DNA from: Deltaproteobacteria bacterium
GTDB taxonomy: Bacteria > Myxococcota_A > Polyangia > Polyangiales > Houyiibacteriaceae
NCBI GenBank assembly: GCA_034670305.1
Contig: JAXMNT010000002.1
Location: forward strand, 32,001 to 96,000
Reading direction: 5' to 3'
DNA: 64,000 nt
Both the position numbers and the translations under genes were made by a program. Below the pieces are notes generated by a model. It did no database searches, was not told the DNA's origin, and worked only from the letters and a program-made list of their open reading frames with translations. Of the stretch, positions 1-64,000 are shown in pieces. Each line of letters starts with the position of its first letter. Positions within the stretch are counted from its first letter, which is position 1.

Positions 1-152
1 TGGACGACATCGGCTACGCGCTGGTGGAACGCGACCTGATCGACGCCGCGAAGTTCTTCTTCGGCCTCAAGTACGATCTGGAGGACGAAGACGACCCGAA
101 GGGCGCGTGGATCGCCGAACAGATCAAAGACACCATCTCCACCCTGCGGTGA
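1..152 (+). CDS. 3' end of a CDS running in from the window edge (hypothetical)
   Basis: Frame from position 3 reads DDIGYALVERDLIDAAKFFFGLKYDLEDEDDPKGAWIAEQIKDTISTLR* with strong GC3 bias; TGA at 150-152. Confidence 0.7.
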   Translation, partial: DDIGYALVERDLIDAAKFFFGLKYDLEDEDDPKGAWIAEQIKDTISTLR

Positions 153-212
153 GCCTGTGGGTGGAGCGGGCGCCGTCTCGGACGACCGCTTGCCGGGGGG
201 CGCATCTGGGAT

Positions 213-1352
213 ATGTCGGGAGCCGTGGCGAAGGATGTCGAAGTGCGAGGCGCACATGTGGACGCCGCCCTCGAGAAAACCTCGGAGGCGGCGGACCCGC
301 TGTGTGAACTCGCGCTCGACGTGCTCGGCCGGCAGGCGGAAGGCCACCTGCTCTACGCCGGCGCGAGCCTCGTCGAGACCCGCGCCAAAGCCGCCGGCGT
401 CGACGCGGACGATGCGTCGGTCGCCGGCCACGACGTGGTCGCGCTGCTTTCGGAGGGTCCGACCGATGCTGCCCAGTTCGCGTTGATCGGCGCGCTGGCG
501 GTGCGCGGTCTGGACCTCTCGGACGACGACTCGATCCGGAAGTTCGTCCGACACGCGACTTGGCTCGAGCTCGCCACCCCCTACGCCCCGCTCCTCACCG
601 CCGCTGCATTGCTCGGAGACGAAGAAGACGCAGCGCGCCTCTGGGACGCGCTCACTCCCGAGTCCACCGGAGACACGCCCCGGGCGACCGCCATCGCCGC
701 GCTGCACCGCGAAGTGCTGCGTCGGGCCGGTCGGAGCGACCGCGGCGAGGATTCCAACGCGTCCGAGGACGGAAGCTCGGTACCAGCCGGTGTTCGCATC
801 GAAGGCAGCCTTCAGCCGCCGCCGCGATCCGGATTCCGCGGGTTCTTGCGGCTCGTGTCCGGCTGGGCGCTGTTGACCTGGGTGCTGCGTGGCCTCGGGG
901 CCCTCGTCGGCATGCGCCGACGCGGGGTGCTCTCGATGGTCGATGGTGGCGTGAAACTCGACCACCAGGTGGAGATGTTCGGACGACCGGTGCGGGAAGG
1001 CACGCGAACGATGACGTTGAGCGCCATCGCGCACGCCGGACGCACCACCCGCTTCCCCGCCATCCACCTGCTCGTCGGCGCGGTCGCGCTGGCGCTCGGG
1101 GTCATCGTCGGTGGCACCGCGTTCGTCGAAGGCCTTCGAAGCGGCGAGACCATCCTGCTCTTGGCCGGCGCTGGACTCGTGCTGCTCGGCGGAGGACTCG
1201 ACCTCGGGCTCACCGTGCTTTGGCCCGCCAAACAAGGCCGGGTCTCCGTGAACGTGAGCACCCGGCCAGGACGCAGCGCCGTGCTCTCGGGCGTCGACGA
1301 GGACGCTGCGAACGCGTTCCTCGACGCGCTCGCCCGACGCCTGCCCAAGTAG
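213..1352 (+). CDS. Hypothetical membrane protein
   Basis: 379 aa ORF with typical codon usage and about 3 hydrophobic segments in the C-terminal half; abuts the next gene. Confidence 0.75.
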   Translation: MSGAVAKDVEVRGAHVDAALEKTSEAADPLCELALDVLGRQAEGHLLYAGASLVETRAKAAGVDADDASVAGHDVVALLSEGPTDAAQFALIGALAVRGLDLSDDDSIRKFVRHATWLELATPYAPLLTAAALLGDEEDAARLWDALTPESTGDTPRATAIAALHREVLRRAGRSDRGEDSNASEDGSSVPAGVRIEGSLQPPPRSGFRGFLRLVSGWALLTWVLRGLGALVGMRRRGVLSMVDGGVKLDHQVEMFGRPVREGTRTMTLSAIAHAGRTTRFPAIHLLVGAVALALGVIVGGTAFVEGLRSGETILLLAGAGLVLLGGGLDLGLTVLWPAKQGRVSVNVSTRPGRSAVLSGVDEDAANAFLDALARRLPK

Positions 1353-2672
1353 GTGCCGGCCGAGATCGGATCGGGTTCGAGCGGCGCTTCGAGCGAAACC
1401 CGGAGGACGATCCCAGAGTCCGCCCACGGCTGGCGGTTCGTGCTCTGGGCGATGGCCATCGGTTTCGTGGCGTACTTCTGCATGTACGCGTTCCGAAAAC
1501 CATTCGGCGCGGGCACCTACGAAGGCGACCTGGTCTTCGGCCTCGAACCCAAGACGCTCTTCGTCATCGCCCAGCTCGTCGGGTACACCCTGAGCAAATA
1601 CGTCGGTGTGCGCCTGCTCTCCGAGCTGAGCGCCGCGCTCCGGTTGCGGGCGCTCCTGGCGACCGTCGTGTTCGCCGAACTCGCGCTGATCGCGTTCGGC
1701 GCGATCAGCGGCCCGTGGGCGGCGGTGGCGCTGTTCTTCAACGGGCTGCCGCTCGGGCTCGTCTGGGGGCTCGTGGTCCGCTCGCTCGAGGGCCGGCGCA
1801 GCTCCGAGCTGCTGCTCGCGGGACTGAGCGCGTCGTTCATCGTCGCCAGCGGCGCGGTGAAAGATGTGGGCCGCATGCTGATGCGCTTCGAGGTGAGCGA
1901 GGACTGGATGCCGGCCGCGACCGGCGCGCTCTTCCTGCCGCTCTTCGTGCTCGCAGCGGTCGCGCTCGATCGTCTCCCGCCGCCTACGCCCGAGGACGCC
2001 GCGGAACGCTCCGAACGTCGGCCCATGGCGAAGCCGGAACGACGGGCGCTGCTCCGCCGTTTTCCGCTCGGCTTCTTCCTGCTCTTCTTCGCGTACTTCT
2101 TCCTCACCGCCTACCGCGACTTCCGAGACAACTACGGGGTCGAGATCTTCGCGGAGCTCGGCTACCAGGACGAGCCCGTCCTCTTCACCCAGACCGAACT
2201 GCCAGTCGCGTTCGTGGTGGTCGTGGTGCTCGGACTGCTCAACCTGGCCCGGAGTCGACGCGGAGGACTCGCGGCCACGTACGCAGTGATGATCGCGGGG
2301 TTGCTGCTGCTCGGGGTCTCGACCTGGCTTCGGACGAGCGGCGCCATCGACGGCGCGATGTGGATGATCTGCACCGGCCTCGGTTCGTACCTCGCGTACG
2401 TCCCGTACGGATCGGTGCTCTTCGACCGGCTGCTGGCCAAGACCGGCGTCGCGGGAACCGCGGTCTTCGCGATCTACGTGGCCGACGCGCTCGGCTACAC
2501 CGGATCGGTGGCGCTGCAGCTCTACCGGGATCTCGCGCACGCCGATGTCTCGCGGCTCGCGTTCTTCGATGGGTTCACGATCTCCATGGGCTGCGTGGGG
2601 GCCGCCTTGCTGCTGGCGAGCTGGTACGACTTCGCGCGCGAACGGCCGCTTCGCCTGCCAAAACCGGAGTGA
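1353..2672 (+). CDS. DUF5690 family MFS-like membrane protein
   Basis: Multi-TM protein with YFCMYAFRKPF, AQLVGYTLSK, FFNGLPLGLVWG, LEGRR and RDFRDNY motifs, which I recognise as typical of DUF5690. Confidence 0.8.
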   Translation: MPAEIGSGSSGASSETRRTIPESAHGWRFVLWAMAIGFVAYFCMYAFRKPFGAGTYEGDLVFGLEPKTLFVIAQLVGYTLSKYVGVRLLSELSAALRLRALLATVVFAELALIAFGAISGPWAAVALFFNGLPLGLVWGLVVRSLEGRRSSELLLAGLSASFIVASGAVKDVGRMLMRFEVSEDWMPAATGALFLPLFVLAAVALDRLPPPTPEDAAERSERRPMAKPERRALLRRFPLGFFLLFFAYFFLTAYRDFRDNYGVEIFAELGYQDEPVLFTQTELPVAFVVVVVLGLLNLARSRRGGLAATYAVMIAGLLLLGVSTWLRTSGAIDGAMWMICTGLGSYLAYVPYGSVLFDRLLAKTGVAGTAVFAIYVADALGYTGSVALQLYRDLAHADVSRLAFFDGFTISMGCVGAALLLASWYDFARERPLRLPKPE

Positions 2673-2732
2673 TCGGCCGGCGATGCATGGGGTCAGGGGG
2701 CGCCCCGGCCACCCGTCCCGTACACTCGCCGC

Positions 2733-5423
2733 ATGCGCTTGGTCTTGTTGTGGTGTGGCATCGGCCTGCTGGCCGCCTGTGACTGTGGAGGGGGCAGTGG
2801 CCCTGGGCGCGTGGACGGCGGAGGCGATGGCGCCATCGCGGTGGACGCTGCCGACGCCATGGCCACCGACGGTTCCGTAGACGCGCCCGAGCGACTCGAC
2901 GCAGACACCGACGCAGGGCCGGACGAATGCGGAGAAGAGACGTGCGGGGACTTCCTCGACGACGACTGCGACGGGCGGGTCGAAGAAGGCTGCGCCTGCG
3001 TGCCGGGCGACACCGCACGCTGCTTCCGAGGCCGCGCGCCGCAACGTGGCGTGGGCGCCTGCCGCGATGGGGACATGGTCTGCACTGGCGGCGAAGAGTT
3101 CGGCGAGTGGGGACCGTGTGAAGGCGACGTGCCACCGGCCGAGGAGACGTGCGACGTCGAGGGCGTGGACGAAGACTGCGACGGCGCCGCGAACGAAGGC
3201 TGCGACTGCGCCGACGGCGACCCGCCCGTATCGTGCGGCCTGAGCGAAGGCACCTGCGAACCGGGGACCAGCGAATGTGTGGACGGCATCCGCACCGAGT
3301 GTATGGGCGCCACCCTTCCTGGCGTCGAGACCTGCAACGCGCTCGACGACGACTGCGACGGCACCACCGACGAACACCTGACCCGCGGGTGCGGCAGCGA
3401 CGTCGGGGTCTGTCGCATGGGCACCGAGACCTGTGTCGCGGGTGCGTTCGGCAGCTGCGAAGGCGGCAACACCTCTTCGGCCGAAGCCTGCGATGGCCTC
3501 GACAACGACTGCGATGGATCGACCGATGAGTCGGTCACGCGGCTGTGCGGCATGGACGAAGGCCGCTGCGTCGCGGGCACCGAGACGTGCGGCGGCGGGG
3601 TGTTCGGCACCTGCGAGGGACGGGTCGATGCCATCGCGGAGACCTGCAACAACGTGGACGACGACTGCGACGCGTCCACCGACGAAGGCGTCTCGCGACC
3701 GTGCGGCACCGACGTCGGGCGATGCCGCGCCGGGTCCGAGATCTGCACCGCGGGCGCCTTCGGTTCCTGCACCGGCGCCATCTTCCCCGCGACCGAACAG
3801 TGCGAAGGAAGCGTGGACGAAGACTGCGACGGCACCGTCGACGAGGGCTGCGCGTGTCTCGACGGATCGATGCGCAGCTGCGGCTCCGACGTGGGGCGGT
3901 GCGACCCGGGCTCTCAGACCTGCACCGGCGGCATGTGGCGGGCGTGTGTCGGTGCCGTCGAACCGCGAACGGAACGCTGCGACGGAACCGACGACGACTG
4001 CGACGGCCTGACCGACGAAGGCTGCGACTGCATCACGGGCCGCACCCGTGCGTGCGGCTCGAGCACCGGCGTATGCCGCATGGGCCTCGAGACCTGCGAC
4101 TCGGTCGGCCGCTGGGGCGCCTGCGAAGGCGACGTCGAGCCGTCCGGCGAACTCTGCAACTCGATGGACGACGACTGCGACGGACCGGTCGACGAGGGCG
4201 ATGTGTGCCCGCGTTTCCCGCCGACCGTGATGTGTCCTGGTTCACGCACCGTGACCGTGGGCGACGCCACCTCGCTTGTCGGCGGCGGTTCGGACCCAGA
4301 CGGTGGTCCGGTGACGTTCGCCTGGACCGTGGTGACTCGACCTGCGGGTTCGTCGGCCAACCCGTCCCCCTCCGGGAGCGCCACCACCAGCTTCACACCG
4401 GATGCAGCCGGCAACTACACCCTGCGCCTCTGCGTGACGGACGACGAGCTCGAGACCGCGTGCTGCACGGTCATGGTCACCGCCGAGGCGAGCTGCACCC
4501 CGCCCGCGGTCCCGACGGTCGACAGCTGCGGCATCAGCTGGGACCGCCGTCCGGTCGTGGAGTTCACGCCGGTGCCCGCGGGGATCGACTACGAGCTGCG
4601 ACTCGACGGAACGCCCTACGCGACCGTCGCGTCCGCGGGCACGAACTGGCACCGGCCCGCGAGCGCCATCGCGCCAGGCGGCCCGCCACCGGGCACGACG
4701 CGCAGCATCGTCGTGCGTGCGTGTGTGACCGGAGACCCGACCTGCTGCAGCACCAGCGCGGCGGTCGATGTTCAGTTCATCGAAGACTGCACGACGCCGG
4801 TCGCGCCGAGCAGCGACAACCTCGTGTTCAGTGAATACGTCATCAACGGCGACGGCGCGTGTCCAGGTCCGGACTGTGAGGGCGGCGAAGCGATCGAGAT
4901 CACCAACCTCTCGCATTGCCCGGTCGAACTCGACGGCACCCACTTCTCCTACTGCAACCCTGGTTCGTGCGGCGCGTTCCGCTGGATGAACTTCGGACCC
5001 GACGACATCATCCCGCCCCGCGGCGTGTACGTGGCGATTCGAAACCAAGCGGCGTCGATGTGCAGCTACCCGTTCTTCGGGCCCAACGATCCGTCGCTCT
5101 TCGGCCTCCGAATCAGCGACCTCGACATGGAGGGCTCCGGCCTCTCGAGCGGCTGGTTCAACAACGGCGGCGGCGGCATGAGCCGCCTCCGCGTCGCGGG
5201 CGGTGCGTTCGTCGACATGACGACCGGCGCGACCTTCGAACTGGTCGCGCCCTACTCCGGCAGCGCCGGCGAGTGCTCGAGCGTTGGCTTCGACGCCGTC
5301 GGCCGCTGCGGCACCATCAGCCCCGTCGCCACCCCATCCGACGTGCTCACCCCCAACCAACTCGGCCGCCTCTGGCACCCCTGCGACGCCATCGCCGCCC
5401 CCGTCCCCGCCACCTGCAACTGA
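2733..5423 (+). CDS. Large Cys/Asp-rich lipoprotein: MopE-like (PF11617-type) repeats, PKD/Ig-like domain, C-terminal lamin-tail-like domain
   Basis: Lipobox LLAAC; about 8 repeats of E.C...[24 protein letters not shown]...[17 protein letters not shown] (PKD-like); LVFSEYV...EAIEITN (LTD-like). Confidence 0.8.
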
Positions 5424-5823
5424 AGCAGATGCGGAAGCGGAAGAGTCAGCGGAAGCGGAAGAGTCAGCGGAAGCGGATTCGGTAGCGGAAGCGGATTCGG
5501 TAGCGGATTCGGAAGCGGAAGCGGATTCGGTAGCGGATTCGGAAGCGGAATTCGGTAGCGGTAGCGGATTCGGAAACGGCGTCGGCTTCGGCATCGGCTT
5601 CGGCGTCGGCTTCGGCGTCGGCTTCGGCGTCGGCTTCGGCGTCGGCTTCGGCGTCGGCTTCGGCGTCGGCTTCGGCTTCAGCGTCGGAAGCGGCAGCAGT
5701 AGCGGTAGCGGATTCGGAAGCGGAAGCGGAAGCGGAACCGGAAGCGGAGCCGGAAGCGGAAGCGGAACCGGAATCGGAAGCGGAAGCGGTAGCGGATTCG
5801 GAATCCTCATCGGCGTCGGCTTC
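5424..5823. repeat. Degenerate hexanucleotide tandem tract (GCGGAA/GCGGAT blocks flanking a TCGGCN block)
   Basis: About 400 bp of 6-nt periodicity between convergent genes. Confidence 0.95.
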
Positions 5824-5904
5824 CACAAAGAAAAACGGAGCGCTCTCTCGAGCACTCCGCCATCTCCACCCCCCGCAACCCCTCCCAGGGCTCCTGTGTC
5901 TGTC

Positions 5905-6987
5905 CTACGCCGCTTCGACGTCCGCTTCCGCAACCGACGAACTCACCGCCACTGGCTTCGCCAGGCGCATCTCCGCGATGCGGGTGCGGGCGGCGGGCTT
6001 GAGCGTCAGCCACATGAAGTCGCGCACGTCGAGCAGGTCGCGCGGGGTCAGGTCGAGCGCTTCGATGCGTTCACGCACCCCCAGGGCCATCGTGCGCATG
6101 CGCTCGTACAGCAGTCCCATCGGCCGGTCCGAACACCGCAGGCCCGGAGCCATCCAGAGCGCCTGCCGCTGGAAGAGTTCCGGCTTCACGACGATGTGTT
6201 CGTCGGGCTGGGCGACTCCGGCGAAGAAGGTCGCGAGCTCCCAGCTCGGGGTCTGACCCATCGTGCGCTCGAGCGTCGAGACGAATCCATCGAGACGCTG
6301 AACGAGCGGGGACGTGCCATAGAGCAATGCTCGAAGCGACTGCACCACCACCTCGTGGTCCTCTTCGGCGATCGCGAGGAACACTTTGCGTTCCTTGGCG
6401 CCCACCAGGTCCGAGAGCTTCAGGACCGCACCCATGCCCTTCATCGCGTCGGCAACGGGACCGGACAACTTCTTGCGGGTGAGCTCCTTGGCGGCGCGGT
6501 CGACCACCCCATCGCGGTGGCGCTTCAGCGGTCGCTTGCGGCCATCGCTCCGGTGCGTCTCGGTGTAGGTCTCGGCCATGAAGCCGCCATCGAACATCTC
6601 GAAGAAGTACGCGATCTGCTCGTCGAGTTGGATGGGCCGCACGCGGCGGGCACCGGGTTTGACGTCCTCCTCCGGCAACATGCTGCGGAGCGCGTCGACC
6701 AGCTCCATCGTCACGTCGTACGGGCGGTCCACCGCTTCGAGGAGATGGTAGAAGCCCTTCTTGAACGAGCGCATGCGGCCGTCCTGGAACTGCAACATCG
6801 CGCGGTCTTCGATCCGTCGCACCAAGATGGCCAGTCCCCACTGGGTTCGTTTCGAATGCCGGACCAGTGCCGGCATGCCGTTCTCGAGCGTCTCGGTCTC
6901 CTCTTCGGAGGTGGGCGTCGCGGCGGGCGCATCCAAAACGGACGGTTCGAGGGTCGGGGCGGTCTTCTTGGTATCGGAATCGAGCAA
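5905..6987 (-). CDS. Hypothetical protein
   Basis: Coding-like part of ORF 5905..7263 ([15 protein letters not shown]...[14 protein letters not shown]). Start uncertain: TTG 6987 or ATG 6876. Confidence 0.7.
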
Positions 6988-7343
6988 GCGGGTTCTCCAG
7001 CAAGGGTAGGATGCGCCAGACGCACCGAAACCCACGACACGAACCAGTGTTCGAACGGGGCGAGCGGAACGGCCTCGACAGAAGCGTCGAGGGGGCGCGG
7101 CGGGGTCCGACGAGAGGGCGCACGCAAGCGCACCACACCAAGCCAGACGGTTGTCAGAGCAGCGCATCATCGACACCCGAAAACCAGGCGGGAGACGTGC
7201 CGCGTGTCGTCGGGCAGAACCCATCGACTCGTAGACTCTAACACAGCATCGCAGGATCCGCAAGTAAAACAGGGCAATCCGAAGACCACGCCCTGATCCC
7301 GCCTGCGATCACGGGCGTTTGTTCGCGGCGTTGCGTTGCGTGC

Positions 7344-7955
7344 CTACGGCGCCGAGACCATCGCGCTCGGGTTCACCGCAGGGAGCGGTTGGCTCATCTC
7401 GCGATGCATCTGCGCGTGCTCGGGCGTGAGCGCCGCGAAGGTCGCGCGACACTCGTGCGGGTACTGCGCGCGGTGGTCGTGCCGGGTGCACCGTTGCGCG
7501 TCCGGTGGGAGCTGGCGGCACAACTCGAGGTACCGGGCCTCTGGCGCGATCAGCCAGCGCGGTGCCCGTGCGCCTGGGATGGTCGGCGCGGCTTCCTGCG
7601 CCGCGCGGATCGCCGCTCGGAGCGAGGCGTTGCTCTTTGCGCAATCGTCGCCCTCGGTGGCCTCTGCCACGGCGCTTCCGGCCTCGCGCATCACGTTCAT
7701 GATCTCGACCGCGGCGCGAAGTTTGGTCGCGAGGTCGTTCTGCTCGGTCCCAGGGAGAGCCGCTTCTTCGGGGGCCATCGACCGCTCCGGACCCGTCGCG
7801 GTCACGGCAGGAACTTCAGGCACCTCGATGGCGGGTTCCGGTTCTGCGTCCTCGGAGCCACCGCACGCACCGAACGTCAGCGCGGCGGAGATGCAGCACA
7901 CGGCCCACAGGCGGGCGGGGTGGAGGTGAGACGGCCCGGTTCGTCGGTCAAACAC
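7344..7955 (-). CDS. Hypothetical lipoprotein
   Basis: Hydrophobic stretch ending LTFGAC, then an acidic linker and a Cys-containing helical domain. Start approximate (GTG 7955 overlaps the upstream stop). Confidence 0.6.
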   Translation of the reverse strand: MFDRRTGPSHLHPARLWAVCCISAALTFGACGGSEDAEPEPAIEVPEVPAVTATGPERSMAPEEAALPGTEQNDLATKLRAAVEIMNVMREAGSAVAEATEGDDCAKSNASLRAAIRAAQEAAPTIPGARAPRWLIAPEARYLELCRQLPPDAQRCTRHDHRAQYPHECRATFAALTPEHAQMHREMSQPLPAVNPSAMVSAP

Positions 7956-9132
7956 GTACCAGACGTAGCAGCGTGATTTCAGACGGCACCCCGTTTCGCA
8001 GCGGCGGCCCCCAGTAGCCCGTCCCGCGGTTGACGTAGATGAACGTGTCGTCGTGGCGATGCAGCCCCGTGGTGTACGGGTGGGCCCACCCGACGAAGAG
8101 CGTGATCGGGAAGAACTGCCCCCCGTGGGTGTGACCGCTGATCTGGAGGTCGAACCCGGCGGCCGCCGCGCCGAAAATGCTCTTCGGCTGGTGCGCCAAC
8201 AGCAGCGAGAAGTCGTGCGCCGGAGCACCCGCTTTGGCGGCGGACGCGTCGCTCGGGACCCCACCCTCTCGCTCGGACCGAAAGTCGGTGACGCCGGCCA
8301 CGAGAAGCTTCGCGCCATCGCGCTCGATGAGGCGGTGTTCGTTCTGGAGCGGCGTGAGCCCGAGGCGCGCGACCTCCGCGACCCACGCGTCGGCGTCCCA
8401 GTAGTACTCGTGGTTGCCGGTGCAGAAGAACACGCCGTCGCGCGCGCTCAACCCGGCGAGCGGCGCCACTTCGTCCCGGAGATCCTCGACGTGCCCGTCC
8501 ACGAGATCGCCAGTGACCGCCGCCAGGTCGGCTTCCAGACCGTTCGCGATCGCGACGATGCGGCGCATGTAGTCGCCGCGAATGGTCGGCCCGATGTGCA
8601 CGTCGCTCAGCTGGACGATCCGGTAGCCGTCGAGCGCGGGCGGCAGCCCTGGAACCGGCACGTCGACTTCCACCACGTCCGGGTCGCGCACCGCTTCCCG
8701 GTAGCCCCAGGCCGACAGGATGCCGCTGACACCGAGGATGCCCGCGTTGCTGGTCCGGGTGAGGAAGTTGCGTCGGGCGAGGTCCGCCGGCCTCGAGGCG
8801 AGCTTCGCGATCAGGGTCGCCGCCCCGAGGGCTGCGTCTCGGAACACGACGAACACGAAGAGCAGCACGAAGATGCCCATGTGAAAGAAGCCGACCCAGC
8901 GGATGGACCCGAGCCCATCGCCGATCAGTCGGCTGGACACCATGACGATGGGCGCGAGCGAGAACGACAACCACACCAGCGCCCACGCCGCGAAGCGCCG
9001 TCGACGCACGAGGTCCGGCGCTGCCTTCTCTCGGAGCGGGCTCAGCCACGGCCGGATCAACCGTGACCCGACGTAGTAGTGCGCGCAGGCCCAGACCAGC
9101 ACGACGACACCGAAGAAGATCAACCGCCGCAT
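7948..9132 (-). CDS. Membrane-anchored calcineurin-like metallophosphoesterase (YkuE/YaeI-like)
   Basis: Motifs SDVH, TGDLVD, GNHEYY, LAHQP, SGHTHGGQ, GTGYWGPP; N-terminal TM helices; start MRRLIFF at 9132. Confidence 0.92.
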   Translation of the reverse strand: MRRLIFFGVVVLVWACAHYYVGSRLIRPWLSPLREKAAPDLVRRRRFAAWALVWLSFSLAPIVMVSSRLIGDGLGSIRWVGFFHMGIFVLLFVFVVFRDAALGAATLIAKLASRPADLARRNFLTRTSNAGILGVSGILSAWGYREAVRDPDVVEVDVPVPGLPPALDGYRIVQLSDVHIGPTIRGDYMRRIVAIANGLEADLAAVTGDLVDGHVEDLRDEVAPLAGLSARDGVFFCTGNHEYYWDADAWVAEVARLGLTPLQNEHRLIERDGAKLLVAGVTDFRSEREGGVPSDASAAKAGAPAHDFSLLLAHQPKSIFGAAAAGFDLQISGHTHGGQFFPITLFVGWAHPYTTGLHRHDDTFIYVNRGTGYWGPPLRNGVPSEITLLRLVRV

Positions 9133-9298
9133 CTTCTTACGTCGCCCTTCCCATGCGAGCGTTTCGCACTTTGTTCGCCGGGTGACAACCGAGGCCTCGC
9201 TGCTCGGAATGCTTTCCGAAGGCCAAAAACGCGCGTTCGCGCACATGGAACCGGGTCTGCCGCTTGACCGCGACCGTTGCCGGCACGACGCTACCCAC

Positions 9299-10015
9299 AT
9301 GCAGTTCGCCAACACCTACGGGCAAACCGTCGCGCAAGCGTCGGTGGACGAGCGCGCCTCGTTCCTCACCAAAACCTACTTGCACCTCGTCGGCGCCATC
9401 TTCGTCTTCGTCGGCATGGAAGCGCTGCTCATCGTGAGCGGCCTGGCCGAGAAGATCGCGATCGCGCTCTCCGGCCGGTTCGCATGGTTCCTCCTGCTCG
9501 GCGCCTTCATGGGCGTCAGCTACGTGGCGGACCGGTGGGCACGGAGCGACTCCAGCGTCGGCATGCAATACGCCGGGCTCGCGCTCTACACGTTCGCCGA
9601 AGCCATCATCTTCGCACCGCTCATCGTCATGGCGATGTACGCCTCGGTCGAATACGGCGGCGGCTCGATGGACATCCTGGCCAAAGCCGGCGGCGTGACC
9701 GTCTTGCTCTTCGGCGTGCTGAGCGCGGTGGTCTTCGTGACCCGCAAGGACTTCTCGTTCATGCGCTCGTTCCTGATGTTCGGCGGCATCGCGGCGATGG
9801 TGCTCATCGTGGCCAGCCTGATCTTCGGGTTCCAGCTCGGCATCATCTTCGTCTGGTTCATGATCGTCTTCGCGTCGGGTTCGATTCTCTACAACACGTC
9901 CAACGTGATGATTCATTACCGGCCGACCCAGCACGTCGCTGCGGCGCTGACGCTCTTCGCCTCCTTCGCGCTGCTGCTCTACTACGTCATCATCCTCTTC
10001 ATGCGCCGCGACTAG
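9299..10015 (+). CDS. Bax inhibitor-1/YccA family membrane protein
   Basis: ERASFLTKTYLHL, TRKDFSFMRSFL, SILYNTSNV, AAALTLFAS; about 7 TM. Confidence 0.9.
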   Translation: MQFANTYGQTVAQASVDERASFLTKTYLHLVGAIFVFVGMEALLIVSGLAEKIAIALSGRFAWFLLLGAFMGVSYVADRWARSDSSVGMQYAGLALYTFAEAIIFAPLIVMAMYASVEYGGGSMDILAKAGGVTVLLFGVLSAVVFVTRKDFSFMRSFLMFGGIAAMVLIVASLIFGFQLGIIFVWFMIVFASGSILYNTSNVMIHYRPTQHVAAALTLFASFALLLYYVIILFMRRD

Positions 10016-10036
10016 CAGGCCGCGCCCGGGATCGGG

Positions 10037-10834
10037 CTAGCGAACGAAGAGCCACGGATCGTCCGGGCGCGCGTCCACGTGGAAGTGGTTCGCGTGCCCG
10101 CGTCCGTATTCGGGCGTCAACACGGTCGAAAAGAGACCGGTGTCCACGAAGGCGCACGCCAGCCGGCGAAGCGCCGTTCCCTTGTCCCCACCACCGGCAT
10201 CCGCTGCCGGAGGCTCGTGACCGCGGGGTGGGCAGGTCGACGCCAGCGGCCGCAGCGTCCAGTCGCGCTCCACTTCGAGCGCCACGCCGGGCCCATCGAA
10301 CCGGGTCAAGTCGAGCGCCAAACCAAGGTGGTGGTAGCTGACGCTGGGCTCCCGTCGGTACGCGCTCGACACCTCGACCCGATCGATGCCCCGCGCGCGA
10401 AGCGTGGCCGCGAATGCGGGCAGCCGTTCGGCGAGCGCGCAGGCGATGACGAAGGGCGCGCCCCGGCGTTTCTTCTGGAAGGTCACGCCACCGACGCGTC
10501 CGTCGATGACCACCGGATCGGGACCGGCGGTCGTCGGGTGTGGGAGGCGCGTGGCGGCGACACCGAGGCCCTCGAGCCGCTCCACGCAGCCGGGACGCAT
10601 CTGAAACCGAAACCGCTCGTCAAAGCGCCAAGCCGAATACGGTACGCCTCCGCGCAGCTCGGGCCGGCCTTGCCGCCAGGCTTCGAACCGAACCTGTGCG
10701 TCTCCGCGCGACTGCGCGTGACCGCCCGATCCACCGAATGGGGCCGCCGCCACGCACCCCGCCAACGCCGCCGCGAGCAGACCGCGACGGATGCGACTTG
10801 GTCGGTCGCCGGGTCTTGGGTGGTGGGAGGGCAC
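10037..10834 (-). CDS. Extensin-like C-terminal domain protein (secreted, LAS-type metallopeptidase-like fold)
   Basis: SYHHLGLALDL and VLTPEY...HANHFHVD motifs; N-terminal signal-like segment; start approximate. Confidence 0.75.
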   Translation of the reverse strand: MPSHHPRPGDRPSRIRRGLLAAALAGCVAAAPFGGSGGHAQSRGDAQVRFEAWRQGRPELRGGVPYSAWRFDERFRFQMRPGCVERLEGLGVAATRLPHPTTAGPDPVVIDGRVGGVTFQKKRRGAPFVIACALAERLPAFAATLRARGIDRVEVSSAYRREPSVSYHHLGLALDLTRFDGPGVALEVERDWTLRPLASTCPPRGHEPPAADAGGGDKGTALRRLACAFVDTGLFSTVLTPEYGRGHANHFHVDARPDDPWLFVR

Positions 10835-10857
10835 ATCGAACACTATGCACCTTCCCA

Positions 10858-12219
10858 ATGACCCAACGAAAGTTCGACTACGACCTCGTGGTGATCGGGG
10901 GCGGCTCCGGCGGCGTCCGAGCCGCGCGCATGGCGGCCGGGTTCGGGGCACGCGTGGCACTCGTGGAATCCCATCGCCTGGGAGGAACGTGTGTGAACGT
11001 GGGATGCGTTCCCAAGAAGTTGCTCGTCACCGGCGCGCGGTACGTCGACGCGTTCCAAGACGCGAAGGGGTTCGGCTGGTCGGTCGACGCGACGGTCGAC
11101 TGGAACCGCTTGCGCACTCGGGTGCTCTCCGAGGTGCAGCGCCTCAACGGCATCTACGGCGGCATCCTCGACCGCGCCCAAGTCGAGCAGGTGCCCGGTC
11201 GCGGCGTCGTGCACGGTCCCCACGAAGTGAAGGTGGGTGAACGGACGCTGCATGCGGCCAAGATCTTGATCGCCACCGGTGGCCGACCCAGGCGCCCTGA
11301 ACTTCCCGGCGCCGAACATGCGGCCATCTCCGACGACTTCTTCGAGCTCGAGACCCTGCCGAAACGCGCCGTGCTGATCGGCGGCGGGTACATCGGCGTG
11401 GAGTTCACCAGCATTCTCACGCAGCTCGGTGTCGAGGTGCACCTCGTCCACCGCCATCCGGAGCTGCTGAACCACTTCGACGCGGACGTGGCGACCCACT
11501 TCACCGAGGCGTTCGGTGTTCATCCGCACGTGCACCTCCACCTCGATCGCAGCGCCGCTTCGATCGCGGCCGGTTCGGTGACGCTCAACGACGGACAGAC
11601 GATCGAAGCCGACTTCATCCTGTTCACCGCCGGCCGTGTTCCGAACATCGAAGGACTCTTCGCGAACGGACCGGCCGCACTCGGCATCGAGACCAAGGCG
11701 CGCGACGCGTTGGTCGTCAACGACACCTACCAAACCGGTTGCCCGAGCATCTTCGCGGTCGGCGACGTCATCGATCGCATGGCGCTCACGCCGGTCGCAC
11801 TCGCGGAGGGCATGTCGTTCGCGCGGCACCAGTTCGCGGAGTGGTCGAAGAAGGACGCGCGCGTCGCGTACGACTGCGTCGCCACCGCCGTCTTTTCGAC
11901 GCCGGAGGTCGCGACGGTGGGGCTGAGCGAAGCCGACGCCCGCAAGCGCGGCGGCGTGCGCATCTTCCTGTCGACCTTCCGCCCGATGAAGTTCGTGCTC
12001 GCCGAACGACAGGAGCGGTCGCTGATGAAGCTCGTCGTCGATGCCGAGTCCGACCGGGTGCTCGGGGTGCATGTCGTCGGACCCGACGCCGGGGAGATCA
12101 TGCAGGGTTTTGCCGCTGCGTTGAATGCGGGCATCACGAAACGCAAACTCGACCAGACCATCGGCATTCACCCGACGGCTGCTGAGGAACTGGTGACCAT
12201 GCGCGAAGCCACGCGTTGA
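10858..12219 (+). CDS. gor: Glutathione-disulfide reductase
   Basis: GGGSGG FAD motif, GGTCVNVGCVPKK redox-active disulfide, GGGYIGVEF, C-terminal IGIHPTAAEE. Confidence 0.93.
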   Translation: MTQRKFDYDLVVIGGGSGGVRAARMAAGFGARVALVESHRLGGTCVNVGCVPKKLLVTGARYVDAFQDAKGFGWSVDATVDWNRLRTRVLSEVQRLNGIYGGILDRAQVEQVPGRGVVHGPHEVKVGERTLHAAKILIATGGRPRRPELPGAEHAAISDDFFELETLPKRAVLIGGGYIGVEFTSILTQLGVEVHLVHRHPELLNHFDADVATHFTEAFGVHPHVHLHLDRSAASIAAGSVTLNDGQTIEADFILFTAGRVPNIEGLFANGPAALGIETKARDALVVNDTYQTGCPSIFAVGDVIDRMALTPVALAEGMSFARHQFAEWSKKDARVAYDCVATAVFSTPEVATVGLSEADARKRGGVRIFLSTFRPMKFVLAERQERSLMKLVVDAESDRVLGVHVVGPDAGEIMQGFAAALNAGITKRKLDQTIGIHPTAAEELVTMREATR

Positions 12220-12896
12220 ACGACGTCCCCGCGACCGCAACGAATCCGCGCTGGGCTATTGAGCGGGGGGACGAGATCCGCGACACTCCGTGGTCCGTGA
12301 CGTTGGGGGTGCAACGGAAGCTCGACTTGCTCTTCGACGACATCGGAGACTGCCACCGGTGCGCCGGCATGCCCGGGCGTCCGAAGACACTCGGCCCGTG
12401 GAGCGGCGACCCGGCGTCACGCTGCCTGGTGATCGCGACCGCACCTGGCGCGCACAAGGTCGACCCGGAAGCGGAACAGAAACCGTTGACCGGCGACCGG
12501 GCCGGCGAGGCGTTCCACAAACTGCTCGAAGGCGCGTCCCTGAAACGTTCGTCCTTCTTCCTGACGAACGCGGTGCTGTGCACCCCACGCACGAAGTCGG
12601 GACGCGGGCGTCGACCGCGGCTCGAAGAGATCCGCAACTGCAACCGCTACCTCTCACGCCTCGTGACGTACCTCGACCCCGCGCTCATCGTCACACTCGG
12701 TACGACTGCGCTCTCCGCGCTCTCCGAGCTCGCGCCCCACGACCTCTCGCTGAGCGCGGACTGTGGCCGGCCGACCCGCTGGATGGCCCGCTGGCTGCTG
12801 CCGCTCTACCACCCCGGGCCACGCGCGATGATCCACCGCAGCTGGGCCGACCAGCAGCGCGACTACGCTCTCTGGCGCAGCCTGCTGGAGAGCTAG
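12216..12896 (+). CDS. Uracil-DNA glycosylase superfamily protein (family 4/5-like, Fe-S)
   Basis: CHRC, P(L)TGDRAG, TNAVLC, EIRNC, LG..A, LYHP motifs; start overlaps the gor stop. Confidence 0.8.
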   Translation: MNDVPATATNPRWAIERGDEIRDTPWSVTLGVQRKLDLLFDDIGDCHRCAGMPGRPKTLGPWSGDPASRCLVIATAPGAHKVDPEAEQKPLTGDRAGEAFHKLLEGASLKRSSFFLTNAVLCTPRTKSGRGRRPRLEEIRNCNRYLSRLVTYLDPALIVTLGTTALSALSELAPHDLSLSADCGRPTRWMARWLLPLYHPGPRAMIHRSWADQQRDYALWRSLLES

Positions 12897-12920
12897 AGCG
12901 CCAAAACGCCCGACGCTCCC

Positions 12921-12972
12921 GTGCCCGCGCCCGTGTTCTGTGTTGGCTTCGGCTTCGGCTTCGGCTTCGGCG
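12921..12972. repeat. Short hexamer tract (GTGCCC-like, then TTCGGC x4-5)
   Basis: Seen directly between convergent genes. Confidence 0.75.
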
Positions 12973-13049
12973 TTCTGCCCGTGCCTCGAGCGGCGCCTGC
13001 ACCCGCCAGAAACGCTAGAGCAACGGCAAGCGGAGCGCGTTCCCGCCGC

Positions 13050-14474
13050 TCAGTGGCCCGGCAACAGCACACTCACGGTCGAGCCGTGGTCCGAGCTCTG
13101 GATCTCGACGGTCCCGCCGTGGGCCTTCACGATCCGCTCGACGATGGCGAGGCCGAGCCCCGTCCCGGTGGGCCGGGTGGTGAAGAATGGATCCACCGCG
13201 CGCTCCCGCACGAGCGTGTCCATGCCCTCCCCTGTGTCCTCGAAGTGGATCGCCACCCCCGACTCGGACCCCATCGGGATCACCTCCGAGCGCACCGTGA
13301 GGGTGCCACCATCCGGCATCGCCTCGATCGCGTTCGAGACGATCTGAGCGATCACCCGCTCCAGCAAGTCCTTGTCCCCGCGCACGCGTCCGGTCAGCCC
13401 CGAGGTGTCGATGTCGGGCTCGTGTCCGACCGACGCGACAATGCTCCTCGCCGCGTCGATCGAACGGCTTACCAGTTCGTCCACGGAGATGTCGGTGAGC
13501 TGGGGTTCGACCGGACGGGCGTACGCCAACAGATCTCGGACGAGTCGGTTCAGCCGGTCGGTCTCCTCGTCGAGCACGCCGAGCAAGGTGCCCCGATCCT
13601 CCGAGCCGATGCCGTCCTTCCGGAGCCCGGCGGCCGCCGTCTTCAACACCGCGAGTGGGTTGCGGACCTCGTGGGCGATGACCGCGCTCAGTTCGCCCAC
13701 CGCGGCGAGCTGCTCTTTCCGGACGAGTTCGCCCTGGACATGCTGCAACTCGTCGTAGCGGTGGCGAAGCTCCAAGGTCCTCGTGCTCAAGGTGGTCGCG
13801 GTCAGCGCGAACCGGTGAAGCAAGAGGTAGCTGACCAGCAGCCCGCCGAGGGAGCTCAGGTGCTCGGTCATGTAGACGCACCCGATGCCAAACCCGCGAA
13901 TGGCGATGTCGTGCGTCCATCCGAGCACCGTCAGCGCGACCGCGCAGGTGAGGATGCGGATCTCACGGTGTTCGTTCCAAGATCGAGAGAGTTCGACGAT
14001 CACCCAGATGCCGAACGCGAGGGCCGCCGCCCCCGCCGCCCACGTCATCGGGGTCAGCCCCGCATCGCGATACGGATACGCCCACGGCAGCTCGAACTGG
14101 ATCTCGATGCCGACCGCTGGATCCACGAGCAGTCCCGCGGCGGTGCACGGGATCACGATCGCGGCGGCGGGCATCAAGAGCCGGATGAGCGAGCGGGTCG
14201 GGCGGCCGACGAGCGCGTTGCCAAAGATCGCGTAGGCGACGAAGGTCGCCGTGCCGAAGCAGTACTCGATCGTCTGCCCCCACGCGGCCTCCGAAGGATC
14301 CATCGCGTTGGTCACCAGCGCGGCCCCGTAGCAATAGCCCGCGAGCGAGAGCGCGATGAACGTGTACGCCCCCTGTTCCAGCTGGCGCCGCCGCACGAAC
14401 AGGAACGCGGAGATCAAGGCGGCGAACAGATGCACCGCCATCCACGCCAAGAGCGCCGCACCGAGTTTGGTCAC
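13050..14474 (-). CDS. Membrane sensor histidine kinase (HisKA + HATPase)
   Basis: About 7 TM N-terminus; H-box AHEVRNPL, N-box NAIEAM, DTGEGM, PFFTTR, GTGLGLAIV. Confidence 0.93.
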   Translation of the reverse strand: MTKLGAALLAWMAVHLFAALISAFLFVRRRQLEQGAYTFIALSLAGYCYGAALVTNAMDPSEAAWGQTIEYCFGTATFVAYAIFGNALVGRPTRSLIRLLMPAAAIVIPCTAAGLLVDPAVGIEIQFELPWAYPYRDAGLTPMTWAAGAAALAFGIWVIVELSRSWNEHREIRILTCAVALTVLGWTHDIAIRGFGIGCVYMTEHLSSLGGLLVSYLLLHRFALTATTLSTRTLELRHRYDELQHVQGELVRKEQLAAVGELSAVIAHEVRNPLAVLKTAAAGLRKDGIGSEDRGTLLGVLDEETDRLNRLVRDLLAYARPVEPQLTDISVDELVSRSIDAARSIVASVGHEPDIDTSGLTGRVRGDKDLLERVIAQIVSNAIEAMPDGGTLTVRSEVIPMGSESGVAIHFEDTGEGMDTLVRERAVDPFFTTRPTGTGLGLAIVERIVKAHGGTVEIQSSDHGSTVSVLLPGH

Positions 14475-16042
14475 GAGTCGCCTCCCGCCTCGGGCGAAGC
14501 CGGCGGGTTGGAAGAAGCCCGCGGCAATCGGATGTCGCTGTTGCGGCCCTCGCGTCGTTCGCCCGGCGGCGGCAACGGAATCATGCTCGGCGCATCGACC
14601 GGCAACAGGAACGTGATCGTCGTGCCTTCGCCGTGTCGGCTGTCGATCGAGACCTCGCCTCCGTGGTTGCGGACCACGCGCTCCACGATCGCCAGGCCGA
14701 GACCGGTGCCTGAAGGCCGCGTCGTGAAAAATGGATCGCGCGCCTTGGCGCGGACCAGCGTGTCCATGCCTTCGCCGGTGTCGATGAACGAGAGTGCGAG
14801 CGCGGTCCGGGAACGAAACACCGCGGGTTCAGTCCGGATCGTCAGGGTTCCGCCGGCCGACATGGCCTGCATCGCGTTCTCCATGACGTTCACGAGGGCG
14901 TGGCGCAGCAGCTCCGGGTCGCCGTAGACCGAGTCGAGTTCGTCGCAGAGCTCGTACACCACATGCACGACCTCCTCGTGCGTCACTCCCCCGCGTGCGC
15001 GCTCCACCGACCGGCGCAGGAGCTCGCGCACCGGGAGCGAGCGTCCACGCGGAACGACCGGTCGTGCGTACGCCAAGAGATCATGCACCAGGCGGTTGAG
15101 GCGGTCGGTCTCCTCGTCGAGGATGTCGAGCAAGGTCCGCCGGTCTTGCGACGCGAGCCCTTCCCGGCGCAGGCCGCTGACCGCGTTCTTGATGATGGCC
15201 AAGGGGTTGCGCACCTCGTGGGCGATGACCGCACTGAGTTCGCCCACCGCAGCGAGCTGCTCCTTGCGCACCAGCCGCTCCTGGGTGGCCTGCAGCTCCT
15301 CGTACATGCGCCCGAGCTCGAGGGTCGTCTCGGAGAGCTCGTCGCTTGCGGCGACGAACCGGTCGAGCAGGTAGTGGCTCATCGCGAACCCGAAGAACAT
15401 GCCCGAGTGTTCGATCAAGGCAGGGGCGTGCACGTAGCCCGAACGGACGAGCACGTCGTGTCCGCCAGCGAAGAACACCCCAACGACCGTGGCCCGTACG
15501 ACCCAACGCCCGAAGTCGTCCACAGCGCCCAGCGGCGCGTCCTGAGCCGCGCCGCGCTGGCTCAGGACGGCCACGGTGGCCAGGTTCGGGAACACGAACG
15601 CACCGACGAGGTACGCCTGACCGACCCACGTGCGGGAGGGAAACGCGATGGCCGGCCCCCACGAGTAGAGCGGTTCGGTCGCGTGGTCGGACAGGAAGAG
15701 GTTGAAGGCCTGCAGCACGAGCCCGAGGCCGGCGTACGCGTAGGCCGCGTGGATGACGCGGCTCTTCCGGCCGAGCATCTGGTGAAGGAACTCGACGTAG
15801 AACGCGAACGCGGTGAAGAGGCCCACGTCGCCGATGCGCACCGCGAGCAACGCCGTGGTCGGATCCGAGGTCTGCACGTAGATGCCGTTGCCCACGCAGT
15901 AGAGCGACACGCTCGCGGCCATCAGGCCAAACGACAGGTACTCACGTGCGCTGCGGGCCCGCGCGTAGAGCAGGACGTAGAACACGCACAGGTAGGCGTA
16001 GATGGCGGCCCACGCGAAGGTCACGGTCGCGAGGCTCGACAC
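14471..16042 (-). CDS. Membrane sensor histidine kinase, paralog of 13050..14474
   Basis: Same H-box EQLAAVGELSAVIAHEVRNPLA, NAMQAM, DTGEGM, GTGLGLAIV; multi-TM N-terminus. Confidence 0.93.
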   Translation of the reverse strand: MSSLATVTFAWAAIYAYLCVFYVLLYARARSAREYLSFGLMAASVSLYCVGNGIYVQTSDPTTALLAVRIGDVGLFTAFAFYVEFLHQMLGRKSRVIHAAYAYAGLGLVLQAFNLFLSDHATEPLYSWGPAIAFPSRTWVGQAYLVGAFVFPNLATVAVLSQRGAAQDAPLGAVDDFGRWVVRATVVGVFFAGGHDVLVRSGYVHAPALIEHSGMFFGFAMSHYLLDRFVAASDELSETTLELGRMYEELQATQERLVRKEQLAAVGELSAVIAHEVRNPLAIIKNAVSGLRREGLASQDRRTLLDILDEETDRLNRLVHDLLAYARPVVPRGRSLPVRELLRRSVERARGGVTHEEVVHVVYELCDELDSVYGDPELLRHALVNVMENAMQAMSAGGTLTIRTEPAVFRSRTALALSFIDTGEGMDTLVRAKARDPFFTTRPSGTGLGLAIVERVVRNHGGEVSIDSRHGEGTTITFLLPVDAPSMIPLPPPGERREGRNSDIRLPRASSNPPASPEAGGDS

Positions 16043-16044
16043 GA

Positions 16045-19000
16045 CTACTCCGGGCGGACGACGCGCGTGTGACCCGCCCGCAGGAAGACGAACCGGCGGC
16101 GCTCTCCGCTGTTTCGGAACACGACCTCGTACTCACCCTCGGGGAGGTTGATCGCGACTGGCGCGTTGCCCAACGACTGCGGTTCGGCTTCCCCGTCGCG
16201 GCGCTGCACGGTCACGGTGGTTTCGACTTCGCCTTCTTGAACCCAGAGCAGCCCCTCGCCCTCCGCGACGGGTACGCCCGCGTCCAGCACCCGCGTCACG
16301 GAGCGTCCGAACGAGAGCTCCGGCCGGTCCCCAGGATCCGGCTCGGGCACGGCTTCGGTGTCTTCGACTGCGCTGTCGGAGGTTGCTTCGGGTTCGGACG
16401 TCGCGCCTTCGCGGGTGGTCGGCTCCGGAGTCGGCGTCGGATCCCGATCGGACCCACCCCGCACTGCGCGCCATCCGAAGAACGCCACCGTCGCGAGCAG
16501 GGCGAAGACCAGCGTCCAACCGACCACGCCGAGCCCGCCTTCGCTTGGCTTGCTTGCGCTGGACGGGGAGGCCGACTGTGCGCGCATGCGCAGGGTGGTC
16601 GCGGAGGGATCCTCCGGTGGCTCCGGCTTCGCCGGTTTCGCGCTCGACTTGCCCGACTTGGACTTCGACTTCGACTTCTTCTTCTTCGACGACTTCGACG
16701 TCTTCGATGTCTTCGACTTCGTGGACTTCTTGGTTCCCGACTTCGACTTCGACTTCGCGTCAGAACCCGTAGGCGCCGCTTTGGGGTCGTCCTCGTCTTC
16801 GGGATGAACGAGCGCCGCCTCCATCAGTTCTTCGATGTCGGCGGAGGCTCGCTCCGATTCCGGAGACGAGGGCGGCGGATTGGTCGGCGAGGTCAACATC
16901 GCCTCGGACCCCGGCGGCTCGTCGCGGTCCAGCACCTCCGGTTCGTCGAACGGGCCCAGCAGCGACTTGGGCGGCTCGGATTCGGACCCGGGTGGGCTCA
17001 GCTCGGTCAGGATCTCGGCCGCGGGTTCCTCCTGGGGCGGCGGCATGACGCTCGGCTTGTTCTTGGTGGCGACTCGGGCGGCGAGCGCAGCCGCCACGAC
17101 GTCCTGTCCCGCCACGTCCTCGACGCTGGTGATCGCACCGCGCCGCGCCAGGTCGACGAGCGCCGTCTCGAGCGCCTGCGGTGAGACGTCGCCGCCCACC
17201 AACATCTCGCGGGGACTCGCTCCCTCCGCCAGCTGCTCCACGAGCGCACGCACCCCTCCGGGCGAGGTCCGCACGAACACGCCGAGGAGCACCTCGTCGA
17301 ATGCGATCCGCTGCGCGCTGGACAGGTGACGGCCCGACACCGCGTCCACGAATGCGCCAAGCCGCTGCGCCGCGTCGTCGAGGATCTCTTCGACCGGCCC
17401 GCCGAGACTCGCGCGCACCTCGGAGGTCGCCTCGGCGACGGTGAACCGTCCGGCCGTCACCCCGAGCAACTGCGGGAGCGCGTTGTTGCCGCGCGCGAAA
17501 CTCCCGTCGCTCGCGGTCCGCGTCACGTCGAGAAGTTCGCCGGTCCGAATCTCGATCTCGAAGAGGTTCCAGGCATCCCGCACCGTGACCCGTGAGCCCG
17601 GCTGAATCTCGGCGATGGTGCGCAACAGCGGCAACACGCCGATGCCTTCCACCCGGCCACGCACATCGCCGCCCGCACGCAGCTGCGCTTCGAGCCGGGC
17701 GCGGGGCCGCAGGACCTCGCGCACCTTGGCGAGAATCTGCCCGCTCTCCGCTTCCTTGCGCAGGTAACCGCTCGCCCCCGAGCGCAGCTCGCGCATTCGC
17801 TGGAGGAAGTCTTCCTTCCAACTGAGCAAGATGACCGGCACCTCTGCGAGCGAGGGGTCGCGAGAGAGTTCGCGGCAAAGTGCCAGCCCATCCATGCGGG
17901 GCATCAAGATGTCGCTGAGCACCACATCCGGGCGGCGTCGGCGCGCTTCGTCAAGCGCGGAACGTCCGTCGTCGACTTCCACCACGTGTGCGCCCGCTTC
18001 GCGCAACAACCCTGCGAAGAACCAGACGACGGCGGGATCGTCGTCCGCCACGATGACCCGGCGGCCCGCGAGCGAGACTTCGTCGCTCGTGCCGCCTTCG
18101 GGCATCGCTTCGTCGATGAGCGACATGAACGCGGGGCCTCCGCGTTGCGCGCCATCGCGAAACCGGACGGCCCCGCCCGACCGCTCCGCGAGCTCCGCGC
18201 GGACCCGTGCGATGGTGGACCAGGCCGCGGCGAGAAGCTCTGAACCGTCGCCGAGCGGCACCTTCATGTCGCGGCCGGACGCTGCGGCTTCCACGATGCC
18301 GAGTCGAATCTCCTGCGCGAGCCGGTCGGCCACCTCTTCGATGGTGTGGTCGCCGTAGAGTTCCGCCCCGGGGAACGCATCGGCACCTGCGCCGGCGAGC
18401 CGGTCCACCAGGCGCTGAAGGGCCTTCGAGGTCGCGGGCTTCTGCATCACCGCGTCGGCCCCGTGCTCGCGCATCTCCGCTGGATCCACTCGGCGGCTGG
18501 CGAGATGGAGGATCACCACCGGCACGAAGTCCGTGAGTGGATCGTTGCGCAGGCGGGCGACCAGATCGGACGGGCCAAGCGCCAGTTCCGCATCGACCAG
18601 CACCACGTCGGGCGCGCTGGAGCGGGAGAGCCTCAGCGCCTGCTCAGGGTCGCTCGCGCCCAGCACCTCGTAGCGGTCGCGTGGAAGCGACTCCCGGATC
18701 GCGGCCTGCGATTCGACGTTGTCGACCACGAGCACGCTGACGATCATCTCGAGCGGTTCGCCCGGCAGAGTGGACGGTCGGGATCGCCCCCCGCTGCCCA
18801 TCGTGAACGACGCACGTCGACTGGGCGGCTGAGAGGGGGCGTCCTCCGCGTCCACCATCGGCGGTGGCGCTTCCGAGTCCCCGACACCTTGCTGGGTCGT
18901 CCGACGCGTCCTGCCTGTCTTCGGCGCGGGCGGCACGTAGTCCGACCCCTTGGTCTTCGGCGGCACCACGAGCAGGTCGGCGGTGGTGCGCTTCTTCCGT

Positions 19001-19545
19001 TCGCCATCCGCATGGAACTCGTCGACGTCCTCCGCGTCGTCGGGTGCCTGCACCGGCGGCGGCGGAATGATCCCACTGCCCGGAATCGAGGGTGGCGGGG
19101 GGAGCGGCATCGAGCTCCGAGGTAGCTCGGGCGATGGCGGCAAGGGCGCCAGCGGCGGCTCGGCGGGCGGCGGCCTGGACGAGGGCGGGCGGGGCGCCGC
19201 GATCGAAGGGCTCGAGGAACGACTGGTGCGGCCCAGCATCGGCAGCGTGGTCGCCAGATGGGCCAACGCGTCCAGTTCATCCTGCGAGAGCACCCCATCG
19301 GTGTCCCGCACCGCGTCGAGTGCTTGGAGGCGCTCCTTCAGCGCCGCTGCGAGTGGCTCGATCCGGAACACCTGCGCCGACGCATAGAGCGCGTGCAGCC
19401 GCCGACGCATCTCTTCGCGTGGTCGCTCGGCGTCCGGGGTGGCCGCCAGCAAGGCGATCGATCCGCGCAGCTCTTTGGCTTTGCGGCCGAGACCATCGAC
19501 GAATCGCTCCCGCGCGACGCCAAGTGCAGTGCCTTCCTTGCCCAT
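16045..19545 (-). CDS. Multidomain response regulator: Hpt-like N-terminus, two receiver domains, DUF4388-like domain, TM and C-terminal PEGA-like domain
   Basis: REC1 VLVVDN...PDVVLVD; REC2 VIVADDD...PDVVLSDILMPRMDG; GDVRGRVEGIGVLPLL (DUF4388-like); TM VVGWTLVFALLATVAFFGW; LGNAPVAINLPEGEYEVVF. Confidence 0.8.
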   Translation of the reverse strand: MGKEGTALGVARERFVDGLGRKAKELRGSIALLAATPDAERPREEMRRRLHALYASAQVFRIEPLAAALKERLQALDAVRDTDGVLSQDELDALAHLATTLPMLGRTSRSSSPSIAAPRPPSSRPPPAEPPLAPLPPSPELPRSSMPLPPPPSIPGSGIIPPPPVQAPDDAEDVDEFHADGERKKRTTADLLVVPPKTKGSDYVPPAPKTGRTRRTTQQGVGDSEAPPPMVDAEDAPSQPPSRRASFTMGSGGRSRPSTLPGEPLEMIVSVLVVDNVESQAAIRESLPRDRYEVLGASDPEQALRLSRSSAPDVVLVDAELALGPSDLVARLRNDPLTDFVPVVILHLASRRVDPAEMREHGADAVMQKPATSKALQRLVDRLAGAGADAFPGAELYGDHTIEEVADRLAQEIRLGIVEAAASGRDMKVPLGDGSELLAAAWSTIARVRAELAERSGGAVRFRDGAQRGGPAFMSLIDEAMPEGGTSDEVSLAGRRVIVADDDPAVVWFFAGLLREAGAHVVEVDDGRSALDEARRRRPDVVLSDILMPRMDGLALCRELSRDPSLAEVPVILLSWKEDFLQRMRELRSGASGYLRKEAESGQILAKVREVLRPRARLEAQLRAGGDVRGRVEGIGVLPLLRTIAEIQPGSRVTVRDAWNLFEIEIRTGELLDVTRTASDGSFARGNNALPQLLGVTAGRFTVAEATSEVRASLGGPVEEILDDAAQRLGAFVDAVSGRHLSSAQRIAFDEVLLGVFVRTSPGGVRALVEQLAEGASPREMLVGGDVSPQALETALVDLARRGAITSVEDVAGQDVVAAALAARVATKNKPSVMPPPQEEPAAEILTELSPPGSESEPPKSLLGPFDEPEVLDRDEPPGSEAMLTSPTNPPPSSPESERASADIEELMEAALVHPEDEDDPKAAPTGSDAKSKSKSGTKKSTKSKTSKTSKSSKKKKSKSKSKSGKSSAKPAKPEPPEDPSATTLRMRAQSASPSSASKPSEGGLGVVGWTLVFALLATVAFFGWRAVRGGSDRDPTPTPEPTTREGATSEPEATSDSAVEDTEAVPEPDPGDRPELSFGRSVTRVLDAGVPVAEGEGLLWVQEGEVETTVTVQRRDGEAEPQSLGNAPVAINLPEGEYEVVFRNSGERRRFVFLRAGHTRVVRPE

Positions 19546-19642
19546 TGGTGGGCGGACTATACCCGACCCGCCTCACTTGGGGGGCGGAACGGCCGCGATC
19601 GACCCGTGGCGCGCCGAGCGCAGCTTTGTCAGTCTTGGGCCC

Positions 19643-21289
19643 GTGCCAAACGGGTGCCGAGCCAGGAACGACAGAGATCCCGCGACGGCGCGGCCGGAAC
19701 CATCGGCTCCGGCATCGGCTCCGGCATCGGCATCGGCACCGGCTTCGGCTCCGGCATCGGCTTCGGCATCGGCTTCGGCATCGGCTTCGGCATCGGCTTC
19801 GGCATCGGCTTCGGCATCGGCTTCGGCATCGGCTTCGGCATCGGCATCGGCTTCGGCTCCGGCTTCGGCTTCGGCTCCGGCCACCTCCGGGCTCCTCCTC
19901 GCACTCGCCGCAGTCGCCGCCCTCCCCGCCCCCACCTCTGGGCAGCCGCTCACCTCCAACGACTACAGCATCGACCTCACCTCGACCCCGGTCCTCGGAT
20001 CGAGCCGGATCGTCGGCCTCGGCGGCGCCCACACCGCGCTCTCCGAAGGCATGGATGCGGTGTCGTTCAACCCCGCCGCCTACGCTGCCCGCACCTTGTA
20101 CGAACTCGACGACTGGGAGTGGGAGCTCACCGGCAGCGTGTTGTTCCCCGGCTCCTTCAGCGAGCAGGACTTCTTCCTGAACGACCTGGGCGGCGGCTTC
20201 GGCACCGACAACTTCATCTTCATCGACCTCGGACTCCGCCTACAGTTCAAGGAGATCGGCGGCGGGCTCTCCTTCCAGTCCCAGATCTACGAGTACTCCG
20301 ACACCGAGAGCGTTCGATTCACGACCTGGCGGGTCGGCGGTGGCTACGCGCTGCTCGACGGAGAACTCGTCCTCGGTGCCGCGCTGCGGGTCCCGGTCAT
20401 GGCGATGGTCAGCGATGGCGAGGAGCTCGTGCGCTTCACCGGGGCCGGAGCGGAAGTCGGTGCCCTCTACCGCCCCACCGACATGCCGATCCGGCTGGGC
20501 GGCACGTTCCGAACCCCGGTCTCCAGCCAGGTGGTCGAGGACCCAGAGAACCCGACGCCGGAGCAAGTCAGTGGCTTCTTGCTGCCGGGATCGGTGCAGC
20601 TTCCGTGGGAGATCCAAGTCGGTGTCGCGGTGCAGCTCGGACCCCGGCCGCTCAACCGGCGCTACGTGCGACACAAACCCGTAGAAGACGGAGTGGTGGC
20701 CGCCCTGCGCTGGCGGTGGTGTGCGCGCGAGCGGGCCCAGGTGCGCCGAGAGATCCGCGCGGCAGGAGAGCCCATGATCCCGCTGCATTGCCCGCGATTG
20801 GAACGGCGCGCCCGCGATCGGGACTGGCGCGTGGCCGAGCGCGCCCGTCAGCGGACCGAACGAGAAGCCCTCGAGGACCGCGTCGAACGGGGAGAGGACC
20901 GGGTCGAAGCCCAATGGGAGTCTTGGTACGACGCCCTCCCCCGCCGGTACTTCCTCGCCACAACCGATTTGATCTTCACCGGTCCGGTCGACTCGGGCAT
21001 CGGCATCGACGCGTTTCTCAGGCAGCAGCAACTGCCCCGCGGCGGCGAGTGGTCCATCGGGTTCCGACTCGGCGTCGAGGGAGAACCCTGGCGCAACCGG
21101 TTGAAGTTGCGGGCCGGCATGTACGTGGAACCGGCGCGCTACCAGAACGCCGAACGGCGAACCCACGGCACGGCCGGCTTCGACCTGCGCTTGTTCCCGC
21201 TCTTCGGCACCCAGATCCGGGCCACCTTCACCTTCGACGGCGCCCGCGACTACATCAGCTGGGGCGTCGGCGTCGGCGTGTGGCACTGA
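19643..21289 (+). CDS. Putative outer-membrane beta-barrel protein (FadL/PorV-like)
   Basis: Signal-like [30 protein letters not shown]...NPAA motif; alternating beta-strands; C-terminal [10 protein letters not shown]. The nearest in-frame start (GTG 19643) lies upstream of a repeat tract, so the start is uncertain. Confidence 0.7.
19702..19880. repeat. Hexamer tract (TCGGCT/TCGGCA/CCGGCA)n inside the 5' end of the beta-barrel ORF
   Basis: About 30 units; reads (AS/AP)n in the gene's frame. Confidence 0.95.
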
Positions 21290-21292
21290 GCG

Positions 21293-21405
21293 GCCGAAGC
21301 CGACCGCGAAGCCACCGAAGCCGAAGCCGAGGCCGAAGCCGAAGCCGAAGCCGAAGCCGAAGCCGAGGCCGAGGCCGAAGCCGATCCCGAGGCCGAAGCC
21401 GATGC
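21293..21405. repeat. Hexamer tract (GCCGAA/GCCGAG)n
   Basis: Seen directly; reverse-complement orientation relative to the 19702 tract. Confidence 0.9.
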
Positions 21406-21472
21406 CTGGCCCGACTCCGCTCATGGGGGGCCGCGGCTTGAAGCGGTTGCGTCCCGCGGGTAGGAGTGGGGC

Positions 21473-22573
21473 GTGCAGTTCGTCGACGAGGTGGAGATCG
21501 AGGTTGTTGCGGGCGACGGCGGCAACGGCTGCGTCGCGTTCCGTCGCGAAAAGTTCCGGCCGCTCGGTGGCCCGATGGGCGGGGACGGTGGCAATGGTGG
21601 GCACGTGGTGCTCCATGCGCACGACCGGCTCGCGACCCTGCTCGACCTCCAGTACCGCCGGAAGATCAAAGCCGAGCGTGGCGAAGACGGCCGCGGCAAG
21701 GACCAGTTCGGCGCCGCCGGCAAGGACGCGGTGCTCATGGTGCCGATCGGCACCCAGGTGTACGACGTCGAGACGGGCGAACTGGTCGCGGACCTGGACG
21801 AACTCGACGCCAAGGTGATTGTCGCCCGCGGCGGACGCGGTGGCCGCGGCAACATGAAGTTCTCGACCGCGCAGGACCGGGCCCCCACCCACGCCGAAGA
21901 CGGGACGCTCGGCGAACGGTTTCATCTGCGGCTCGAGCTCAAGTTGCTCGCCGACGTCGGCGTGGTCGGGTTTCCGAACGTGGGCAAGAGCACGTTCATC
22001 GCGGCGGTGAGCCGGGCGCGCCCGAAGATCGCCGACTACCCCTTCACGACCCTCGTGCCCAACCTCGGCGTCGCATCGCTCGGCGAAGAACGCAGCTTCG
22101 TGATCGCCGACATTCCCGGCATCATCGAAGGCGCCGCCGAAGGCGCCGGGCTCGGCCTCCGCTTTCTGAAACACGTGGAGCGCAACCGTGTGCTCTTGCA
22201 CGTGATCTCGATCGACCCGGACCCGGAGCGGGATCCCGTCCAGGACTTCGACGTGCTCCAGAAGGAACTCGCCCGCTTCTCCGCGACCCTCGCCGAACGC
22301 CCGATGATCGTCGCGATGAGCAAGGCCGACCTGCCCGACGTGCAGGACGCGGTGGAAGAGGTCGCCGCGGCGATGAAGGAGCGCGGGCACGAGCTGCTCA
22401 CGTTCAGCAGCGCCGCCCGTCAGGGTCTGGACGAACTTCTGGCCGCCATCGAACAGGTGCTGATCGCGAACCCACGCGAGAACCTGCCGCCGCCCGTCAC
22501 CCTGCCGTCGGCGAGCGATCGACCCCACGGCGACGCGACCGGGTTCCCCACCCGCGCGTCCGACGAAGACTGA
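21473..22573 (+). CDS. obgE: GTPase ObgE/CgtA
   Basis: MQFVDEVEIEVVAGDGGNG, GFPNVGKST, PKIADYPFTTL, DIPG; AGGAG SD upstream of the GTG. Confidence 0.97.
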   Translation: MQFVDEVEIEVVAGDGGNGCVAFRREKFRPLGGPMGGDGGNGGHVVLHAHDRLATLLDLQYRRKIKAERGEDGRGKDQFGAAGKDAVLMVPIGTQVYDVETGELVADLDELDAKVIVARGGRGGRGNMKFSTAQDRAPTHAEDGTLGERFHLRLELKLLADVGVVGFPNVGKSTFIAAVSRARPKIADYPFTTLVPNLGVASLGEERSFVIADIPGIIEGAAEGAGLGLRFLKHVERNRVLLHVISIDPDPERDPVQDFDVLQKELARFSATLAERPMIVAMSKADLPDVQDAVEEVAAAMKERGHELLTFSSAARQGLDELLAAIEQVLIANPRENLPPPVTLPSASDRPHGDATGFPTRASDED

Positions 22574-23573
22574 GCGCCAACAGCACAGGCAGCACGACCG
22601 CGGGCCATCCGTGGTTCGAAGACCCTGGCGTGCGGCAACTGCACCCACCCTCATCGGTCGGGGCGCCGGCATCGGCACCGTCTCCACCATCGGACGCGCC
22701 CCCCCCGTCGATCCCCGAGTCCATCGGCCCGGCGTCGCCAGGGCCCGCGTCCATCGGGTCGCCGGCATCCACGCCCGCGTCCGGTCCGGGCGGGGCGCTC
22801 TGCACTTCGATGCGGATGCCCCAGTCTCCGTTCACCCGCACGCGGGTGTCCTCGTTCCACACCCAGCCGAGTCCCCCGGCATAGAGCAACGAACGTTCGG
22901 GGGCGATGCGTCCATCCGCATCCCGGAGCGGGAACATGCCAGGCGAGGGGAGCGACGCGTCCGCGCAGGTGGAGCTTCTGTCGCCGACCTCTTCCAGGAG
23001 CTCCACCGTGATCCGGAGGTAGGTGTTTGGCGGGTCCACGTGCAGGAGCGGTTCCCCGTCGTCGACCAGATCGAGCTGGTTGAAGTTCACCGCGTACATC
23101 GCCCCGCCTTCGCTGTCGGCGGCGGACCGGGTCAGCGGGATCTCATCCACTTCCAAGACCACGGTCTCCTCCGGCCACACCCCATCTTGCGGCAGACCGG
23201 TGATGTCTCCGGTCGGAGGCGTCACGCCCGCGTAGATGCCGAGGTTCGCAAGCGCGGTGCCTGTCTCGGTCGAGGATTGGCAACTGCCCGCCACCACCCG
23301 CGCGCTGCCGACCGCGACCCGAACGTTGCGCAGGTCGAGGGGAAAGTCGGACGCGTCGAGGCCGCGGGCCGGGGCCGGCAAGTCCCGGAAGACCACCCCG
23401 AACTTCTCGCCGGCGCAGAACCCGCACGTGAGCGCGGTCGGGGAATCGCCGCCGAGGGTGTCGAACGCCACCACCCGCTGGGCATCCGCGCTCGACGGCG
23501 TCGACGCGAGCACCACGGCGAAGGCTGCGAGTCGGACGAGAGGGCGTGATCGGTGAACCGGTGAGGGGCGCAT
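22497..23573 (-). CDS. Secreted protein with MYXO-CTERM sorting signal
   Basis: N-terminal signal peptide; DAG-rich linker; C-terminal GGCSCRT...WPAVVLPVLLALSLRRTR. Confidence 0.82.
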   Translation of the reverse strand: MRPSPVHRSRPLVRLAAFAVVLASTPSSADAQRVVAFDTLGGDSPTALTCGFCAGEKFGVVFRDLPAPARGLDASDFPLDLRNVRVAVGSARVVAGSCQSSTETGTALANLGIYAGVTPPTGDITGLPQDGVWPEETVVLEVDEIPLTRSAADSEGGAMYAVNFNQLDLVDDGEPLLHVDPPNTYLRITVELLEEVGDRSSTCADASLPSPGMFPLRDADGRIAPERSLLYAGGLGWVWNEDTRVRVNGDWGIRIEVQSAPPGPDAGVDAGDPMDAGPGDAGPMDSGIDGGGASDGGDGADAGAPTDEGGCSCRTPGSSNHGWPAVVLPVLLALSLRRTRGWGTRSRRRGVDRSPTAG

Positions 23574-23601
23574 GGGCCCAGCCTACGATACGGTCCGCTC
23601 C

Positions 23602-24573
23602 GTGACGACGGCTGAGCCCGACGCGCTCAAACGCGCCCTGATCGAGAGAGCCGAAGCGCTCGGCTTCGAACGCTGCGGGTTTGCGCGCGCCGAGGCGCTG
23701 ACGCCGGAGGGCGGCCAGCTGGACGCGATGATCGAAGCGGGCCGCCACGGCGACATGGAGTGGCTCGCCGACACCAAGGACGTGCGCGCCGATCCGAACC
23801 ACCCCGGCATGCTCCCGGCCGCCCGCACCGTGGTCGTGCTGGTCGCGCCCTACGCACGCGCCGATGCGCCGCTGCTCCCGCCGCCCTTCAAAGTCGCCCG
23901 CTACGCGGCCGGCCGCGACTACCACAACGTTCTGCGCAAGCGGCTGCAGAAACTCGAGAAGTGGCTGCGCTCGATGGGCCACGAAGTCCGCCACTCGGTC
24001 GACTCCCGCCCAGTGCTCGAACGCGCGTGGGCCGAGCGTGCGGGCGTCGGGTTCGTTGGCAAGAACTGCTGCCTCATCGTCCCCGGCCTCGGCTCCCACC
24101 TCTTCCTCGCGACGCTGGTGACGTCCGCCGAGATCGCGCCGGACCCGCCGATGAAGCGACGCTGCGGCGATTGTCGGCTCTGCCTCGACGTGTGCCCGAC
24201 CGACGCGTTCGTGGAGCCGCGGGTGCTCGATGCCCGTCGATGCATCTCCTACCTGACGATCGAACAAGAGGGCGAGATCGAACCGGCGCTGGCCGCGCGG
24301 CTGGATGGATGGGTCTTCGGCTGCGATGCCTGCCAAGACATCTGTCCCTACAACCGCACGTCGTTGCCGGACGAATCCACCACCGAGCCGTTCGCCCGGC
24401 ATCCACGCTGGGATGTGCCGGTCGAGCGGCTCATGGGGATGAACGACCACGAATTCGACCAGTGGTCGCTCGGATCGCCCCTGCGCCGAACAGGCCGAAC
24501 TCGGTTTCAGCGCAACCTGAAGCTGGTCCTCGCCCACCCGCCCAAGTCCCCCGACGGAGACGGGCGACATTGA
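23602..24573 (+). CDS. queG: tRNA epoxyqueuosine(34) reductase
   Basis: ARYAAGRDYH, VDSRPVLERAWA, CGDCRLCLDVCPT, RCISYLTIE, FGCDACQDICPYN. Start GTG 23602 or ATG 23572. Confidence 0.95.
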   Translation: MTTAEPDALKRALIERAEALGFERCGFARAEALTPEGGQLDAMIEAGRHGDMEWLADTKDVRADPNHPGMLPAARTVVVLVAPYARADAPLLPPPFKVARYAAGRDYHNVLRKRLQKLEKWLRSMGHEVRHSVDSRPVLERAWAERAGVGFVGKNCCLIVPGLGSHLFLATLVTSAEIAPDPPMKRRCGDCRLCLDVCPTDAFVEPRVLDARRCISYLTIEQEGEIEPALAARLDGWVFGCDACQDICPYNRTSLPDESTTEPFARHPRWDVPVERLMGMNDHEFDQWSLGSPLRRTGRTRFQRNLKLVLAHPPKSPDGDGRH

Positions 24574-24605
24574 CCGCGTGGCGCCCGGTCCCTTACGTTG
24601 ATCGC

Positions 24606-25457
24606 ATGCTTGATTGGTTTTCGCGGGGAGGCCTGACGTCCTGCCTCGTGGTGTGTGTGGTTGGCATCGGCTGCGGCGACGACGATCGACCGGGCGGCAT
24701 GGACGCCGGGCGCGACGCCACCACCGCGGATGCCGGCGTGGATGCACCCTCCGGATGCATGAGCGAAGCCGAATGCGACGATGGCTTCGCGTGCACGATC
24801 GACATGTGCACGGTCGACCGAATCTGCCGCCACACCCCACTCAACGAACGGTGCGAAGACGGCGAGCTCTGCACGCTCGACCGCGGATGTGCCTCGGGCT
24901 GCGTGACCGGCGAAGACTGCGACGACGGCAACTTCTGCGACGGGGTCGAGCGCTGCATCGCCGGCGACTGCTTCGAAGCCCTCGAACCCGTCGACTGCGA
25001 CGACGGCAACGCCTGTTCGATCGACTCGTGCGACCCCGAGGCCGGCGCGACCGGCGCGTGTTCGTACGACGTCAGCGCGTGCGACGCCGGCGTCCCGATG
25101 GGCGACGGAGGCATGCCGCCGGTCGATTTCGACCCCGACGTGCACTACGAGGGGCGCTTCGTGGTCGCCCCCGCACCGAGCCTCGGCTGTCCACCGGCCA
25201 GCTACTCCTTCAGTGAAGTGCGCATGACCATCGTGGGCGACGAGCTGCGGATCACCGCCGACCGCTTCACCCTCATCCAGAACCCGCGACCGACCGGCAA
25301 CATGTTCGACGCGAGCAGCACCGCGGACGCGAACTGCAATCCGGTCCGTCTGGTCGGTTCGTTCTCCGACTCGAACCTCTTGAGTGCGACCTGGACAGCG
25401 AGCTGCAGCGGCTTTTGCGGCAACCAAACCCGAGAAATCGTGGGAGAGCGAAGATGA
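24606..25457 (+). CDS. Cys-rich lipoprotein with CDDGNxCTxDxC (Dictyostelium CTDC-like) repeats
   Basis: Signal ending VVGIGC; CDDGFACTIDMC, CDDGNFCDGVERC, CDDGNACSIDSC; beta-rich C-terminal domain. Confidence 0.8.
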   Translation: MLDWFSRGGLTSCLVVCVVGIGCGDDDRPGGMDAGRDATTADAGVDAPSGCMSEAECDDGFACTIDMCTVDRICRHTPLNERCEDGELCTLDRGCASGCVTGEDCDDGNFCDGVERCIAGDCFEALEPVDCDDGNACSIDSCDPEAGATGACSYDVSACDAGVPMGDGGMPPVDFDPDVHYEGRFVVAPAPSLGCPPASYSFSEVRMTIVGDELRITADRFTLIQNPRPTGNMFDASSTADANCNPVRLVGSFSDSNLLSATWTASCSGFCGNQTREIVGERR

Positions 25458-26668
25458 CTGCGTTTCGAGAAGCCAGCACCGGACGTGACTGGAAGATCCT
25501 CATCGGTGTGCTGGTGTGCTTCGGGGTCGCGTGCGGCGGAGACGACGACCGGAGCCGGATGGACGCGGGCGGCGGCGGGCGCGACGGCGGCGGAAGCTGC
25601 GAGAACGACGAAGACTGCGACGACTCGGCGGCCTGTACGATCGACTCCTGCGGGGTCGGCAACACCTGCCGCTACGATCCGATCGCGGAGCGTTGTCCCG
25701 GACAGATCTGCGAGCCCTTCCGCGGCTGCGTGGACGAGCCGAGCTGCACCTCGGACGAAGCGTGCGACGACGGGTTCAGTTGCACGCTCGACAGCTGCGG
25801 TGTGGGTGGCGAGTGCCGGAACATGCCGCTCGACGAGCTGTGTGAATCGGTCGGTCCGGGATCCACATGCGCACCGGCAACGGGCATGGCGACCACCGGC
25901 TGCACCGAAGCCACCGGTTGTGCGGGCGACGAGGACTGCGACGACGAGGTGGAATGCACCCTCGACGTCTGCGGCGTGGACGCGATGTGCGACCACACGC
26001 TGATCGATGAGCGCTGCCCCGAGGGCGAAGCCTGCACCCTCACCGGCTGCTTCGCACCGATGGACTGCACCGACAGCGACATGTGTCAGGACGGCGACTT
26101 CTGCAACGGCGCCGAGTTCTGCGAAGACGAGTTCGGCTGCCGCCCTTCGCCGGCGCCACGCGTCTGCATGGACACCGACGACTGCACCATCGACAGCTGC
26201 GAACCCTCACTCGGTGACGGCGGCGCGTGTCTCTTCCGCTGCGACACCTCCCGCCCCGAGTGCGACTGCCCCGTCGCGGAGACTCCGTGCGACGGAATCT
26301 TCGACATCTCCCCGGTCCCGACCCAGCGCTGCGCCGACTTCGGGAGCGCCCAGGTCGACTACTCGGTCTCAGAGGTCGAGTTCTCCTGCATCGGATCGGT
26401 GCTCAGCGTCGACGCCCGCGACGTGCCGAACCCCTCGATCAACTCCGCGCTCACCCAGTCCCCCCGCTCCGGCGACGACACCTTCATGGTGGAAGCCGTG
26501 GTCGAAGGTGGCTGCGAAGAGCGCTACCGCATCACCGCCACCTTCGTCGACGAGACGACGTTCATGGGCACCTGGGAAGCCGAGTACATCGAGGTCAGCG
26601 GTCTCGGCGAGTGCGCCTTCAGCGGTTGTCGAAACCAAACCGTCGCCATCACCGGCACCCGCCGCTGA
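25454..26668 (+). CDS. Cys-rich lipoprotein with CTDC-like repeats, paralog of the preceding gene
   Basis: ATGA overlap; lipobox FGVAC; five CDDxxxCTxDxC-type repeats; shared C-terminal C.NQT..I.G.RR. Confidence 0.82.
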
Positions 26669-26682
26669 ACAAGTAGCCACCG

Positions 26683-26912
26683 TTCGGCATCGGATTCGGC
26701 GTCGGCTTCGGCTTCGGCTTCGGCATCGGCGTCGGCTTCGGCGTCGGCGTCGGCTTCGGAATCGGCTTCGGCTTCGGCTTCGGCTTCGGCGTCGGGTTCG
26801 GAATCGGCTTCGGCGTCGGCGTCGGGTTCGGCTTCGGCTTCGGCGTCGGGTTCGGAATCGGCTTCGGCGTCGGCTTCGGCTTCGGCTTCGGCTTCGGCAT
26901 CGGCGTCGGCGT
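26683..26912. repeat. Hexamer tract (TCGGCN/TCGGGT/TCGGAA)n
   Basis: About 38 units directly after the stop of 25454..26668. Confidence 0.95.
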
Positions 26913-27122
26913 CTACATGGGGATTGTCGCTCCGCGGCTGGGCTCGACCTCCTCGTCGGATGCCTCCTGCGGGGGCCGACCGCTCGCTCCGCTCGACTGC
27001 CCCACCGCTCTTCTACATGGGGATTGTCGCTCCGCGGCTGGGCTCGACCTCCTCGTCGGATGCCTCCTGCGGGGGCCGACCGCTCGCTCCGCTCGACTGC
27101 CCCACCGCTCCGCGACAATCCC
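26912..27122. repeat. Exact tandem duplication of a 99-bp palindromic (REP/MITE-like) unit
   Basis: 26912-27010 is identical to 27012-27110; GGGATTGTCGC (27020-27030) and GCGACAATCCC (27112-27122) form an 11-bp inverted repeat. Confidence 0.9.
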
Positions 27123-27145
27123 GCGGTTCGGCTTCGGCTTCGGTG

Positions 27146-27541
27146 CTACCGCCCCGGGTGCCGATGCACCCCGCACACCTCGCTCGTACACACATCCTCG
27201 CGCCCCGTCAGCCGCAGCCGGTTGCGCGCGAACCACTGGTACCCGACCTCTGCGAGGTGTCGCACGCCCGGCAAGCGGGTGATGGTCACCAACGGGCCGA
27301 GCCCGACCGCGCTGTACAACCGCCGGAACACCTCCACCCCTTCGATCCACTCGCCATTCGCGCGGCCCTGGATGTGGCCCATGAAGGTGGAGAGCGTTCG
27401 CCCGTAGAGGCTCGCATCGAACGTGGGCTCGGAGATGTCGGTGAACTGGATGGACCGACGGCGATCCAACTTCTGGAGCAATCGAATCTCCCGCACACAA
27501 AGCGGACAGTCTCCGTCGTAGAACACTTCGATCTCAGCCAT
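27146..27541 (-). CDS. DCC1-like thiol-disulfide oxidoreductase (DUF393)
   Basis: [14 protein letters not shown] and YQWFARNR motifs. Confidence 0.9.
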
Positions 27542-29360
27542 GCGCATCCTCCTCGTCGTTCGGTCGGGCCGGGGGACGATCGGGGTCGTCGTCTTCTGAG
27601 CTGTCCTCGGACTCTTCTTCGGATGCCCCGTCTCCATCGGATGCACCATCGGGCGCGGACTCGGCCTCGCCCTCTCCCTCGCCCTCAGCCTCGCCCTCTT
27701 CGGGTGGGCTTTCTTCGCGCTCGGCTTCGGTTCCCCACGTCGGGTCCGATCCCTGCGGCACCAGCGATCGAGGTTGCAGGCCGTCCTGAAACGGGGTGTC
27801 GCTTCGGGGTTGAGGCGAACTCGAGGGTGGGTTCGCGAGGATGTACGGCTCGGCGTTGAACGTGCCGCACTGGCGGTTGTTGCGGTTGAAGGTCCAGTGC
27901 ACGTACGCCCGACCGTCGCCGGACAGGATGCGGTCCGGCGGCGCGGGGTACGGCGCGGCCCGCATCACGGCGTTGTACGCACCGTAGTCGAAGGGCAGCA
28001 GCCCACTCGTGCGCACGATCCCCACCCGATGCAGCGAGCCATCGCGGTTGAAGATGATCTCCAGTTTGGTCAAGAGCCCCATGTCGTTGAACGGGTTGCC
28101 CGCCGACGCTGGGATGTTGTCGATGAACCCCTGCACGTACTGCGGGTGGATCCGGCGGTGCACCGCCGAGATGTAGTTCGCGAACGGCGACGCTGCGGCG
28201 TTGAGGGAGGTCTGGTTGCCGGGCCGTACCTCGGAGCGGTAGTTCTCGAGCGCGGCACGAAAGTCCGACCACCGCTGCTCGCGCTCCCGTTGGTGCCCAC
28301 GCTGCTTGCTGAGCCGCTGTTGGGCATACGCCTGACGCTCACGGGCGAGCGTGTCGGTCCCGACGGCGCGCTCGAAATCATTCCACGAGAGGCGGGTGCC
28401 CGGCGCACCCACGCCAAGCCCCCGTCGCCCCGTGCCTCGGCCCCGCCGCGCACGTTGACCAGAGCGCGCTTCGCGTTCGCCGCCTTCCCCTGCGACCGTT
28501 CCTTCGGGTTGTACCCGGCGCCGGACGGTGAACGTGCCGATGCCGTCGCTGAGCGTCACCGTCTCCCACGCATCGGGTGGATCGCCGCCGCCGGCCGACT
28601 GCGCCGCACGCTCGCGCTGCGCCCGCGCCCCTTCTTCGGGGTTGTGGCGGGCCAAGGCTTGTTCTGCGCCCACGGACTCTTCGCCCACGGCCGACTGCTG
28701 GGCCAGTTCCGCGGCGATGTCGTTCTCCGCATCCTCCGCCGCAGCTTCTTCGTCCGCGTTGCCGAGGTCGGTGGACTCGGTCTGCTCCAGCGGTTCGCCC
28801 GCAGAGAGTTCTTCCGAGTCCTGCACCAGGCTGGTCAACTCCGCGACGGTCTCTTCTTCGACCCGGTTGTTCTCTTCCGCCAAGTACTGCGCATTCTCCG
28901 GCGCCTCCACAGTGGGATCCTGCGATCGTTGGGTGACCGCCGGGACGTCGCGCCGACCATCCGGCGGCACCGTCTCGTGCTCCTCCGGTTCGGGCTCAGG
29001 CTCCGGTTCGGGTTCGGGCTCCGGTTCGGGTTCATCGAGGCGTTCCGGGTCAACAGGCTGCGGGATGCTGGGGCCGTCTTCGAGTGCGCCCTCCGCTTCG
29101 GCGGGCGGCGCCTCCGGCTCTGGCACCCCATCCCCACTCGGCGGCTCGGGCTCCGGAAGCTCCACCTCCCACGAGCTGGCGTCCCCCACTTCCATCCACT
29201 CGGTGGGCTCCGGCCGCTGAGACTCGAGCAGCGCCATCCACTCGCGTGCTTTCACCCCCAGCCAGGTGTGGGCGCCGGTATGGAGAAAGAGCGACAGGGC
29301 GAGCGCAGCGAGCGCCACCCACCACACCGGTTCACCATTGCGTTTGAGACCAGGCCGCAC
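27534..29360 (-). CDS. TonB/TolA-like energy transducer with C-terminal TonB domain
   Basis: N-terminal TM with SLFLH; (EP)n linker; [45 protein letters not shown]. Confidence 0.8.
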
Positions 29361-29517
29361 CCCCTCACCCTACGGCCTCCGCAGTGCCGCGCCAACGTTC
29401 CGTGCGCTGGGCCGACGCAGTGTCGGCCCGAGGTGCGGGGTCTCGATCGAGACGGAATGACACAGCGGATGCGAACCGATGTTCACACCCGCTGAAGGTC
29501 ATTCGAACTGTCTCAGG

Positions 29518-30174
29518 CTAGCGAACGCGGACCGTCGCCGAACGGGTCCTCGTGCCGCCCCCACCCCGTACCGTCGTGGTTCGGGTCCGGGTCGTGCGGG
29601 TGTTGGTGTTCACTCGCGTGTTGCGTCGCCGGGTTGGGGTCGAAACCCGCGTGTTGGTGCGGACCCCGCGGTTCGAGCGAACCGTCGTGGTGCGTCGGAC
29701 CGGCTGGCTGCGGACGGTCGTGGTGCGCCGCACTGGCTGACTTCGTACGACCGTTCCACCCCGGTTGCCCCGGACGACCACGGTGCCGCCGTTGCCACGA
29801 TACCCGCGGTTGTTGGTCCGCACGACCGTGGTGCCGCCGTTGCCTCGCCAGTTCCCCTGGACGTAGACGTAGCCGTTGCCACGTCGTTCCCAGCGGGGCT
29901 GGACGTAGACGTAACCCTGGCGGGGCTGCTGGTAGTAGCCGTCCACCCACACGTACTGGGCGCCGTTCCACTGGTAGTGACCGTCGACCCAGATGGCGCC
30001 CTGGTAGGGCATCTGCGGGCGGTTCACCACCACGCGCCGCGCGGGCGGCGGCTGGTACACGACGGTTCCGGAGACCTGCGCCGTGCCGTAGACGGGCGGG
30101 CGAATGTAACAACCGGAGGCGCCGAACGCCCCGAACCCGATCGCGGCGGCCAAAAGAGTGGGGGTGAGCTTCAT
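29518..30174 (-). CDS. YXWGXW-repeat lipoprotein with Arg/Thr-rich tail
   Basis: MKLTPTLLAAAIGFGAFGASGC lipobox; IWVDGHYQW, YVWVDGYY, YVYVQPRW, YVYVQGNW. Confidence 0.85.
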   Translation of the reverse strand: MKLTPTLLAAAIGFGAFGASGCYIRPPVYGTAQVSGTVVYQPPPARRVVVNRPQMPYQGAIWVDGHYQWNGAQYVWVDGYYQQPRQGYVYVQPRWERRGNGYVYVQGNWRGNGGTTVVRTNNRGYRGNGGTVVVRGNRGGTVVRSQPVRRTTTVRSQPVRRTTTVRSNRGVRTNTRVSTPTRRRNTRVNTNTRTTRTRTTTVRGGGGTRTRSATVRVR

Positions 30175-30429
30175 GTTCTTGTTCCTTGAGGGTGGGCCTG
30201 AGAGCCGTGTCGCACTGTAATCATGTCTGGGAAAGTTGCAGAAACTTGCAGCGGCTCGGGACAGAATCCGCAGCGCGCGTGACGGGTCGCGGAGCAACCG
30301 TTGCAAGCATGATGCCTGGCCGGAGCGCGTTTGAGAACTGAGACCACGACCGCGCTGAGAACCGACTCGACACGCCCACCGAGAAATGGTTGGGTCGCCG
30401 GCCGGCGCTGGACTGAGGAACGAACAGAC

Positions 30430-31545
30430 ATGACTGAAACGATCGACGCTGAAACCGAGTCCCTTCTTCAATCCTACGGGTTCGACGCCCAACGTTTCTC
30501 CCAGCTCCAAGAGCGTCTTCGGGCCGATCTCGCCGGTCCCGAGAGCAACCGCATCCAAGGTGCGGTGGAGCCGCCGACTCCCGACGAGCTCACCACGTTG
30601 CCCCCGGTCGGCAGCCCCGAGCGAGATGCGCTTGCCGCGCTCGGCAACCAAGCGATCCAGGCCGGCGAAGTCGGTGTGGTGGTGCTCGCAGGCGGCATGG
30701 CGACCCGGTTCGGCGGCGTCGTGAAGGCGTCGGTCCCGGCGATCGACGAACACACCTTCCTCGATCTGAAGCTGATGGACTTCCAGGCCGCCGCGCGCAG
30801 CGCAGGTGGTCACGTGCCGGTCTACTTGATGACCAGCTTCGCGACCCACGCGGATGTGAAAGCGCTCGGCGCCAAGTTCCACAGCGACGCGCTCGAGGTC
30901 GAAGCGTTCCCCCAGCTGATCAACCTGCGGCTGCGCGCCGACGGTTCGCTCTTTCGCACCACCGACGGATCCCTCTCCCCGTACGCGCCTGGGCATGGCG
31001 ACCTGACCTTCGCGCTGCGCCGCGCCGGACTGCTCGATCGTTTTCGCAAGGCGGGCGGCAAACACCTGATGATGTCCAACGTCGACAACCTCACGGCCAC
31101 TCTCGATCCAGCGATCATCGGTGCGCACCTTCAGGGCGACCGACCGATGACCGCGGAGATGGCGCCCAAACGGCCCGGCGACAAAGGCGGCGCACCGGCA
31201 CGGGTCGACGGACGTTTGCAGATCGTGGAGTCGTTCCGGTTCCCCGAGACGTTCGACCAAGACCTGATCCCCGTCTTCAACACCAACACGCTGGTGTTCG
31301 ACGCGGCCGCGATCGATCGCGACTTCGACCTGACCTGGTTCGCGGTGCAGAAGAAGGTCGATGGGCTGGACGCGGTCCAGTTCGAGCGCCTCGTCGGAGA
31401 GCTCACGGCGTTCCTTCCGGCCACCTACCTCACCGTCGCGCGCGACGGCAGCGACGCGCGCTTTCAGCCTGTGAAGGATCCCGCCGAGCTCGTGCGCCGC
31501 CAGCCCGAGCTGCGTGCGGCGCTGAGCGCACGAGGCATTCTCTGA
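30430..31545 (+). CDS. UTP--glucose-1-phosphate uridylyltransferase / UDP-sugar pyrophosphorylase (PF01704 type)
   Basis: LAGGMATRFG..K, APGHGD, SNVDNL, DKGG, FNTNT, QFERL, RFQPVK. Confidence 0.88.
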   Translation: MTETIDAETESLLQSYGFDAQRFSQLQERLRADLAGPESNRIQGAVEPPTPDELTTLPPVGSPERDALAALGNQAIQAGEVGVVVLAGGMATRFGGVVKASVPAIDEHTFLDLKLMDFQAAARSAGGHVPVYLMTSFATHADVKALGAKFHSDALEVEAFPQLINLRLRADGSLFRTTDGSLSPYAPGHGDLTFALRRAGLLDRFRKAGGKHLMMSNVDNLTATLDPAIIGAHLQGDRPMTAEMAPKRPGDKGGAPARVDGRLQIVESFRFPETFDQDLIPVFNTNTLVFDAAAIDRDFDLTWFAVQKKVDGLDAVQFERLVGELTAFLPATYLTVARDGSDARFQPVKDPAELVRRQPELRAALSARGIL

Positions 31546-32687
31546 ACACGCGCGCCGCAGCACTTGCGGCGTCGGTCGGGCTGGCGTCGCTCTTCGGCTG
31601 TACCGCCGAGAGTCCCGTCGAGTGCCACTTCGCCGACGACTCCGAGATCGCACGCGCCCAGCGCATGTTCGATGGCGTCGCGTTCGCCACCGATCCGTTG
31701 CGCGCCGTGTGGTCCGAGGAGGATGGCCTGTTCTGGCGGCCGCTCGACGCGGCTGGGGCAGCGGCGGGCGACACGGTTCGGCTGGGCGCGCGCTGCGGGG
31801 GCGGGCTCGCGACGACGACGTCCGACGGGTCCACCTGGCTCGCCTGCGCCCGTCGACCGGACGACGACAAAGACGTCGCGGGCGTGCTCAGCATCGAACG
31901 CCGAGACGGCTCGGGCGAGGTCGTCCAGCGCACCCTGGTTCGGCCGGTCGGGCGGGATGCGGCCGGCGTCTCCATGGTGGCGAGTGGCGGCGGCGTGCGG
32001 GTGGCGTGGCACGACGGAGTCCCGGGCGCGTGGCGGGTGTGGTGGGTGCAGGTCGACGTGGATGCGGAAGGACCGATCGACCCGGTGATGGTGAGCGCTC
32101 CGCGGCACGCCGCCGGCGCGCCTTCCCTGCTCGCGATGGAAGACGACGAAGTGTTGGTCGTGTGGGCGGAGACATGGCTCGACGCCGGGTTCCCCCACGG
32201 CCGCATTCAAAGTTGGCGCGGCCGCAGCACCGCCGAGACCATCCAGGAGATCGACGTCCAGTGGCCGACGCCGACGCTGGTGCGCCACGACGACGAGACG
32301 GTGATGTTCTTTCGAGACCACCGCCGTCCCTGGCGGCGCACTTCGGTCTACGCGGTCCGACTCGACGCCCACGACCGCACGCACGGGGAACCGGTGCGGG
32401 TCGGGCGCGCGAACACGGAGCACGGCCCCCGCCCGCTCGAGTGTGGAGACCACCTGTGGGTCGGCTCGCCCCGCACCTGGGACACCGAGGTGCTGGTCGG
32501 CATCAACGTGCTCGGCGACGATTTGCAGAAGCGGGTGCCGGAGCAGCAGGTCTACCAGTGGGGCGCCCACTTCGCGGTGACCGATCTGAACTGCAGCGAG
32601 GGCTCGGTCTTGTCGCTGGTCGGGGAACGCGGGGAGAGCACGCGCCCGGAAGTCGCGCTGAGGGTGCTGAAACTGCACTGCGACTGA
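31542..32687 (+). CDS. Hypothetical lipoprotein (beta-propeller-like)
   Basis: ORF 31665..32687 extends upstream without a stop to a signal peptide with lipobox LFGC; possible CTG start at 31542. Confidence 0.65.
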   Translation: MNTRAAALAASVGLASLFGCTAESPVECHFADDSEIARAQRMFDGVAFATDPLRAVWSEEDGLFWRPLDAAGAAAGDTVRLGARCGGGLATTTSDGSTWLACARRPDDDKDVAGVLSIERRDGSGEVVQRTLVRPVGRDAAGVSMVASGGGVRVAWHDGVPGAWRVWWVQVDVDAEGPIDPVMVSAPRHAAGAPSLLAMEDDEVLVVWAETWLDAGFPHGRIQSWRGRSTAETIQEIDVQWPTPTLVRHDDETVMFFRDHRRPWRRTSVYAVRLDAHDRTHGEPVRVGRANTEHGPRPLECGDHLWVGSPRTWDTEVLVGINVLGDDLQKRVPEQQVYQWGAHFAVTDLNCSEGSVLSLVGERGESTRPEVALRVLKLHCD

Positions 32688-32703
32688 GGAGCGGACCGCG
32701 GCC

Positions 32704-32906
32704 CCGTGCCCGTGCCCGTGCCCGTGCCCGCGCCCTTCAGCGAAGCCGACGCCGAATCCGAAGCCGACGCCGAAGCCGACGCCGAAGCCGAAGCCGAAGC
32801 CGAAGCCGACCCCGACGCCGATGCCGATGCCGATGCCGATGCCGATGCCGAAGCCGAAGCCGATGCCGAATCCGAATCCGAATCCGAAAGCCGAAGTCGA
32901 CGCCGA
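32704..32906. repeat. Hexamer tract (GTGCCC)n + (GCCGAN/TCCGAA)n
   Basis: Seen directly between convergent genes. Confidence 0.95.
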
Positions 32907-32908
32907 CT

Positions 32909-34825
32909 TCAGCGCGGAGTGAGCCGCGCGCCCTGCAGCCGGTACCGGACCGGCTGGTCGCGCCAGGGGAGGAGCAGGGGGGCGACGTCGCCCGGCGGGG
33001 AGTCGGACCAGGGCCAGTTGTCGGCGGTCCAGCCTTGCGTGCGGCCGGGGCGGATCTCGAGGGTGCCGCGCACGGTGCGGACCTCGTTGGCGATGCGTTC
33101 GTTGCCTCGGGTGCGACCGACCTCGACCGTCAGGACACGGGGGAAGGTTCCGCCGCGGGCGAAGCGATGGACCATGAGCAGTTCGCGGGTGACGTCGCCA
33201 AGCGTCTGTCGCACGCGGACCAGCACTTCCGCGCGTCCGTCGCCGGTCACGTCCTCGGTCTTCACGTCGAGCAAGTCTTCCGCGTTCTGCACGGCGAGCT
33301 CGTAGTGGAAGTAGCCCTGCCCTTCGCGGAAGTTCTCGCCGACGACCACGACGGCTTTGCCGAACACAACGAGGCGTTCGGTGGCCGGGCTGCCAGCGAG
33401 GTTCGCGTCCTGGACGAAGCGCGCCTGCACCGAGCGGGGAATGCGGCGTTCGGTGCGCACCGCGCGGATCAGATCCCGCACCGTCCGCGTCGGCGGGGGT
33501 GCTTCGGCCTGGGTTGTCGCTGGGGTGCGCGTCGTGGTCGTGGTCCTGGTCGCACCCCGCACATGAGGGTTCGGGTTGGCCCGTTCGTTCGAGGTCGCGA
33601 AACGTTGACCGTCCCAGCGGTAGGTGCGCGCGAGCACCGGTCCCCACGGCAGCAGGATGGCTTCCGCGTCGGTGGCCGGCGCTTCGTTCCAGTCCTCCGG
33701 CGCGATGCCGGTGGCGCTGCCCGCGGCGACTTCGATGCGCGGCGCGCCGCGGCCCCCGCGCACTCGGATGCGCGACTCCACGTGGCCACCAGCGAGCGCC
33801 TTGCGCTGTTCGATCGCGAAGAGCGGCCGGATCGCGGTGCACGTGAACGAGTAGAGCGACCAGAGATCACGCGTGCCGCGTTCGCCGTGCTGCCGCACCC
33901 GCAAGAACAGTTCTTTCTTCCCGTCCGCAGTGAAGTCGCGCAGCTCCGCCGCCATCACGTCCTGGGGCCCTTGAATCGGAAGCGCCAAGAAGTCGTAGCC
34001 GTCCCCGTCGCGGTAGCCATCGCCCATCACCAGGAGGAAGCGGCCGACGTGCACGATGCGCTCGGGGCGGTCGTCGCCGCAGACGTTGCCGCGCAGGTCG
34101 TGGCGCGGCTCCTGCCCGGGGATGCCCTGGCGCTGGAGGAAGTTCGCGAGCACCGCGTGGTCCCCGCCGCTGGGAATGATCGCGGGCAGCCGGTCCAGGT
34201 TCGCGGTGTCGACGGGAGCCGTGGCGGGCTCGGCGTGCACTTCCGGCCGCGCTTCGCTGTCGATGTCGCGCAGGCGCACCGACACGCGTCCTTGTTCCCA
34301 CCCCGCGCTCCGCGGAATGGCCGCCCACGGAATGTACGCCTCGATCTCGTAGCCACCGCTTCCCGCCGCTTCCACCACCCGCGCGCCACGCGCCGGTCGC
34401 AACCGACCTCGCGTGCCGCCCACCGCCGCACTGCCCGCGGTGCGTCCTTCCACGCCGGCGAAGATCCACACCTCGGTGGCCTGGTAGGTGCGGCGGCCGG
34501 GCCGCGTCGGCAGCGCGAGCGTGACCACGATCGCGTCTTCGTCGCGGGTCGGCCGGCGGCTCCGAATCATGCGCTGGTCCCGAACCGCGGCCGCGACGTA
34601 GAGTCCCCCGCGGTCGTACCCAAGCGCGAACTGCATCGACGCGTCGTCGCCCGCCCCCACGGAGATCTTCCGGATGCGGCGCCAGTCCCGCAGTGCGCCG
34701 TCCACCCGGATCCCATGGTCCGCGATCTCCTGGAACCGCATGCCTTGCGCCTCGGCACCAGAACTGGAGGTGGCACCCGCGAGTACGGCAAGCAGGAGGG
34801 CAACGGCCGAACGAGGAAGGGACAT
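32909..34825 (-). CDS. Secreted protein with CBM9/DOMON-like N-terminal domain and FG-GAP-like motifs
   Basis: Signal peptide; IRVDGALRDW...YDRGGLYVAAAVRD...YEIEAYIPW; DFTADGKKEL, DVTGDGRAEVL. Confidence 0.72.
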   Translation of the reverse strand: MSLPRSAVALLLAVLAGATSSSGAEAQGMRFQEIADHGIRVDGALRDWRRIRKISVGAGDDASMQFALGYDRGGLYVAAAVRDQRMIRSRRPTRDEDAIVVTLALPTRPGRRTYQATEVWIFAGVEGRTAGSAAVGGTRGRLRPARGARVVEAAGSGGYEIEAYIPWAAIPRSAGWEQGRVSVRLRDIDSEARPEVHAEPATAPVDTANLDRLPAIIPSGGDHAVLANFLQRQGIPGQEPRHDLRGNVCGDDRPERIVHVGRFLLVMGDGYRDGDGYDFLALPIQGPQDVMAAELRDFTADGKKELFLRVRQHGERGTRDLWSLYSFTCTAIRPLFAIEQRKALAGGHVESRIRVRGGRGAPRIEVAAGSATGIAPEDWNEAPATDAEAILLPWGPVLARTYRWDGQRFATSNERANPNPHVRGATRTTTTTRTPATTQAEAPPPTRTVRDLIRAVRTERRIPRSVQARFVQDANLAGSPATERLVVFGKAVVVVGENFREGQGYFHYELAVQNAEDLLDVKTEDVTGDGRAEVLVRVRQTLGDVTRELLMVHRFARGGTFPRVLTVEVGRTRGNERIANEVRTVRGTLEIRPGRTQGWTADNWPWSDSPPGDVAPLLLPWRDQPVRYRLQGARLTPR

Positions 34826-34989
34826 GGCGGGCGCGACGTTACCACGCCGCCCCGAGGTCGAGCCGCGGAACGCGATGCTGTTTGGCCTCACTGGAGAGGT
34901 GGAAGGGCAACCGGTGGGCGGACGGATCTTCACCCTCTCTCGGACGTCGCGCGGCCTCAAAGCTTCAAAGACGACCACTCGCGGGCATC

Positions 34990-35190
34990 ATCGGCATCGG
35001 CCTCGGCTTCGGCATCGACTTCGGCGTCGGCATCGGCGTCGGCATCGGCGTCGGCATCGGCATCGGCTTCGGCATCGGCATCGGCTTCGGCATCGGCATC
35101 GGCTTCGGCATCGGCATCGGCATCGGCATCGGCGTCGGCCTCGGCTTCGGCATCGGCTTCGGCTTCGGCGTCGGCTTCGGCATCGGCTTC
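34990..35190. repeat. Hexamer tract (TCGGCA/TCGGCT/TCGGCG)n
   Basis: About 33 units between divergent genes. Confidence 0.95.
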
Positions 35191-35246
35191 AGGTTCAGCC
35201 AGCTAGCCGCGTGGCGGGCGCAGCCGCGGCGCGTATGCTGGGCGCC

Positions 35247-37259
35247 ATGGTTCGCAAGACCACGGCCGCGCTCGTGCGGCTCGCGTTCGTCGGCGTGTGG
35301 TGGCTGGGCTGCGGCGGCCCGCAGGTCACCCTCACCCACCCGATGCTGCGCACCCCCGATGCAGCGGCCGCGCTTGCAGCCCGGCTCCCACTCGGCGCGG
35401 ACGCCTGTGCGGTCGCACGCCGTGGCGCCGTCTCGGAGCGACGGCGCGCGTTGCTTGCGCCGATGAGCGCGGGCGGTCCGCTCATGTGGTCGAGCGGGCC
35501 CTTCTCCGCGTACGCGGAGGCGCGCCGCTCCAACCACACGGGGCAGCGCGCGCTCCGGGTGCTGCTTCGCGTGGACGACATGCACGACGCGCGGCTCTGG
35601 CTGACCGAGCGGGCGCCGGTCGCCGTCGAATGGTCGACCCGGGACGAGTGCGCCTCGGGTGAAGCCGAGTGCTGGCAACTGCATGCGCGCTCCCTCGACG
35701 AACGCACCATCCTCGTCTCCCAAGGGATCTGGGACGCGCGCGACACGGGCGAAGAGACGCGTTGCGCGCGCCTGGCACTCGAACATCCGGAGGCGTTCGA
35801 GGTCTCGGCCCGCCGCGAAGGGAGCGTGGTCGAGAGCATCGGGGGCGGCGGGTACGCGCGGACCCAGACCCACCTCGAACCGACGTCGGATGGCATCGAG
35901 CAACACGAGTCGATCTACGTGGACATCGACGCGGACATGGAGCTGCTGATGGACCTGCTCCAGCGCGCCAACGACTCCACCCAGAGCAGCGCCACCCGCA
36001 CCCGCCGAGAACCGACCGAGGACGGGTGGAACCTCCGCACGACCTTCGCGTGGGAGGATCTCGAGCTTAGCGCGGAAGACGAACGACGCGCGCGTGCCGC
36101 GATGATGCATGAGCAGCGCGAAGGCCAGCCGGTCCCCGTCGAGCGCGTCACGCTCACGAACCGGGATCTCGTTTGGCAGCAAGTGCAGCTGCGCCGGACC
36201 CGCCTCGCGCAGACCCGCAACCAAGACCTGCGCCGGGAACAAGCGCAGGAACTCGGGACGCTGCTGAGCAACGCCCTGCAGGCCCATCCCAACGACGAAC
36301 CGTTCGCGGAAGAACTGGTGTCGGTGCTGCTCGACCCGCTTGGCGATGGCCACGGAGCCGCGGAGGTCGCGGCGCGCATGGCGACGGCGCGCCCGGAGAA
36401 CGCCCGTCACTGGAAGGTCGTGCGCCGGCGCGCGCTCGCGGTGGTCGGCGTCGACGCGCTGCGAAACGCGCTCGTGGAGGACGGGGTATTGAACGCCCGC
36501 GAAGCGGCGGCCGCCGCCCCCATGCTTCGCAGTTTCGTGGCGGACTACGAGTGGGCGGAGGGCGCCTGGATCATCGCGCGCCGGGCCGAACGCATCGCCC
36601 GCCGGCCCCGCCGCGCCGAAGCGAACCTGGCGCTCTCGAGCACCCTCGAGACCTTGGTGACGTTGCTCCTGCAAGACGACGCGGCATCGGAAGCGCTCTT
36701 CGTGGTGTTGACCACGGAAGAAACATTGGCACCGGGTGCGCACGGCACCGGCGGTCGGGTCATCACCTGGTCCGATGGCGGACGCTCCACCCGCGTGGCC
36801 GCCAGCACCACTGGCCACGAGCCGCGGGAGATCTCACGGGAGCTGCTCGTCGGTCTGGACGGCATGACGGTCGATCTCGCCGTGTTCACCAGCCCCTACG
36901 ACGAAGACGCACCACCCAGCGCGTCGCTCCGCGTGCGTGGCCGCATCACCGGGGCCGAGTTCCAGATGACCGACGCCACCACCCTCCGCCTCGGACGGAG
37001 GACGGTTCAGTGGGGCCGCGTCCCAGGGCTCCTCGCCACCCCCTTCGAAGGCCTCTCCAGCCGCCTCTTCCCCCCGCCCGAACTCGAGGTCGAGTTCTCG
37101 AGCGAAGCCGCGGCCACCGCCGCCGCCGAAGCCGCCGCCACCGAACCCGTCCTCGAATGCACCCGCTTCGAAGCGACCCTCGAGTGCGGCGCCTCCCCCG
37201 AACTCGACGCCACCCGCCGCGCCTGGCGCCGCGTCGTCACGGCAGACCTCACCCGCTAG
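35247..37259 (+). CDS. Hypothetical lipoprotein
   Basis: [22 protein letters not shown] lipobox; about 670 aa; TATGCT 7 nt upstream of the ATG. Confidence 0.75.
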
Positions 37260-37281
37260 CAGGTCGCTGAAAGCGACCTGC
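37259..37281 (+). terminator. Stem-loop immediately after the stop codon (possible terminator, no U-tract)
   Basis: GCAGGTCGCT-GAA-AGCGACCTGC, a perfect 10-bp stem. Confidence 0.5.
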
Positions 37282-37282
37282 T

Positions 37283-37707
<425 letters not shown>

Positions 37708-38847
37708 TTACTTCGCGAGCGGGAGGCGTCTGGTGCGTTCGGCTTTTTCGCCGTCGGGGCCGTAGAGGGCGAGCTGGCCGCACGCGGCGTCGACGCTGCC
37801 GCCGCGCTCGTGGCGGATGGTGCAGGTCATGCCGAGGTCGCGCAGCCGGTCGCGGAACGCTTCGACACCGCGGCGGGTGGGCGCACCGAGTTCGCTCTGC
37901 TCGATCGGATTCATCGGGATGAGGTTGATCTTCACCGGCACGTTGCGGAGCAGACGCTTGAGTTTGTCCGCGTCGCGCACGTCGTCGTTCACGCCTTCGA
38001 TGAGGGTGTACTCGATCGTGATGCGGCGGCGTTTGGGCATCGGGTACCGCTCGAGGCATGCGACGAGCGCCTGCAGATCGTGCTTGCGGTTGATCGGCAT
38101 GATCGACGAGCGCCGCTCGTCGGTCACCGCGTGGAGCGAGATGGCGAGCATCACCCGGCCGTCGAAGTCGCGGCCGAGCCGGTCGATCTGCGGCACGAGC
38201 CCGCTGGTCGAGACCGTCACCCGCCGCGTCGACAGACCGATGCCGTCTTCGTGGGTGATGAGCACGAGCGCGCGCGCCACCGCGTCGTAGTTGTGGAGCG
38301 GCTCGCCCATGCCCATGAACACGAGGTTGCGTAGGTGTTCGTCGCCCTCGAGGTTCGCGCGGCCGAGGTGCACTTGCGCGAGAATCTCCGCGGCGGTCAG
38401 ATGCCGCGCCAGGCCCGCCACGCCGGATGCGCAGAACACGCAGCCCATCGCGCAGCCGATCTGGCTGCTCACGCACTGGGTCACGACCTTGCCCGGCACG
38501 AGCGGCCCGCCCTCTTCTTCACGGGTGAGCTGCGGGATGAGCACCGTCTCGACGTCGCGTCCGTCGTCCGCGCGCACGAGCAACTTGCGGGTCCGGTCGG
38601 CCGACCGCGTGCCACCGTGCACGTGCATCGGCGACTCCCCGATCTCTTCGGCCAGCCGCGCGCGGAGCGACTTGGGCAGGTTGGTCATCTTCGCCGGGTC
38701 GAACACCCCGCGCTTCTGAATCCACTGAAAGACCTGCGCGCTCCGGTACTTCGGCTCCCCCCACGCCCCGAGCTGCGCCTCCCACTCGTGCGGGAGCCGC
38801 TCGAGCCAGTGCGTCGCGGGCGCGAGTTCAACGTTCGGAAGAGTCAT
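37708..38847 (-). CDS. rlmN: 23S rRNA (A2503-C2)/tRNA methyltransferase RlmN
   Basis: CVSSQIGCAMGCVFCASG, VFMGMGEPLHN, VSTSG, AISLHA, IEYTLI, NLIPMN, DAACGQL. Confidence 0.95.
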   Translation of the reverse strand: MTLPNVELAPATHWLERLPHEWEAQLGAWGEPKYRSAQVFQWIQKRGVFDPAKMTNLPKSLRARLAEEIGESPMHVHGGTRSADRTRKLLVRADDGRDVETVLIPQLTREEEGGPLVPGKVVTQCVSSQIGCAMGCVFCASGVAGLARHLTAAEILAQVHLGRANLEGDEHLRNLVFMGMGEPLHNYDAVARALVLITHEDGIGLSTRRVTVSTSGLVPQIDRLGRDFDGRVMLAISLHAVTDERRSSIMPINRKHDLQALVACLERYPMPKRRRITIEYTLIEGVNDDVRDADKLKRLLRNVPVKINLIPMNPIEQSELGAPTRRGVEAFRDRLRDLGMTCTIRHERGGSVDAACGQLALYGPDGEKAERTRRLPLAK

Positions 38848-38905
38848 CGGGGAGCCGAGCGCCCAGTGTGCGACCCCCACCCTCCCCGCGCCACCCCAAC
38901 GCGGG

Positions 38906-39385
<480 letters not shown>

Positions 39386-41421
39386 GACCTCCGCCGCCGA
39401 CCTCCGACGGAACGCGGTCACGCCTTCGACCAGCTGCCCCACCCGCTCCCACCCACGCCCCCGCACGCCGTACCCGCCGCGCGACACGAACCACTTCGCG
39501 CCGAGGTCATCCAGCGTCTCCACCACGTTCTGGCCGCGTGGGATGTACACCACGCGGTTCGACACATCGCGGTTCCAGAGCAACGCCGGAAACCCGACGT
39601 GCGATGCGAACGCGACGACGTCGCCCGCGCCGATCTCCCGCTCCCGCGCTTCGAGCGCGACCGTGTCCGGGAAGATGCCGCCCTCCATCGACGCCGCGCG
39701 CTGTGGGGCGTCCATCGCCGCGAGTTCCCCCAGCGCCGCCGGCCCGTACATCAAACCCGGTTCGGCGTACACGAGCGTGGCCGCGTGGATGAGCAGGCCC
39801 AGACCAAGCAGCCGCCGCATCCACACCGCGTGAATCTCGTTCGAGAAGCGGCCGAGCAACACCGCGCACAAGATGGCGACCGGCACGATGCCGAAGCGCC
39901 CCCACCACATGACTTCCTTCATCACGAAGACGAGCCCGAAACACGCGACGAGCAGACGCACCACGTGGGCGTGTCCGCGCGCGCGCCACAGACCCGCGAG
40001 TGAGAGCAGCGCGAGCAGCGGCAGGACGAAGGGCAATACGTGCCCATACCCATGGGTCCGTACGTCCGGGTGGTAGAGGCCTTGGACCGGCCAGCCGAAG
40101 GTCTCCTTCAGCCAGATGTCGACGGGCGGCCACGCGACGACGACTTCGATCGGTCCTTCGAACGAGAGCCCAAGCGTCTTCGACTCGAGCGTGAGCGGCC
40201 AGAACGGGTTGCCCTCGTGCAGGTAGTTCCGAACGTAGAGCGGCGCCGCGAACCCGACGACCAGCAACGCGCCGACAAGGAAGGGCATCGCACGTCGCCA
40301 GCGCGACTCCGACCGAAGCGACGGGTCTCGGAGCGTGGTCAGTGCGAGCACGAAGAAGAGCGGCACGATCAACGCCGCGGTGCTCTTGGCGCCGGCGAGC
40401 ATCCCGGTCGCGAGCGCCGCCATCCAGAGATCCTGCAGACCGACGCGTGGGCGCGTGACCAGCGCCACCGCACCGATCATCAGGAACGAGGTGCAGACAT
40501 CGATGTAGGTGCTGCCGAGCTCGAACGCGATGCCGGGCACCGTCGCGATCAGGACCGCGAACCCGAGACGTCGGTCCTTCGCGACCCCCGCGTGGTCCGC
40601 CAGCACCACCAGCGACACGACCAGCATCGGCCACGCGACGAGGTTCGGGAGTTCGATCCACTGCACGCCGCCAAGGGCGACGAAGAACCCAGCGAGCCCC
40701 TCGACGAGCCGCGGGTACCCGTTGATGACTTGCAAGCCGTCCGCCGGAAGTTCGACCCAGTCGAAGCCGCCGTTCTGGACCGTGAAGCAGGTCATCGGAT
40801 CGTGGTACCAGAGGCCATCCCAGGACGTGCTCGGTGCGAGGTAGATGCGGACGAGCGAGAACAGCAGGAGCACCGCTCCGAGACCCAGGGCCGCCAGACT
40901 CAGCGCATCCCGGTTCCGAGCCGCATCCCGAACCACCCGAACCGGGCCAGAGACGAAGTCGCCGACGTCGGATGCGAGTGCACGCAGGGCCTCGCGCGAG
41001 CGAGCGGTCCACCCCACTGCGAGCGCCCCGAGCGTCCACTCCAAACCGAGGAGCCAGCCGGGTTCAAACGCGCCAAGCCAGCCGAGGACGTGGGGCGGCA
41101 CGACCAGCAGGCCGAACACCAAGAGGCAACGATCGAGGGCGCCGAGTGCCCCGGTCCGCCCGAGTCGACGCCCGATCGCACAGGCTCCGAACAGGGCCGG
41201 CAACAGGACGATGAACGGGGCGAGGATGCGCATGGCGGAGACGGACGCATTCGTCACCGAACGCGGTCTGGCCAGCCCGAAACGCAGCGGCCGGGTCCCG
41301 GAGTAGCGCAACGTGCGGTTGCGCGCGAGGGCGCCGGAGTATACACGCCTCCGCGAATCGTCCCGTGCAGCCTCGACGCGCCGGGACACCCCCACTTTCT
41401 TCCAAGATTCAGGACCTACCC

Positions 41422-41826
41422 ATGGCCACCCAGCGCACCCTCAGCATCATCAAACCCGACGCCACCGAACGGAACCACGTGGGCGGCATCCTCGCGAAGA
41501 TCGAAGCCGCGGGCTTGAGCATCGTCGAGATGAAGATGATGAAGCTCACCAAAGAGCAGGCCGAAGGGTTCTACGCCGTGCACTCCGAGCGCCCGTTCTT
41601 CGGCGAGCTCGTCGAGTTCATGACCCGCAGCCGCGTGGTCGTGAGCGTGCTCGAAGGCGAAGACGCCGTCGCCAAGTACCGCGAAGTCATGGGTGCCACG
41701 AACCCGAAGGACGCGGCCGAAGGCACGATCCGTCAGGCGTTCGCGAAGGACATCGGCGAGAACAGCGTGCACGGCTCGGACAGCGCCGAGAACGCCGCCA
41801 TCGAGATCAAGTTCTTCTTCGGCTGA
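41422..41826 (+). CDS. ndk: Nucleoside diphosphate kinase
   Basis: [39 protein letters not shown]. Confidence 0.98.
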
Positions 41827-41887
41827 ACCACTTCTTGGCTCGTAGAGGCGCCCGTCCCGCAGCGATGCGGCGCGGGCGTTTCCAATT

Positions 41888-42239
41888 CCAATCACCCCAG
41901 ATGCTTCTTCATTCCATCAAGTGGTGAGGCGGCGAGCACGTGCAGGCAGCGACGGGCGCGAATTAGGGCCGCCAGTCGAGCGAAGCGAGCCAGGCCCGTA
42001 GCGGCAAGAAATATTGTTGTCCACATGTGCACCTGCGCAGGCCGGAGGCCGAGCAACTGGTGCACTCCCCAATCGCGCCCCGAGAGCGCCGATAGGAGCG
42101 CCTGGACGCGCGCAGCCGCCAATCACCCCAGATGCTTCTTCATTCCATCAAGTGGTGAGGCGGCGAGCACGTGCAGGCAGCGACGGGCGCGAATTAGGGC
42201 CGCCAGTCGAGCGAAGCGAGCCAGGCCCGTAGCGGCAAG
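41888..42239. repeat. Mosaic REP/BIME-like element A-B-A
   Basis: 121-bp identical direct repeats at 41888-42008 and 42119-42239, separated by hairpin module B (about 42021-42120). Confidence 0.9.
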
Positions 42240-42244
42240 CAATA

Positions 42245-43075
42245 TCAGACGCTGACGCCGTGATCTCGAAGCGCTTCGTTGAGCGAGGTCTTGCGATCGG
42301 TGCTCTCTTTGCGGGTTCCGATGATCAGTGCGCAGGGCACGTGGAACTCGCCGGCGGGAAAGGTCTTCGCCCGCATGCCCGGAATCACGACCGACCGCGG
42401 CGGCACGACGCCGCGGTGTTCGACCGGCTCCGACCCGGTCACGTCGACGATGCGGGTGGATGCGGTGAGCACGACGTTCGCACCGATGACCGCTTCGCGG
42501 CAGACCCGCACGCCTTCCACGACGATGGCGCGGGAGCCGACGAACGCTCCGTCTTCGACAATGACCGGCGTCGCACTGGGCGGCTCCAGCACCCCGCCGA
42601 TGCCGACCCCACCCGAGAGGTGCACGCCCGCGCCGATCTGCGCACAGCTGCCGACCGTGGCCCAGGTGTCCACCATCGTTCCAGTCCCGACCCGCGCGCC
42701 GAGGTTCACGTAGCCCGGCATCAGGATCGCACCGGGCTCCAGGTGGCTGCCGTAGCGCGCGGTGCCCGGCGGCACGACGCGCACGCCCTGCTTGGCGAGG
42801 TCGCGCTTGAGCGGGATCTTGTCGTGGAACTCGAACGGCCCACACTCCATCGTCTCCATCTTGCGGACGCCGAAGTAGAGCAGGATCGCCTGCTTCACCC
42901 AGGCGTGCACCGTCCACTCGCCGCCCTCTTCGCCCGGCGGCGTGGCGACGCGCAACGTGCCCACATCGAGCCGCGCCAGGACCTCTTCCACCGCTTCGCG
43001 GTGCGAGGACTTCTCGAGCAACGTCCGGTCTTCGAACGCGGCGGTGATGAGGGACTGAAGTTCCGAATCGGTCAT
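42245..43075 (-). CDS. dapD: 2,3,4,5-tetrahydropyridine-2,6-dicarboxylate N-succinyltransferase
   Basis: WVKQAILLYF, FHDKIPLK, RVVPP, MVDTWATVGSCAQIG, HLSGGVGIGGVLEP, KTSLNEALR. Confidence 0.96.
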   Translation of the reverse strand: MTDSELQSLITAAFEDRTLLEKSSHREAVEEVLARLDVGTLRVATPPGEEGGEWTVHAWVKQAILLYFGVRKMETMECGPFEFHDKIPLKRDLAKQGVRVVPPGTARYGSHLEPGAILMPGYVNLGARVGTGTMVDTWATVGSCAQIGAGVHLSGGVGIGGVLEPPSATPVIVEDGAFVGSRAIVVEGVRVCREAVIGANVVLTASTRIVDVTGSEPVEHRGVVPPRSVVIPGMRAKTFPAGEFHVPCALIIGTRKESTDRKTSLNEALRDHGVSV

Positions 43076-43130
43076 GCGCCGGACCCTACCACCAGCAGCG
43101 AATCGCTCCAGCAGCCCGCCCAACACCGGT

Positions 43131-43693
43131 TCAGCCGATGGCGCAGCCCGACAGCACGCAGACGAAGTGCGGCCATCGGAAGCTGCCATCCTCTTTGGTG
43201 CACCGCTCCGTCTCCTCGCAATCCGCGTCCACACGACACTCGTCTTCGGGTGTTCGGCACGACACCGCCGACGGTCCGCGCATCCCCGCCGGACCACTGC
43301 ACCCCATGTCGACTTGGCAGAAATCGTCCGAACACCCGACCTCGCCGTCCGCCGAAACCTGCGCGCACTCGTCCAGCAAGCAGCGGTTGCGTTCCAGGAT
43401 CCCGACACCGCAGGCGCACGTGAACCCAGAAGCGCAATCCAGATCCGACGTGCAGTCGTGGTACGTGCATTCCCCTTCATACGCAGAGACCTGAATGCAC
43501 CGACCTTGGTCGCCCTCCGTGCAATCCGCGCTTCTCTCGCATCCCATCCAGCCCCAGCAGTTCCGATGACCCTGTCCGACCGCTCCACCGAACACATGCC
43601 CGCGTGAATGCGGGGATCCGGATCCGGTTCAAGCGGAGCGACTCCGCAGGCCAACAAGAAGACACAGACCACGGCGCGACTCAGGTACCCCAT
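43131..43693 (-). pseudogene. Apparently frameshifted Cys-rich lipoprotein (or a sequence error)
   Basis: Signal peptide MGYLSRAVVCVFLLAC (ATG 43693, TACCGT 6 nt upstream) is in one frame; the Cys-rich body (CERSADC, CTSDLDC, CRTPEDECRVDADC) is in another. Confidence 0.55.
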
Positions 43694-43798
43694 GAACAAA
43701 CGGTAGCATTGACTACGGGTGCGCGACTGAGTCGGACGCAAAAGAGCGGCCTCCCGCAAGAGACCGCTCTTCACTTTGCTTTGCGCGTCTGAGTCCGT

Positions 43799-44791
43799 TC
43801 AGCTCGGGAGCAGGTCTGCGACTGCTTCGGCTTCGTCGGACAGCTCCTTCGCCGTTGCGTCGATGCGCGCGCGGCTGAACTCGTCGATCTCGAGGCCCTG
43901 GACGATCTCGTACTTGCCGCCCGAACACTTGACCGGGAAGCCGCACATCAGGCCTTCGGGCACGCCGTAACTGCCGTCGCTGCAGACGGCCATGGCCGAC
44001 CAGTCGCCGTCCGGGCTGCCGAGCCACCAGTCGTGCACATGGTCGATCGCCGCGTTCGCCGCCGACGCCGCCGACGACTTGCCGCGCGCGTCGATGATCG
44101 CCTTGCCGCGCTGCTGCACGGTCGGGATGAAGGTCTCTTCGATCCAGGCTTGGTCGCCGACGATCTCCGCGACCGTCTTGCCGTTGAGCTCGGCGTGGAA
44201 GAGGTCCGGGTACTGGGTGGCCGAGTGGTTGCCCCAGATGGCGAGCTTCTTCACTTCCGCGGCGGTGCATCCGAGCTTCGCGGCGGCCTGCGAGAGCGCC
44301 CGGTTCTGGTCGAGACGCACGAGCGCGCTCCACGCGGTCTTCGGAATGCTCGGTGCGTTCTTGCGCGCGATGTAGCAGTTGGTGTTGGCCGGGTTGCCGA
44401 CGACGCACACCTTGATGTCGCGTGAGGCGACCGCGTCGATCGCCTTGCCTTGCGTCGTGAAGATCGGCCCGTTCTCACGGAGCAGATCCTTGCGCAGCAT
44501 GCCGGGTCCGCGCGGCTTGGCGCCGACGAGCACCGCGACGTCGGTGTCCTTGAACCCGAGCATCGGATCGGACTGCGCTTCCATGCCCGCAAGCAGCGGG
44601 AACGCGCAGTCGTCGAGCTCCATCATCACGCCTTCACACGCCTTCATGACTTCGGGCACGGGGATGTCCACCAGCTGAAGGTGAACCGGCTGGTCTTTGC
44701 CCAGCATGTCTCCAGCCGCGATGCGGAAGAGCAGGCTGTATCCAATTTGACCGGCCGCTCCAGTGACGGCGACGCGAACGGGCTTCTTCAT
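43799..44791 (-). CDS. mdh: Malate dehydrogenase (type 2)
   Basis: [53 protein letters not shown]. Confidence 0.98.
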
Positions 44792-44898
44792 GCGACTCTC
44801 CTCCTCGAGGGAACTTCTGTGTTTCGAGGGGCCCTAGCGGCAGACGCCCGGCCTCCTCCCAACTTCGTTGGCGGCGGACCCTAGCACACGCGCTGGCA

Positions 44899-44940
44899 CC
44901 GCCAGTCTCGCGAAGCGAGCCAGGCCCGTAGCTGCAAGAA
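44899..44940 (+). repeat. Single copy of REP-like module A
   Basis: CCGCCAGTCTCGCGAAGCGAGCCAGGCCCGTAGCTGCAAG closely matches the 41.97 and 42.20 kb copies. Confidence 0.85.
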
Positions 44941-44998
44941 TCGTGGCCGACCTCCGAGTCCGTTGATATGCTTGAGTGGTGGCGCCTCCGCCACGACG

Positions 44999-45157
44999 AT
45001 GCCCGTCTCGATCGACATCACCAGCCTCCTCGTGGTCGCCAGTGTGGCGGCGGGGGCGCTCGTGGCACTTCGTCTGAGCATCGCCGTTCACAGGCGTCGC
45101 TCGGCCGAGCGGACACGCGGCATCCTGAAAACGGCCGGCGCCCAGCAGACCCGCTGA
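44999..45157 (+). CDS. Possible small single-TM protein
   Basis: MPVSIDITSLLVVASVAAGALVALRLSIAVHRRR: one hydrophobic helix plus a basic tail. Confidence 0.4.
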   Translation: MPVSIDITSLLVVASVAAGALVALRLSIAVHRRRSAERTRGILKTAGAQQTR

Positions 45158-45314
45158 ACGGCGACCGCCCTCCTTTGACAACCGCTGCGGCGATGCGACT
45201 TCCGGAATGCCGGTGGCCGCTCGGGTGTGTCGGCCTTAGGTCCCATGGGACCAAGCCGCGCACGACGCCGTGATGCGGACCCACACCCCAGCGAGACCAA
45301 GAACTGAGCACACA

Positions 45315-46151
45315 ATGGGACGCCTGATCGGCTACATGGCCAACCGCACCGATCGACTCGCGGCGGCGCTTCACCAAGAACGCGCCGTCGTCGCGCCACG
45401 CCCCAGCATTCCGCCAGCCGGAGCAGAGGGCGTACCCAAACCTGTCGGATGGGGACTCGGGTTCTATCAAAACGGAGAAGTGCTTCACAAGAAGCGGCCG
45501 CAGCTGACCGGCACGCTGGACTGGGAGGCGGTCGCGCGCGACGTGGTGTCGGACTGCGTGCTCTTGCACCTGCGGCAACCGACCGTCGGCGACTTTCGCA
45601 CCCAGAACACCCACCCCTTCCGGATGCGGAAGTGGCTCTTCGCCCACACCGGCACGATCGAACGCTTCAGCGCGATCGAGGAATCGCTCCGGGCGTCGCT
45701 CCCAGAGTTCATGCAGCGGAACGTGCGGGGCACGACCGACAGCGAGCTGCTGTTTCACCTCGTGCTCAGTTTTCTCCACGACGCGGGTCACCTCGACGCG
45801 CCCGCCCCTCGCGAGCAGATCGTCACCGCGGCGATCCGTTCTGCGGTCGCGCTCGTCGATCGCCTCTGCGCCGAGGTGAAGGCCCCGACCAGTCAAATCA
45901 ACATGGTCCTCACCGAGGGCCGAACCATGTATGCGCTCCGCCGTGGCGGTCCGATGGCCTACGTAGAACGACGTGGCATCCACGACGCCGACATCGACGA
46001 GCCCCCGAGCCGCACGAAACCGACCATGCTGCGGTACGTCATGGTGGTGGCCGAAGACGTGGGCGACCTCGGCGCCGACTGGCACAGCCTGGAATCCGGC
46101 GAGCTGGTCGTGGTCGACCGGCAGCTCGACGTCCACCGCCACGCTTGTTAA
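45315..46151 (+). CDS. Class II glutamine amidotransferase-like protein (YafJ/EgtC family) lacking the N-terminal Cys
   Basis: GWGLGFY, HLRQPTVG, NTHPF, WLFAHTGTI, GTTDSE; N-terminus MGRLIGY. Confidence 0.88.
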   Translation: MGRLIGYMANRTDRLAAALHQERAVVAPRPSIPPAGAEGVPKPVGWGLGFYQNGEVLHKKRPQLTGTLDWEAVARDVVSDCVLLHLRQPTVGDFRTQNTHPFRMRKWLFAHTGTIERFSAIEESLRASLPEFMQRNVRGTTDSELLFHLVLSFLHDAGHLDAPAPREQIVTAAIRSAVALVDRLCAEVKAPTSQINMVLTEGRTMYALRRGGPMAYVERRGIHDADIDEPPSRTKPTMLRYVMVVAEDVGDLGADWHSLESGELVVVDRQLDVHRHAC

Positions 46152-46157
46152 TTGGCA

Positions 46158-46421
46158 CTACGGGCCTGGCTCGCTTCGCGAGACTGGCGGCCCTAATTCG
46201 CGCCCGTCGCACCTGCACGTGCTCGCCGCCGAGCCATTGACGCAGCTGAGAAACCCATTGGAACATTTGGCGGCTGCGCGGCGTGCAGGCGCTCCTGAAG
46301 GCGCTCTGTGTTCACTTGGAAGTGCACCCGTTGCTCGCCCTGCGGGCTGCGCAGGTGCACTTGTCGGTGTGCTTCTTCAACAACGCCTCGGGCCTGGCTC
46401 GCTTCGCGAGACTGGCGGCCC
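46158..46421 (-). repeat. Second mosaic REP/BIME-like element (A-B-A, minus strand)
   Basis: Module A at 46158-46230 and 46389-46421; module B at about 46267-46367 is the reverse-complement homolog of 42021-42120. Confidence 0.85.
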
Positions 46422-46444
46422 GGGCGGTGTAGTAGGCTGCGCGC

Positions 46445-47083
46445 GTGAACGATCGGTGCGTCACGCGGAAGACGAAGGCCCTCCCTGCGGGTGGGTTGGC
46501 GATGGGGTTGGCGATGGTCGCGCTCGTGTCTTTCGGGTGTGCGACGACTTCGATCGAGTCGCTCGCGCCGGCTGCCCCGTCCAGCTCGCTCGATCCCGAA
46601 CCCTGGGCTCCGGAGCCGGGCGACAACGCGCGCACTGGGGAACCCACCGCTGTGGCGATCGCAGGGGGTGAGCAACAAGCGCAAGCGGTCGCGCTGCGGG
46701 TGCTCGAGGCGATCCGGGACGCGGACGACCGACTCCTCAACCGGATGCTGGAGGCGCGCATCTCCCGCTTGCAGCCACGGCCGAGCGCCGCCCAAGTCCC
46801 GCGCGAAGCACTGGTGGAGGCGTCCATTCGAAGTCCGCGGCGCGGATCGCTCGGTCCGCAGAGCCCTCTGTCCGAGTACTTCCAACTCGATCAGATGCGC
46901 ATGCAACCGCTGAGCGTGGTGATGCCGCAGGTACCGAACGGTCTCGAGGGTTCGGACATCCTCGTGTACATCCCGCTGACCCGGGCGGGACGGACGATCT
47001 TTCGGTTCCTCGTGCCCGGTTGGAGCCACCGAGGGAGCGTGCTGGTGCGGACGGGCGTCGACCCGAGGGTGGTGGGCTTGTGA
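46445..47083 (+). CDS. Hypothetical lipoprotein
   Basis: Hydrophobic segment ending VSFGC; TAGGCT 6 nt upstream of the GTG. Confidence 0.7.
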   Translation: MNDRCVTRKTKALPAGGLAMGLAMVALVSFGCATTSIESLAPAAPSSSLDPEPWAPEPGDNARTGEPTAVAIAGGEQQAQAVALRVLEAIRDADDRLLNRMLEARISRLQPRPSAAQVPREALVEASIRSPRRGSLGPQSPLSEYFQLDQMRMQPLSVVMPQVPNGLEGSDILVYIPLTRAGRTIFRFLVPGWSHRGSVLVRTGVDPRVVGL

Positions 47084-47111
47084 GTCGACTCGTGGGGATG
47101 GGCGCGCACCG

Positions 47112-47468
47112 ATGACCGAACCGGCCGACTTGGTGGGCCAAGCCCGCGTCGTGCTGTGCACCGCGCCGACGCTCGAGGTGGCTGAGACGTTGGCCCGCGG
47201 CCTGGTCGAAGCTGGCCTCGCGGCGTGTGTGAACCTCTTGCCCGGCGTGCGGTCGGTGTATCGCTGGGAGGGCGCACTGCACGTCGACGACGAGGTTCAG
47301 ATGGTCATCAAGACGACGGCCGCGCAGTTCGCCGCGCTCGAGCGGCACCTGCAATCGCACCATCCGTACGACACGCCTGAGGTCCTCGCCCTCGAGGTCG
47401 CGGACGGATCGCACGCCTACCTCGCGTGGCTCGACCGTCAGTGCCAGGGACCGCGCGAACCGACGTGA
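47112..47468 (+). CDS. cutA: Divalent-cation tolerance protein CutA
   Basis: LAACVNLLPGVRSVYRWEG, IKTT, HPYDTPEVLAL. Confidence 0.93.
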   Translation: MTEPADLVGQARVVLCTAPTLEVAETLARGLVEAGLAACVNLLPGVRSVYRWEGALHVDDEVQMVIKTTAAQFAALERHLQSHHPYDTPEVLALEVADGSHAYLAWLDRQCQGPREPT

Positions 47469-50188
47469 CGAGGTACTGCCCGTGCGGCGTGCGCGCGCTG
47501 GCGTTCGCGACGTGCCTCGTCGTGGTGCACTTCGTTCCCGAATCCGCGGAAGCCGCCGCGCCGACCAGCTACGCAGTCGAGGCACGCGTCGAGGGAGACC
47601 GAATCGTTGGGCGGGTGACCATCGAACTCGTCGTACCGGAGGGCGAGGACGAGGTTCGGTTGTGGGTGTACTCGGATCGGCTCGCGGTGGAGCCGAGCGT
47701 GCTGGACCAACACAACGCGCGCTGGATCTTTCCGCGCGAGATCGATCTGGCCGAGACAGACCTGGAAGCCGAACTCGATGGCCGGCCGGCGCCGCTGACG
47801 TGGACCCGGAGTGCGCCTGGCAGCGCCGAAGGACGCGACTACCGGGGCGGCGACGTGCGCTGCGCGGCGAACCCCGGACCCCACCGCCTGACCGTGGCGT
47901 TCTCCTACCGCGTGCCCGAACGGTTCGGCCGCCTCGGCCGGGTCGGCGACCGTTGGACACTGACCGGACCTTGGTACCCCCTGGTGATCGGTCAGGACGC
48001 GAACGGCGAGGAAGGCACGCGATTCTCCGTGCCGCATGCGGTGCATCTCGATCTCCCCGACGGACTCGAATCGTACAGCGAGGGGTCGACCGTTCGCGGT
48101 TCCTTGCGCCGCAGCCAGACTGGGTGGTTCGTGCCAGTGGTCGCCGCGCCGTCGTTGCACGTGCGCGAGGTCAGGCTCGAGTCCGGCCAGATGCTCCGCG
48201 TGGTCTCCCACCGCCCGCTCTACCAAGCGCCCTCTGCCACCGCGCAGGGCATGGCCGCGGTGCACGACATCGCGCGCGTCGACGTCGTCGGGCAGGTCGC
48301 GCGGGTGGCCGAACAGGCGACGTCCACCGTGCGGGCGGTGGGTCTGCCGCCACCGGTCCGTGCGGACGCCCCGATCGACGTCGTGCTCGTTCCCTCGCGC
48401 ACCGAACTCGCTGGCACCGCGCCGGGATGGGTCACCGCGAGCGACCGACTCTACGAGATCTTTCCCCAGCCCGACGTGCGCTCCTTTCACGACCGCGCCC
48501 TCTCCCGCGCCATCTTTCGCACCCTGCTCGAACCACTCGTCGATGCGGTGGACGACGTCGGGGACCGCACCTGGAGCGAAGACCTGCGCGCGGTGATCCT
48601 GGTCGACCTCGACGTGGTCCGGCAACAAGGCGAAGCCCAGAGCGCCGAGGATCTGATCGGCTGGGCCGGCTTTCACCCACTCGTCGACCAGCTGCTCTAC
48701 GCGCCGCAGGTGTCGTTCGTCGATGTGTGGTTCGGCATCGCGGAACCCGACCCGTACCGCGACGCACCGGAGCGGTCCCGCCGCCCGACCGCCCGCGGAC
48801 GTCGGCTGCTCGAGGCGGCCCGCGATGTGCTCTCGGAAGACGCGTTGCGCGCGTGGTCGAGGTCGCTCCTCACCGCACCCGTGAGCGCCCGCGCCAGCTT
48901 GGCGACCGCCTCCACCCTCGGTGCCAGCCGCCTCGAGGGATGGCTGCGCGCGCCCGCGACCTCGCTGAACTACCGCATCGCCAACCTCACGAGCGAGCGC
49001 ACCTCGGACGGCTACGCGCACGTGGTGCACCTCGAGCGGCAACTCGGCGAGGGATCCGCGGGGCGGGACGAACCGGTGGAAGTGCGCATCGAGACCGACG
49101 AAGACGAGGTGCGCACCGAACACTGGCAGGTTTCGGCGGGCCCGGATGGCGACACCGGAGAAGTGCGGTTCGAGACCCGCGGCGCGCTGCACGACGTGCA
49201 GGTCGATCCCCGAAGCCGAGTGGTTCAGGACGCCGCGGTGTCGCAAGGGCACCCTCGGCGGGACGACACCAACCGCCTCCCGTTCCGACCGCCGATCCTC
49301 CAGGGCATCAACCTCGCCTACTCGGCCACCGAAGGCGCAGTCGTCGGCCTGATCGATTTTGCGATCCGGCGGCGCTTCGACCTCGAGAACTCGTTCTCGC
49401 TGAGGCTCGACACCGGCCCCCGCTCGGTCGGTGGCCTCCTGCGCTACCGGCGCGGCATCGGTCGCAAACGAGACACCAACAACCGCATCGGCTTCCTCGT
49501 CGGCGGCCTCGAACTCGACCGGCTGCGCGCCGATTTCTCAGACGACGCCGAAGGCGGCTGGCGCGGCGCGGTGCTCGTCCAAGGGGGCTACAACACGCTG
49601 CGCTGGTTCCTGGATCCGCGCTCGGGGTCTTCGCTCGTCGGTTCGGTCCGCGCGGGCCTGGTGCGGCGGGACGATGGATCGCGGAGCTGGACCTTGAGCC
49701 CAAGCGTACGCGGCAACCTCACCGTGCCGATCGGGCTGCGGGCGTCGGTCGTCTTCGTCGGATCGGCGAGCTGGGTGTTCGGCGATCCACTCGCCGCGGA
49801 ACGTCCTGGGCTCGGCGGACGTTTCTTGATGCGTGGGTACCAAAACGCAGAGCTGGTCGGACGCGGCATCGCGTTCGGGGTGGTGGAGGCGCGTTTCACC
49901 CCGACGGCGTTCTCGGACATGGCGGCCAACGCCGTGCACATCGCCTGGATCCGGGAGATCCAACTCGCGCTCTTCGCTGGGGTCGGAGGCATCTTCGACC
50001 TCACCGACGGACGCGACGCAGCGCTGGGGCTCGAGGTGGGCGGTGGGGTGCGCATCCACTTCGAGTACGGCGGTGTGCAGCCGGGCGTCCTCGTGGTGGA
50101 CCTCGCGGTCCCGCTCCTCCGCACCGCCGAAGCGCGGGCGACGCGCAGTCCCGTCACCGCGTTGCTCGCATTCGAGCAGTACTTCTGA
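47465..50188 (+). CDS. Omp85/TamA-type beta-barrel fused to an N-terminal M1-aminopeptidase-like region
   Basis: Signal peptide; VPERFGRLG, WYP, VQVDP in the N-terminal part; LGGRFLMRGY loop-6-like motif and terminal FEQYF. Confidence 0.7.
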   Translation: MTRYCPCGVRALAFATCLVVVHFVPESAEAAAPTSYAVEARVEGDRIVGRVTIELVVPEGEDEVRLWVYSDRLAVEPSVLDQHNARWIFPREIDLAETDLEAELDGRPAPLTWTRSAPGSAEGRDYRGGDVRCAANPGPHRLTVAFSYRVPERFGRLGRVGDRWTLTGPWYPLVIGQDANGEEGTRFSVPHAVHLDLPDGLESYSEGSTVRGSLRRSQTGWFVPVVAAPSLHVREVRLESGQMLRVVSHRPLYQAPSATAQGMAAVHDIARVDVVGQVARVAEQATSTVRAVGLPPPVRADAPIDVVLVPSRTELAGTAPGWVTASDRLYEIFPQPDVRSFHDRALSRAIFRTLLEPLVDAVDDVGDRTWSEDLRAVILVDLDVVRQQGEAQSAEDLIGWAGFHPLVDQLLYAPQVSFVDVWFGIAEPDPYRDAPERSRRPTARGRRLLEAARDVLSEDALRAWSRSLLTAPVSARASLATASTLGASRLEGWLRAPATSLNYRIANLTSERTSDGYAHVVHLERQLGEGSAGRDEPVEVRIETDEDEVRTEHWQVSAGPDGDTGEVRFETRGALHDVQVDPRSRVVQDAAVSQGHPRRDDTNRLPFRPPILQGINLAYSATEGAVVGLIDFAIRRRFDLENSFSLRLDTGPRSVGGLLRYRRGIGRKRDTNNRIGFLVGGLELDRLRADFSDDAEGGWRGAVLVQGGYNTLRWFLDPRSGSSLVGSVRAGLVRRDDGSRSWTLSPSVRGNLTVPIGLRASVVFVGSASWVFGDPLAAERPGLGGRFLMRGYQNAELVGRGIAFGVVEARFTPTAFSDMAANAVHIAWIREIQLALFAGVGGIFDLTDGRDAALGLEVGGGVRIHFEYGGVQPGVLVVDLAVPLLRTAEARATRSPVTALLAFEQYF

Positions 50189-50203
50189 GAGCGTGCGTTG
50201 GTG

Positions 50204-51601
50204 ATGCGCCTTTCCCTCCGTTCGTGGTTTCCGGGATCTGCACTTCGGTCTCTCGCAACCGCGCTGTGCTGCCTGGCGTGGGGGTGTCCCTCGCCGTCTC
50301 CGACGACCACCACGCCACGGCCTTCCGTGCCCGATGCGGGCGTGGACGCCGGCCCTCGGTATGCGCCACTCCCTGTGCTGCCCCTGCCCGCCGAACCGCC
50401 GCCTCCCGACGACCCAGCCCCGTCCCCGTCCGACCGGCTCGCGCTCGGCGCCGAGACGAGTTGTGTGATGACCCGCGACGGACGGCTGCGCTGTTGGGGG
50501 TCGAACCGGTTCGGGCAGCTCGGTGCGCCCGCCCTCCCCCGCGGCCGCTCCGCGCGTCGGGAGGCACCGGCACTGGTGGCCGGAATCGAAGACGCCCGCG
50601 ATGTATCCGCCGGGACGTGGCATGTGTGCGTGGTGCACGCTGACCGCACGGTCTCGTGTTGGGGGCACGGCGCCTGGGGACAGCTCGGGGACGGCGCCAC
50701 CGAAGATCGCAGCGCGCCAGTGCGCGCGGCGATCGATGGGGTCGTGCAAGTCGCGGCGGGCGAAGGTCACACGTGCGTGCGCCGAGCCGACCGGACCGCC
50801 TGGTGCTGGGGCCACAACCACTTCGGACAACTCGGCGACGGCACCCAAGAAGATCGAACGGCGCCGGTGCAGGTCCCGCTCGAGTCCGTGGTCGAGATCC
50901 GCACCGGCCGCTCGCACACCTGCGCGCGGACCGAAGTCGACGAGGTCTCCGAAGTCTATTGCTGGGGAGAGAACCTCGACGCGCAGCTCGGCGACGGAAC
51001 CCGCTCCGAACCCGCCGGCTTCCGAACGACGGCTGCGAAGGTGGCCGTCGAAGCCGCGCAGCAACTCTCGATCGGAGCGGGCAGTGGATGTGTGCTCGGT
51101 GGGGGCGGCGTCACCTGCTGGGGCCGCAACGACTCCTACCAACTCGGCGCACGCCCGGGCGGCCACGCCGAGAGCGCGATCCTCGAACCGACCCCTATGG
51201 AAGCCACCGCGGACGCGACGCAGGTCGCCGCCGGCGCCCGCCACAGCTGCGTGCTCTTGCGCTCCAGCGAAGAAGACGTGACCGCGATCCGGTGCAGCGG
51301 CCTGAACAACCGCGGCCAGATCGGCGACGGTTCCCGATCGCTCCGTCGCGATCCAACCGAAGTCTCCGGACTCGGCAACGCCACCCACATCGCAGTGGGG
51401 GGCGAACACTCGTGCGCGCTCCGCGCCGCTGGCCCGCTCGTGGTGTGCTGGGGCGACAACCGACGCGGCCAGCTCGGGGACGGCTCGCGGCGGTACCGGA
51501 CCGAACCGGTCCCGGTCGTCGGCAGCGAACGATGGCGACCGGCCGCCGCAACCACGACGCCCCCCGGAGTGGCCGAAGCGGTTCCGCAACCACTTCGATA
51601 A
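50204..51601 (+). CDS. RCC1-repeat lipoprotein
   Basis: Seven repeats of G..H.C......CWG.N..GQLGDG; signal ending LAWGC. Confidence 0.92.
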   Translation: MRLSLRSWFPGSALRSLATALCCLAWGCPSPSPTTTTPRPSVPDAGVDAGPRYAPLPVLPLPAEPPPPDDPAPSPSDRLALGAETSCVMTRDGRLRCWGSNRFGQLGAPALPRGRSARREAPALVAGIEDARDVSAGTWHVCVVHADRTVSCWGHGAWGQLGDGATEDRSAPVRAAIDGVVQVAAGEGHTCVRRADRTAWCWGHNHFGQLGDGTQEDRTAPVQVPLESVVEIRTGRSHTCARTEVDEVSEVYCWGENLDAQLGDGTRSEPAGFRTTAAKVAVEAAQQLSIGAGSGCVLGGGGVTCWGRNDSYQLGARPGGHAESAILEPTPMEATADATQVAAGARHSCVLLRSSEEDVTAIRCSGLNNRGQIGDGSRSLRRDPTEVSGLGNATHIAVGGEHSCALRAAGPLVVCWGDNRRGQLGDGSRRYRTEPVPVVGSERWRPAAATTTPPGVAEAVPQPLR

Positions 51602-51607
51602 GTCGGC

Positions 51608-52387
51608 CTACCGACCGCGGAGCCTGCGACGCCGCGCGCGCAGGACCGCGCGGTACTCACGACCGATGCGGGCGAGTTCCCAGCCGGCTTTGAGTCCGTC
51701 GGCCGGTCCGATCTTCGACCCGGCGACATGCCGCCACTCGCGCAACGGCAGTTCGACGATGCGCTCCGCGACGTCGCGATGCGGTTCGGACTGCACGATG
51801 AGCCTAGCCAGGATTTCGACGTCGAAGATCCAGCGCGAGAGAAACGGGCGCCCGAAGATGACCCGCAGGTCGTCGCTGGCCCGAAAGAGTTTGGCGCCGC
51901 ACTGGGTGTCGTAGACGTTCAGCGCGAGCACGTTGCTGACCGCCGTGGCGAACCCGCGTCCGTAGAGGTGCCGGTAGGTCTTTCGTTCGATGACCCGGCC
52001 GAGCAGGCGCACCCGCGCGCCGAACACCATGTCGACCTCGGCGGACCGTTCGAGCACCGCCGCGAACCGGTGAAGTTCCTCCAGTGGCGTGGCCAGGTCC
52101 GCGTCCCAGAACCCAACGAAGTCCGCCCCGTGTTCCGCACGCAGCGCCTCCGCGACGCCTTGCCGGACCGCTTCGGCTTTGCCGCCGTTCCGCTCCAACT
52201 TCAGCATCGCGAGGTTTGGCTCGTCGGCGCAGAGGGAGGTCAGTACCGCCGCGGTCGCGTCGGTGCTCCCGTCGTCTACGAAGAGGACGTGCAGGTCGTG
52301 CCCCGGCAGCCGAAAGCGGGCGAACGCCGGCCCATCGAGCCGCTCGGCTTCGTTGTAACAGGGGACCACGAGCCACACGCAAGACAT
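51608..52387 (-). CDS. Glycosyltransferase family 2 (polyprenyl-phosphate glucosyltransferase-like)
   Basis: VVPCYNEAERL, VDDGSTD, GKAEAVRQG, FWDADLATP, DTQCGAKLF, WIFDVEIL. Confidence 0.93.
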   Translation of the reverse strand: MSCVWLVVPCYNEAERLDGPAFARFRLPGHDLHVLFVDDGSTDATAAVLTSLCADEPNLAMLKLERNGGKAEAVRQGVAEALRAEHGADFVGFWDADLATPLEELHRFAAVLERSAEVDMVFGARVRLLGRVIERKTYRHLYGRGFATAVSNVLALNVYDTQCGAKLFRASDDLRVIFGRPFLSRWIFDVEILARLIVQSEPHRDVAERIVELPLREWRHVAGSKIGPADGLKAGWELARIGREYRAVLRARRRRLRGR

Positions 52388-52408
52388 GAGCGACGGGACG
52401 ATGCGCGG

Positions 52409-52906
52409 TCAGAGGGACCGGCGCAAGTGCGTCCTCAAGCCCGAGATGCCGTAGCGGTCCGAGTGCCCCACGACCTCGAAGCCCAGATGCTGCCACCACC
52501 CGCGGTTGTCGGGGCCGCGGCTGCGCGCAGCGGCCCGCAGGGCGGTGCATCCGAACGCTCGGGCCTGCGCCGCGAGGTATTCGACCAACGCCGCGCCGTG
52601 TCCGCCACCACGCACGTCGGCGAGCACGCCCAGCCGGGCGATCTCGAGTGCGTCGTCCGCGCAGCGCCATCGCGTCCCGCCGATCCAACGAGACTGGCTC
52701 CGCACCAACACCGCCCCACCGAGCGCCATCGAGGAAGCCACATCCGCCACCGACTCGAGCAGCGCACTGGACGGTGGCACCCCGTCGAGTTGCGCCGGGG
52801 TCGCATGAAAACAGGCCCGCATCACCGCGTGCACCAGCGTGGCCTGGCCGGCCTCGGCGGCTTGGAATGTGCGGTCTCCGAACAGGGCGCGTGCCGTGCG
52901 ACTCAC
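52409..52906 (-). CDS. GNAT family N-acetyltransferase
   Basis: LEIARLGVLADVRGGGHGAALV and WWQHLGF motifs; GTG 52906 with TACCAT 6 nt upstream. Confidence 0.8.
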   Translation of the reverse strand: MSRTARALFGDRTFQAAEAGQATLVHAVMRACFHATPAQLDGVPPSSALLESVADVASSMALGGAVLVRSQSRWIGGTRWRCADDALEIARLGVLADVRGGGHGAALVEYLAAQARAFGCTALRAAARSRGPDNRGWWQHLGFEVVGHSDRYGISGLRTHLRRSL

Positions 52907-52992
52907 GAACGCATGGTACCCTCCCGCGCTCCACGTCGGTCGGCGACGGTGAATTGCCCCGCGAGTCGGGAAAGACGTTCTGGGGAGGACCA

Positions 52993-53556
52993 ATGGCGCA
53001 GAAAAAGGGCGGCGGACGCACCACCAAACGCGGGTTCGGCGCGATGGACGCCCTGGCGCCGGATGCCGAACTCCCGCCCGCTCCTGCGGTGGTCGTTCCG
53101 ATGTCTGCGCCGCTCCCGTCCCTTTCGACCAGCATCGAGCTCGAGGACGTCCGAGAGGTCGGCACGCCCGCGCTGCTGGCCGGACCCTGGCGCGCGGTGG
53201 AGATCTGGACCCAGAACCGCATCTACGGGTTGGATGCGTCCATGGTGTGCACCGAAGTGACCGACCGCACGACCGGCCAGGCGGCCCCCGACCACCCCGC
53301 CCTGACGGCCCGTCTGGTGGGCGGACAACGCCGAGAAGAAGATGGCCGGATCCGCGAAGTCAGCCACCCGCTCCCAGGCATCGGCGCCGCAGCCGTCTTC
53401 GCGCGCGACCTCGGCAAGCGCATGCATGTGAGCGAGACCTCTGCGGTGACCCGCGTCGTGTTCCGACAGCGGGTGGTCGAACTCGCCGACGGCGCACTCT
53501 CGTGGGAAGAGCTGGCCAAGACGGTTGCACCCGGCGCACAAGGCCGAAAGAAGTGA
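52993..53556 (+). CDS. Hypothetical protein
   Basis: GGAGG SD before the ATG; conserved-looking EIWTQNRIY...ARLVGGQR...SHPLP...SETS; first gene of a coupled operon. Confidence 0.75.
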   Translation: MAQKKGGGRTTKRGFGAMDALAPDAELPPAPAVVVPMSAPLPSLSTSIELEDVREVGTPALLAGPWRAVEIWTQNRIYGLDASMVCTEVTDRTTGQAAPDHPALTARLVGGQRREEDGRIREVSHPLPGIGAAAVFARDLGKRMHVSETSAVTRVVFRQRVVELADGALSWEELAKTVAPGAQGRKK

Positions 53557-54923
53557 CGACGGAAGGCGCGCCCGCCGCCGCCGAAGAAACGCCCCAGACG
53601 CCACCGACCCTGTGGGGTGCGCTCGGCCCTGGGTTGCTGTTCGCCGGTGCCGCCGTGGGGGTCTCGCACCTCGTGCAGTCCACGCGGGCAGGCGCGAACT
53701 ACGGCCTGGCGCTCCTCGGCTGCGTGTTGTTCGCCAACGTCTTGAAGTACCCGGCGTTCCGGTTCGGTCCGATGTACGCGGCGGCCACCGGCACCTCGAT
53801 GCTCGAGGGCTATCGACGGCGCGGGCGCTGGGCGCTGGTGCTCTATGCCCTGCTCACCCTCGCCACGATGTTCACCGTGCAGGCGGCGGTCACGTTCGTG
53901 ACGGCCGGGTTGCTGCTCCACATCACCGGCCTCGCGTGGAGTCCGATCTCCGCGTCGGCGGCGATCACCGCGGTGTGTGTGGGCGTGTTGACCCTCGGCC
54001 GGTTCACCTGGCTCGACCGGGTGACGAAGTTCGCAGTGCTGCTCTTCACGATCGCCACCTTCGCCGCGACCGCGATCGCGCTGCCTCAGGTGAACTGGAG
54101 TGGACCGCTGTGGCCGACCCAAGTCGGGCTGGTGGATCTCGCCTTCATGGCCGCGCTCATCGGATGGATGCCGAGCGCGATCGACGTGTCGGTCTGGCAG
54201 TCGCTCTGGACGCTGGCCCGCGCTCGGCGCACCGGACGTCCTTCGATGCGGACCTCCACGATGGACTTCCACATCGGCTACGTCGGGACCGCGCTCTTGG
54301 CGGTGTGTTTTCTCCTGCTCGGTGCCGCCGTCATGCACGGCCGCGAGGACTCGTTCGCCCATGGCGCGAGCCAGTTCGCCGGCCAGCTGGTCGATCTCTA
54401 CACCGCCAACCTCGGCGCCTGGAGCCGCCCGGTCATCGGGGTCGCCGCTTTGCTCGTGATGTTCTCGACCACGATCACCGTGGTCGACGGATTCCCGCGC
54501 GCGATCACCGTCCTCGTGCAGCGTTTTCGCAGCGCGGAGCGCCCGCTCGGCGCGCCCATGGAGGCCGCGGCTCTTGCGGCAGACAGCGACCCGTCCCCCG
54601 AAACACCAACGCCACCCCGCGACGAAGACGACGTGGACGGTACGTGGCTCTACTGGGCTGCGATCTCCGTGCTCGCCGCAGGCGCACTCGGTCTGCTGGG
54701 GTTCGTTCTGACATCGCTCGGGACCTTCGTGGACATCGCCACCACGGCGAGCTTTCTGACCGCGCCCCTTCTGAGTTTCCTGAACCACCGCGCCATGACC
54801 GGTCCCGAGGTCCCCGAAGCAGCTCGACCGCGGCCGTGGCTCCGCTATGCGAGTGTGCTCAGCATCCTCGTGCAGAGCGCGTTTGCGCTTTGCTACGTCT
54901 GGATCAAACTCGCCCTCAGCTAG
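53553..54923 (+). CDS. NRAMP-family-like divalent metal cation transporter
   Basis: LGPGLLFAGAAVGVSHLVQSTRAGA, KYPAFRFG, GWMPSAID, MFSTTITVVDGFPR. Confidence 0.88.
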   Translation: MTTEGAPAAAEETPQTPPTLWGALGPGLLFAGAAVGVSHLVQSTRAGANYGLALLGCVLFANVLKYPAFRFGPMYAAATGTSMLEGYRRRGRWALVLYALLTLATMFTVQAAVTFVTAGLLLHITGLAWSPISASAAITAVCVGVLTLGRFTWLDRVTKFAVLLFTIATFAATAIALPQVNWSGPLWPTQVGLVDLAFMAALIGWMPSAIDVSVWQSLWTLARARRTGRPSMRTSTMDFHIGYVGTALLAVCFLLLGAAVMHGREDSFAHGASQFAGQLVDLYTANLGAWSRPVIGVAALLVMFSTTITVVDGFPRAITVLVQRFRSAERPLGAPMEAAALAADSDPSPETPTPPRDEDDVDGTWLYWAAISVLAAGALGLLGFVLTSLGTFVDIATTASFLTAPLLSFLNHRAMTGPEVPEAARPRPWLRYASVLSILVQSAFALCYVWIKLALS

Positions 54924-54944
54924 CCACCCGCTGGCCGCCTCACC

Positions 54945-55916
54945 TTGGACCTCCTACTCCCCGCACTCGCCGTCCTCGGAGGGTTTGTCGCCCTCGTCTG
55001 GGGCGCGGACCGCTTCGTCATGGGCTCGGCCGCCACCGCCCAGAACCTGGGGGTCTCGCCGCTGATCGTCGGCTTGACGATCGTGGGATTCGGCACCTCG
55101 GCGCCCGAGATGTTGGTGTCGAGCATCGCGGCCTACCGGGGCGCACCGGGGCTCAGCATTGGCAACGCGGTCGGCTCGAACATCGCGAACATCGCGCTCG
55201 TGCTTGGGCTCGCGGTGCTGGTGAACCCGCTCAAGGTGAACAAACACCTGATCCACAAGGAGCTCCCACTCCTGATCGTGCTGATGGTCGCCGCGGGCGG
55301 TTTGATGTGGGACCACGAGCTCGGTCGGATCGACGGCATCGTCCTGCTCGGTGGACTCTTCGGATTGATCGGGTGGATCGTTTGGGACGGGCTGCGCAGC
55401 CGCGAGATCCCGGAGGGGCTCGAAGACGAACTTCCAGGAGAGATGAAGACCACCACCGCCCTGCTCTGGGTGCTCGTCGGTCTGGCCGTCCTGCTGGGAA
55501 GCTCCGAGCTGCTCGTGTGGGGCGCCAAATCGATCGCCCGTTCGTTTGGCGTGACCGAGCGGGTCATCGGTCTGACGGTCGTCGCGTTCGGAACGAGTTT
55601 GCCCGAGCTCGCGGCGACGGTGGTCGCGGCGAAACGGAACGAACACGACATCGCGGTCGGGAACATCGTCGGCTCCAACATGTTCAACACGCTGGGGGTG
55701 CTCGGTCTGCCCGGCGTGATCCGCCCGGGCGTGGTCGAAGACTCGGTGCTGCACTTGGACTTCCCGTTCATGATCGGCGTGGCCGTTCTCTTCTGGCTGC
55801 TCGCCCGCGTGGTGCCGCCGACGTTCCGACTCAACCGTTGGCAAGGTGGCGTGCTCTTCGCCGCGTACTTCGTCTACTTGGGTCTGCTCTACTTCCTCGG
55901 GGTCGCGGGTCCGTGA
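54945..55916 (+). CDS. Calcium/sodium antiporter (YrbG/CaCA family)
   Basis: Two alpha repeats: GTSAPE...GNAVGSNIAN and GTSLPE...GNIVGSNMFN. Confidence 0.93.
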   Translation: MDLLLPALAVLGGFVALVWGADRFVMGSAATAQNLGVSPLIVGLTIVGFGTSAPEMLVSSIAAYRGAPGLSIGNAVGSNIANIALVLGLAVLVNPLKVNKHLIHKELPLLIVLMVAAGGLMWDHELGRIDGIVLLGGLFGLIGWIVWDGLRSREIPEGLEDELPGEMKTTTALLWVLVGLAVLLGSSELLVWGAKSIARSFGVTERVIGLTVVAFGTSLPELAATVVAAKRNEHDIAVGNIVGSNMFNTLGVLGLPGVIRPGVVEDSVLHLDFPFMIGVAVLFWLLARVVPPTFRLNRWQGGVLFAAYFVYLGLLYFLGVAGP

Positions 55917-56533
55917 CCGACGCCCGACACGCGCCCGCGACCATGCGCAACCGCGCGCCGCTTGCCGAGGTGTTCCGACGCGTCCTTCCGCCGGGAGCCC
56001 GGGTGCTCGAGGTGGCCAGCGGCACCGGCGAGCACGCGGTGTACTTTGCGTCGGAGCTCGACGTGGTCTGGCAGCCGAGCGACGCAGACCCAGACGCACT
56101 CCGGAGCATCGAAGCCCACCGCCGGGCCTCGACCGATCCCGACGTCGCCGGTGGTGCGCGCTGTCATCCGCCGATCGCGATCGACGCGTCGTCGGTGCCT
56201 TGGTCGATCGAGGCGGATGCTGTGGATGCGATCGTGTGCATCAACATGATCCACATCTCGCCGTGGGACGCGTCGGTCGGCCTGTTCCAGAACGCCGGCG
56301 CCCTTCTCTCGTCCGGCGCACCGCTCCTCACCTACGGACCGTACCGCGTGAACGGCGAGCAGACCTCGGCGAGCAACGTGAAGTTCGAACAGTGGCTGCA
56401 CTCCCTCGACCCGAGCTTCGGCGTGCGCGACATCGACGATCTCCGGACGGTGGCGGCCGCCGCGGGGATCGAGCTCGACGCACGGGTGCCGATGCCGGCG
56501 AACAACTTCACGCTGGTGTGGCGCAAAGAGTGA
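55913..56533 (+). CDS. DUF938 family SAM-dependent methyltransferase
   Basis: RNRAP, VLEVASGTGEH, WQPSD, NMIHISPW, YGPY, MPANN. Confidence 0.92.
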   Translation: MTDARHAPATMRNRAPLAEVFRRVLPPGARVLEVASGTGEHAVYFASELDVVWQPSDADPDALRSIEAHRRASTDPDVAGGARCHPPIAIDASSVPWSIEADAVDAIVCINMIHISPWDASVGLFQNAGALLSSGAPLLTYGPYRVNGEQTSASNVKFEQWLHSLDPSFGVRDIDDLRTVAAAAGIELDARVPMPANNFTLVWRKE

Positions 56534-56597
56534 TCCCCGTGGCGGACGCTGCGAAGCACCGGACCGCTGCGCGCGCCTCGCCACCCTCTCGCCAGAC

Positions 56598-57485
56598 ATG
56601 ATCCGCATTCGCCGAGGCCCGCTCTTGATGTTGGGCGCGACGCTCGCGTTCACCATCATGGTGGCCTGCGTGAAAGAAGCCCGGGCGGAGATGGACGCCC
56701 TGGAGGTCATCGTCTGGCGCACGCTCGTCAGCGTGCCGCTGGCGCTCGCGCTCGTCTGGCGCATCGGGCTGCGCGTGAAGGCCAAGAAGTGGCTCTTGGC
56801 GCGGGTCACCCTCGGGTCGATCGCGATGGTGTGCTTCTTCACCGCTGCCAAAGGCCTCTCCGTCGGCGACCTCTCGATCGTCTCCCGCTTGCAGCCGATC
56901 GTGGTCGCGCTCGTCGCCCCGCTGGTGCTCGGCGTCGCGGAACGCGCCGGTGGTCGGGTCTGGGTCCTGCTGCTCACGGGACTGCTCGGTTGCGCGCTCA
57001 TCGTCGGTCCCGGCCTGCAAGTCGGCAACCTCTTCGGGCTCTACGCACTCGCCGCCACGGTGGCCTCGGCGGGGGCCCATGTGTGCGTGCGGCGGCTGGG
57101 TCGTTCGGACGATCCCCGCGTGGTCGTGGTCTGGTTTCAGCTCGCCGCATTCGCGTTCGCGCTGTTCGCGCAGTGGCTGTTGCACGGTTCGGAGGGCGTG
57201 TGGCTTCCGCTGCCTCCCCGACACCTGTGGTGGCCGATCGCCGGCATCGGCGTGTGCGCCACGCTCGGCCAGGTGCTGATGACCTTCGCCTACCGAGCGG
57301 AGCGGGCGCCGACCGTCGCTGCCGCAACCTATGCCGCGCCGGCGTTCGGCATCGCGATCGATCTCATCGTCTTCGCCGTGTACCCGACACCGCTCGCATT
57401 GCTGGGCGGGGTGATCGTGGTCGGCGCGGGGCTGGTGTTGGTGTTTCGGCGCGTGGAGGGCTCGAGCGACGCGCGGGATGTGTGA
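56598..57485 (+). CDS. DMT/EamA family transporter
   Basis: About 10 TM in two EamA-like halves; GQVLMTFAYR...A. Confidence 0.88.
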   Translation: MIRIRRGPLLMLGATLAFTIMVACVKEARAEMDALEVIVWRTLVSVPLALALVWRIGLRVKAKKWLLARVTLGSIAMVCFFTAAKGLSVGDLSIVSRLQPIVVALVAPLVLGVAERAGGRVWVLLLTGLLGCALIVGPGLQVGNLFGLYALAATVASAGAHVCVRRLGRSDDPRVVVVWFQLAAFAFALFAQWLLHGSEGVWLPLPPRHLWWPIAGIGVCATLGQVLMTFAYRAERAPTVAAATYAAPAFGIAIDLIVFAVYPTPLALLGGVIVVGAGLVLVFRRVEGSSDARDV

Positions 57486-57492
57486 CGCGGAT

Positions 57493-57871
57493 GCCCGTGC
57501 CCGTGCCCGCGTGCCCGTGCCCGTGCCCGTGCCCGTGCCTGCTGGGCGCGACTTTGAACCCCGAAGCAGACGCCGAAGCCGATCCCGAAGCCGATCCCGA
57601 ATCCGAAGCCGAATCCGAAGCCGAATCCGAAGCCGATCCCGAAGCCGATCCCGAAGCCGATCCCGAAGCCGATCCCGAAGCCGATCCCGAAGCCGATCCC
57701 GAAGCCGATCCCGACCCCGTTCCCGAAGCCGATCCCGATCCCGATCCCGAAGCCGAAGCCGAAGTCGAAGCCGAAGCCGAAGCCGATCCTGAAGCCGAAT
57801 CCGAAGCCGAGCCCGAAGCCGAAGCCGAAGCCGAAGCCGAAATCCGATCCCGAAGCCGAAGCCGAATCCGA
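57493..57871. repeat. Hexamer tract (GTGCCC)n + (CCGAAG/CCGATC/CCGAAT)n
   Basis: About 370 bp between convergent genes, with a 12-nt higher-order unit CCGAAGCCGATC. Confidence 0.95.
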
Positions 57872-57899
57872 CCCCCGACCCTGAGTTTTGAAAGGCGAC

Positions 57900-60251
57900 T
57901 CAGTCCGGTGAGGGGGGCGAGGCTGGGAGGGCGCGGGCGGTGACGCGGTAGGCGCCGGTCGTGCCGGGAGCGTAGCTGTTGGCGAAGATGCGGTAGGTGC
58001 CGGTGGTGGGGGCGCGCCAAACGAGGCGGCTGTCGGTGCCGAGCGCGTCGTCGTTGCGCGCGATGCGTTCGTCCTCTGCGTCCACCAAGAGCAGGTAGGT
58101 GTCGAAGTCCTCGCTCGACATCGAGATCACGTAGGTGCGTCCCGCTTCGACCTCGATCGGGTACGGGTCGTAGAAGCTCTCGTCCCGCGCGCGCGCGTCG
58201 CCTTCGGCCAACAGCCCGGTCTCATCCAAGAGGAGCGCGCCGGCGAGCACGTTCTGCAACGTCAGTGTGTACGCACCGAGCCCCTCGTCCTGGGTCGAGA
58301 GGTTGGCCGCGACGAACACGACGCCGGTCGAGGTCGCGGTGTAGACGACACGGCTGGCCGCCTCGTTCAGTGGCGCCCCGGCCTGCAGGACCGTGCCTTC
58401 ATCGGACATCACGAAGGTCGCCGGTTGGAAGGACTCGGCGCCCATCTCGATCAGGTACGTCTCCCCCAGCGTGACCGGCAGCCAGTAGCGGTCCATCGGT
58501 GTGTCGTCTTCCCAGAATCGTGAAGACTCCGCATCGAGCACGCCTTCGACGGCCACTTCCGCCCGCAGCTCCGGATCGGTCAGCGCGGTGACGCTCAAGA
58601 CGTAGGCGCCCGTGCGCGCCTCCTGCTCGGAGGTCGCCACGAGCTCGACCTCGCCGGACGCCTCCGCACGCCATACGATCTGCGCCGTCGATCCGAGGCC
58701 TGGCGCGTCGTCGCTCGCCGCCATCTCCCAACCCCGCGCGCTCCGCAAGACCAGCGCCGGATCGACCGCGCGGCTCCGCATCGTCGCGACGTAGGTGGTG
58801 CCCGCTTCGACCTCCAGCGGGTACGCGTCCAAGTAGCTGCCGGTCTTCGGCAGCCGCTCGTCGGTCGCTTCCAGCAGCCCTTCGATCGGCGCACCGAACC
58901 CGAGCGTGGCCACAACCGGCGCCACCGGTCGCGGTTCCGGCTCCGGCCGCAGAACCACCACGAGCAGCGCGGTCAGGGTCGCGGCGAAGAGCAGCGCGAA
59001 GCCCCACGCCAGGAGCCGCGCACCGTCGCGCGCTCCACCCGGCGCACCGTTGCGCGGCGGCTCCCCCGCCTCTTCGAGCCGCTCGTTGTCGCTCTCCGAG
59101 TCCTCGAGCGCGCGTTTGGGAGACTGCACGCCCCACTCAGAATCGAGGGCATCCAGCGCCTTCACCAACTCGGTGGCGGTCTGAAAACGATCGACCGGCC
59201 TCTTCGCGAGCAACGTGTCGAGGATGCGCTGCAGACCCTCGTGCAGGTCGGGCACGGGCGCGGGCGCCTGAGTGGCGTGGGCCATGAGCTTCTTCAGCGT
59301 CAGTCGTTCCGCGAACGGCGGTGCACCGGTGAGCAAGAAGTAGAACGTGCAGCCGAGCGCGTAGAGATCGCTTCGGGCATCCGCGGCGTTCGGATCGTCG
59401 GCCTGTTCGGGCGCCATGTAGTCGAGGGAACCGACCAGCTCGTCCGCCCAGCGCGGACTGCGCTCGCCGCCCATCACGAGCCGCGCGAGACCGAGGTCGA
59501 CGACCTTCACCGTGCCCTCCCCGCGTCCGTCCTTGCTCGGCGGCTCGGGTGCCAAGAGCAGGTTCGAGGGTTTCACGTCGCGGTGCACGAGGCCGGCCGC
59601 GTGCGCGTGCTGCAGCCCCGCCGCAGCCTGGCGCAGATACGCCGCCGCGCGGGGTGCATCGAGCGGACCTTCGGCCGCCACGAGTTGCTGCAGATCGCCG
59701 CCCGGCACGTACTCCATCACGAGGTAGAGGCGGCCCTCGTGTTCGCTCGCGTGCATCGCCGCGACGACGTTGGGATGGGCGCCGAGCTTCGCGACCGCCT
59801 TGACCTCTTCCCGGAACCGCTCGAGGGCGCGCGGGTCCTCGGCGAGCACGGGGCGCATGACCTTGATGGCCACCTCGCGGTCGAGCACCGCGTGACGGGC
59901 GCAGTAGACCTCCCCCATGCCGCCGTAGCCGAGGAGCCGCTCGACCTCGCATTCGCCGAGTTTGGTGCCCGGGGAGAGGAAGCGCCGCTCGCTCGGCTTG
60001 GCGCCTTTGCGCGCACCTGCCGTCTCGTCCATCGACGCGTCCAGCTGGATGGACTGGGCGGCACCGAAGAGCGACCCGAGCACCTCCAGCTGACCCCGCA
60101 ACTCGTCGTCGAGCGCCATCCCATGTTGCTCGGCCCAGGCTTCCGGGGCCGGTGCGTCGCCGTGTTCGAGCGCCTCGACGTACCCATCCAGAAGCGCCAC
60201 GCGGGCCTCGACACTCGGCTCTTCGCTTTCGGGGCTCACGGAGGCGGCCAC
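57900..60251 (-). CDS. Hanks-type Ser/Thr protein kinase with TM and three extracytoplasmic PPC-like domains
   Basis: GYGGMGEVY, VAIK, HRDVKPSN, DLGLA, YMAPEQ, SDLYALG; TM LLAWGFALLFAATLTALLVVVL; DxYxxEVEAGxTY...NDD repeats. Confidence 0.93.
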   Translation of the reverse strand: MAASVSPESEEPSVEARVALLDGYVEALEHGDAPAPEAWAEQHGMALDDELRGQLEVLGSLFGAAQSIQLDASMDETAGARKGAKPSERRFLSPGTKLGECEVERLLGYGGMGEVYCARHAVLDREVAIKVMRPVLAEDPRALERFREEVKAVAKLGAHPNVVAAMHASEHEGRLYLVMEYVPGGDLQQLVAAEGPLDAPRAAAYLRQAAAGLQHAHAAGLVHRDVKPSNLLLAPEPPSKDGRGEGTVKVVDLGLARLVMGGERSPRWADELVGSLDYMAPEQADDPNAADARSDLYALGCTFYFLLTGAPPFAERLTLKKLMAHATQAPAPVPDLHEGLQRILDTLLAKRPVDRFQTATELVKALDALDSEWGVQSPKRALEDSESDNERLEEAGEPPRNGAPGGARDGARLLAWGFALLFAATLTALLVVVLRPEPEPRPVAPVVATLGFGAPIEGLLEATDERLPKTGSYLDAYPLEVEAGTTYVATMRSRAVDPALVLRSARGWEMAASDDAPGLGSTAQIVWRAEASGEVELVATSEQEARTGAYVLSVTALTDPELRAEVAVEGVLDAESSRFWEDDTPMDRYWLPVTLGETYLIEMGAESFQPATFVMSDEGTVLQAGAPLNEAASRVVYTATSTGVVFVAANLSTQDEGLGAYTLTLQNVLAGALLLDETGLLAEGDARARDESFYDPYPIEVEAGRTYVISMSSEDFDTYLLLVDAEDERIARNDDALGTDSRLVWRAPTTGTYRIFANSYAPGTTGAYRVTARALPASPPSPD

Positions 60252-60297
60252 GGTATCGCAAACCGGTGTGGTCCGGTCGAAACGTGCAGTCCATCCA

Positions 60298-60912
60298 TCA
60301 GGTCATCGCCGAACGAAGTTGTTTGAGCGCGCGGACCCAGAGTTGCCGGATGGCCGCCTCCGTCTTGTCGAGGCGCGCCGCGATGTCGCGGTGGGAAAGC
60401 CCCTCGAAGTGCCGAAGCTGCAAAACCTCTCGGTACTCGAGCGGAAGGCGGTCGATGGCCTCGAGCAGCTGCATCGCCTCCTGGCGGGTGGCGGCCTGTC
60501 GGCTTGGGGTCGGCTCGTGCGCCGGAAGGCGGGGCTTGTCGCCCCCCGGCCGACCGGTCTCCACCACGCTTCCCGCCACCGCCTTCTCCGCCGCGACGTT
60601 GCGGCGGTCCTGGTGCCAGAAGCGCAGGAGGTTGCGCGCCTCGTTGCGCACGATCGTCACCAGCCACTGCTGCCACTCGCCGGGCGAATCTCCGCGGAAC
60701 TGATCGAAGCGTTCGATCGCGGCGAGCAGACTCTGCTGAACCACATCGGTCACGTCGACCTTGCCCTCGAGCCGACCGGCGAGCACGCTCCGCGCGACCG
60801 CCCTCAGGTACGGCCGCAGCCCGTCCGCCGCCTCCCAGAGCGCATCCCGGTCGCCTTCGCGTGCGCGCACCAGCGCGTCGCGAATCGCCTCGTCTCGCTC
60901 CTCCCGGGTCAT
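60298..60912 (-). CDS. ECF sigma-70 factor
   Basis: Region 2 LRPYLRAVA...KVDVTDVVQQ...FDQFRG...WLVTIVRN; region 4.2 LPLEYREVLQLRHFEGLSHRDIA. Confidence 0.93.
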   Translation of the reverse strand: MTREERDEAIRDALVRAREGDRDALWEAADGLRPYLRAVARSVLAGRLEGKVDVTDVVQQSLLAAIERFDQFRGDSPGEWQQWLVTIVRNEARNLLRFWHQDRRNVAAEKAVAGSVVETGRPGGDKPRLPAHEPTPSRQAATRQEAMQLLEAIDRLPLEYREVLQLRHFEGLSHRDIAARLDKTEAAIRQLWVRALKQLRSAMT

Positions 60913-60948
60913 GCCACGCGAGCATACCGCGCCCCGGCCCCGCGCCCC

Positions 60949-61082
60949 GTCGGCGTCGGCATCGGCGTCGGAGTCGGCTTCGGCTTTCGGCTTCGGCTTC
61001 GGGTGTCGGCTTCGGCATCGGCATCGGATTCGGCTTCGGATTCGGCATCGGCATCGGCATCGGCATCGGCGTCGGCATCGGC
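60949..61082. repeat. Hexamer tract (TCGGCN/TCGGAT)n
   Basis: Seen directly between the caspase and ECF genes. Confidence 0.9.
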
Positions 61083-61154
61083 CCCCCAAAAGGAACCGCC
61101 CGGACCGCTCACGCGGCCCGGGCTCGTTTCCCGTTCGTTCGACCTTCGTCGACC

Positions 61155-62993
61155 TCAGCGCGCCGTCACCGTCAGGTCGTAGTTGCCGGTCGTCGCCGGT
61201 GCGTAGGGCTGGATGGCGATGACGTAGGTGCCGCTCGTCGGCGCGGTGAACTCGATGCGGCTCGAGAGGTCGTCCGGCGCGGCGTCGTCGTTCTGCGCCA
61301 CCACCCGGTCGCCCTGACGGAGCGTCATGACCGTGTCGGTGTGGCCGGAGACGCGGGTCTCGAGGAGGTAGCGGCGACCCGCTTCGACCTGGACTTCGTG
61401 TTCGGCGCCGCCGGTGCCGAGCGCGAGGCCGGTCAACGCAAGCACGTGGGTGCCGCCGGTGCTGGGCTGCGCGTTGGTCAGCGGCTGTCGGCGTGCGGCC
61501 AGCGTGTAGGTGCCAAGCGTCTCGGCTGCGTAGGGACGGACCTCGATGGCGTAGGTGCCTGCGGTCGGCACGTCGAACTCGACCCGGCTCGCGAGGTCGT
61601 CGGGCGAGACATCGTCGTTCTCACCGACCACGACGCTGTCGCGAAGCACGCGGACGACCGTGTCGGCCTGGCCCGTGAGCGCCCTCGTCTCGAGGATGTA
61701 GTGACCGGGCGCGAGTTCCAGCGACTGGGTGTCGCCCGCGGCGGTGAGCTGCAATCCCTGGCGTTCGAAGACGAGCTCGGTCGCGGTGGCCGGGGTGTCC
61801 GTCTGGGTCGGCGCGGCATCGAGCTGCGCGACGCGCAGACCGTAGCTGCCCAAGGTGCTCTCCGCGTAGGGACGCACCCGCACTTCGTAGCGGCCGGTGG
61901 TCGGCGCGGTGAACTCGACGCGGCTCGACAGGTCGCCCCGCGAGACGTCGTCGTTCTCGGCGACGACCTGTCCGTTGTGCACGAGTGCGAGCACGGTGTC
62001 GGCGGCGCCACCGAGCGCGTTCGTCTCGATGCGGTACCGCATGCCGGCAGTGAGTTCGATGGGGTGCGTGTTGCCGCTTGGGCTGAGCTGCTGTCCGAGG
62101 AAGCTCGCCACCTCGGTGCCGACCACGGTGGCTTGAGGAGCGACGAACTCGCCGGTGCCTTCGCCGACCTGCATCACGACCATGTCGGGACGTACGCCGG
62201 TGCGCTTGATGTCGATGAACTGGAAGCCGACGTTGCGGCCGGCCGGGTCCGACGCTTCGATGCTCGGAAGCCGGGCGGCCTCGCGGCGGATGAAGACCTC
62301 GATCTCGAGCGCGGTCAGCATGCCATCGCTGCTCTGCCCAAAGACGCCGTTGGCGGCCCCGTCCGCGCGGCCTTCGAGGGCCTGGGCGAGCAACAGACTG
62401 AGGTGGCCGCCCGCCTCCTGTGCGGGCACGGCGCTGGTCAGATCCTCATCGCTCGAGAGGAGGGTCATGCGACCGGCGCGGGCCCCGACGTCGAAGAGGA
62501 ACCCTCCGCTGAAGCAGGCGTCGATGCCGACCAGCGTGAGCCGGCTCTTGGTCCCGTCGAGGGCCGTGGCGAGCTCGTCGTCCGAGAGATCGCCGTCGTA
62601 GAGCGACAACACTTCGTCGAGCTGGTCGCCTTCGTCGCTGCTCTGATCTGCCACCGGCGAACCATGGCCGCTGAAGAAGAAGACCACGTTGTCTCCCTCG
62701 GTCGCTTCACGCTGCACCGTGGCAAGCGCCTGAATCACATTGGCGCGGGTGGCGTCGGCGTTCAGGAGCAAGTGCATCCGCAGCTTCTCGGCGGGCACGT
62801 TGCGAACGAGCGCCCGACCGATGCGTTCCGCGTCCACGTCCGTGCGTGCCAGCGGCGAACTCGGGTAGTCCGCGATGCCGACCAGCACCGCGTGGGTGCG
62901 GCCGGCCATCGGCGCCTCCGCATGCCCAAGGCTCGGGAGAAGAAGGGACGCTGCGATCGTGAGCGCGGCGAGAAGTCGTTGAATCTTGAACAT
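61155..62993 (-). CDS. Secreted caspase-family (C14) peptidase with three C-terminal PPC-like domains
   Basis: Signal peptide MFKIQRLLAALTIAASLLLPSLGHA; AVLVGIADY, FFFSGHG (His), IDACFSG (Cys); 3x VxxNDDxxxxDLxSRxEFxxPTxGxY; GGAGG SD. Confidence 0.88.
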   Translation of the reverse strand: MFKIQRLLAALTIAASLLLPSLGHAEAPMAGRTHAVLVGIADYPSSPLARTDVDAERIGRALVRNVPAEKLRMHLLLNADATRANVIQALATVQREATEGDNVVFFFSGHGSPVADQSSDEGDQLDEVLSLYDGDLSDDELATALDGTKSRLTLVGIDACFSGGFLFDVGARAGRMTLLSSDEDLTSAVPAQEAGGHLSLLLAQALEGRADGAANGVFGQSSDGMLTALEIEVFIRREAARLPSIEASDPAGRNVGFQFIDIKRTGVRPDMVVMQVGEGTGEFVAPQATVVGTEVASFLGQQLSPSGNTHPIELTAGMRYRIETNALGGAADTVLALVHNGQVVAENDDVSRGDLSSRVEFTAPTTGRYEVRVRPYAESTLGSYGLRVAQLDAAPTQTDTPATATELVFERQGLQLTAAGDTQSLELAPGHYILETRALTGQADTVVRVLRDSVVVGENDDVSPDDLASRVEFDVPTAGTYAIEVRPYAAETLGTYTLAARRQPLTNAQPSTGGTHVLALTGLALGTGGAEHEVQVEAGRRYLLETRVSGHTDTVMTLRQGDRVVAQNDDAAPDDLSSRIEFTAPTSGTYVIAIQPYAPATTGNYDLTVTAR

Positions 62994-63110
62994 GGTGCAC
63001 CTCCGCGGTTCAGGCGCATGCGCCCGACCGGAAACCCCGCGGTGAAGCGCGCCCTCATCGGCCTTCGCTCCTTCCCGCTCACCACAACGGAAACCGTGGG
63101 GCCGGAGATG

Positions 63111-63135
63111 TGACGAAAAAACTTCAGTCGGTTCC
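63111..63135 (-). promoter_or_regulatory. Candidate ECF-type promoter for the caspase gene
   Basis: Minus strand reads GGAAC-N16-GTCA (GGAACCGACTGAAGTTTTTTCGTCA), about 120 nt upstream of the ATG. Confidence 0.45.
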
Positions 63136-63200
63136 ACAACGTGAAAAACCCGAACGGTATTGCTGGGGGCACGGCCCCCAAACCCCGTCCCGGTGACACG

Positions 63201-63338
63201 GCTTGCTCGCTTCGCTCGGCTTCGCCGCGTCGATATTGTCTGGTCTCTCGCGGGGTTTCTGCGGGCTCGGACGCCCTCGGCTTTCCGAACCCTCGAAAGC
63301 GGCTCCGGACCTGCTCGTCGCTTCGCTCCTGCGCGGGC
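63201..63338. repeat. Degenerate REP-like hairpins
   Basis: GCTCGCTTCGCTCG at about 63205 and CCTGCTCGTCGCTTCGCTCCTGCGCGGG at about 63310 resemble the 27.0, 42.0 and 46.3 kb elements. Confidence 0.55.
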
Positions 63339-63399
63339 CCAGAGCCTCCCGCGCGAGAGACTATTGCCCGGGTTCTTCGCACTGGTGCGTAGGTGCTGG

Positions 63400-63795
63400 C
63401 TACGCGAGGGCGCTCGGCATCTCCGGCGGCGCGAGCGGGCCGCCCGGCAGCCAGCACGCCTCGTCGTCCCACATCAGCGTCTCGCAGCAGGCGTTGAACG
63501 CATCCCAGTCGCACATCCCGTCGCCATCCCCACCGAATCCGTTGCAGTCGGGATCGGGGGTACACGGCCGCGCATCCGCCGCGCCCGCATCGGCAAAGAA
63601 CGCATCCGGGAACACCTCTGGGGCGTCCTGGCCCGCATCGCGCAGCACGAGGGCATCGTCGGTCGGCCCACTGTCCGATCCGGTGGTGGTGATCTCGTGA
63701 CCGCCGTAGCAGGCGCTGCCGCCGACCATCGCCAAGGCAATGGTCACGGTTCGGGCAGCACGGAGGGCACGACGGCGGATTTCATCGGTGGTCAT
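63400..63795 (-). CDS. Small secreted Cys-containing protein (probable lipoprotein)
   Basis: RRRALRAARTVTIALAMVGGSAC signal; DAG linker; C-terminal CC...W...C..GPLAPPEM. Confidence 0.7.
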   Translation of the reverse strand: MTTDEIRRRALRAARTVTIALAMVGGSACYGGHEITTTGSDSGPTDDALVLRDAGQDAPEVFPDAFFADAGAADARPCTPDPDCNGFGGDGDGMCDWDAFNACCETLMWDDEACWLPGGPLAPPEMPSALA

Positions 63796-63906
63796 GGAGC
63801 TGGCTTTCGGGATGGCACACCCTGGCGCGGAACGCGGAAGGCGACTCCCACATTGCGAGCACCATGCCAGCTTGGGCTTCGGGCTGTGATCCTGGACACT
63901 CCGCCC

Positions 63907-64000
63907 ATGACCCTCGTGAGAACCGACCTCAGCCAGTCTCCGCTGCGCCTCGAGTGGGAGCGCACCCTGCAGGCTTTGGAGCGCGGTGTCCCACCAGTGG
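63907..64000 (+). CDS. Possible 5' end of a CDS running off the window
   Basis: ATG 63907 opens MTLVRTDLSQSPLRLEWERTLQALERGVPPV with no stop before the edge. Confidence 0.4.
   Translation, partial: MTLVRTDLSQSPLRLEWERTLQALERGVPPV

Follow-up and report, generated by a model that had tools for sequence, protein, structure and literature searches.

Among the genes of a 64,000-nucleotide stretch of contig JAXMNT010000002.1 (the window) from a Deltaproteobacteria bacterium, three co-oriented ones on the minus strand encode an exported C14 peptidase, an ECF sigma factor and a single-pass Hanks kinase (Table 1). Do these proteins form one circuit, and what would each of them do in it? A preliminary description of this DNA proposed that kinase and protease carry the same PPC repeats, that the kinase senses a ligand shared with the protease or the shed protease domains, and that it activates the sigma factor as PknT activates EcfP, inducing the caspase. 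The three genes are real, and the two repeat peptides quoted from protease and kinase are both found in their translations. The mechanism stands in part: the trio and a motif upstream of the protease gene are conserved and no anti-sigma gene is present, but neither shared PPC repeats nor a sigma factor of the ECF43 kind was supported.

Table 1. Features of the locus; positions are those of the window.
Feature	Position	Strand	Basis or remark
Tandem hexanucleotide arrays, units TGCCCG and CCGAAG, ~52 copies	57492..57875	.	directly downstream of kinase gene
Receptor Hanks kinase gene (P0003, 783 aa)	57900..60251	-	Pfam Pkinase 167.5 bits
Three PPC-like outer domains of kinase	57927..58910	-	hhalign; model
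K3, kinase residues 671-775	57927-58241	-	
K2, kinase residues 562-668	58248-58568	-	
K1, kinase residues 448-558	58578-58910	-	
Kinase membrane helix, residues 410-433	58953-59024	-	model
Kinase domain, residues 102-363	59163-59948	-	Pfam
Kinase N-terminal three-helix module, residues 1-98	59958-60251	-	model
ECF sigma factor gene (P0002, 204 aa)	60298..60912	-	Pfam sigma-70 r2 and r4
Ser137 codon, candidate phospho-acceptor	60502-60504	-	
Tandem hexanucleotide array, unit TCGGCA, ~22 copies	60950..61082	.	between terminator and ecf start
Intrinsic-terminator-like hairpin	61098..61123	-	right after caspase stop codon; 11-pair stem, 10 G-C, then T run
Exported metacaspase-like C14 peptidase gene (P0001, 612 aa)	61155..62993	-	Pfam, alignment, AlphaFold, Foldseek
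Three C-terminal PPC domains of caspase	61158..62132	-	Pfam PPC 66.9 bits; model
Caspase PPC, residues 513-612	61158-61457	-	
Caspase PPC, residues 404-504	61482-61784	-	
Caspase PPC, residues 288-392	61818-62132	-	
Caspase fold, residues 33-275	62169-62897	-	
Cys160 codon	62514-62516	-	
His110 codon	62664-62666	-	
Signal peptide, residues 1-25	62919-62993	-	read by eye
Promoter-like bipartite motif GTCACA-N12-CGGTTTCC	63089..63114	-	~95 nt upstream of caspase start codon; T-rich tract before motif

The exported caspase-like protease

The protease ORF extends to position 63137, and a Sec-type signal peptide ending GHA/EA, recognized by eye, starts at the methionine at 62993. The orthologues have N-terminal sequences that, also by eye, resemble signal peptides. 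Both Pfam families named in the preliminary description are present in the protease, Peptidase_C14 (PF00656) with 42.9 bits (cut-off 21.4) and PPC (PF04151) clearly above its cut-off of 25.9, but the kinase stays below the latter. The SGHG and DACFSG motifs reported previously are intact, with H110 and C160 invariant in 56 aligned relatives. The AlphaFold model (pLDDT 87.7) ends in three PPC β-sandwiches with low-confidence linkers between them. Its top Foldseek matches are GSU0716 (3bij, E 1.4e-10), metacaspases and MALT1, and a profile search of the PDB gives 3bij (2e-18) and metacaspase-4 (1.3e-14). Fold and His-Cys dyad are shared with metacaspases, orthocaspases and GSU0716, and the acidic stretch following their catalytic His aligns with the protein studied here; in metacaspases this stretch binds calcium and cleavage occurs after Arg or Lys. 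Unlike these enzymes, the caspase of the trio starts with a signal peptide and carries PPC domains at its C-terminus, and we propose that it is placed under a dedicated sigma/kinase pair.

Most of 67 caspase relatives carry both PF00656 and PF04151 and are labelled at source as, for instance, 'caspase family protein'; the orthologues have 1 to 4 PPC copies. The C14 plus PPC architecture for exported proteins is already common in sequence databases; no characterised protein of this kind was found in the literature examined. PPC domains of secreted bacterial proteases (collagenases, thermolysin-like E495, keratinases) are likewise C-terminal β-sandwiches on exported enzymes. Those of Grimontia collagenase (PMC6168687) and protease E495 (PMC3327674) are described as binding substrate, with stepwise removal in some enzymes. 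At this locus PPC-like domains additionally serve a receptor kinase as its sensor.

The kinase ectodomain

Outside the membrane the kinase has three similar domains, as previously proposed. Hhalign probabilities of 99.3 (K1-K3) and 98.1 (K1-K2) identify them as internal repeats, and all three are modelled as β-sandwiches (pLDDT ~80-92). Pfam PPC touches K3 only, at 21.9 bits against the cut-off of 25.9, and no Pfam family matches K1 or K2; the PPC nature of these domains rests on profile-profile comparison and on homologues bearing PF04151. They are not the repeats of the neighbouring protease. A phylogenetic tree groups the 15 kinase ectodomains in a clade by themselves (SH-aLRT 99), and 16 PPC domains of the neighbour caspase fall among those of other proteins of the genome. 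Two paralogous lipoprotein caspases have Pfam-positive PPC domains with which the kinase domains align at hhalign probabilities of 98.8, 96.7 and 99.2, higher than the 91.6, 78.2 and 97.0 obtained with the neighbour. As the two sets have no special relationship, the most straightforward reason to expect a common ligand falls away. In a sequence search, PPC-like domains joined to a receptor kinase were confined to 14 protein clusters, all of Sandaracinus-like bacteria.

The sigma factor and the N-terminal module of the kinase

The ECF product has sigma-70 regions 2 and 4 only according to Pfam. Its best NCBIfam match is TIGR02984 (159.6 bits, under the cut-off of 183.75), and the genome contains no close paralogue, the next best match being 35% identical. 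Membership of ECF43, the group of EcfP and EcfK, was considered and rejected. The hallmark of that group is loss of D-x-x-D with a conserved Thr, but sigma-2.2 reads K-V-D-x-[S/A/T]-D-V-V-Q-Q here, with the acidic residues kept, so that the protein may bind polymerase without being phosphorylated. A better candidate phosphosite is the linker residue Ser137, which is invariant in 44 family members; Asp or Glu occupies the equivalent position in 14 of the 27 other ECF-like ORFs of the genome.

The kinase model (pLDDT 76.6) begins with helices at residues 12-29, 36-42 and 49-73 and has one membrane helix followed by the three β-sandwich domains. Both the catalytic motifs, which are invariant, and the N-terminal module are conserved in 13 orthologues. 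Zinc ligands are absent from the module, and no Pfam family matches it, those of anti-sigma factors included. A search of 1.84 billion representative sequences found it in 48 proteins, N-terminal in every case, and the 27 scanned matches that reach 400 aa or more all proved to be Hanks kinases, their sensor domains being diverse. In Planctomycetota an ECF of the same family adjoins the module in 11 of 26 module-bearing loci; two of the planctomycete modules are free-standing, without a kinase domain.

Complex prediction of the module with the ECF gave a score of 0.82 (best of three controls 0.01), a mark reached by 116/157 solved complexes and 2/215 mismatched pairs, counts that are only roughly valid here because the prediction used alignments of our own. 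Agreement between runs is at least 62% of contacts, with a partner pLDDT of at least 70. The predicted interface involves residues 35-43 and 85-89 of sigma-2 and 139-203 of sigma-4, and includes residues 134 and 139, which flank Ser137. The model supports binding of the ECF by the module; solved sigma/anti-sigma complexes exist, and the high score may reflect likeness to them and not real binding. No anti-sigma-like ORF occurs within or next to the trio, at this locus or at the others, in agreement with the preliminary description. The predicted geometry is that of class I anti-sigma domains such as that of the DdvA/DdvS pair of Myxococcus xanthus, from which the present bundle differs by its fusion to an active-looking kinase and by the absence of a zinc site. 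We consider that the three-helix module is probably the "missing" anti-sigma factor; its action as a class I domain would explain why a separate gene is absent.

Conservation of the trio

Of 301 genomes sampled across the order, 10 have the full three-domain kinase ectodomain, and eight of these offer enough flanking sequence for synteny to be judged. In all eight the ecf gene immediately precedes the kinase gene, and in seven the caspase gene is adjacent to the pair, so the trio is conserved, a point on which the preliminary description could have failed. The caspase gene is co-oriented with the pair in four genomes (G000, G013, G024, G221) and divergent from it in three (G004, G036, G153); in G108 a distance of 31 kb separates them. 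A metagenome contributes a ninth locus, L049, where ecf is divergent from the caspase gene. Adjacency thus survives inversion of the caspase gene and spans three families of the order, and no further flanking gene is common to the loci compared. The trio genomes are all metagenome-assembled and closely related, and the eight or nine loci are not independent. The comparison was extended to 79 PPC-caspase loci of more distant relatives in metagenomes, 52 of them with at least 3 kb of flank on at least one side; none has a kinase domain nearby and two have a weak ECF-like ORF.

Beyond the arrays downstream of the kinase gene lie genes for an EamA transporter and a Na/Ca exchanger, which are not kept beside the trio in other genomes. 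The module is bounded on its 3' side by these TGCCCG/CCGAAG arrays; the TCGGCA array is one of several hundred hexanucleotide arrays in the genome.

Putative transcription signals of the caspase gene

The ECF-type promoter proposed earlier, GGAAC-N15-CGTC in this copy, needs correction. Its GGAAC half is not conserved, but the CGTC half is overlapped by GTCACA-N12/13-CGGTTTCC, which precedes the caspase gene in 9/9 orthologous loci (8/8 genomes and the metagenome locus, where it is a one-substitution variant) with a spacer of 12 or 13 nt. The CGGTTTCC form occurs once in the 7.9-Mb genome (G000), and a looser pattern also allowing CGGTGTCC adds a second match, on C19. The motif is kept in G108 despite the distance to ecf-kinase. 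No copy lies upstream of ecf. The motif differs from the textbook ECF consensus GGAAC/CGTC and could be the site of another regulator; we read it as a putative promoter recognized by the neighbouring ECF.

A hairpin and T tract equivalent to that of the window separate the caspase gene from ecf in G013, G024 and G221, hence in 4/4 co-oriented loci. The caspase gene is therefore probably transcribed on its own, and its separation from ecf-kinase by a strong terminator gives it the appearance of a regulated target.

Relation to known systems

In EcfK/PknS of Xanthomonas citri and EcfP/PknT of Vibrio parahaemolyticus an ECF43 factor is activated by a neighbouring Hanks kinase. As in the trio, the ECF gene adjoins that of a single-pass receptor kinase and a separate anti-sigma gene is absent. 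PknS is described with an N-terminal extension of ~83 residues, predicted to form 3-4 helices (PMC13147305; PMC8999054), and EcfK with a linker residue, Thr106, that is critical for activation and acidic in other sigma factors (PMC13147305). Ser137 parallels Thr106, since it too occupies a linker position at which other sigma factors have acidic residues. The differences are that ECF43 has a QTTA motif where D-x-x-D is kept here, the present sigma factor being closest to planctomycete family TIGR02984; that the sensor here is three PPC-like domains instead of TPR repeats; and that the targets of those systems are a type VI secretion system or polymyxin regulon, in place of the single exported protease gene that we propose.

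The kinase-linked planctomycete groups ECF59, 61, 62 and 217, as presented in PMC7826278 and PMC8999054, keep a DAED-like motif and have no autoregulatory promoter motif upstream of the ECF. The same sources place the ECF62 kinase, with one membrane helix, at +1 and give some ECF62 kinases an N-terminal zinc finger. The planctomycete loci in which the ECF family of the window adjoins module-bearing kinases link the trio to these groups, especially ECF62. The trio differs in belonging to Myxococcota, with an ECF below the TIGR02984 cut-off; in a module that lacks the zinc ligands and any Pfam match; and in a PPC-like sensor where the planctomycete kinases have WD40 or TPR. For the trio, moreover, both a target gene and the motif before it can be put forward by name. 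No experimentally studied member of the four groups was found in the parts of the literature examined.

Proposed mechanism and its alternatives

The best overall explanation, to which we give about half of our confidence, is a lineage-specific three-gene circuit that senses and secretes. The ecf and kinase genes would form one unit with its own, probably constitutive, expression. The kinase comprises four parts, the three-helix module, the Hanks domain, the membrane helix and the three PPC-like domains outside the cytoplasmic membrane, and would hold the sigma factor through its built-in anti-sigma-like arm. A cue reaching the ectodomain would switch the kinase on; the likeliest cue is a polymer or protein such as those bound by PPC domains of secreted proteases. 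The active kinase would then phosphorylate the sigma factor that it holds, with Ser137 in the sigma-2/sigma-4 linker as the foremost candidate site. Once freed or activated, the sigma factor would read the GTCACA-N12/13-CGGTTTCC promoter and drive the monocistronic caspase gene, whose product, a metacaspase-like cysteine protease with 1 to 4 PPC domains, would be exported by Sec. We infer the phosphorylation of the sigma factor and its residue, the inhibitory nature of the binding, the cue and the protease substrate.

The flow of information could also run the other way. The exported caspase would then be the input, cutting the outer domains of the kinase or producing its ligand, and the kinase would chiefly be a membrane anti-sigma factor whose cleavage releases the ECF. 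Comparable cases would be site-1 cleavage in classical anti-sigma cascades, or DdvA with its caspase-like CHAT domain. This direction is rather unlikely. In its favour, protease and ectodomain are both outside the cytoplasm, release alone could be enough for a sigma factor that keeps its acidic sigma-2.2 residues, and DdvA/DdvS offers a precedent of a caspase-like periplasmic domain in ECF control (PMC11506125). DdvA has an incomplete CHAT domain inside the anti-sigma factor, and the enzyme of the trio is a separate exported protein with an intact His-Cys dyad. Against this direction, all catalytic residues of the kinase are invariant, which is unexpected if its activity were irrelevant; the motif conserved before the caspase gene and not before ecf, together with the terminator, is the pattern of a regulated target; and the motif persists in G108, where the caspase gene is unlinked. 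The two directions are compatible and a feedback loop is possible. We see less chance still for the mechanism as originally proposed, with shared PPC repeats or shed protease domains as the signal and sigma activation of the EcfP/PknT type. PPC-superfamily domains do lie outside the cell on both proteins, their substrate binding and stepwise removal in secreted proteases fit such a signal, and the trio is conserved, but the kinase domains are a separate clade closer to the paralogous caspases, their number is always three when that of the caspase varies from 1 to 4, and the ECF43 hallmark is missing.

Anti-phage defence or cell suicide, with the caspase as killing effector, is very improbable. 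It is suggested by PADLOC matches (caspase E 1e-14 and many kinase models) and by a weak NCBIfam match to 'caspase, EACC1-associated type' (42 bits, cut-off 140). The PADLOC matches span generic catalytic domains only and leave the sigma factor without a match, no other defence genes are conserved nearby, and the signal peptide predicts action outside the cytoplasm. An equally small chance is given to three neighbours without functional link. Our HMMs count 193 Hanks-kinase and 28 ECF-like ORFs in the genome, so that a kinase beside any gene is not rare; adjacency is nevertheless kept through inversion of the caspase gene and across three families, no other neighbouring gene is retained, and the 79 distant PPC-caspase loci lack the kinase.

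Under the circuit that we favour, the trio would be a novel form of kinase-linked ECF signalling, its whole mechanism being what we infer from the lines of evidence above. In the small group of uncultured Sandaracinus-like bacteria of soil and water that keeps them together, the three genes look like a sense-and-secrete circuit of partly new design.

Gene organization and conservation of the module

The window, with a G+C content of about 70%, corresponds to C2:32001-96000 (contig C2) of a 7.9-Mb assembly of 105 contigs. The nearest relatives are metagenome-assembled genomes (MAGs) labelled uncultured Sandaracinus sp., Sandaracinaceae, Polyangiaceae, Myxococcales or Deltaproteobacteria. The three co-oriented genes announced in the preliminary description are present head to tail, the two peptides that it quoted are found in the translations, and the assignment of the products to families is borne out by Pfam and NCBIfam.

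Features of the module and related loci
Feature	Position	Strand	Product or content
C14 peptidase gene (caspase)	window 61155-62993	minus	612 aa
ECF sigma factor gene (ecf)	window 60298-60912	minus	204 aa
Hanks kinase gene	window 57900-60251	minus	783 aa
Cys-/Asp-rich ORF upstream of the module	window 63400-63795	minus	131 aa, lipoprotein-like N-terminus
Hexanucleotide tandem array	window 57492-57875		
Hexanucleotide tandem array	window 60950-61082		
Region just before the ecf start	window 60913-60950		
Paralogous lipoprotein caspase, contig C3	~24000-26596	plus	
Paralogous lipoprotein caspase, contig C15	~107100-110082	plus	
Small gene between ecf and kinase gene, L029 (G024)	~6300-7030	minus	lipoprotein-type signal
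Two adjacent secreted trypsin-like serine proteases, L037 (Planctomycetia MAG)	1357-4740		

The search for synteny that had been called for finds the trio kept. A profile of the kinase ectodomain detects the full three-domain arrangement in 10 of 301 genomes sampled from the order, five belonging to the same family, one to a second family and four to a third. The contigs of two of them (G197 and G114) are too short to be judged. In all eight judged genomes the kinase gene directly follows ecf, and the caspase gene adjoins this pair in seven, co-oriented in the genome under study (G000), G013, G024 and G221 and divergently transcribed in G004, G036 and G153. In G108 an orthologous caspase, 55% identical, is encoded 31 kb away on the same contig. 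A metagenome contig of 2 kb (L049), in which ecf is divergent from the caspase gene, is a ninth case. Finding all three proteins on contigs of identical size (89,567, 11,427, 8,236 and 15,425 nt) suggests further linked copies, and on several short contigs two of them occur together, as judged by matching size in the protein search results. No other flanking gene is common to the loci at E ≤1e-10.

More distant PPC-caspases were followed in 79 metagenome loci, 52 with at least 3 kb of flank on one side or more and 27 with this on both. Kinases were sought there with the catalytic-domain HMM alone, since the PPC part yields false kinase matches on PPC-caspases. None of these loci encodes a kinase domain and two have a weak ECF-like ORF. 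As judged from these comparisons, the link between the three genes is specific to this clade, and very probably they form one functional unit.

The small gene found between ecf and the kinase gene in L029, where the gap is of about 750 nt, does not look anti-sigma-like. The 131-aa ORF upstream of the module has no Pfam match and is not kept beside the trio in other loci. The two hexanucleotide arrays that flank genes of the module belong to a type abundant in G000, which has 772 period-6 arrays (TRF). Once merged, those of 60 nt or more number 675 (median 167 nt) and occupy ~119 kb, about 1.5% of the genome, and 370 of them are of the AAGCCG/CGGCTT unit class.

The exported caspase-like protease

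The product of the first gene matches Pfam PF00656 over residues 33-168 (42.9 bits for a cut-off of 21.4). A PDB profile search gives hits to GSU0716 (2e-18) and metacaspase-4 (1.3e-14). The His/Cys motifs said to be intact are so: H110 (SGHG) and C160 (DACFSG) are invariant among 56 aligned relatives. The predicted structure (pLDDT 87.7) folds like a caspase over residues 33-275 and continues in three β-sandwich domains; its top Foldseek matches are 3bij, 7qp1, 4f6o and MALT1 (probability 1.00). The closest solved structures are bacterial GSU0716, then metacaspases and MALT1. Profile, catalytic dyad and predicted fold assign this putative protease to the C14 (caspase/metacaspase) family. Its carboxyl terminus matches the Pfam PPC family (PF04151) with 66.9 bits, above the cut-off of 25.9, so that both families that were to be verified in the peptidase pass, and the expected signal peptide, of Sec type, is recognized by eye at the amino terminus. 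Proteins of C14-PPC architecture are widespread; Planctomycetes, Hyphomonadaceae and Erythrobacteraceae are among the groups that have them.

Two paralogous caspases of G000 (loci L002-L008) have the reverse architecture, a lipoprotein signal followed by four to five PPC domains and a carboxyl-terminal C14 domain; neither an ECF gene nor a kinase gene adjoins them. Of the 24 other genomes of the family, 16 have a match to the caspase of the module at E ≤1e-10; outside G013, G024 and G004 these matches are limited to the caspase domain, with ~40% identity. A reading of the module as a defence system was discarded: PADLOC gives only generic matches to the caspase and kinase domains, and the sigma factor matches no model.

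The sigma factor

The second product has sigma-2 and sigma-4 regions only (Pfam r2, r4 and r4_2) and scores 92.4 bits with TIGR02937 (cut-off 42.9). Domain content and superfamily model identify it as an ECF (group 4) sigma factor. TIGR02984, a planctomycete model, is by far the best-scoring one, yet its 159.6 bits remain under the cut-off of 183.75. The preliminary description cited EcfP and EcfK as precedents. These members of ECF43 have, according to PMC13147305 and PMC8999054, lost the acidic D-x-x-D (DAED) of region sigma-2.2 and carry a conserved Thr instead (QTTA consensus). The likeness holds for the neighbouring Hanks kinase and the missing anti-sigma gene. It fails for the hallmark of the group: unlike ECF43, the protein retains D-x-x-D, region 2.2 reading K-V-D-x-[S/A/T]-D-V-V-Q-Q across 44 family members. 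According to PMC8999054, a DAED-like motif is retained in the kinase-linked groups outside ECF43, whose mode of action may be different.

A serine of the linker that joins sigma-2 to sigma-4, Ser137, is invariant in all 44 sequences; the equivalent position is Asp or Glu in 14 of the 27 other ECF-like ORFs of G000. By its description in the accessible text of PMC13147305, Thr106 of EcfK, a protein outside our alignment, is likewise a linker residue, critical for activation and acidic in other sigma factors, and Ser137 would mirror it. We regard Ser137 as a tentative candidate for the switch, with the odds rather against it.

The kinase and its ectodomain

The third product matches Pfam Pkinase (167.5 bits) and its catalytic motifs G108-G113, K130, H223-R224-D225, D252-L253-G254 and P281-E282 do not vary among 13 orthologues, placing it by profile and motifs among Hanks-type Ser/Thr kinases. 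The structural model (pLDDT 76.6) predicts three amino-terminal helices, the kinase domain, one membrane helix (residues 410-433) and three β-sandwich domains outside the membrane, termed K1 to K3. The Pfam check with PF04151, successful for the peptidase, falls short here: K3 reaches 21.9 bits, the cut-off being 25.9, and nothing matches K1 or K2 at E ≤0.1. The paralogous caspases pass the Pfam PPC model with 85.3 and 49.9 bits, and among the PPC domains compared by hhalign theirs come nearest to the kinase ectodomain. Non-kinase homologues of the ectodomain carry PF04151. Profile-profile homology and the predicted β-sandwich fold qualify the ectodomain as PPC-like.

It had been proposed that kinase and protease share the same PPC repeats, a view that the phylogeny does not sustain. 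In a tree of 43 PPC-type domains from this genome and four orthologous loci (hits below 25 bits, among them weak ones on contigs C9 and C12, excluded), all 15 kinase domains group in a single clade (SH-aLRT 99) in which each repeat position groups across genomes. The 16 domains of the caspase of the module form another (SH-aLRT 92), nested among the PPC domains that the two paralogous lipoprotein caspases and further proteins of this genome carry. The hhalign probabilities with the PPC domains of the paralogues versus those of the caspase of the module are 98.8 versus 91.6 for K1, 96.7 versus 78.2 for K2 and 99.2 versus 97.0 for K3. Because tree and hhalign both separate them, kinase and caspase have no common set of "same" repeats, an outcome that had been named beforehand as counting against the proposal.

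Kinases with this ectodomain fall into 14 protein clusters, all from the Sandaracinus-like lineage; its other relatives are non-kinase multi-PPC proteins. The two trypsin-like proteases of L037 have carboxyl-terminal domains of the same PPC subtype, 28-43% identical, and the N-module described below is not found in that genome.

A predicted sigma-binding arm in the kinase

Residues 1-98 of the kinase, the three-helix segment that we call the N-module, are conserved among orthologues. No Pfam family matches residues 1-100 at E ≤0.1, including the anti-sigma families such as zf-HC2 and RskA. A profile of the module retrieves 48 representatives from 1.84 billion proteins, always at the amino terminus, and all 27 matching proteins of at least 400 aa that were scanned are Hanks kinases, with varied carboxyl-terminal sensors (TPR, WD40, DUF4384, STAND NTPase and others). 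The N-module occurs at 26 places in 19 of 251 sampled planctomycetotal genomes. An ECF gene of the same family adjoins 11 of these 26 loci, in two of which the module has no kinase domain. Among 401 Myxococcota genomes, with 12 candidates scored per genome, it is found only in the present one, besides one weak match. Own HMMs (E ≤1e-5) detect a Hanks kinase domain in 193 ORFs of G000, and 28 of its ORFs are ECF-like; a kinase lies within 1.5 kb of four other ECF-like ORFs, and none of these four kinases has the N-module. The planctomycetotal ORFs with no kinase domain beside a same-family ECF, of 190 aa in L132 (G663:C96) and 294 aa in L134 (G850:C47), may be free-standing sigma-binding arms.

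Structure prediction of the ECF (alignment of 44 sequences) together with kinase residues 1-98 (13 sequences) yields a complex scoring 0.82, for 0.01 in the best of three controls. For reference, 116 of 157 solved complexes come up to that mark, as do 2 of 215 mismatched pairs, counts that hold only roughly, own alignments having been used here. At least 62% of the contacts agree between runs and the pLDDT of the partner is at least 70. The predicted interface involves residues 35-43 and 85-89 of sigma-2 and 139-203 of sigma-4, with residues 134 and 139 beside Ser137. The model supports a putative binding of the N-module to the ECF, with a score that may reflect likeness to solved sigma/anti-sigma complexes. 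The predicted interface has the geometry of class I anti-sigma domains, of which DdvA/DdvS, described in PMC11506125, is an example.

Among the papers that the literature search brought up, none describes a Hanks kinase to which an anti-sigma domain is fused, or one with a zinc-less anti-sigma-like arm. The nearest cases are the "N-terminal zinc finger" noted for ECF62 kinases in the consulted portion of the PMC7826278 supplement and, in the available text of PMC13147305, an unexplained amino-terminal extension of PknS. The same search found no ECF sigma factor associated with a metacaspase or orthocaspase and no treatment of Sandaracinus caspases.

A conserved motif upstream of the caspase gene

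The regions upstream of the caspase genes have diverged save for a bipartite motif, GTCACA-N12/13-CGGTTTCC, found before the gene in eight of eight genomes; L049 has it with one substitution. In both gene arrangements it points the same way with respect to the caspase gene, and G108 retains it. The form with the CGGTTTCC half occurs once in the whole genome; if CGGTGTCC is accepted as well, this looser pattern finds a second site, on contig C19. In 80 metagenome loci only one site other than that of L049 is within one substitution of the motif. No copy is found upstream of ecf in any locus examined, and in each of the four co-oriented loci the caspase gene is set off from ecf by a strong terminator hairpin. 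We read the caspase gene, preceded by the motif and set apart from ecf by the terminator, as a separately transcribed and specifically regulated target, and the ecf-kinase pair, which lacks an upstream copy, as not autoregulated through this motif. On balance, the caspase gene is probably the regulated target.

We infer that the motif, which differs from the textbook GGAAC/CGTC consensus, is read by the sigma factor of the module. The GGAAC-N15-CGTC promoter put forward previously had to be abandoned, as GGAAC is missing from orthologous upstream regions. CGTC as a -10 element was also rejected: its spacing to the upstream half is inconsistent, being 8 nt in G153.

Upstream of ecf itself, L028, L029 and L042 (G013, G024 and G221) have a conserved CCGTATCCTG ~10-15 nt before the start codon, and divergent loci have a GATATC box similarly close to it. 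We speculate that these could be the -10 element of a leaderless ecf-kinase transcript.

A putative signalling circuit and its implications

The most likely sequence of events is one in which the amino-terminal arm of the kinase would hold the sigma factor until an outside cue at the PPC-like ectodomain activates the kinase. The kinase would then phosphorylate the sigma factor, Ser137 being the best candidate site. Once released or activated, the sigma factor would direct transcription of the caspase gene from the conserved motif and the protease would be exported. In a more far-reaching form, the kinase would carry its own anti-sigma domain, keep the ECF at the membrane and let it go by phosphorylating the invariant linker serine next to the interface, with one exported caspase-like protease as sole output in this lineage; we consider this form possible though doubtful. 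The main rival places the protease upstream, cutting the kinase ectodomain. The motif before the caspase gene and the terminator that isolates it from ecf argue for the protease as output; output and upstream action could nevertheless coexist as a feedback loop. Of the initial interpretation, the three genes as a unit stand, the PPC relationship and the class of the sigma factor do not, and a putative anti-sigma arm hidden in the kinase had not been foreseen.

If the kinase does carry its own anti-sigma domain in this way, the circuit would work by release through phosphorylation, unlike the sigma-2.2 charge switch of ECF43 and the proteolytic anti-sigma cascades. It may extend to ECF/kinase pairs of planctomycete type with the same N-module, and it would be a minimal circuit of one sensor, one promoter and one enzyme. 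An arm that is an anti-sigma domain would explain the missing anti-sigma gene in these systems and give a function to the amino-terminal extension, likewise noted in PknS in the part of PMC13147305 consulted.

The module is a variation within kinase-linked ECF signalling, not a separate category. Kinase-linked ECFs outside ECF43 are numerous, especially in Planctomycetes and myxobacteria, and our literature search found for them no worked-out mechanism or known targets. The present locus offers a compact test case, with a sigma factor that has no close paralogue in the genome, one kinase, one motif and one gene, to which it adds a named candidate phosphosite, Ser137, and a predicted sigma-binding arm on the kinase. 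We propose that through the module the bacterium exports a caspase-family protease whose transcription has a dedicated control, and that feeding, predation or matrix turnover is a likelier role for it than cell death.
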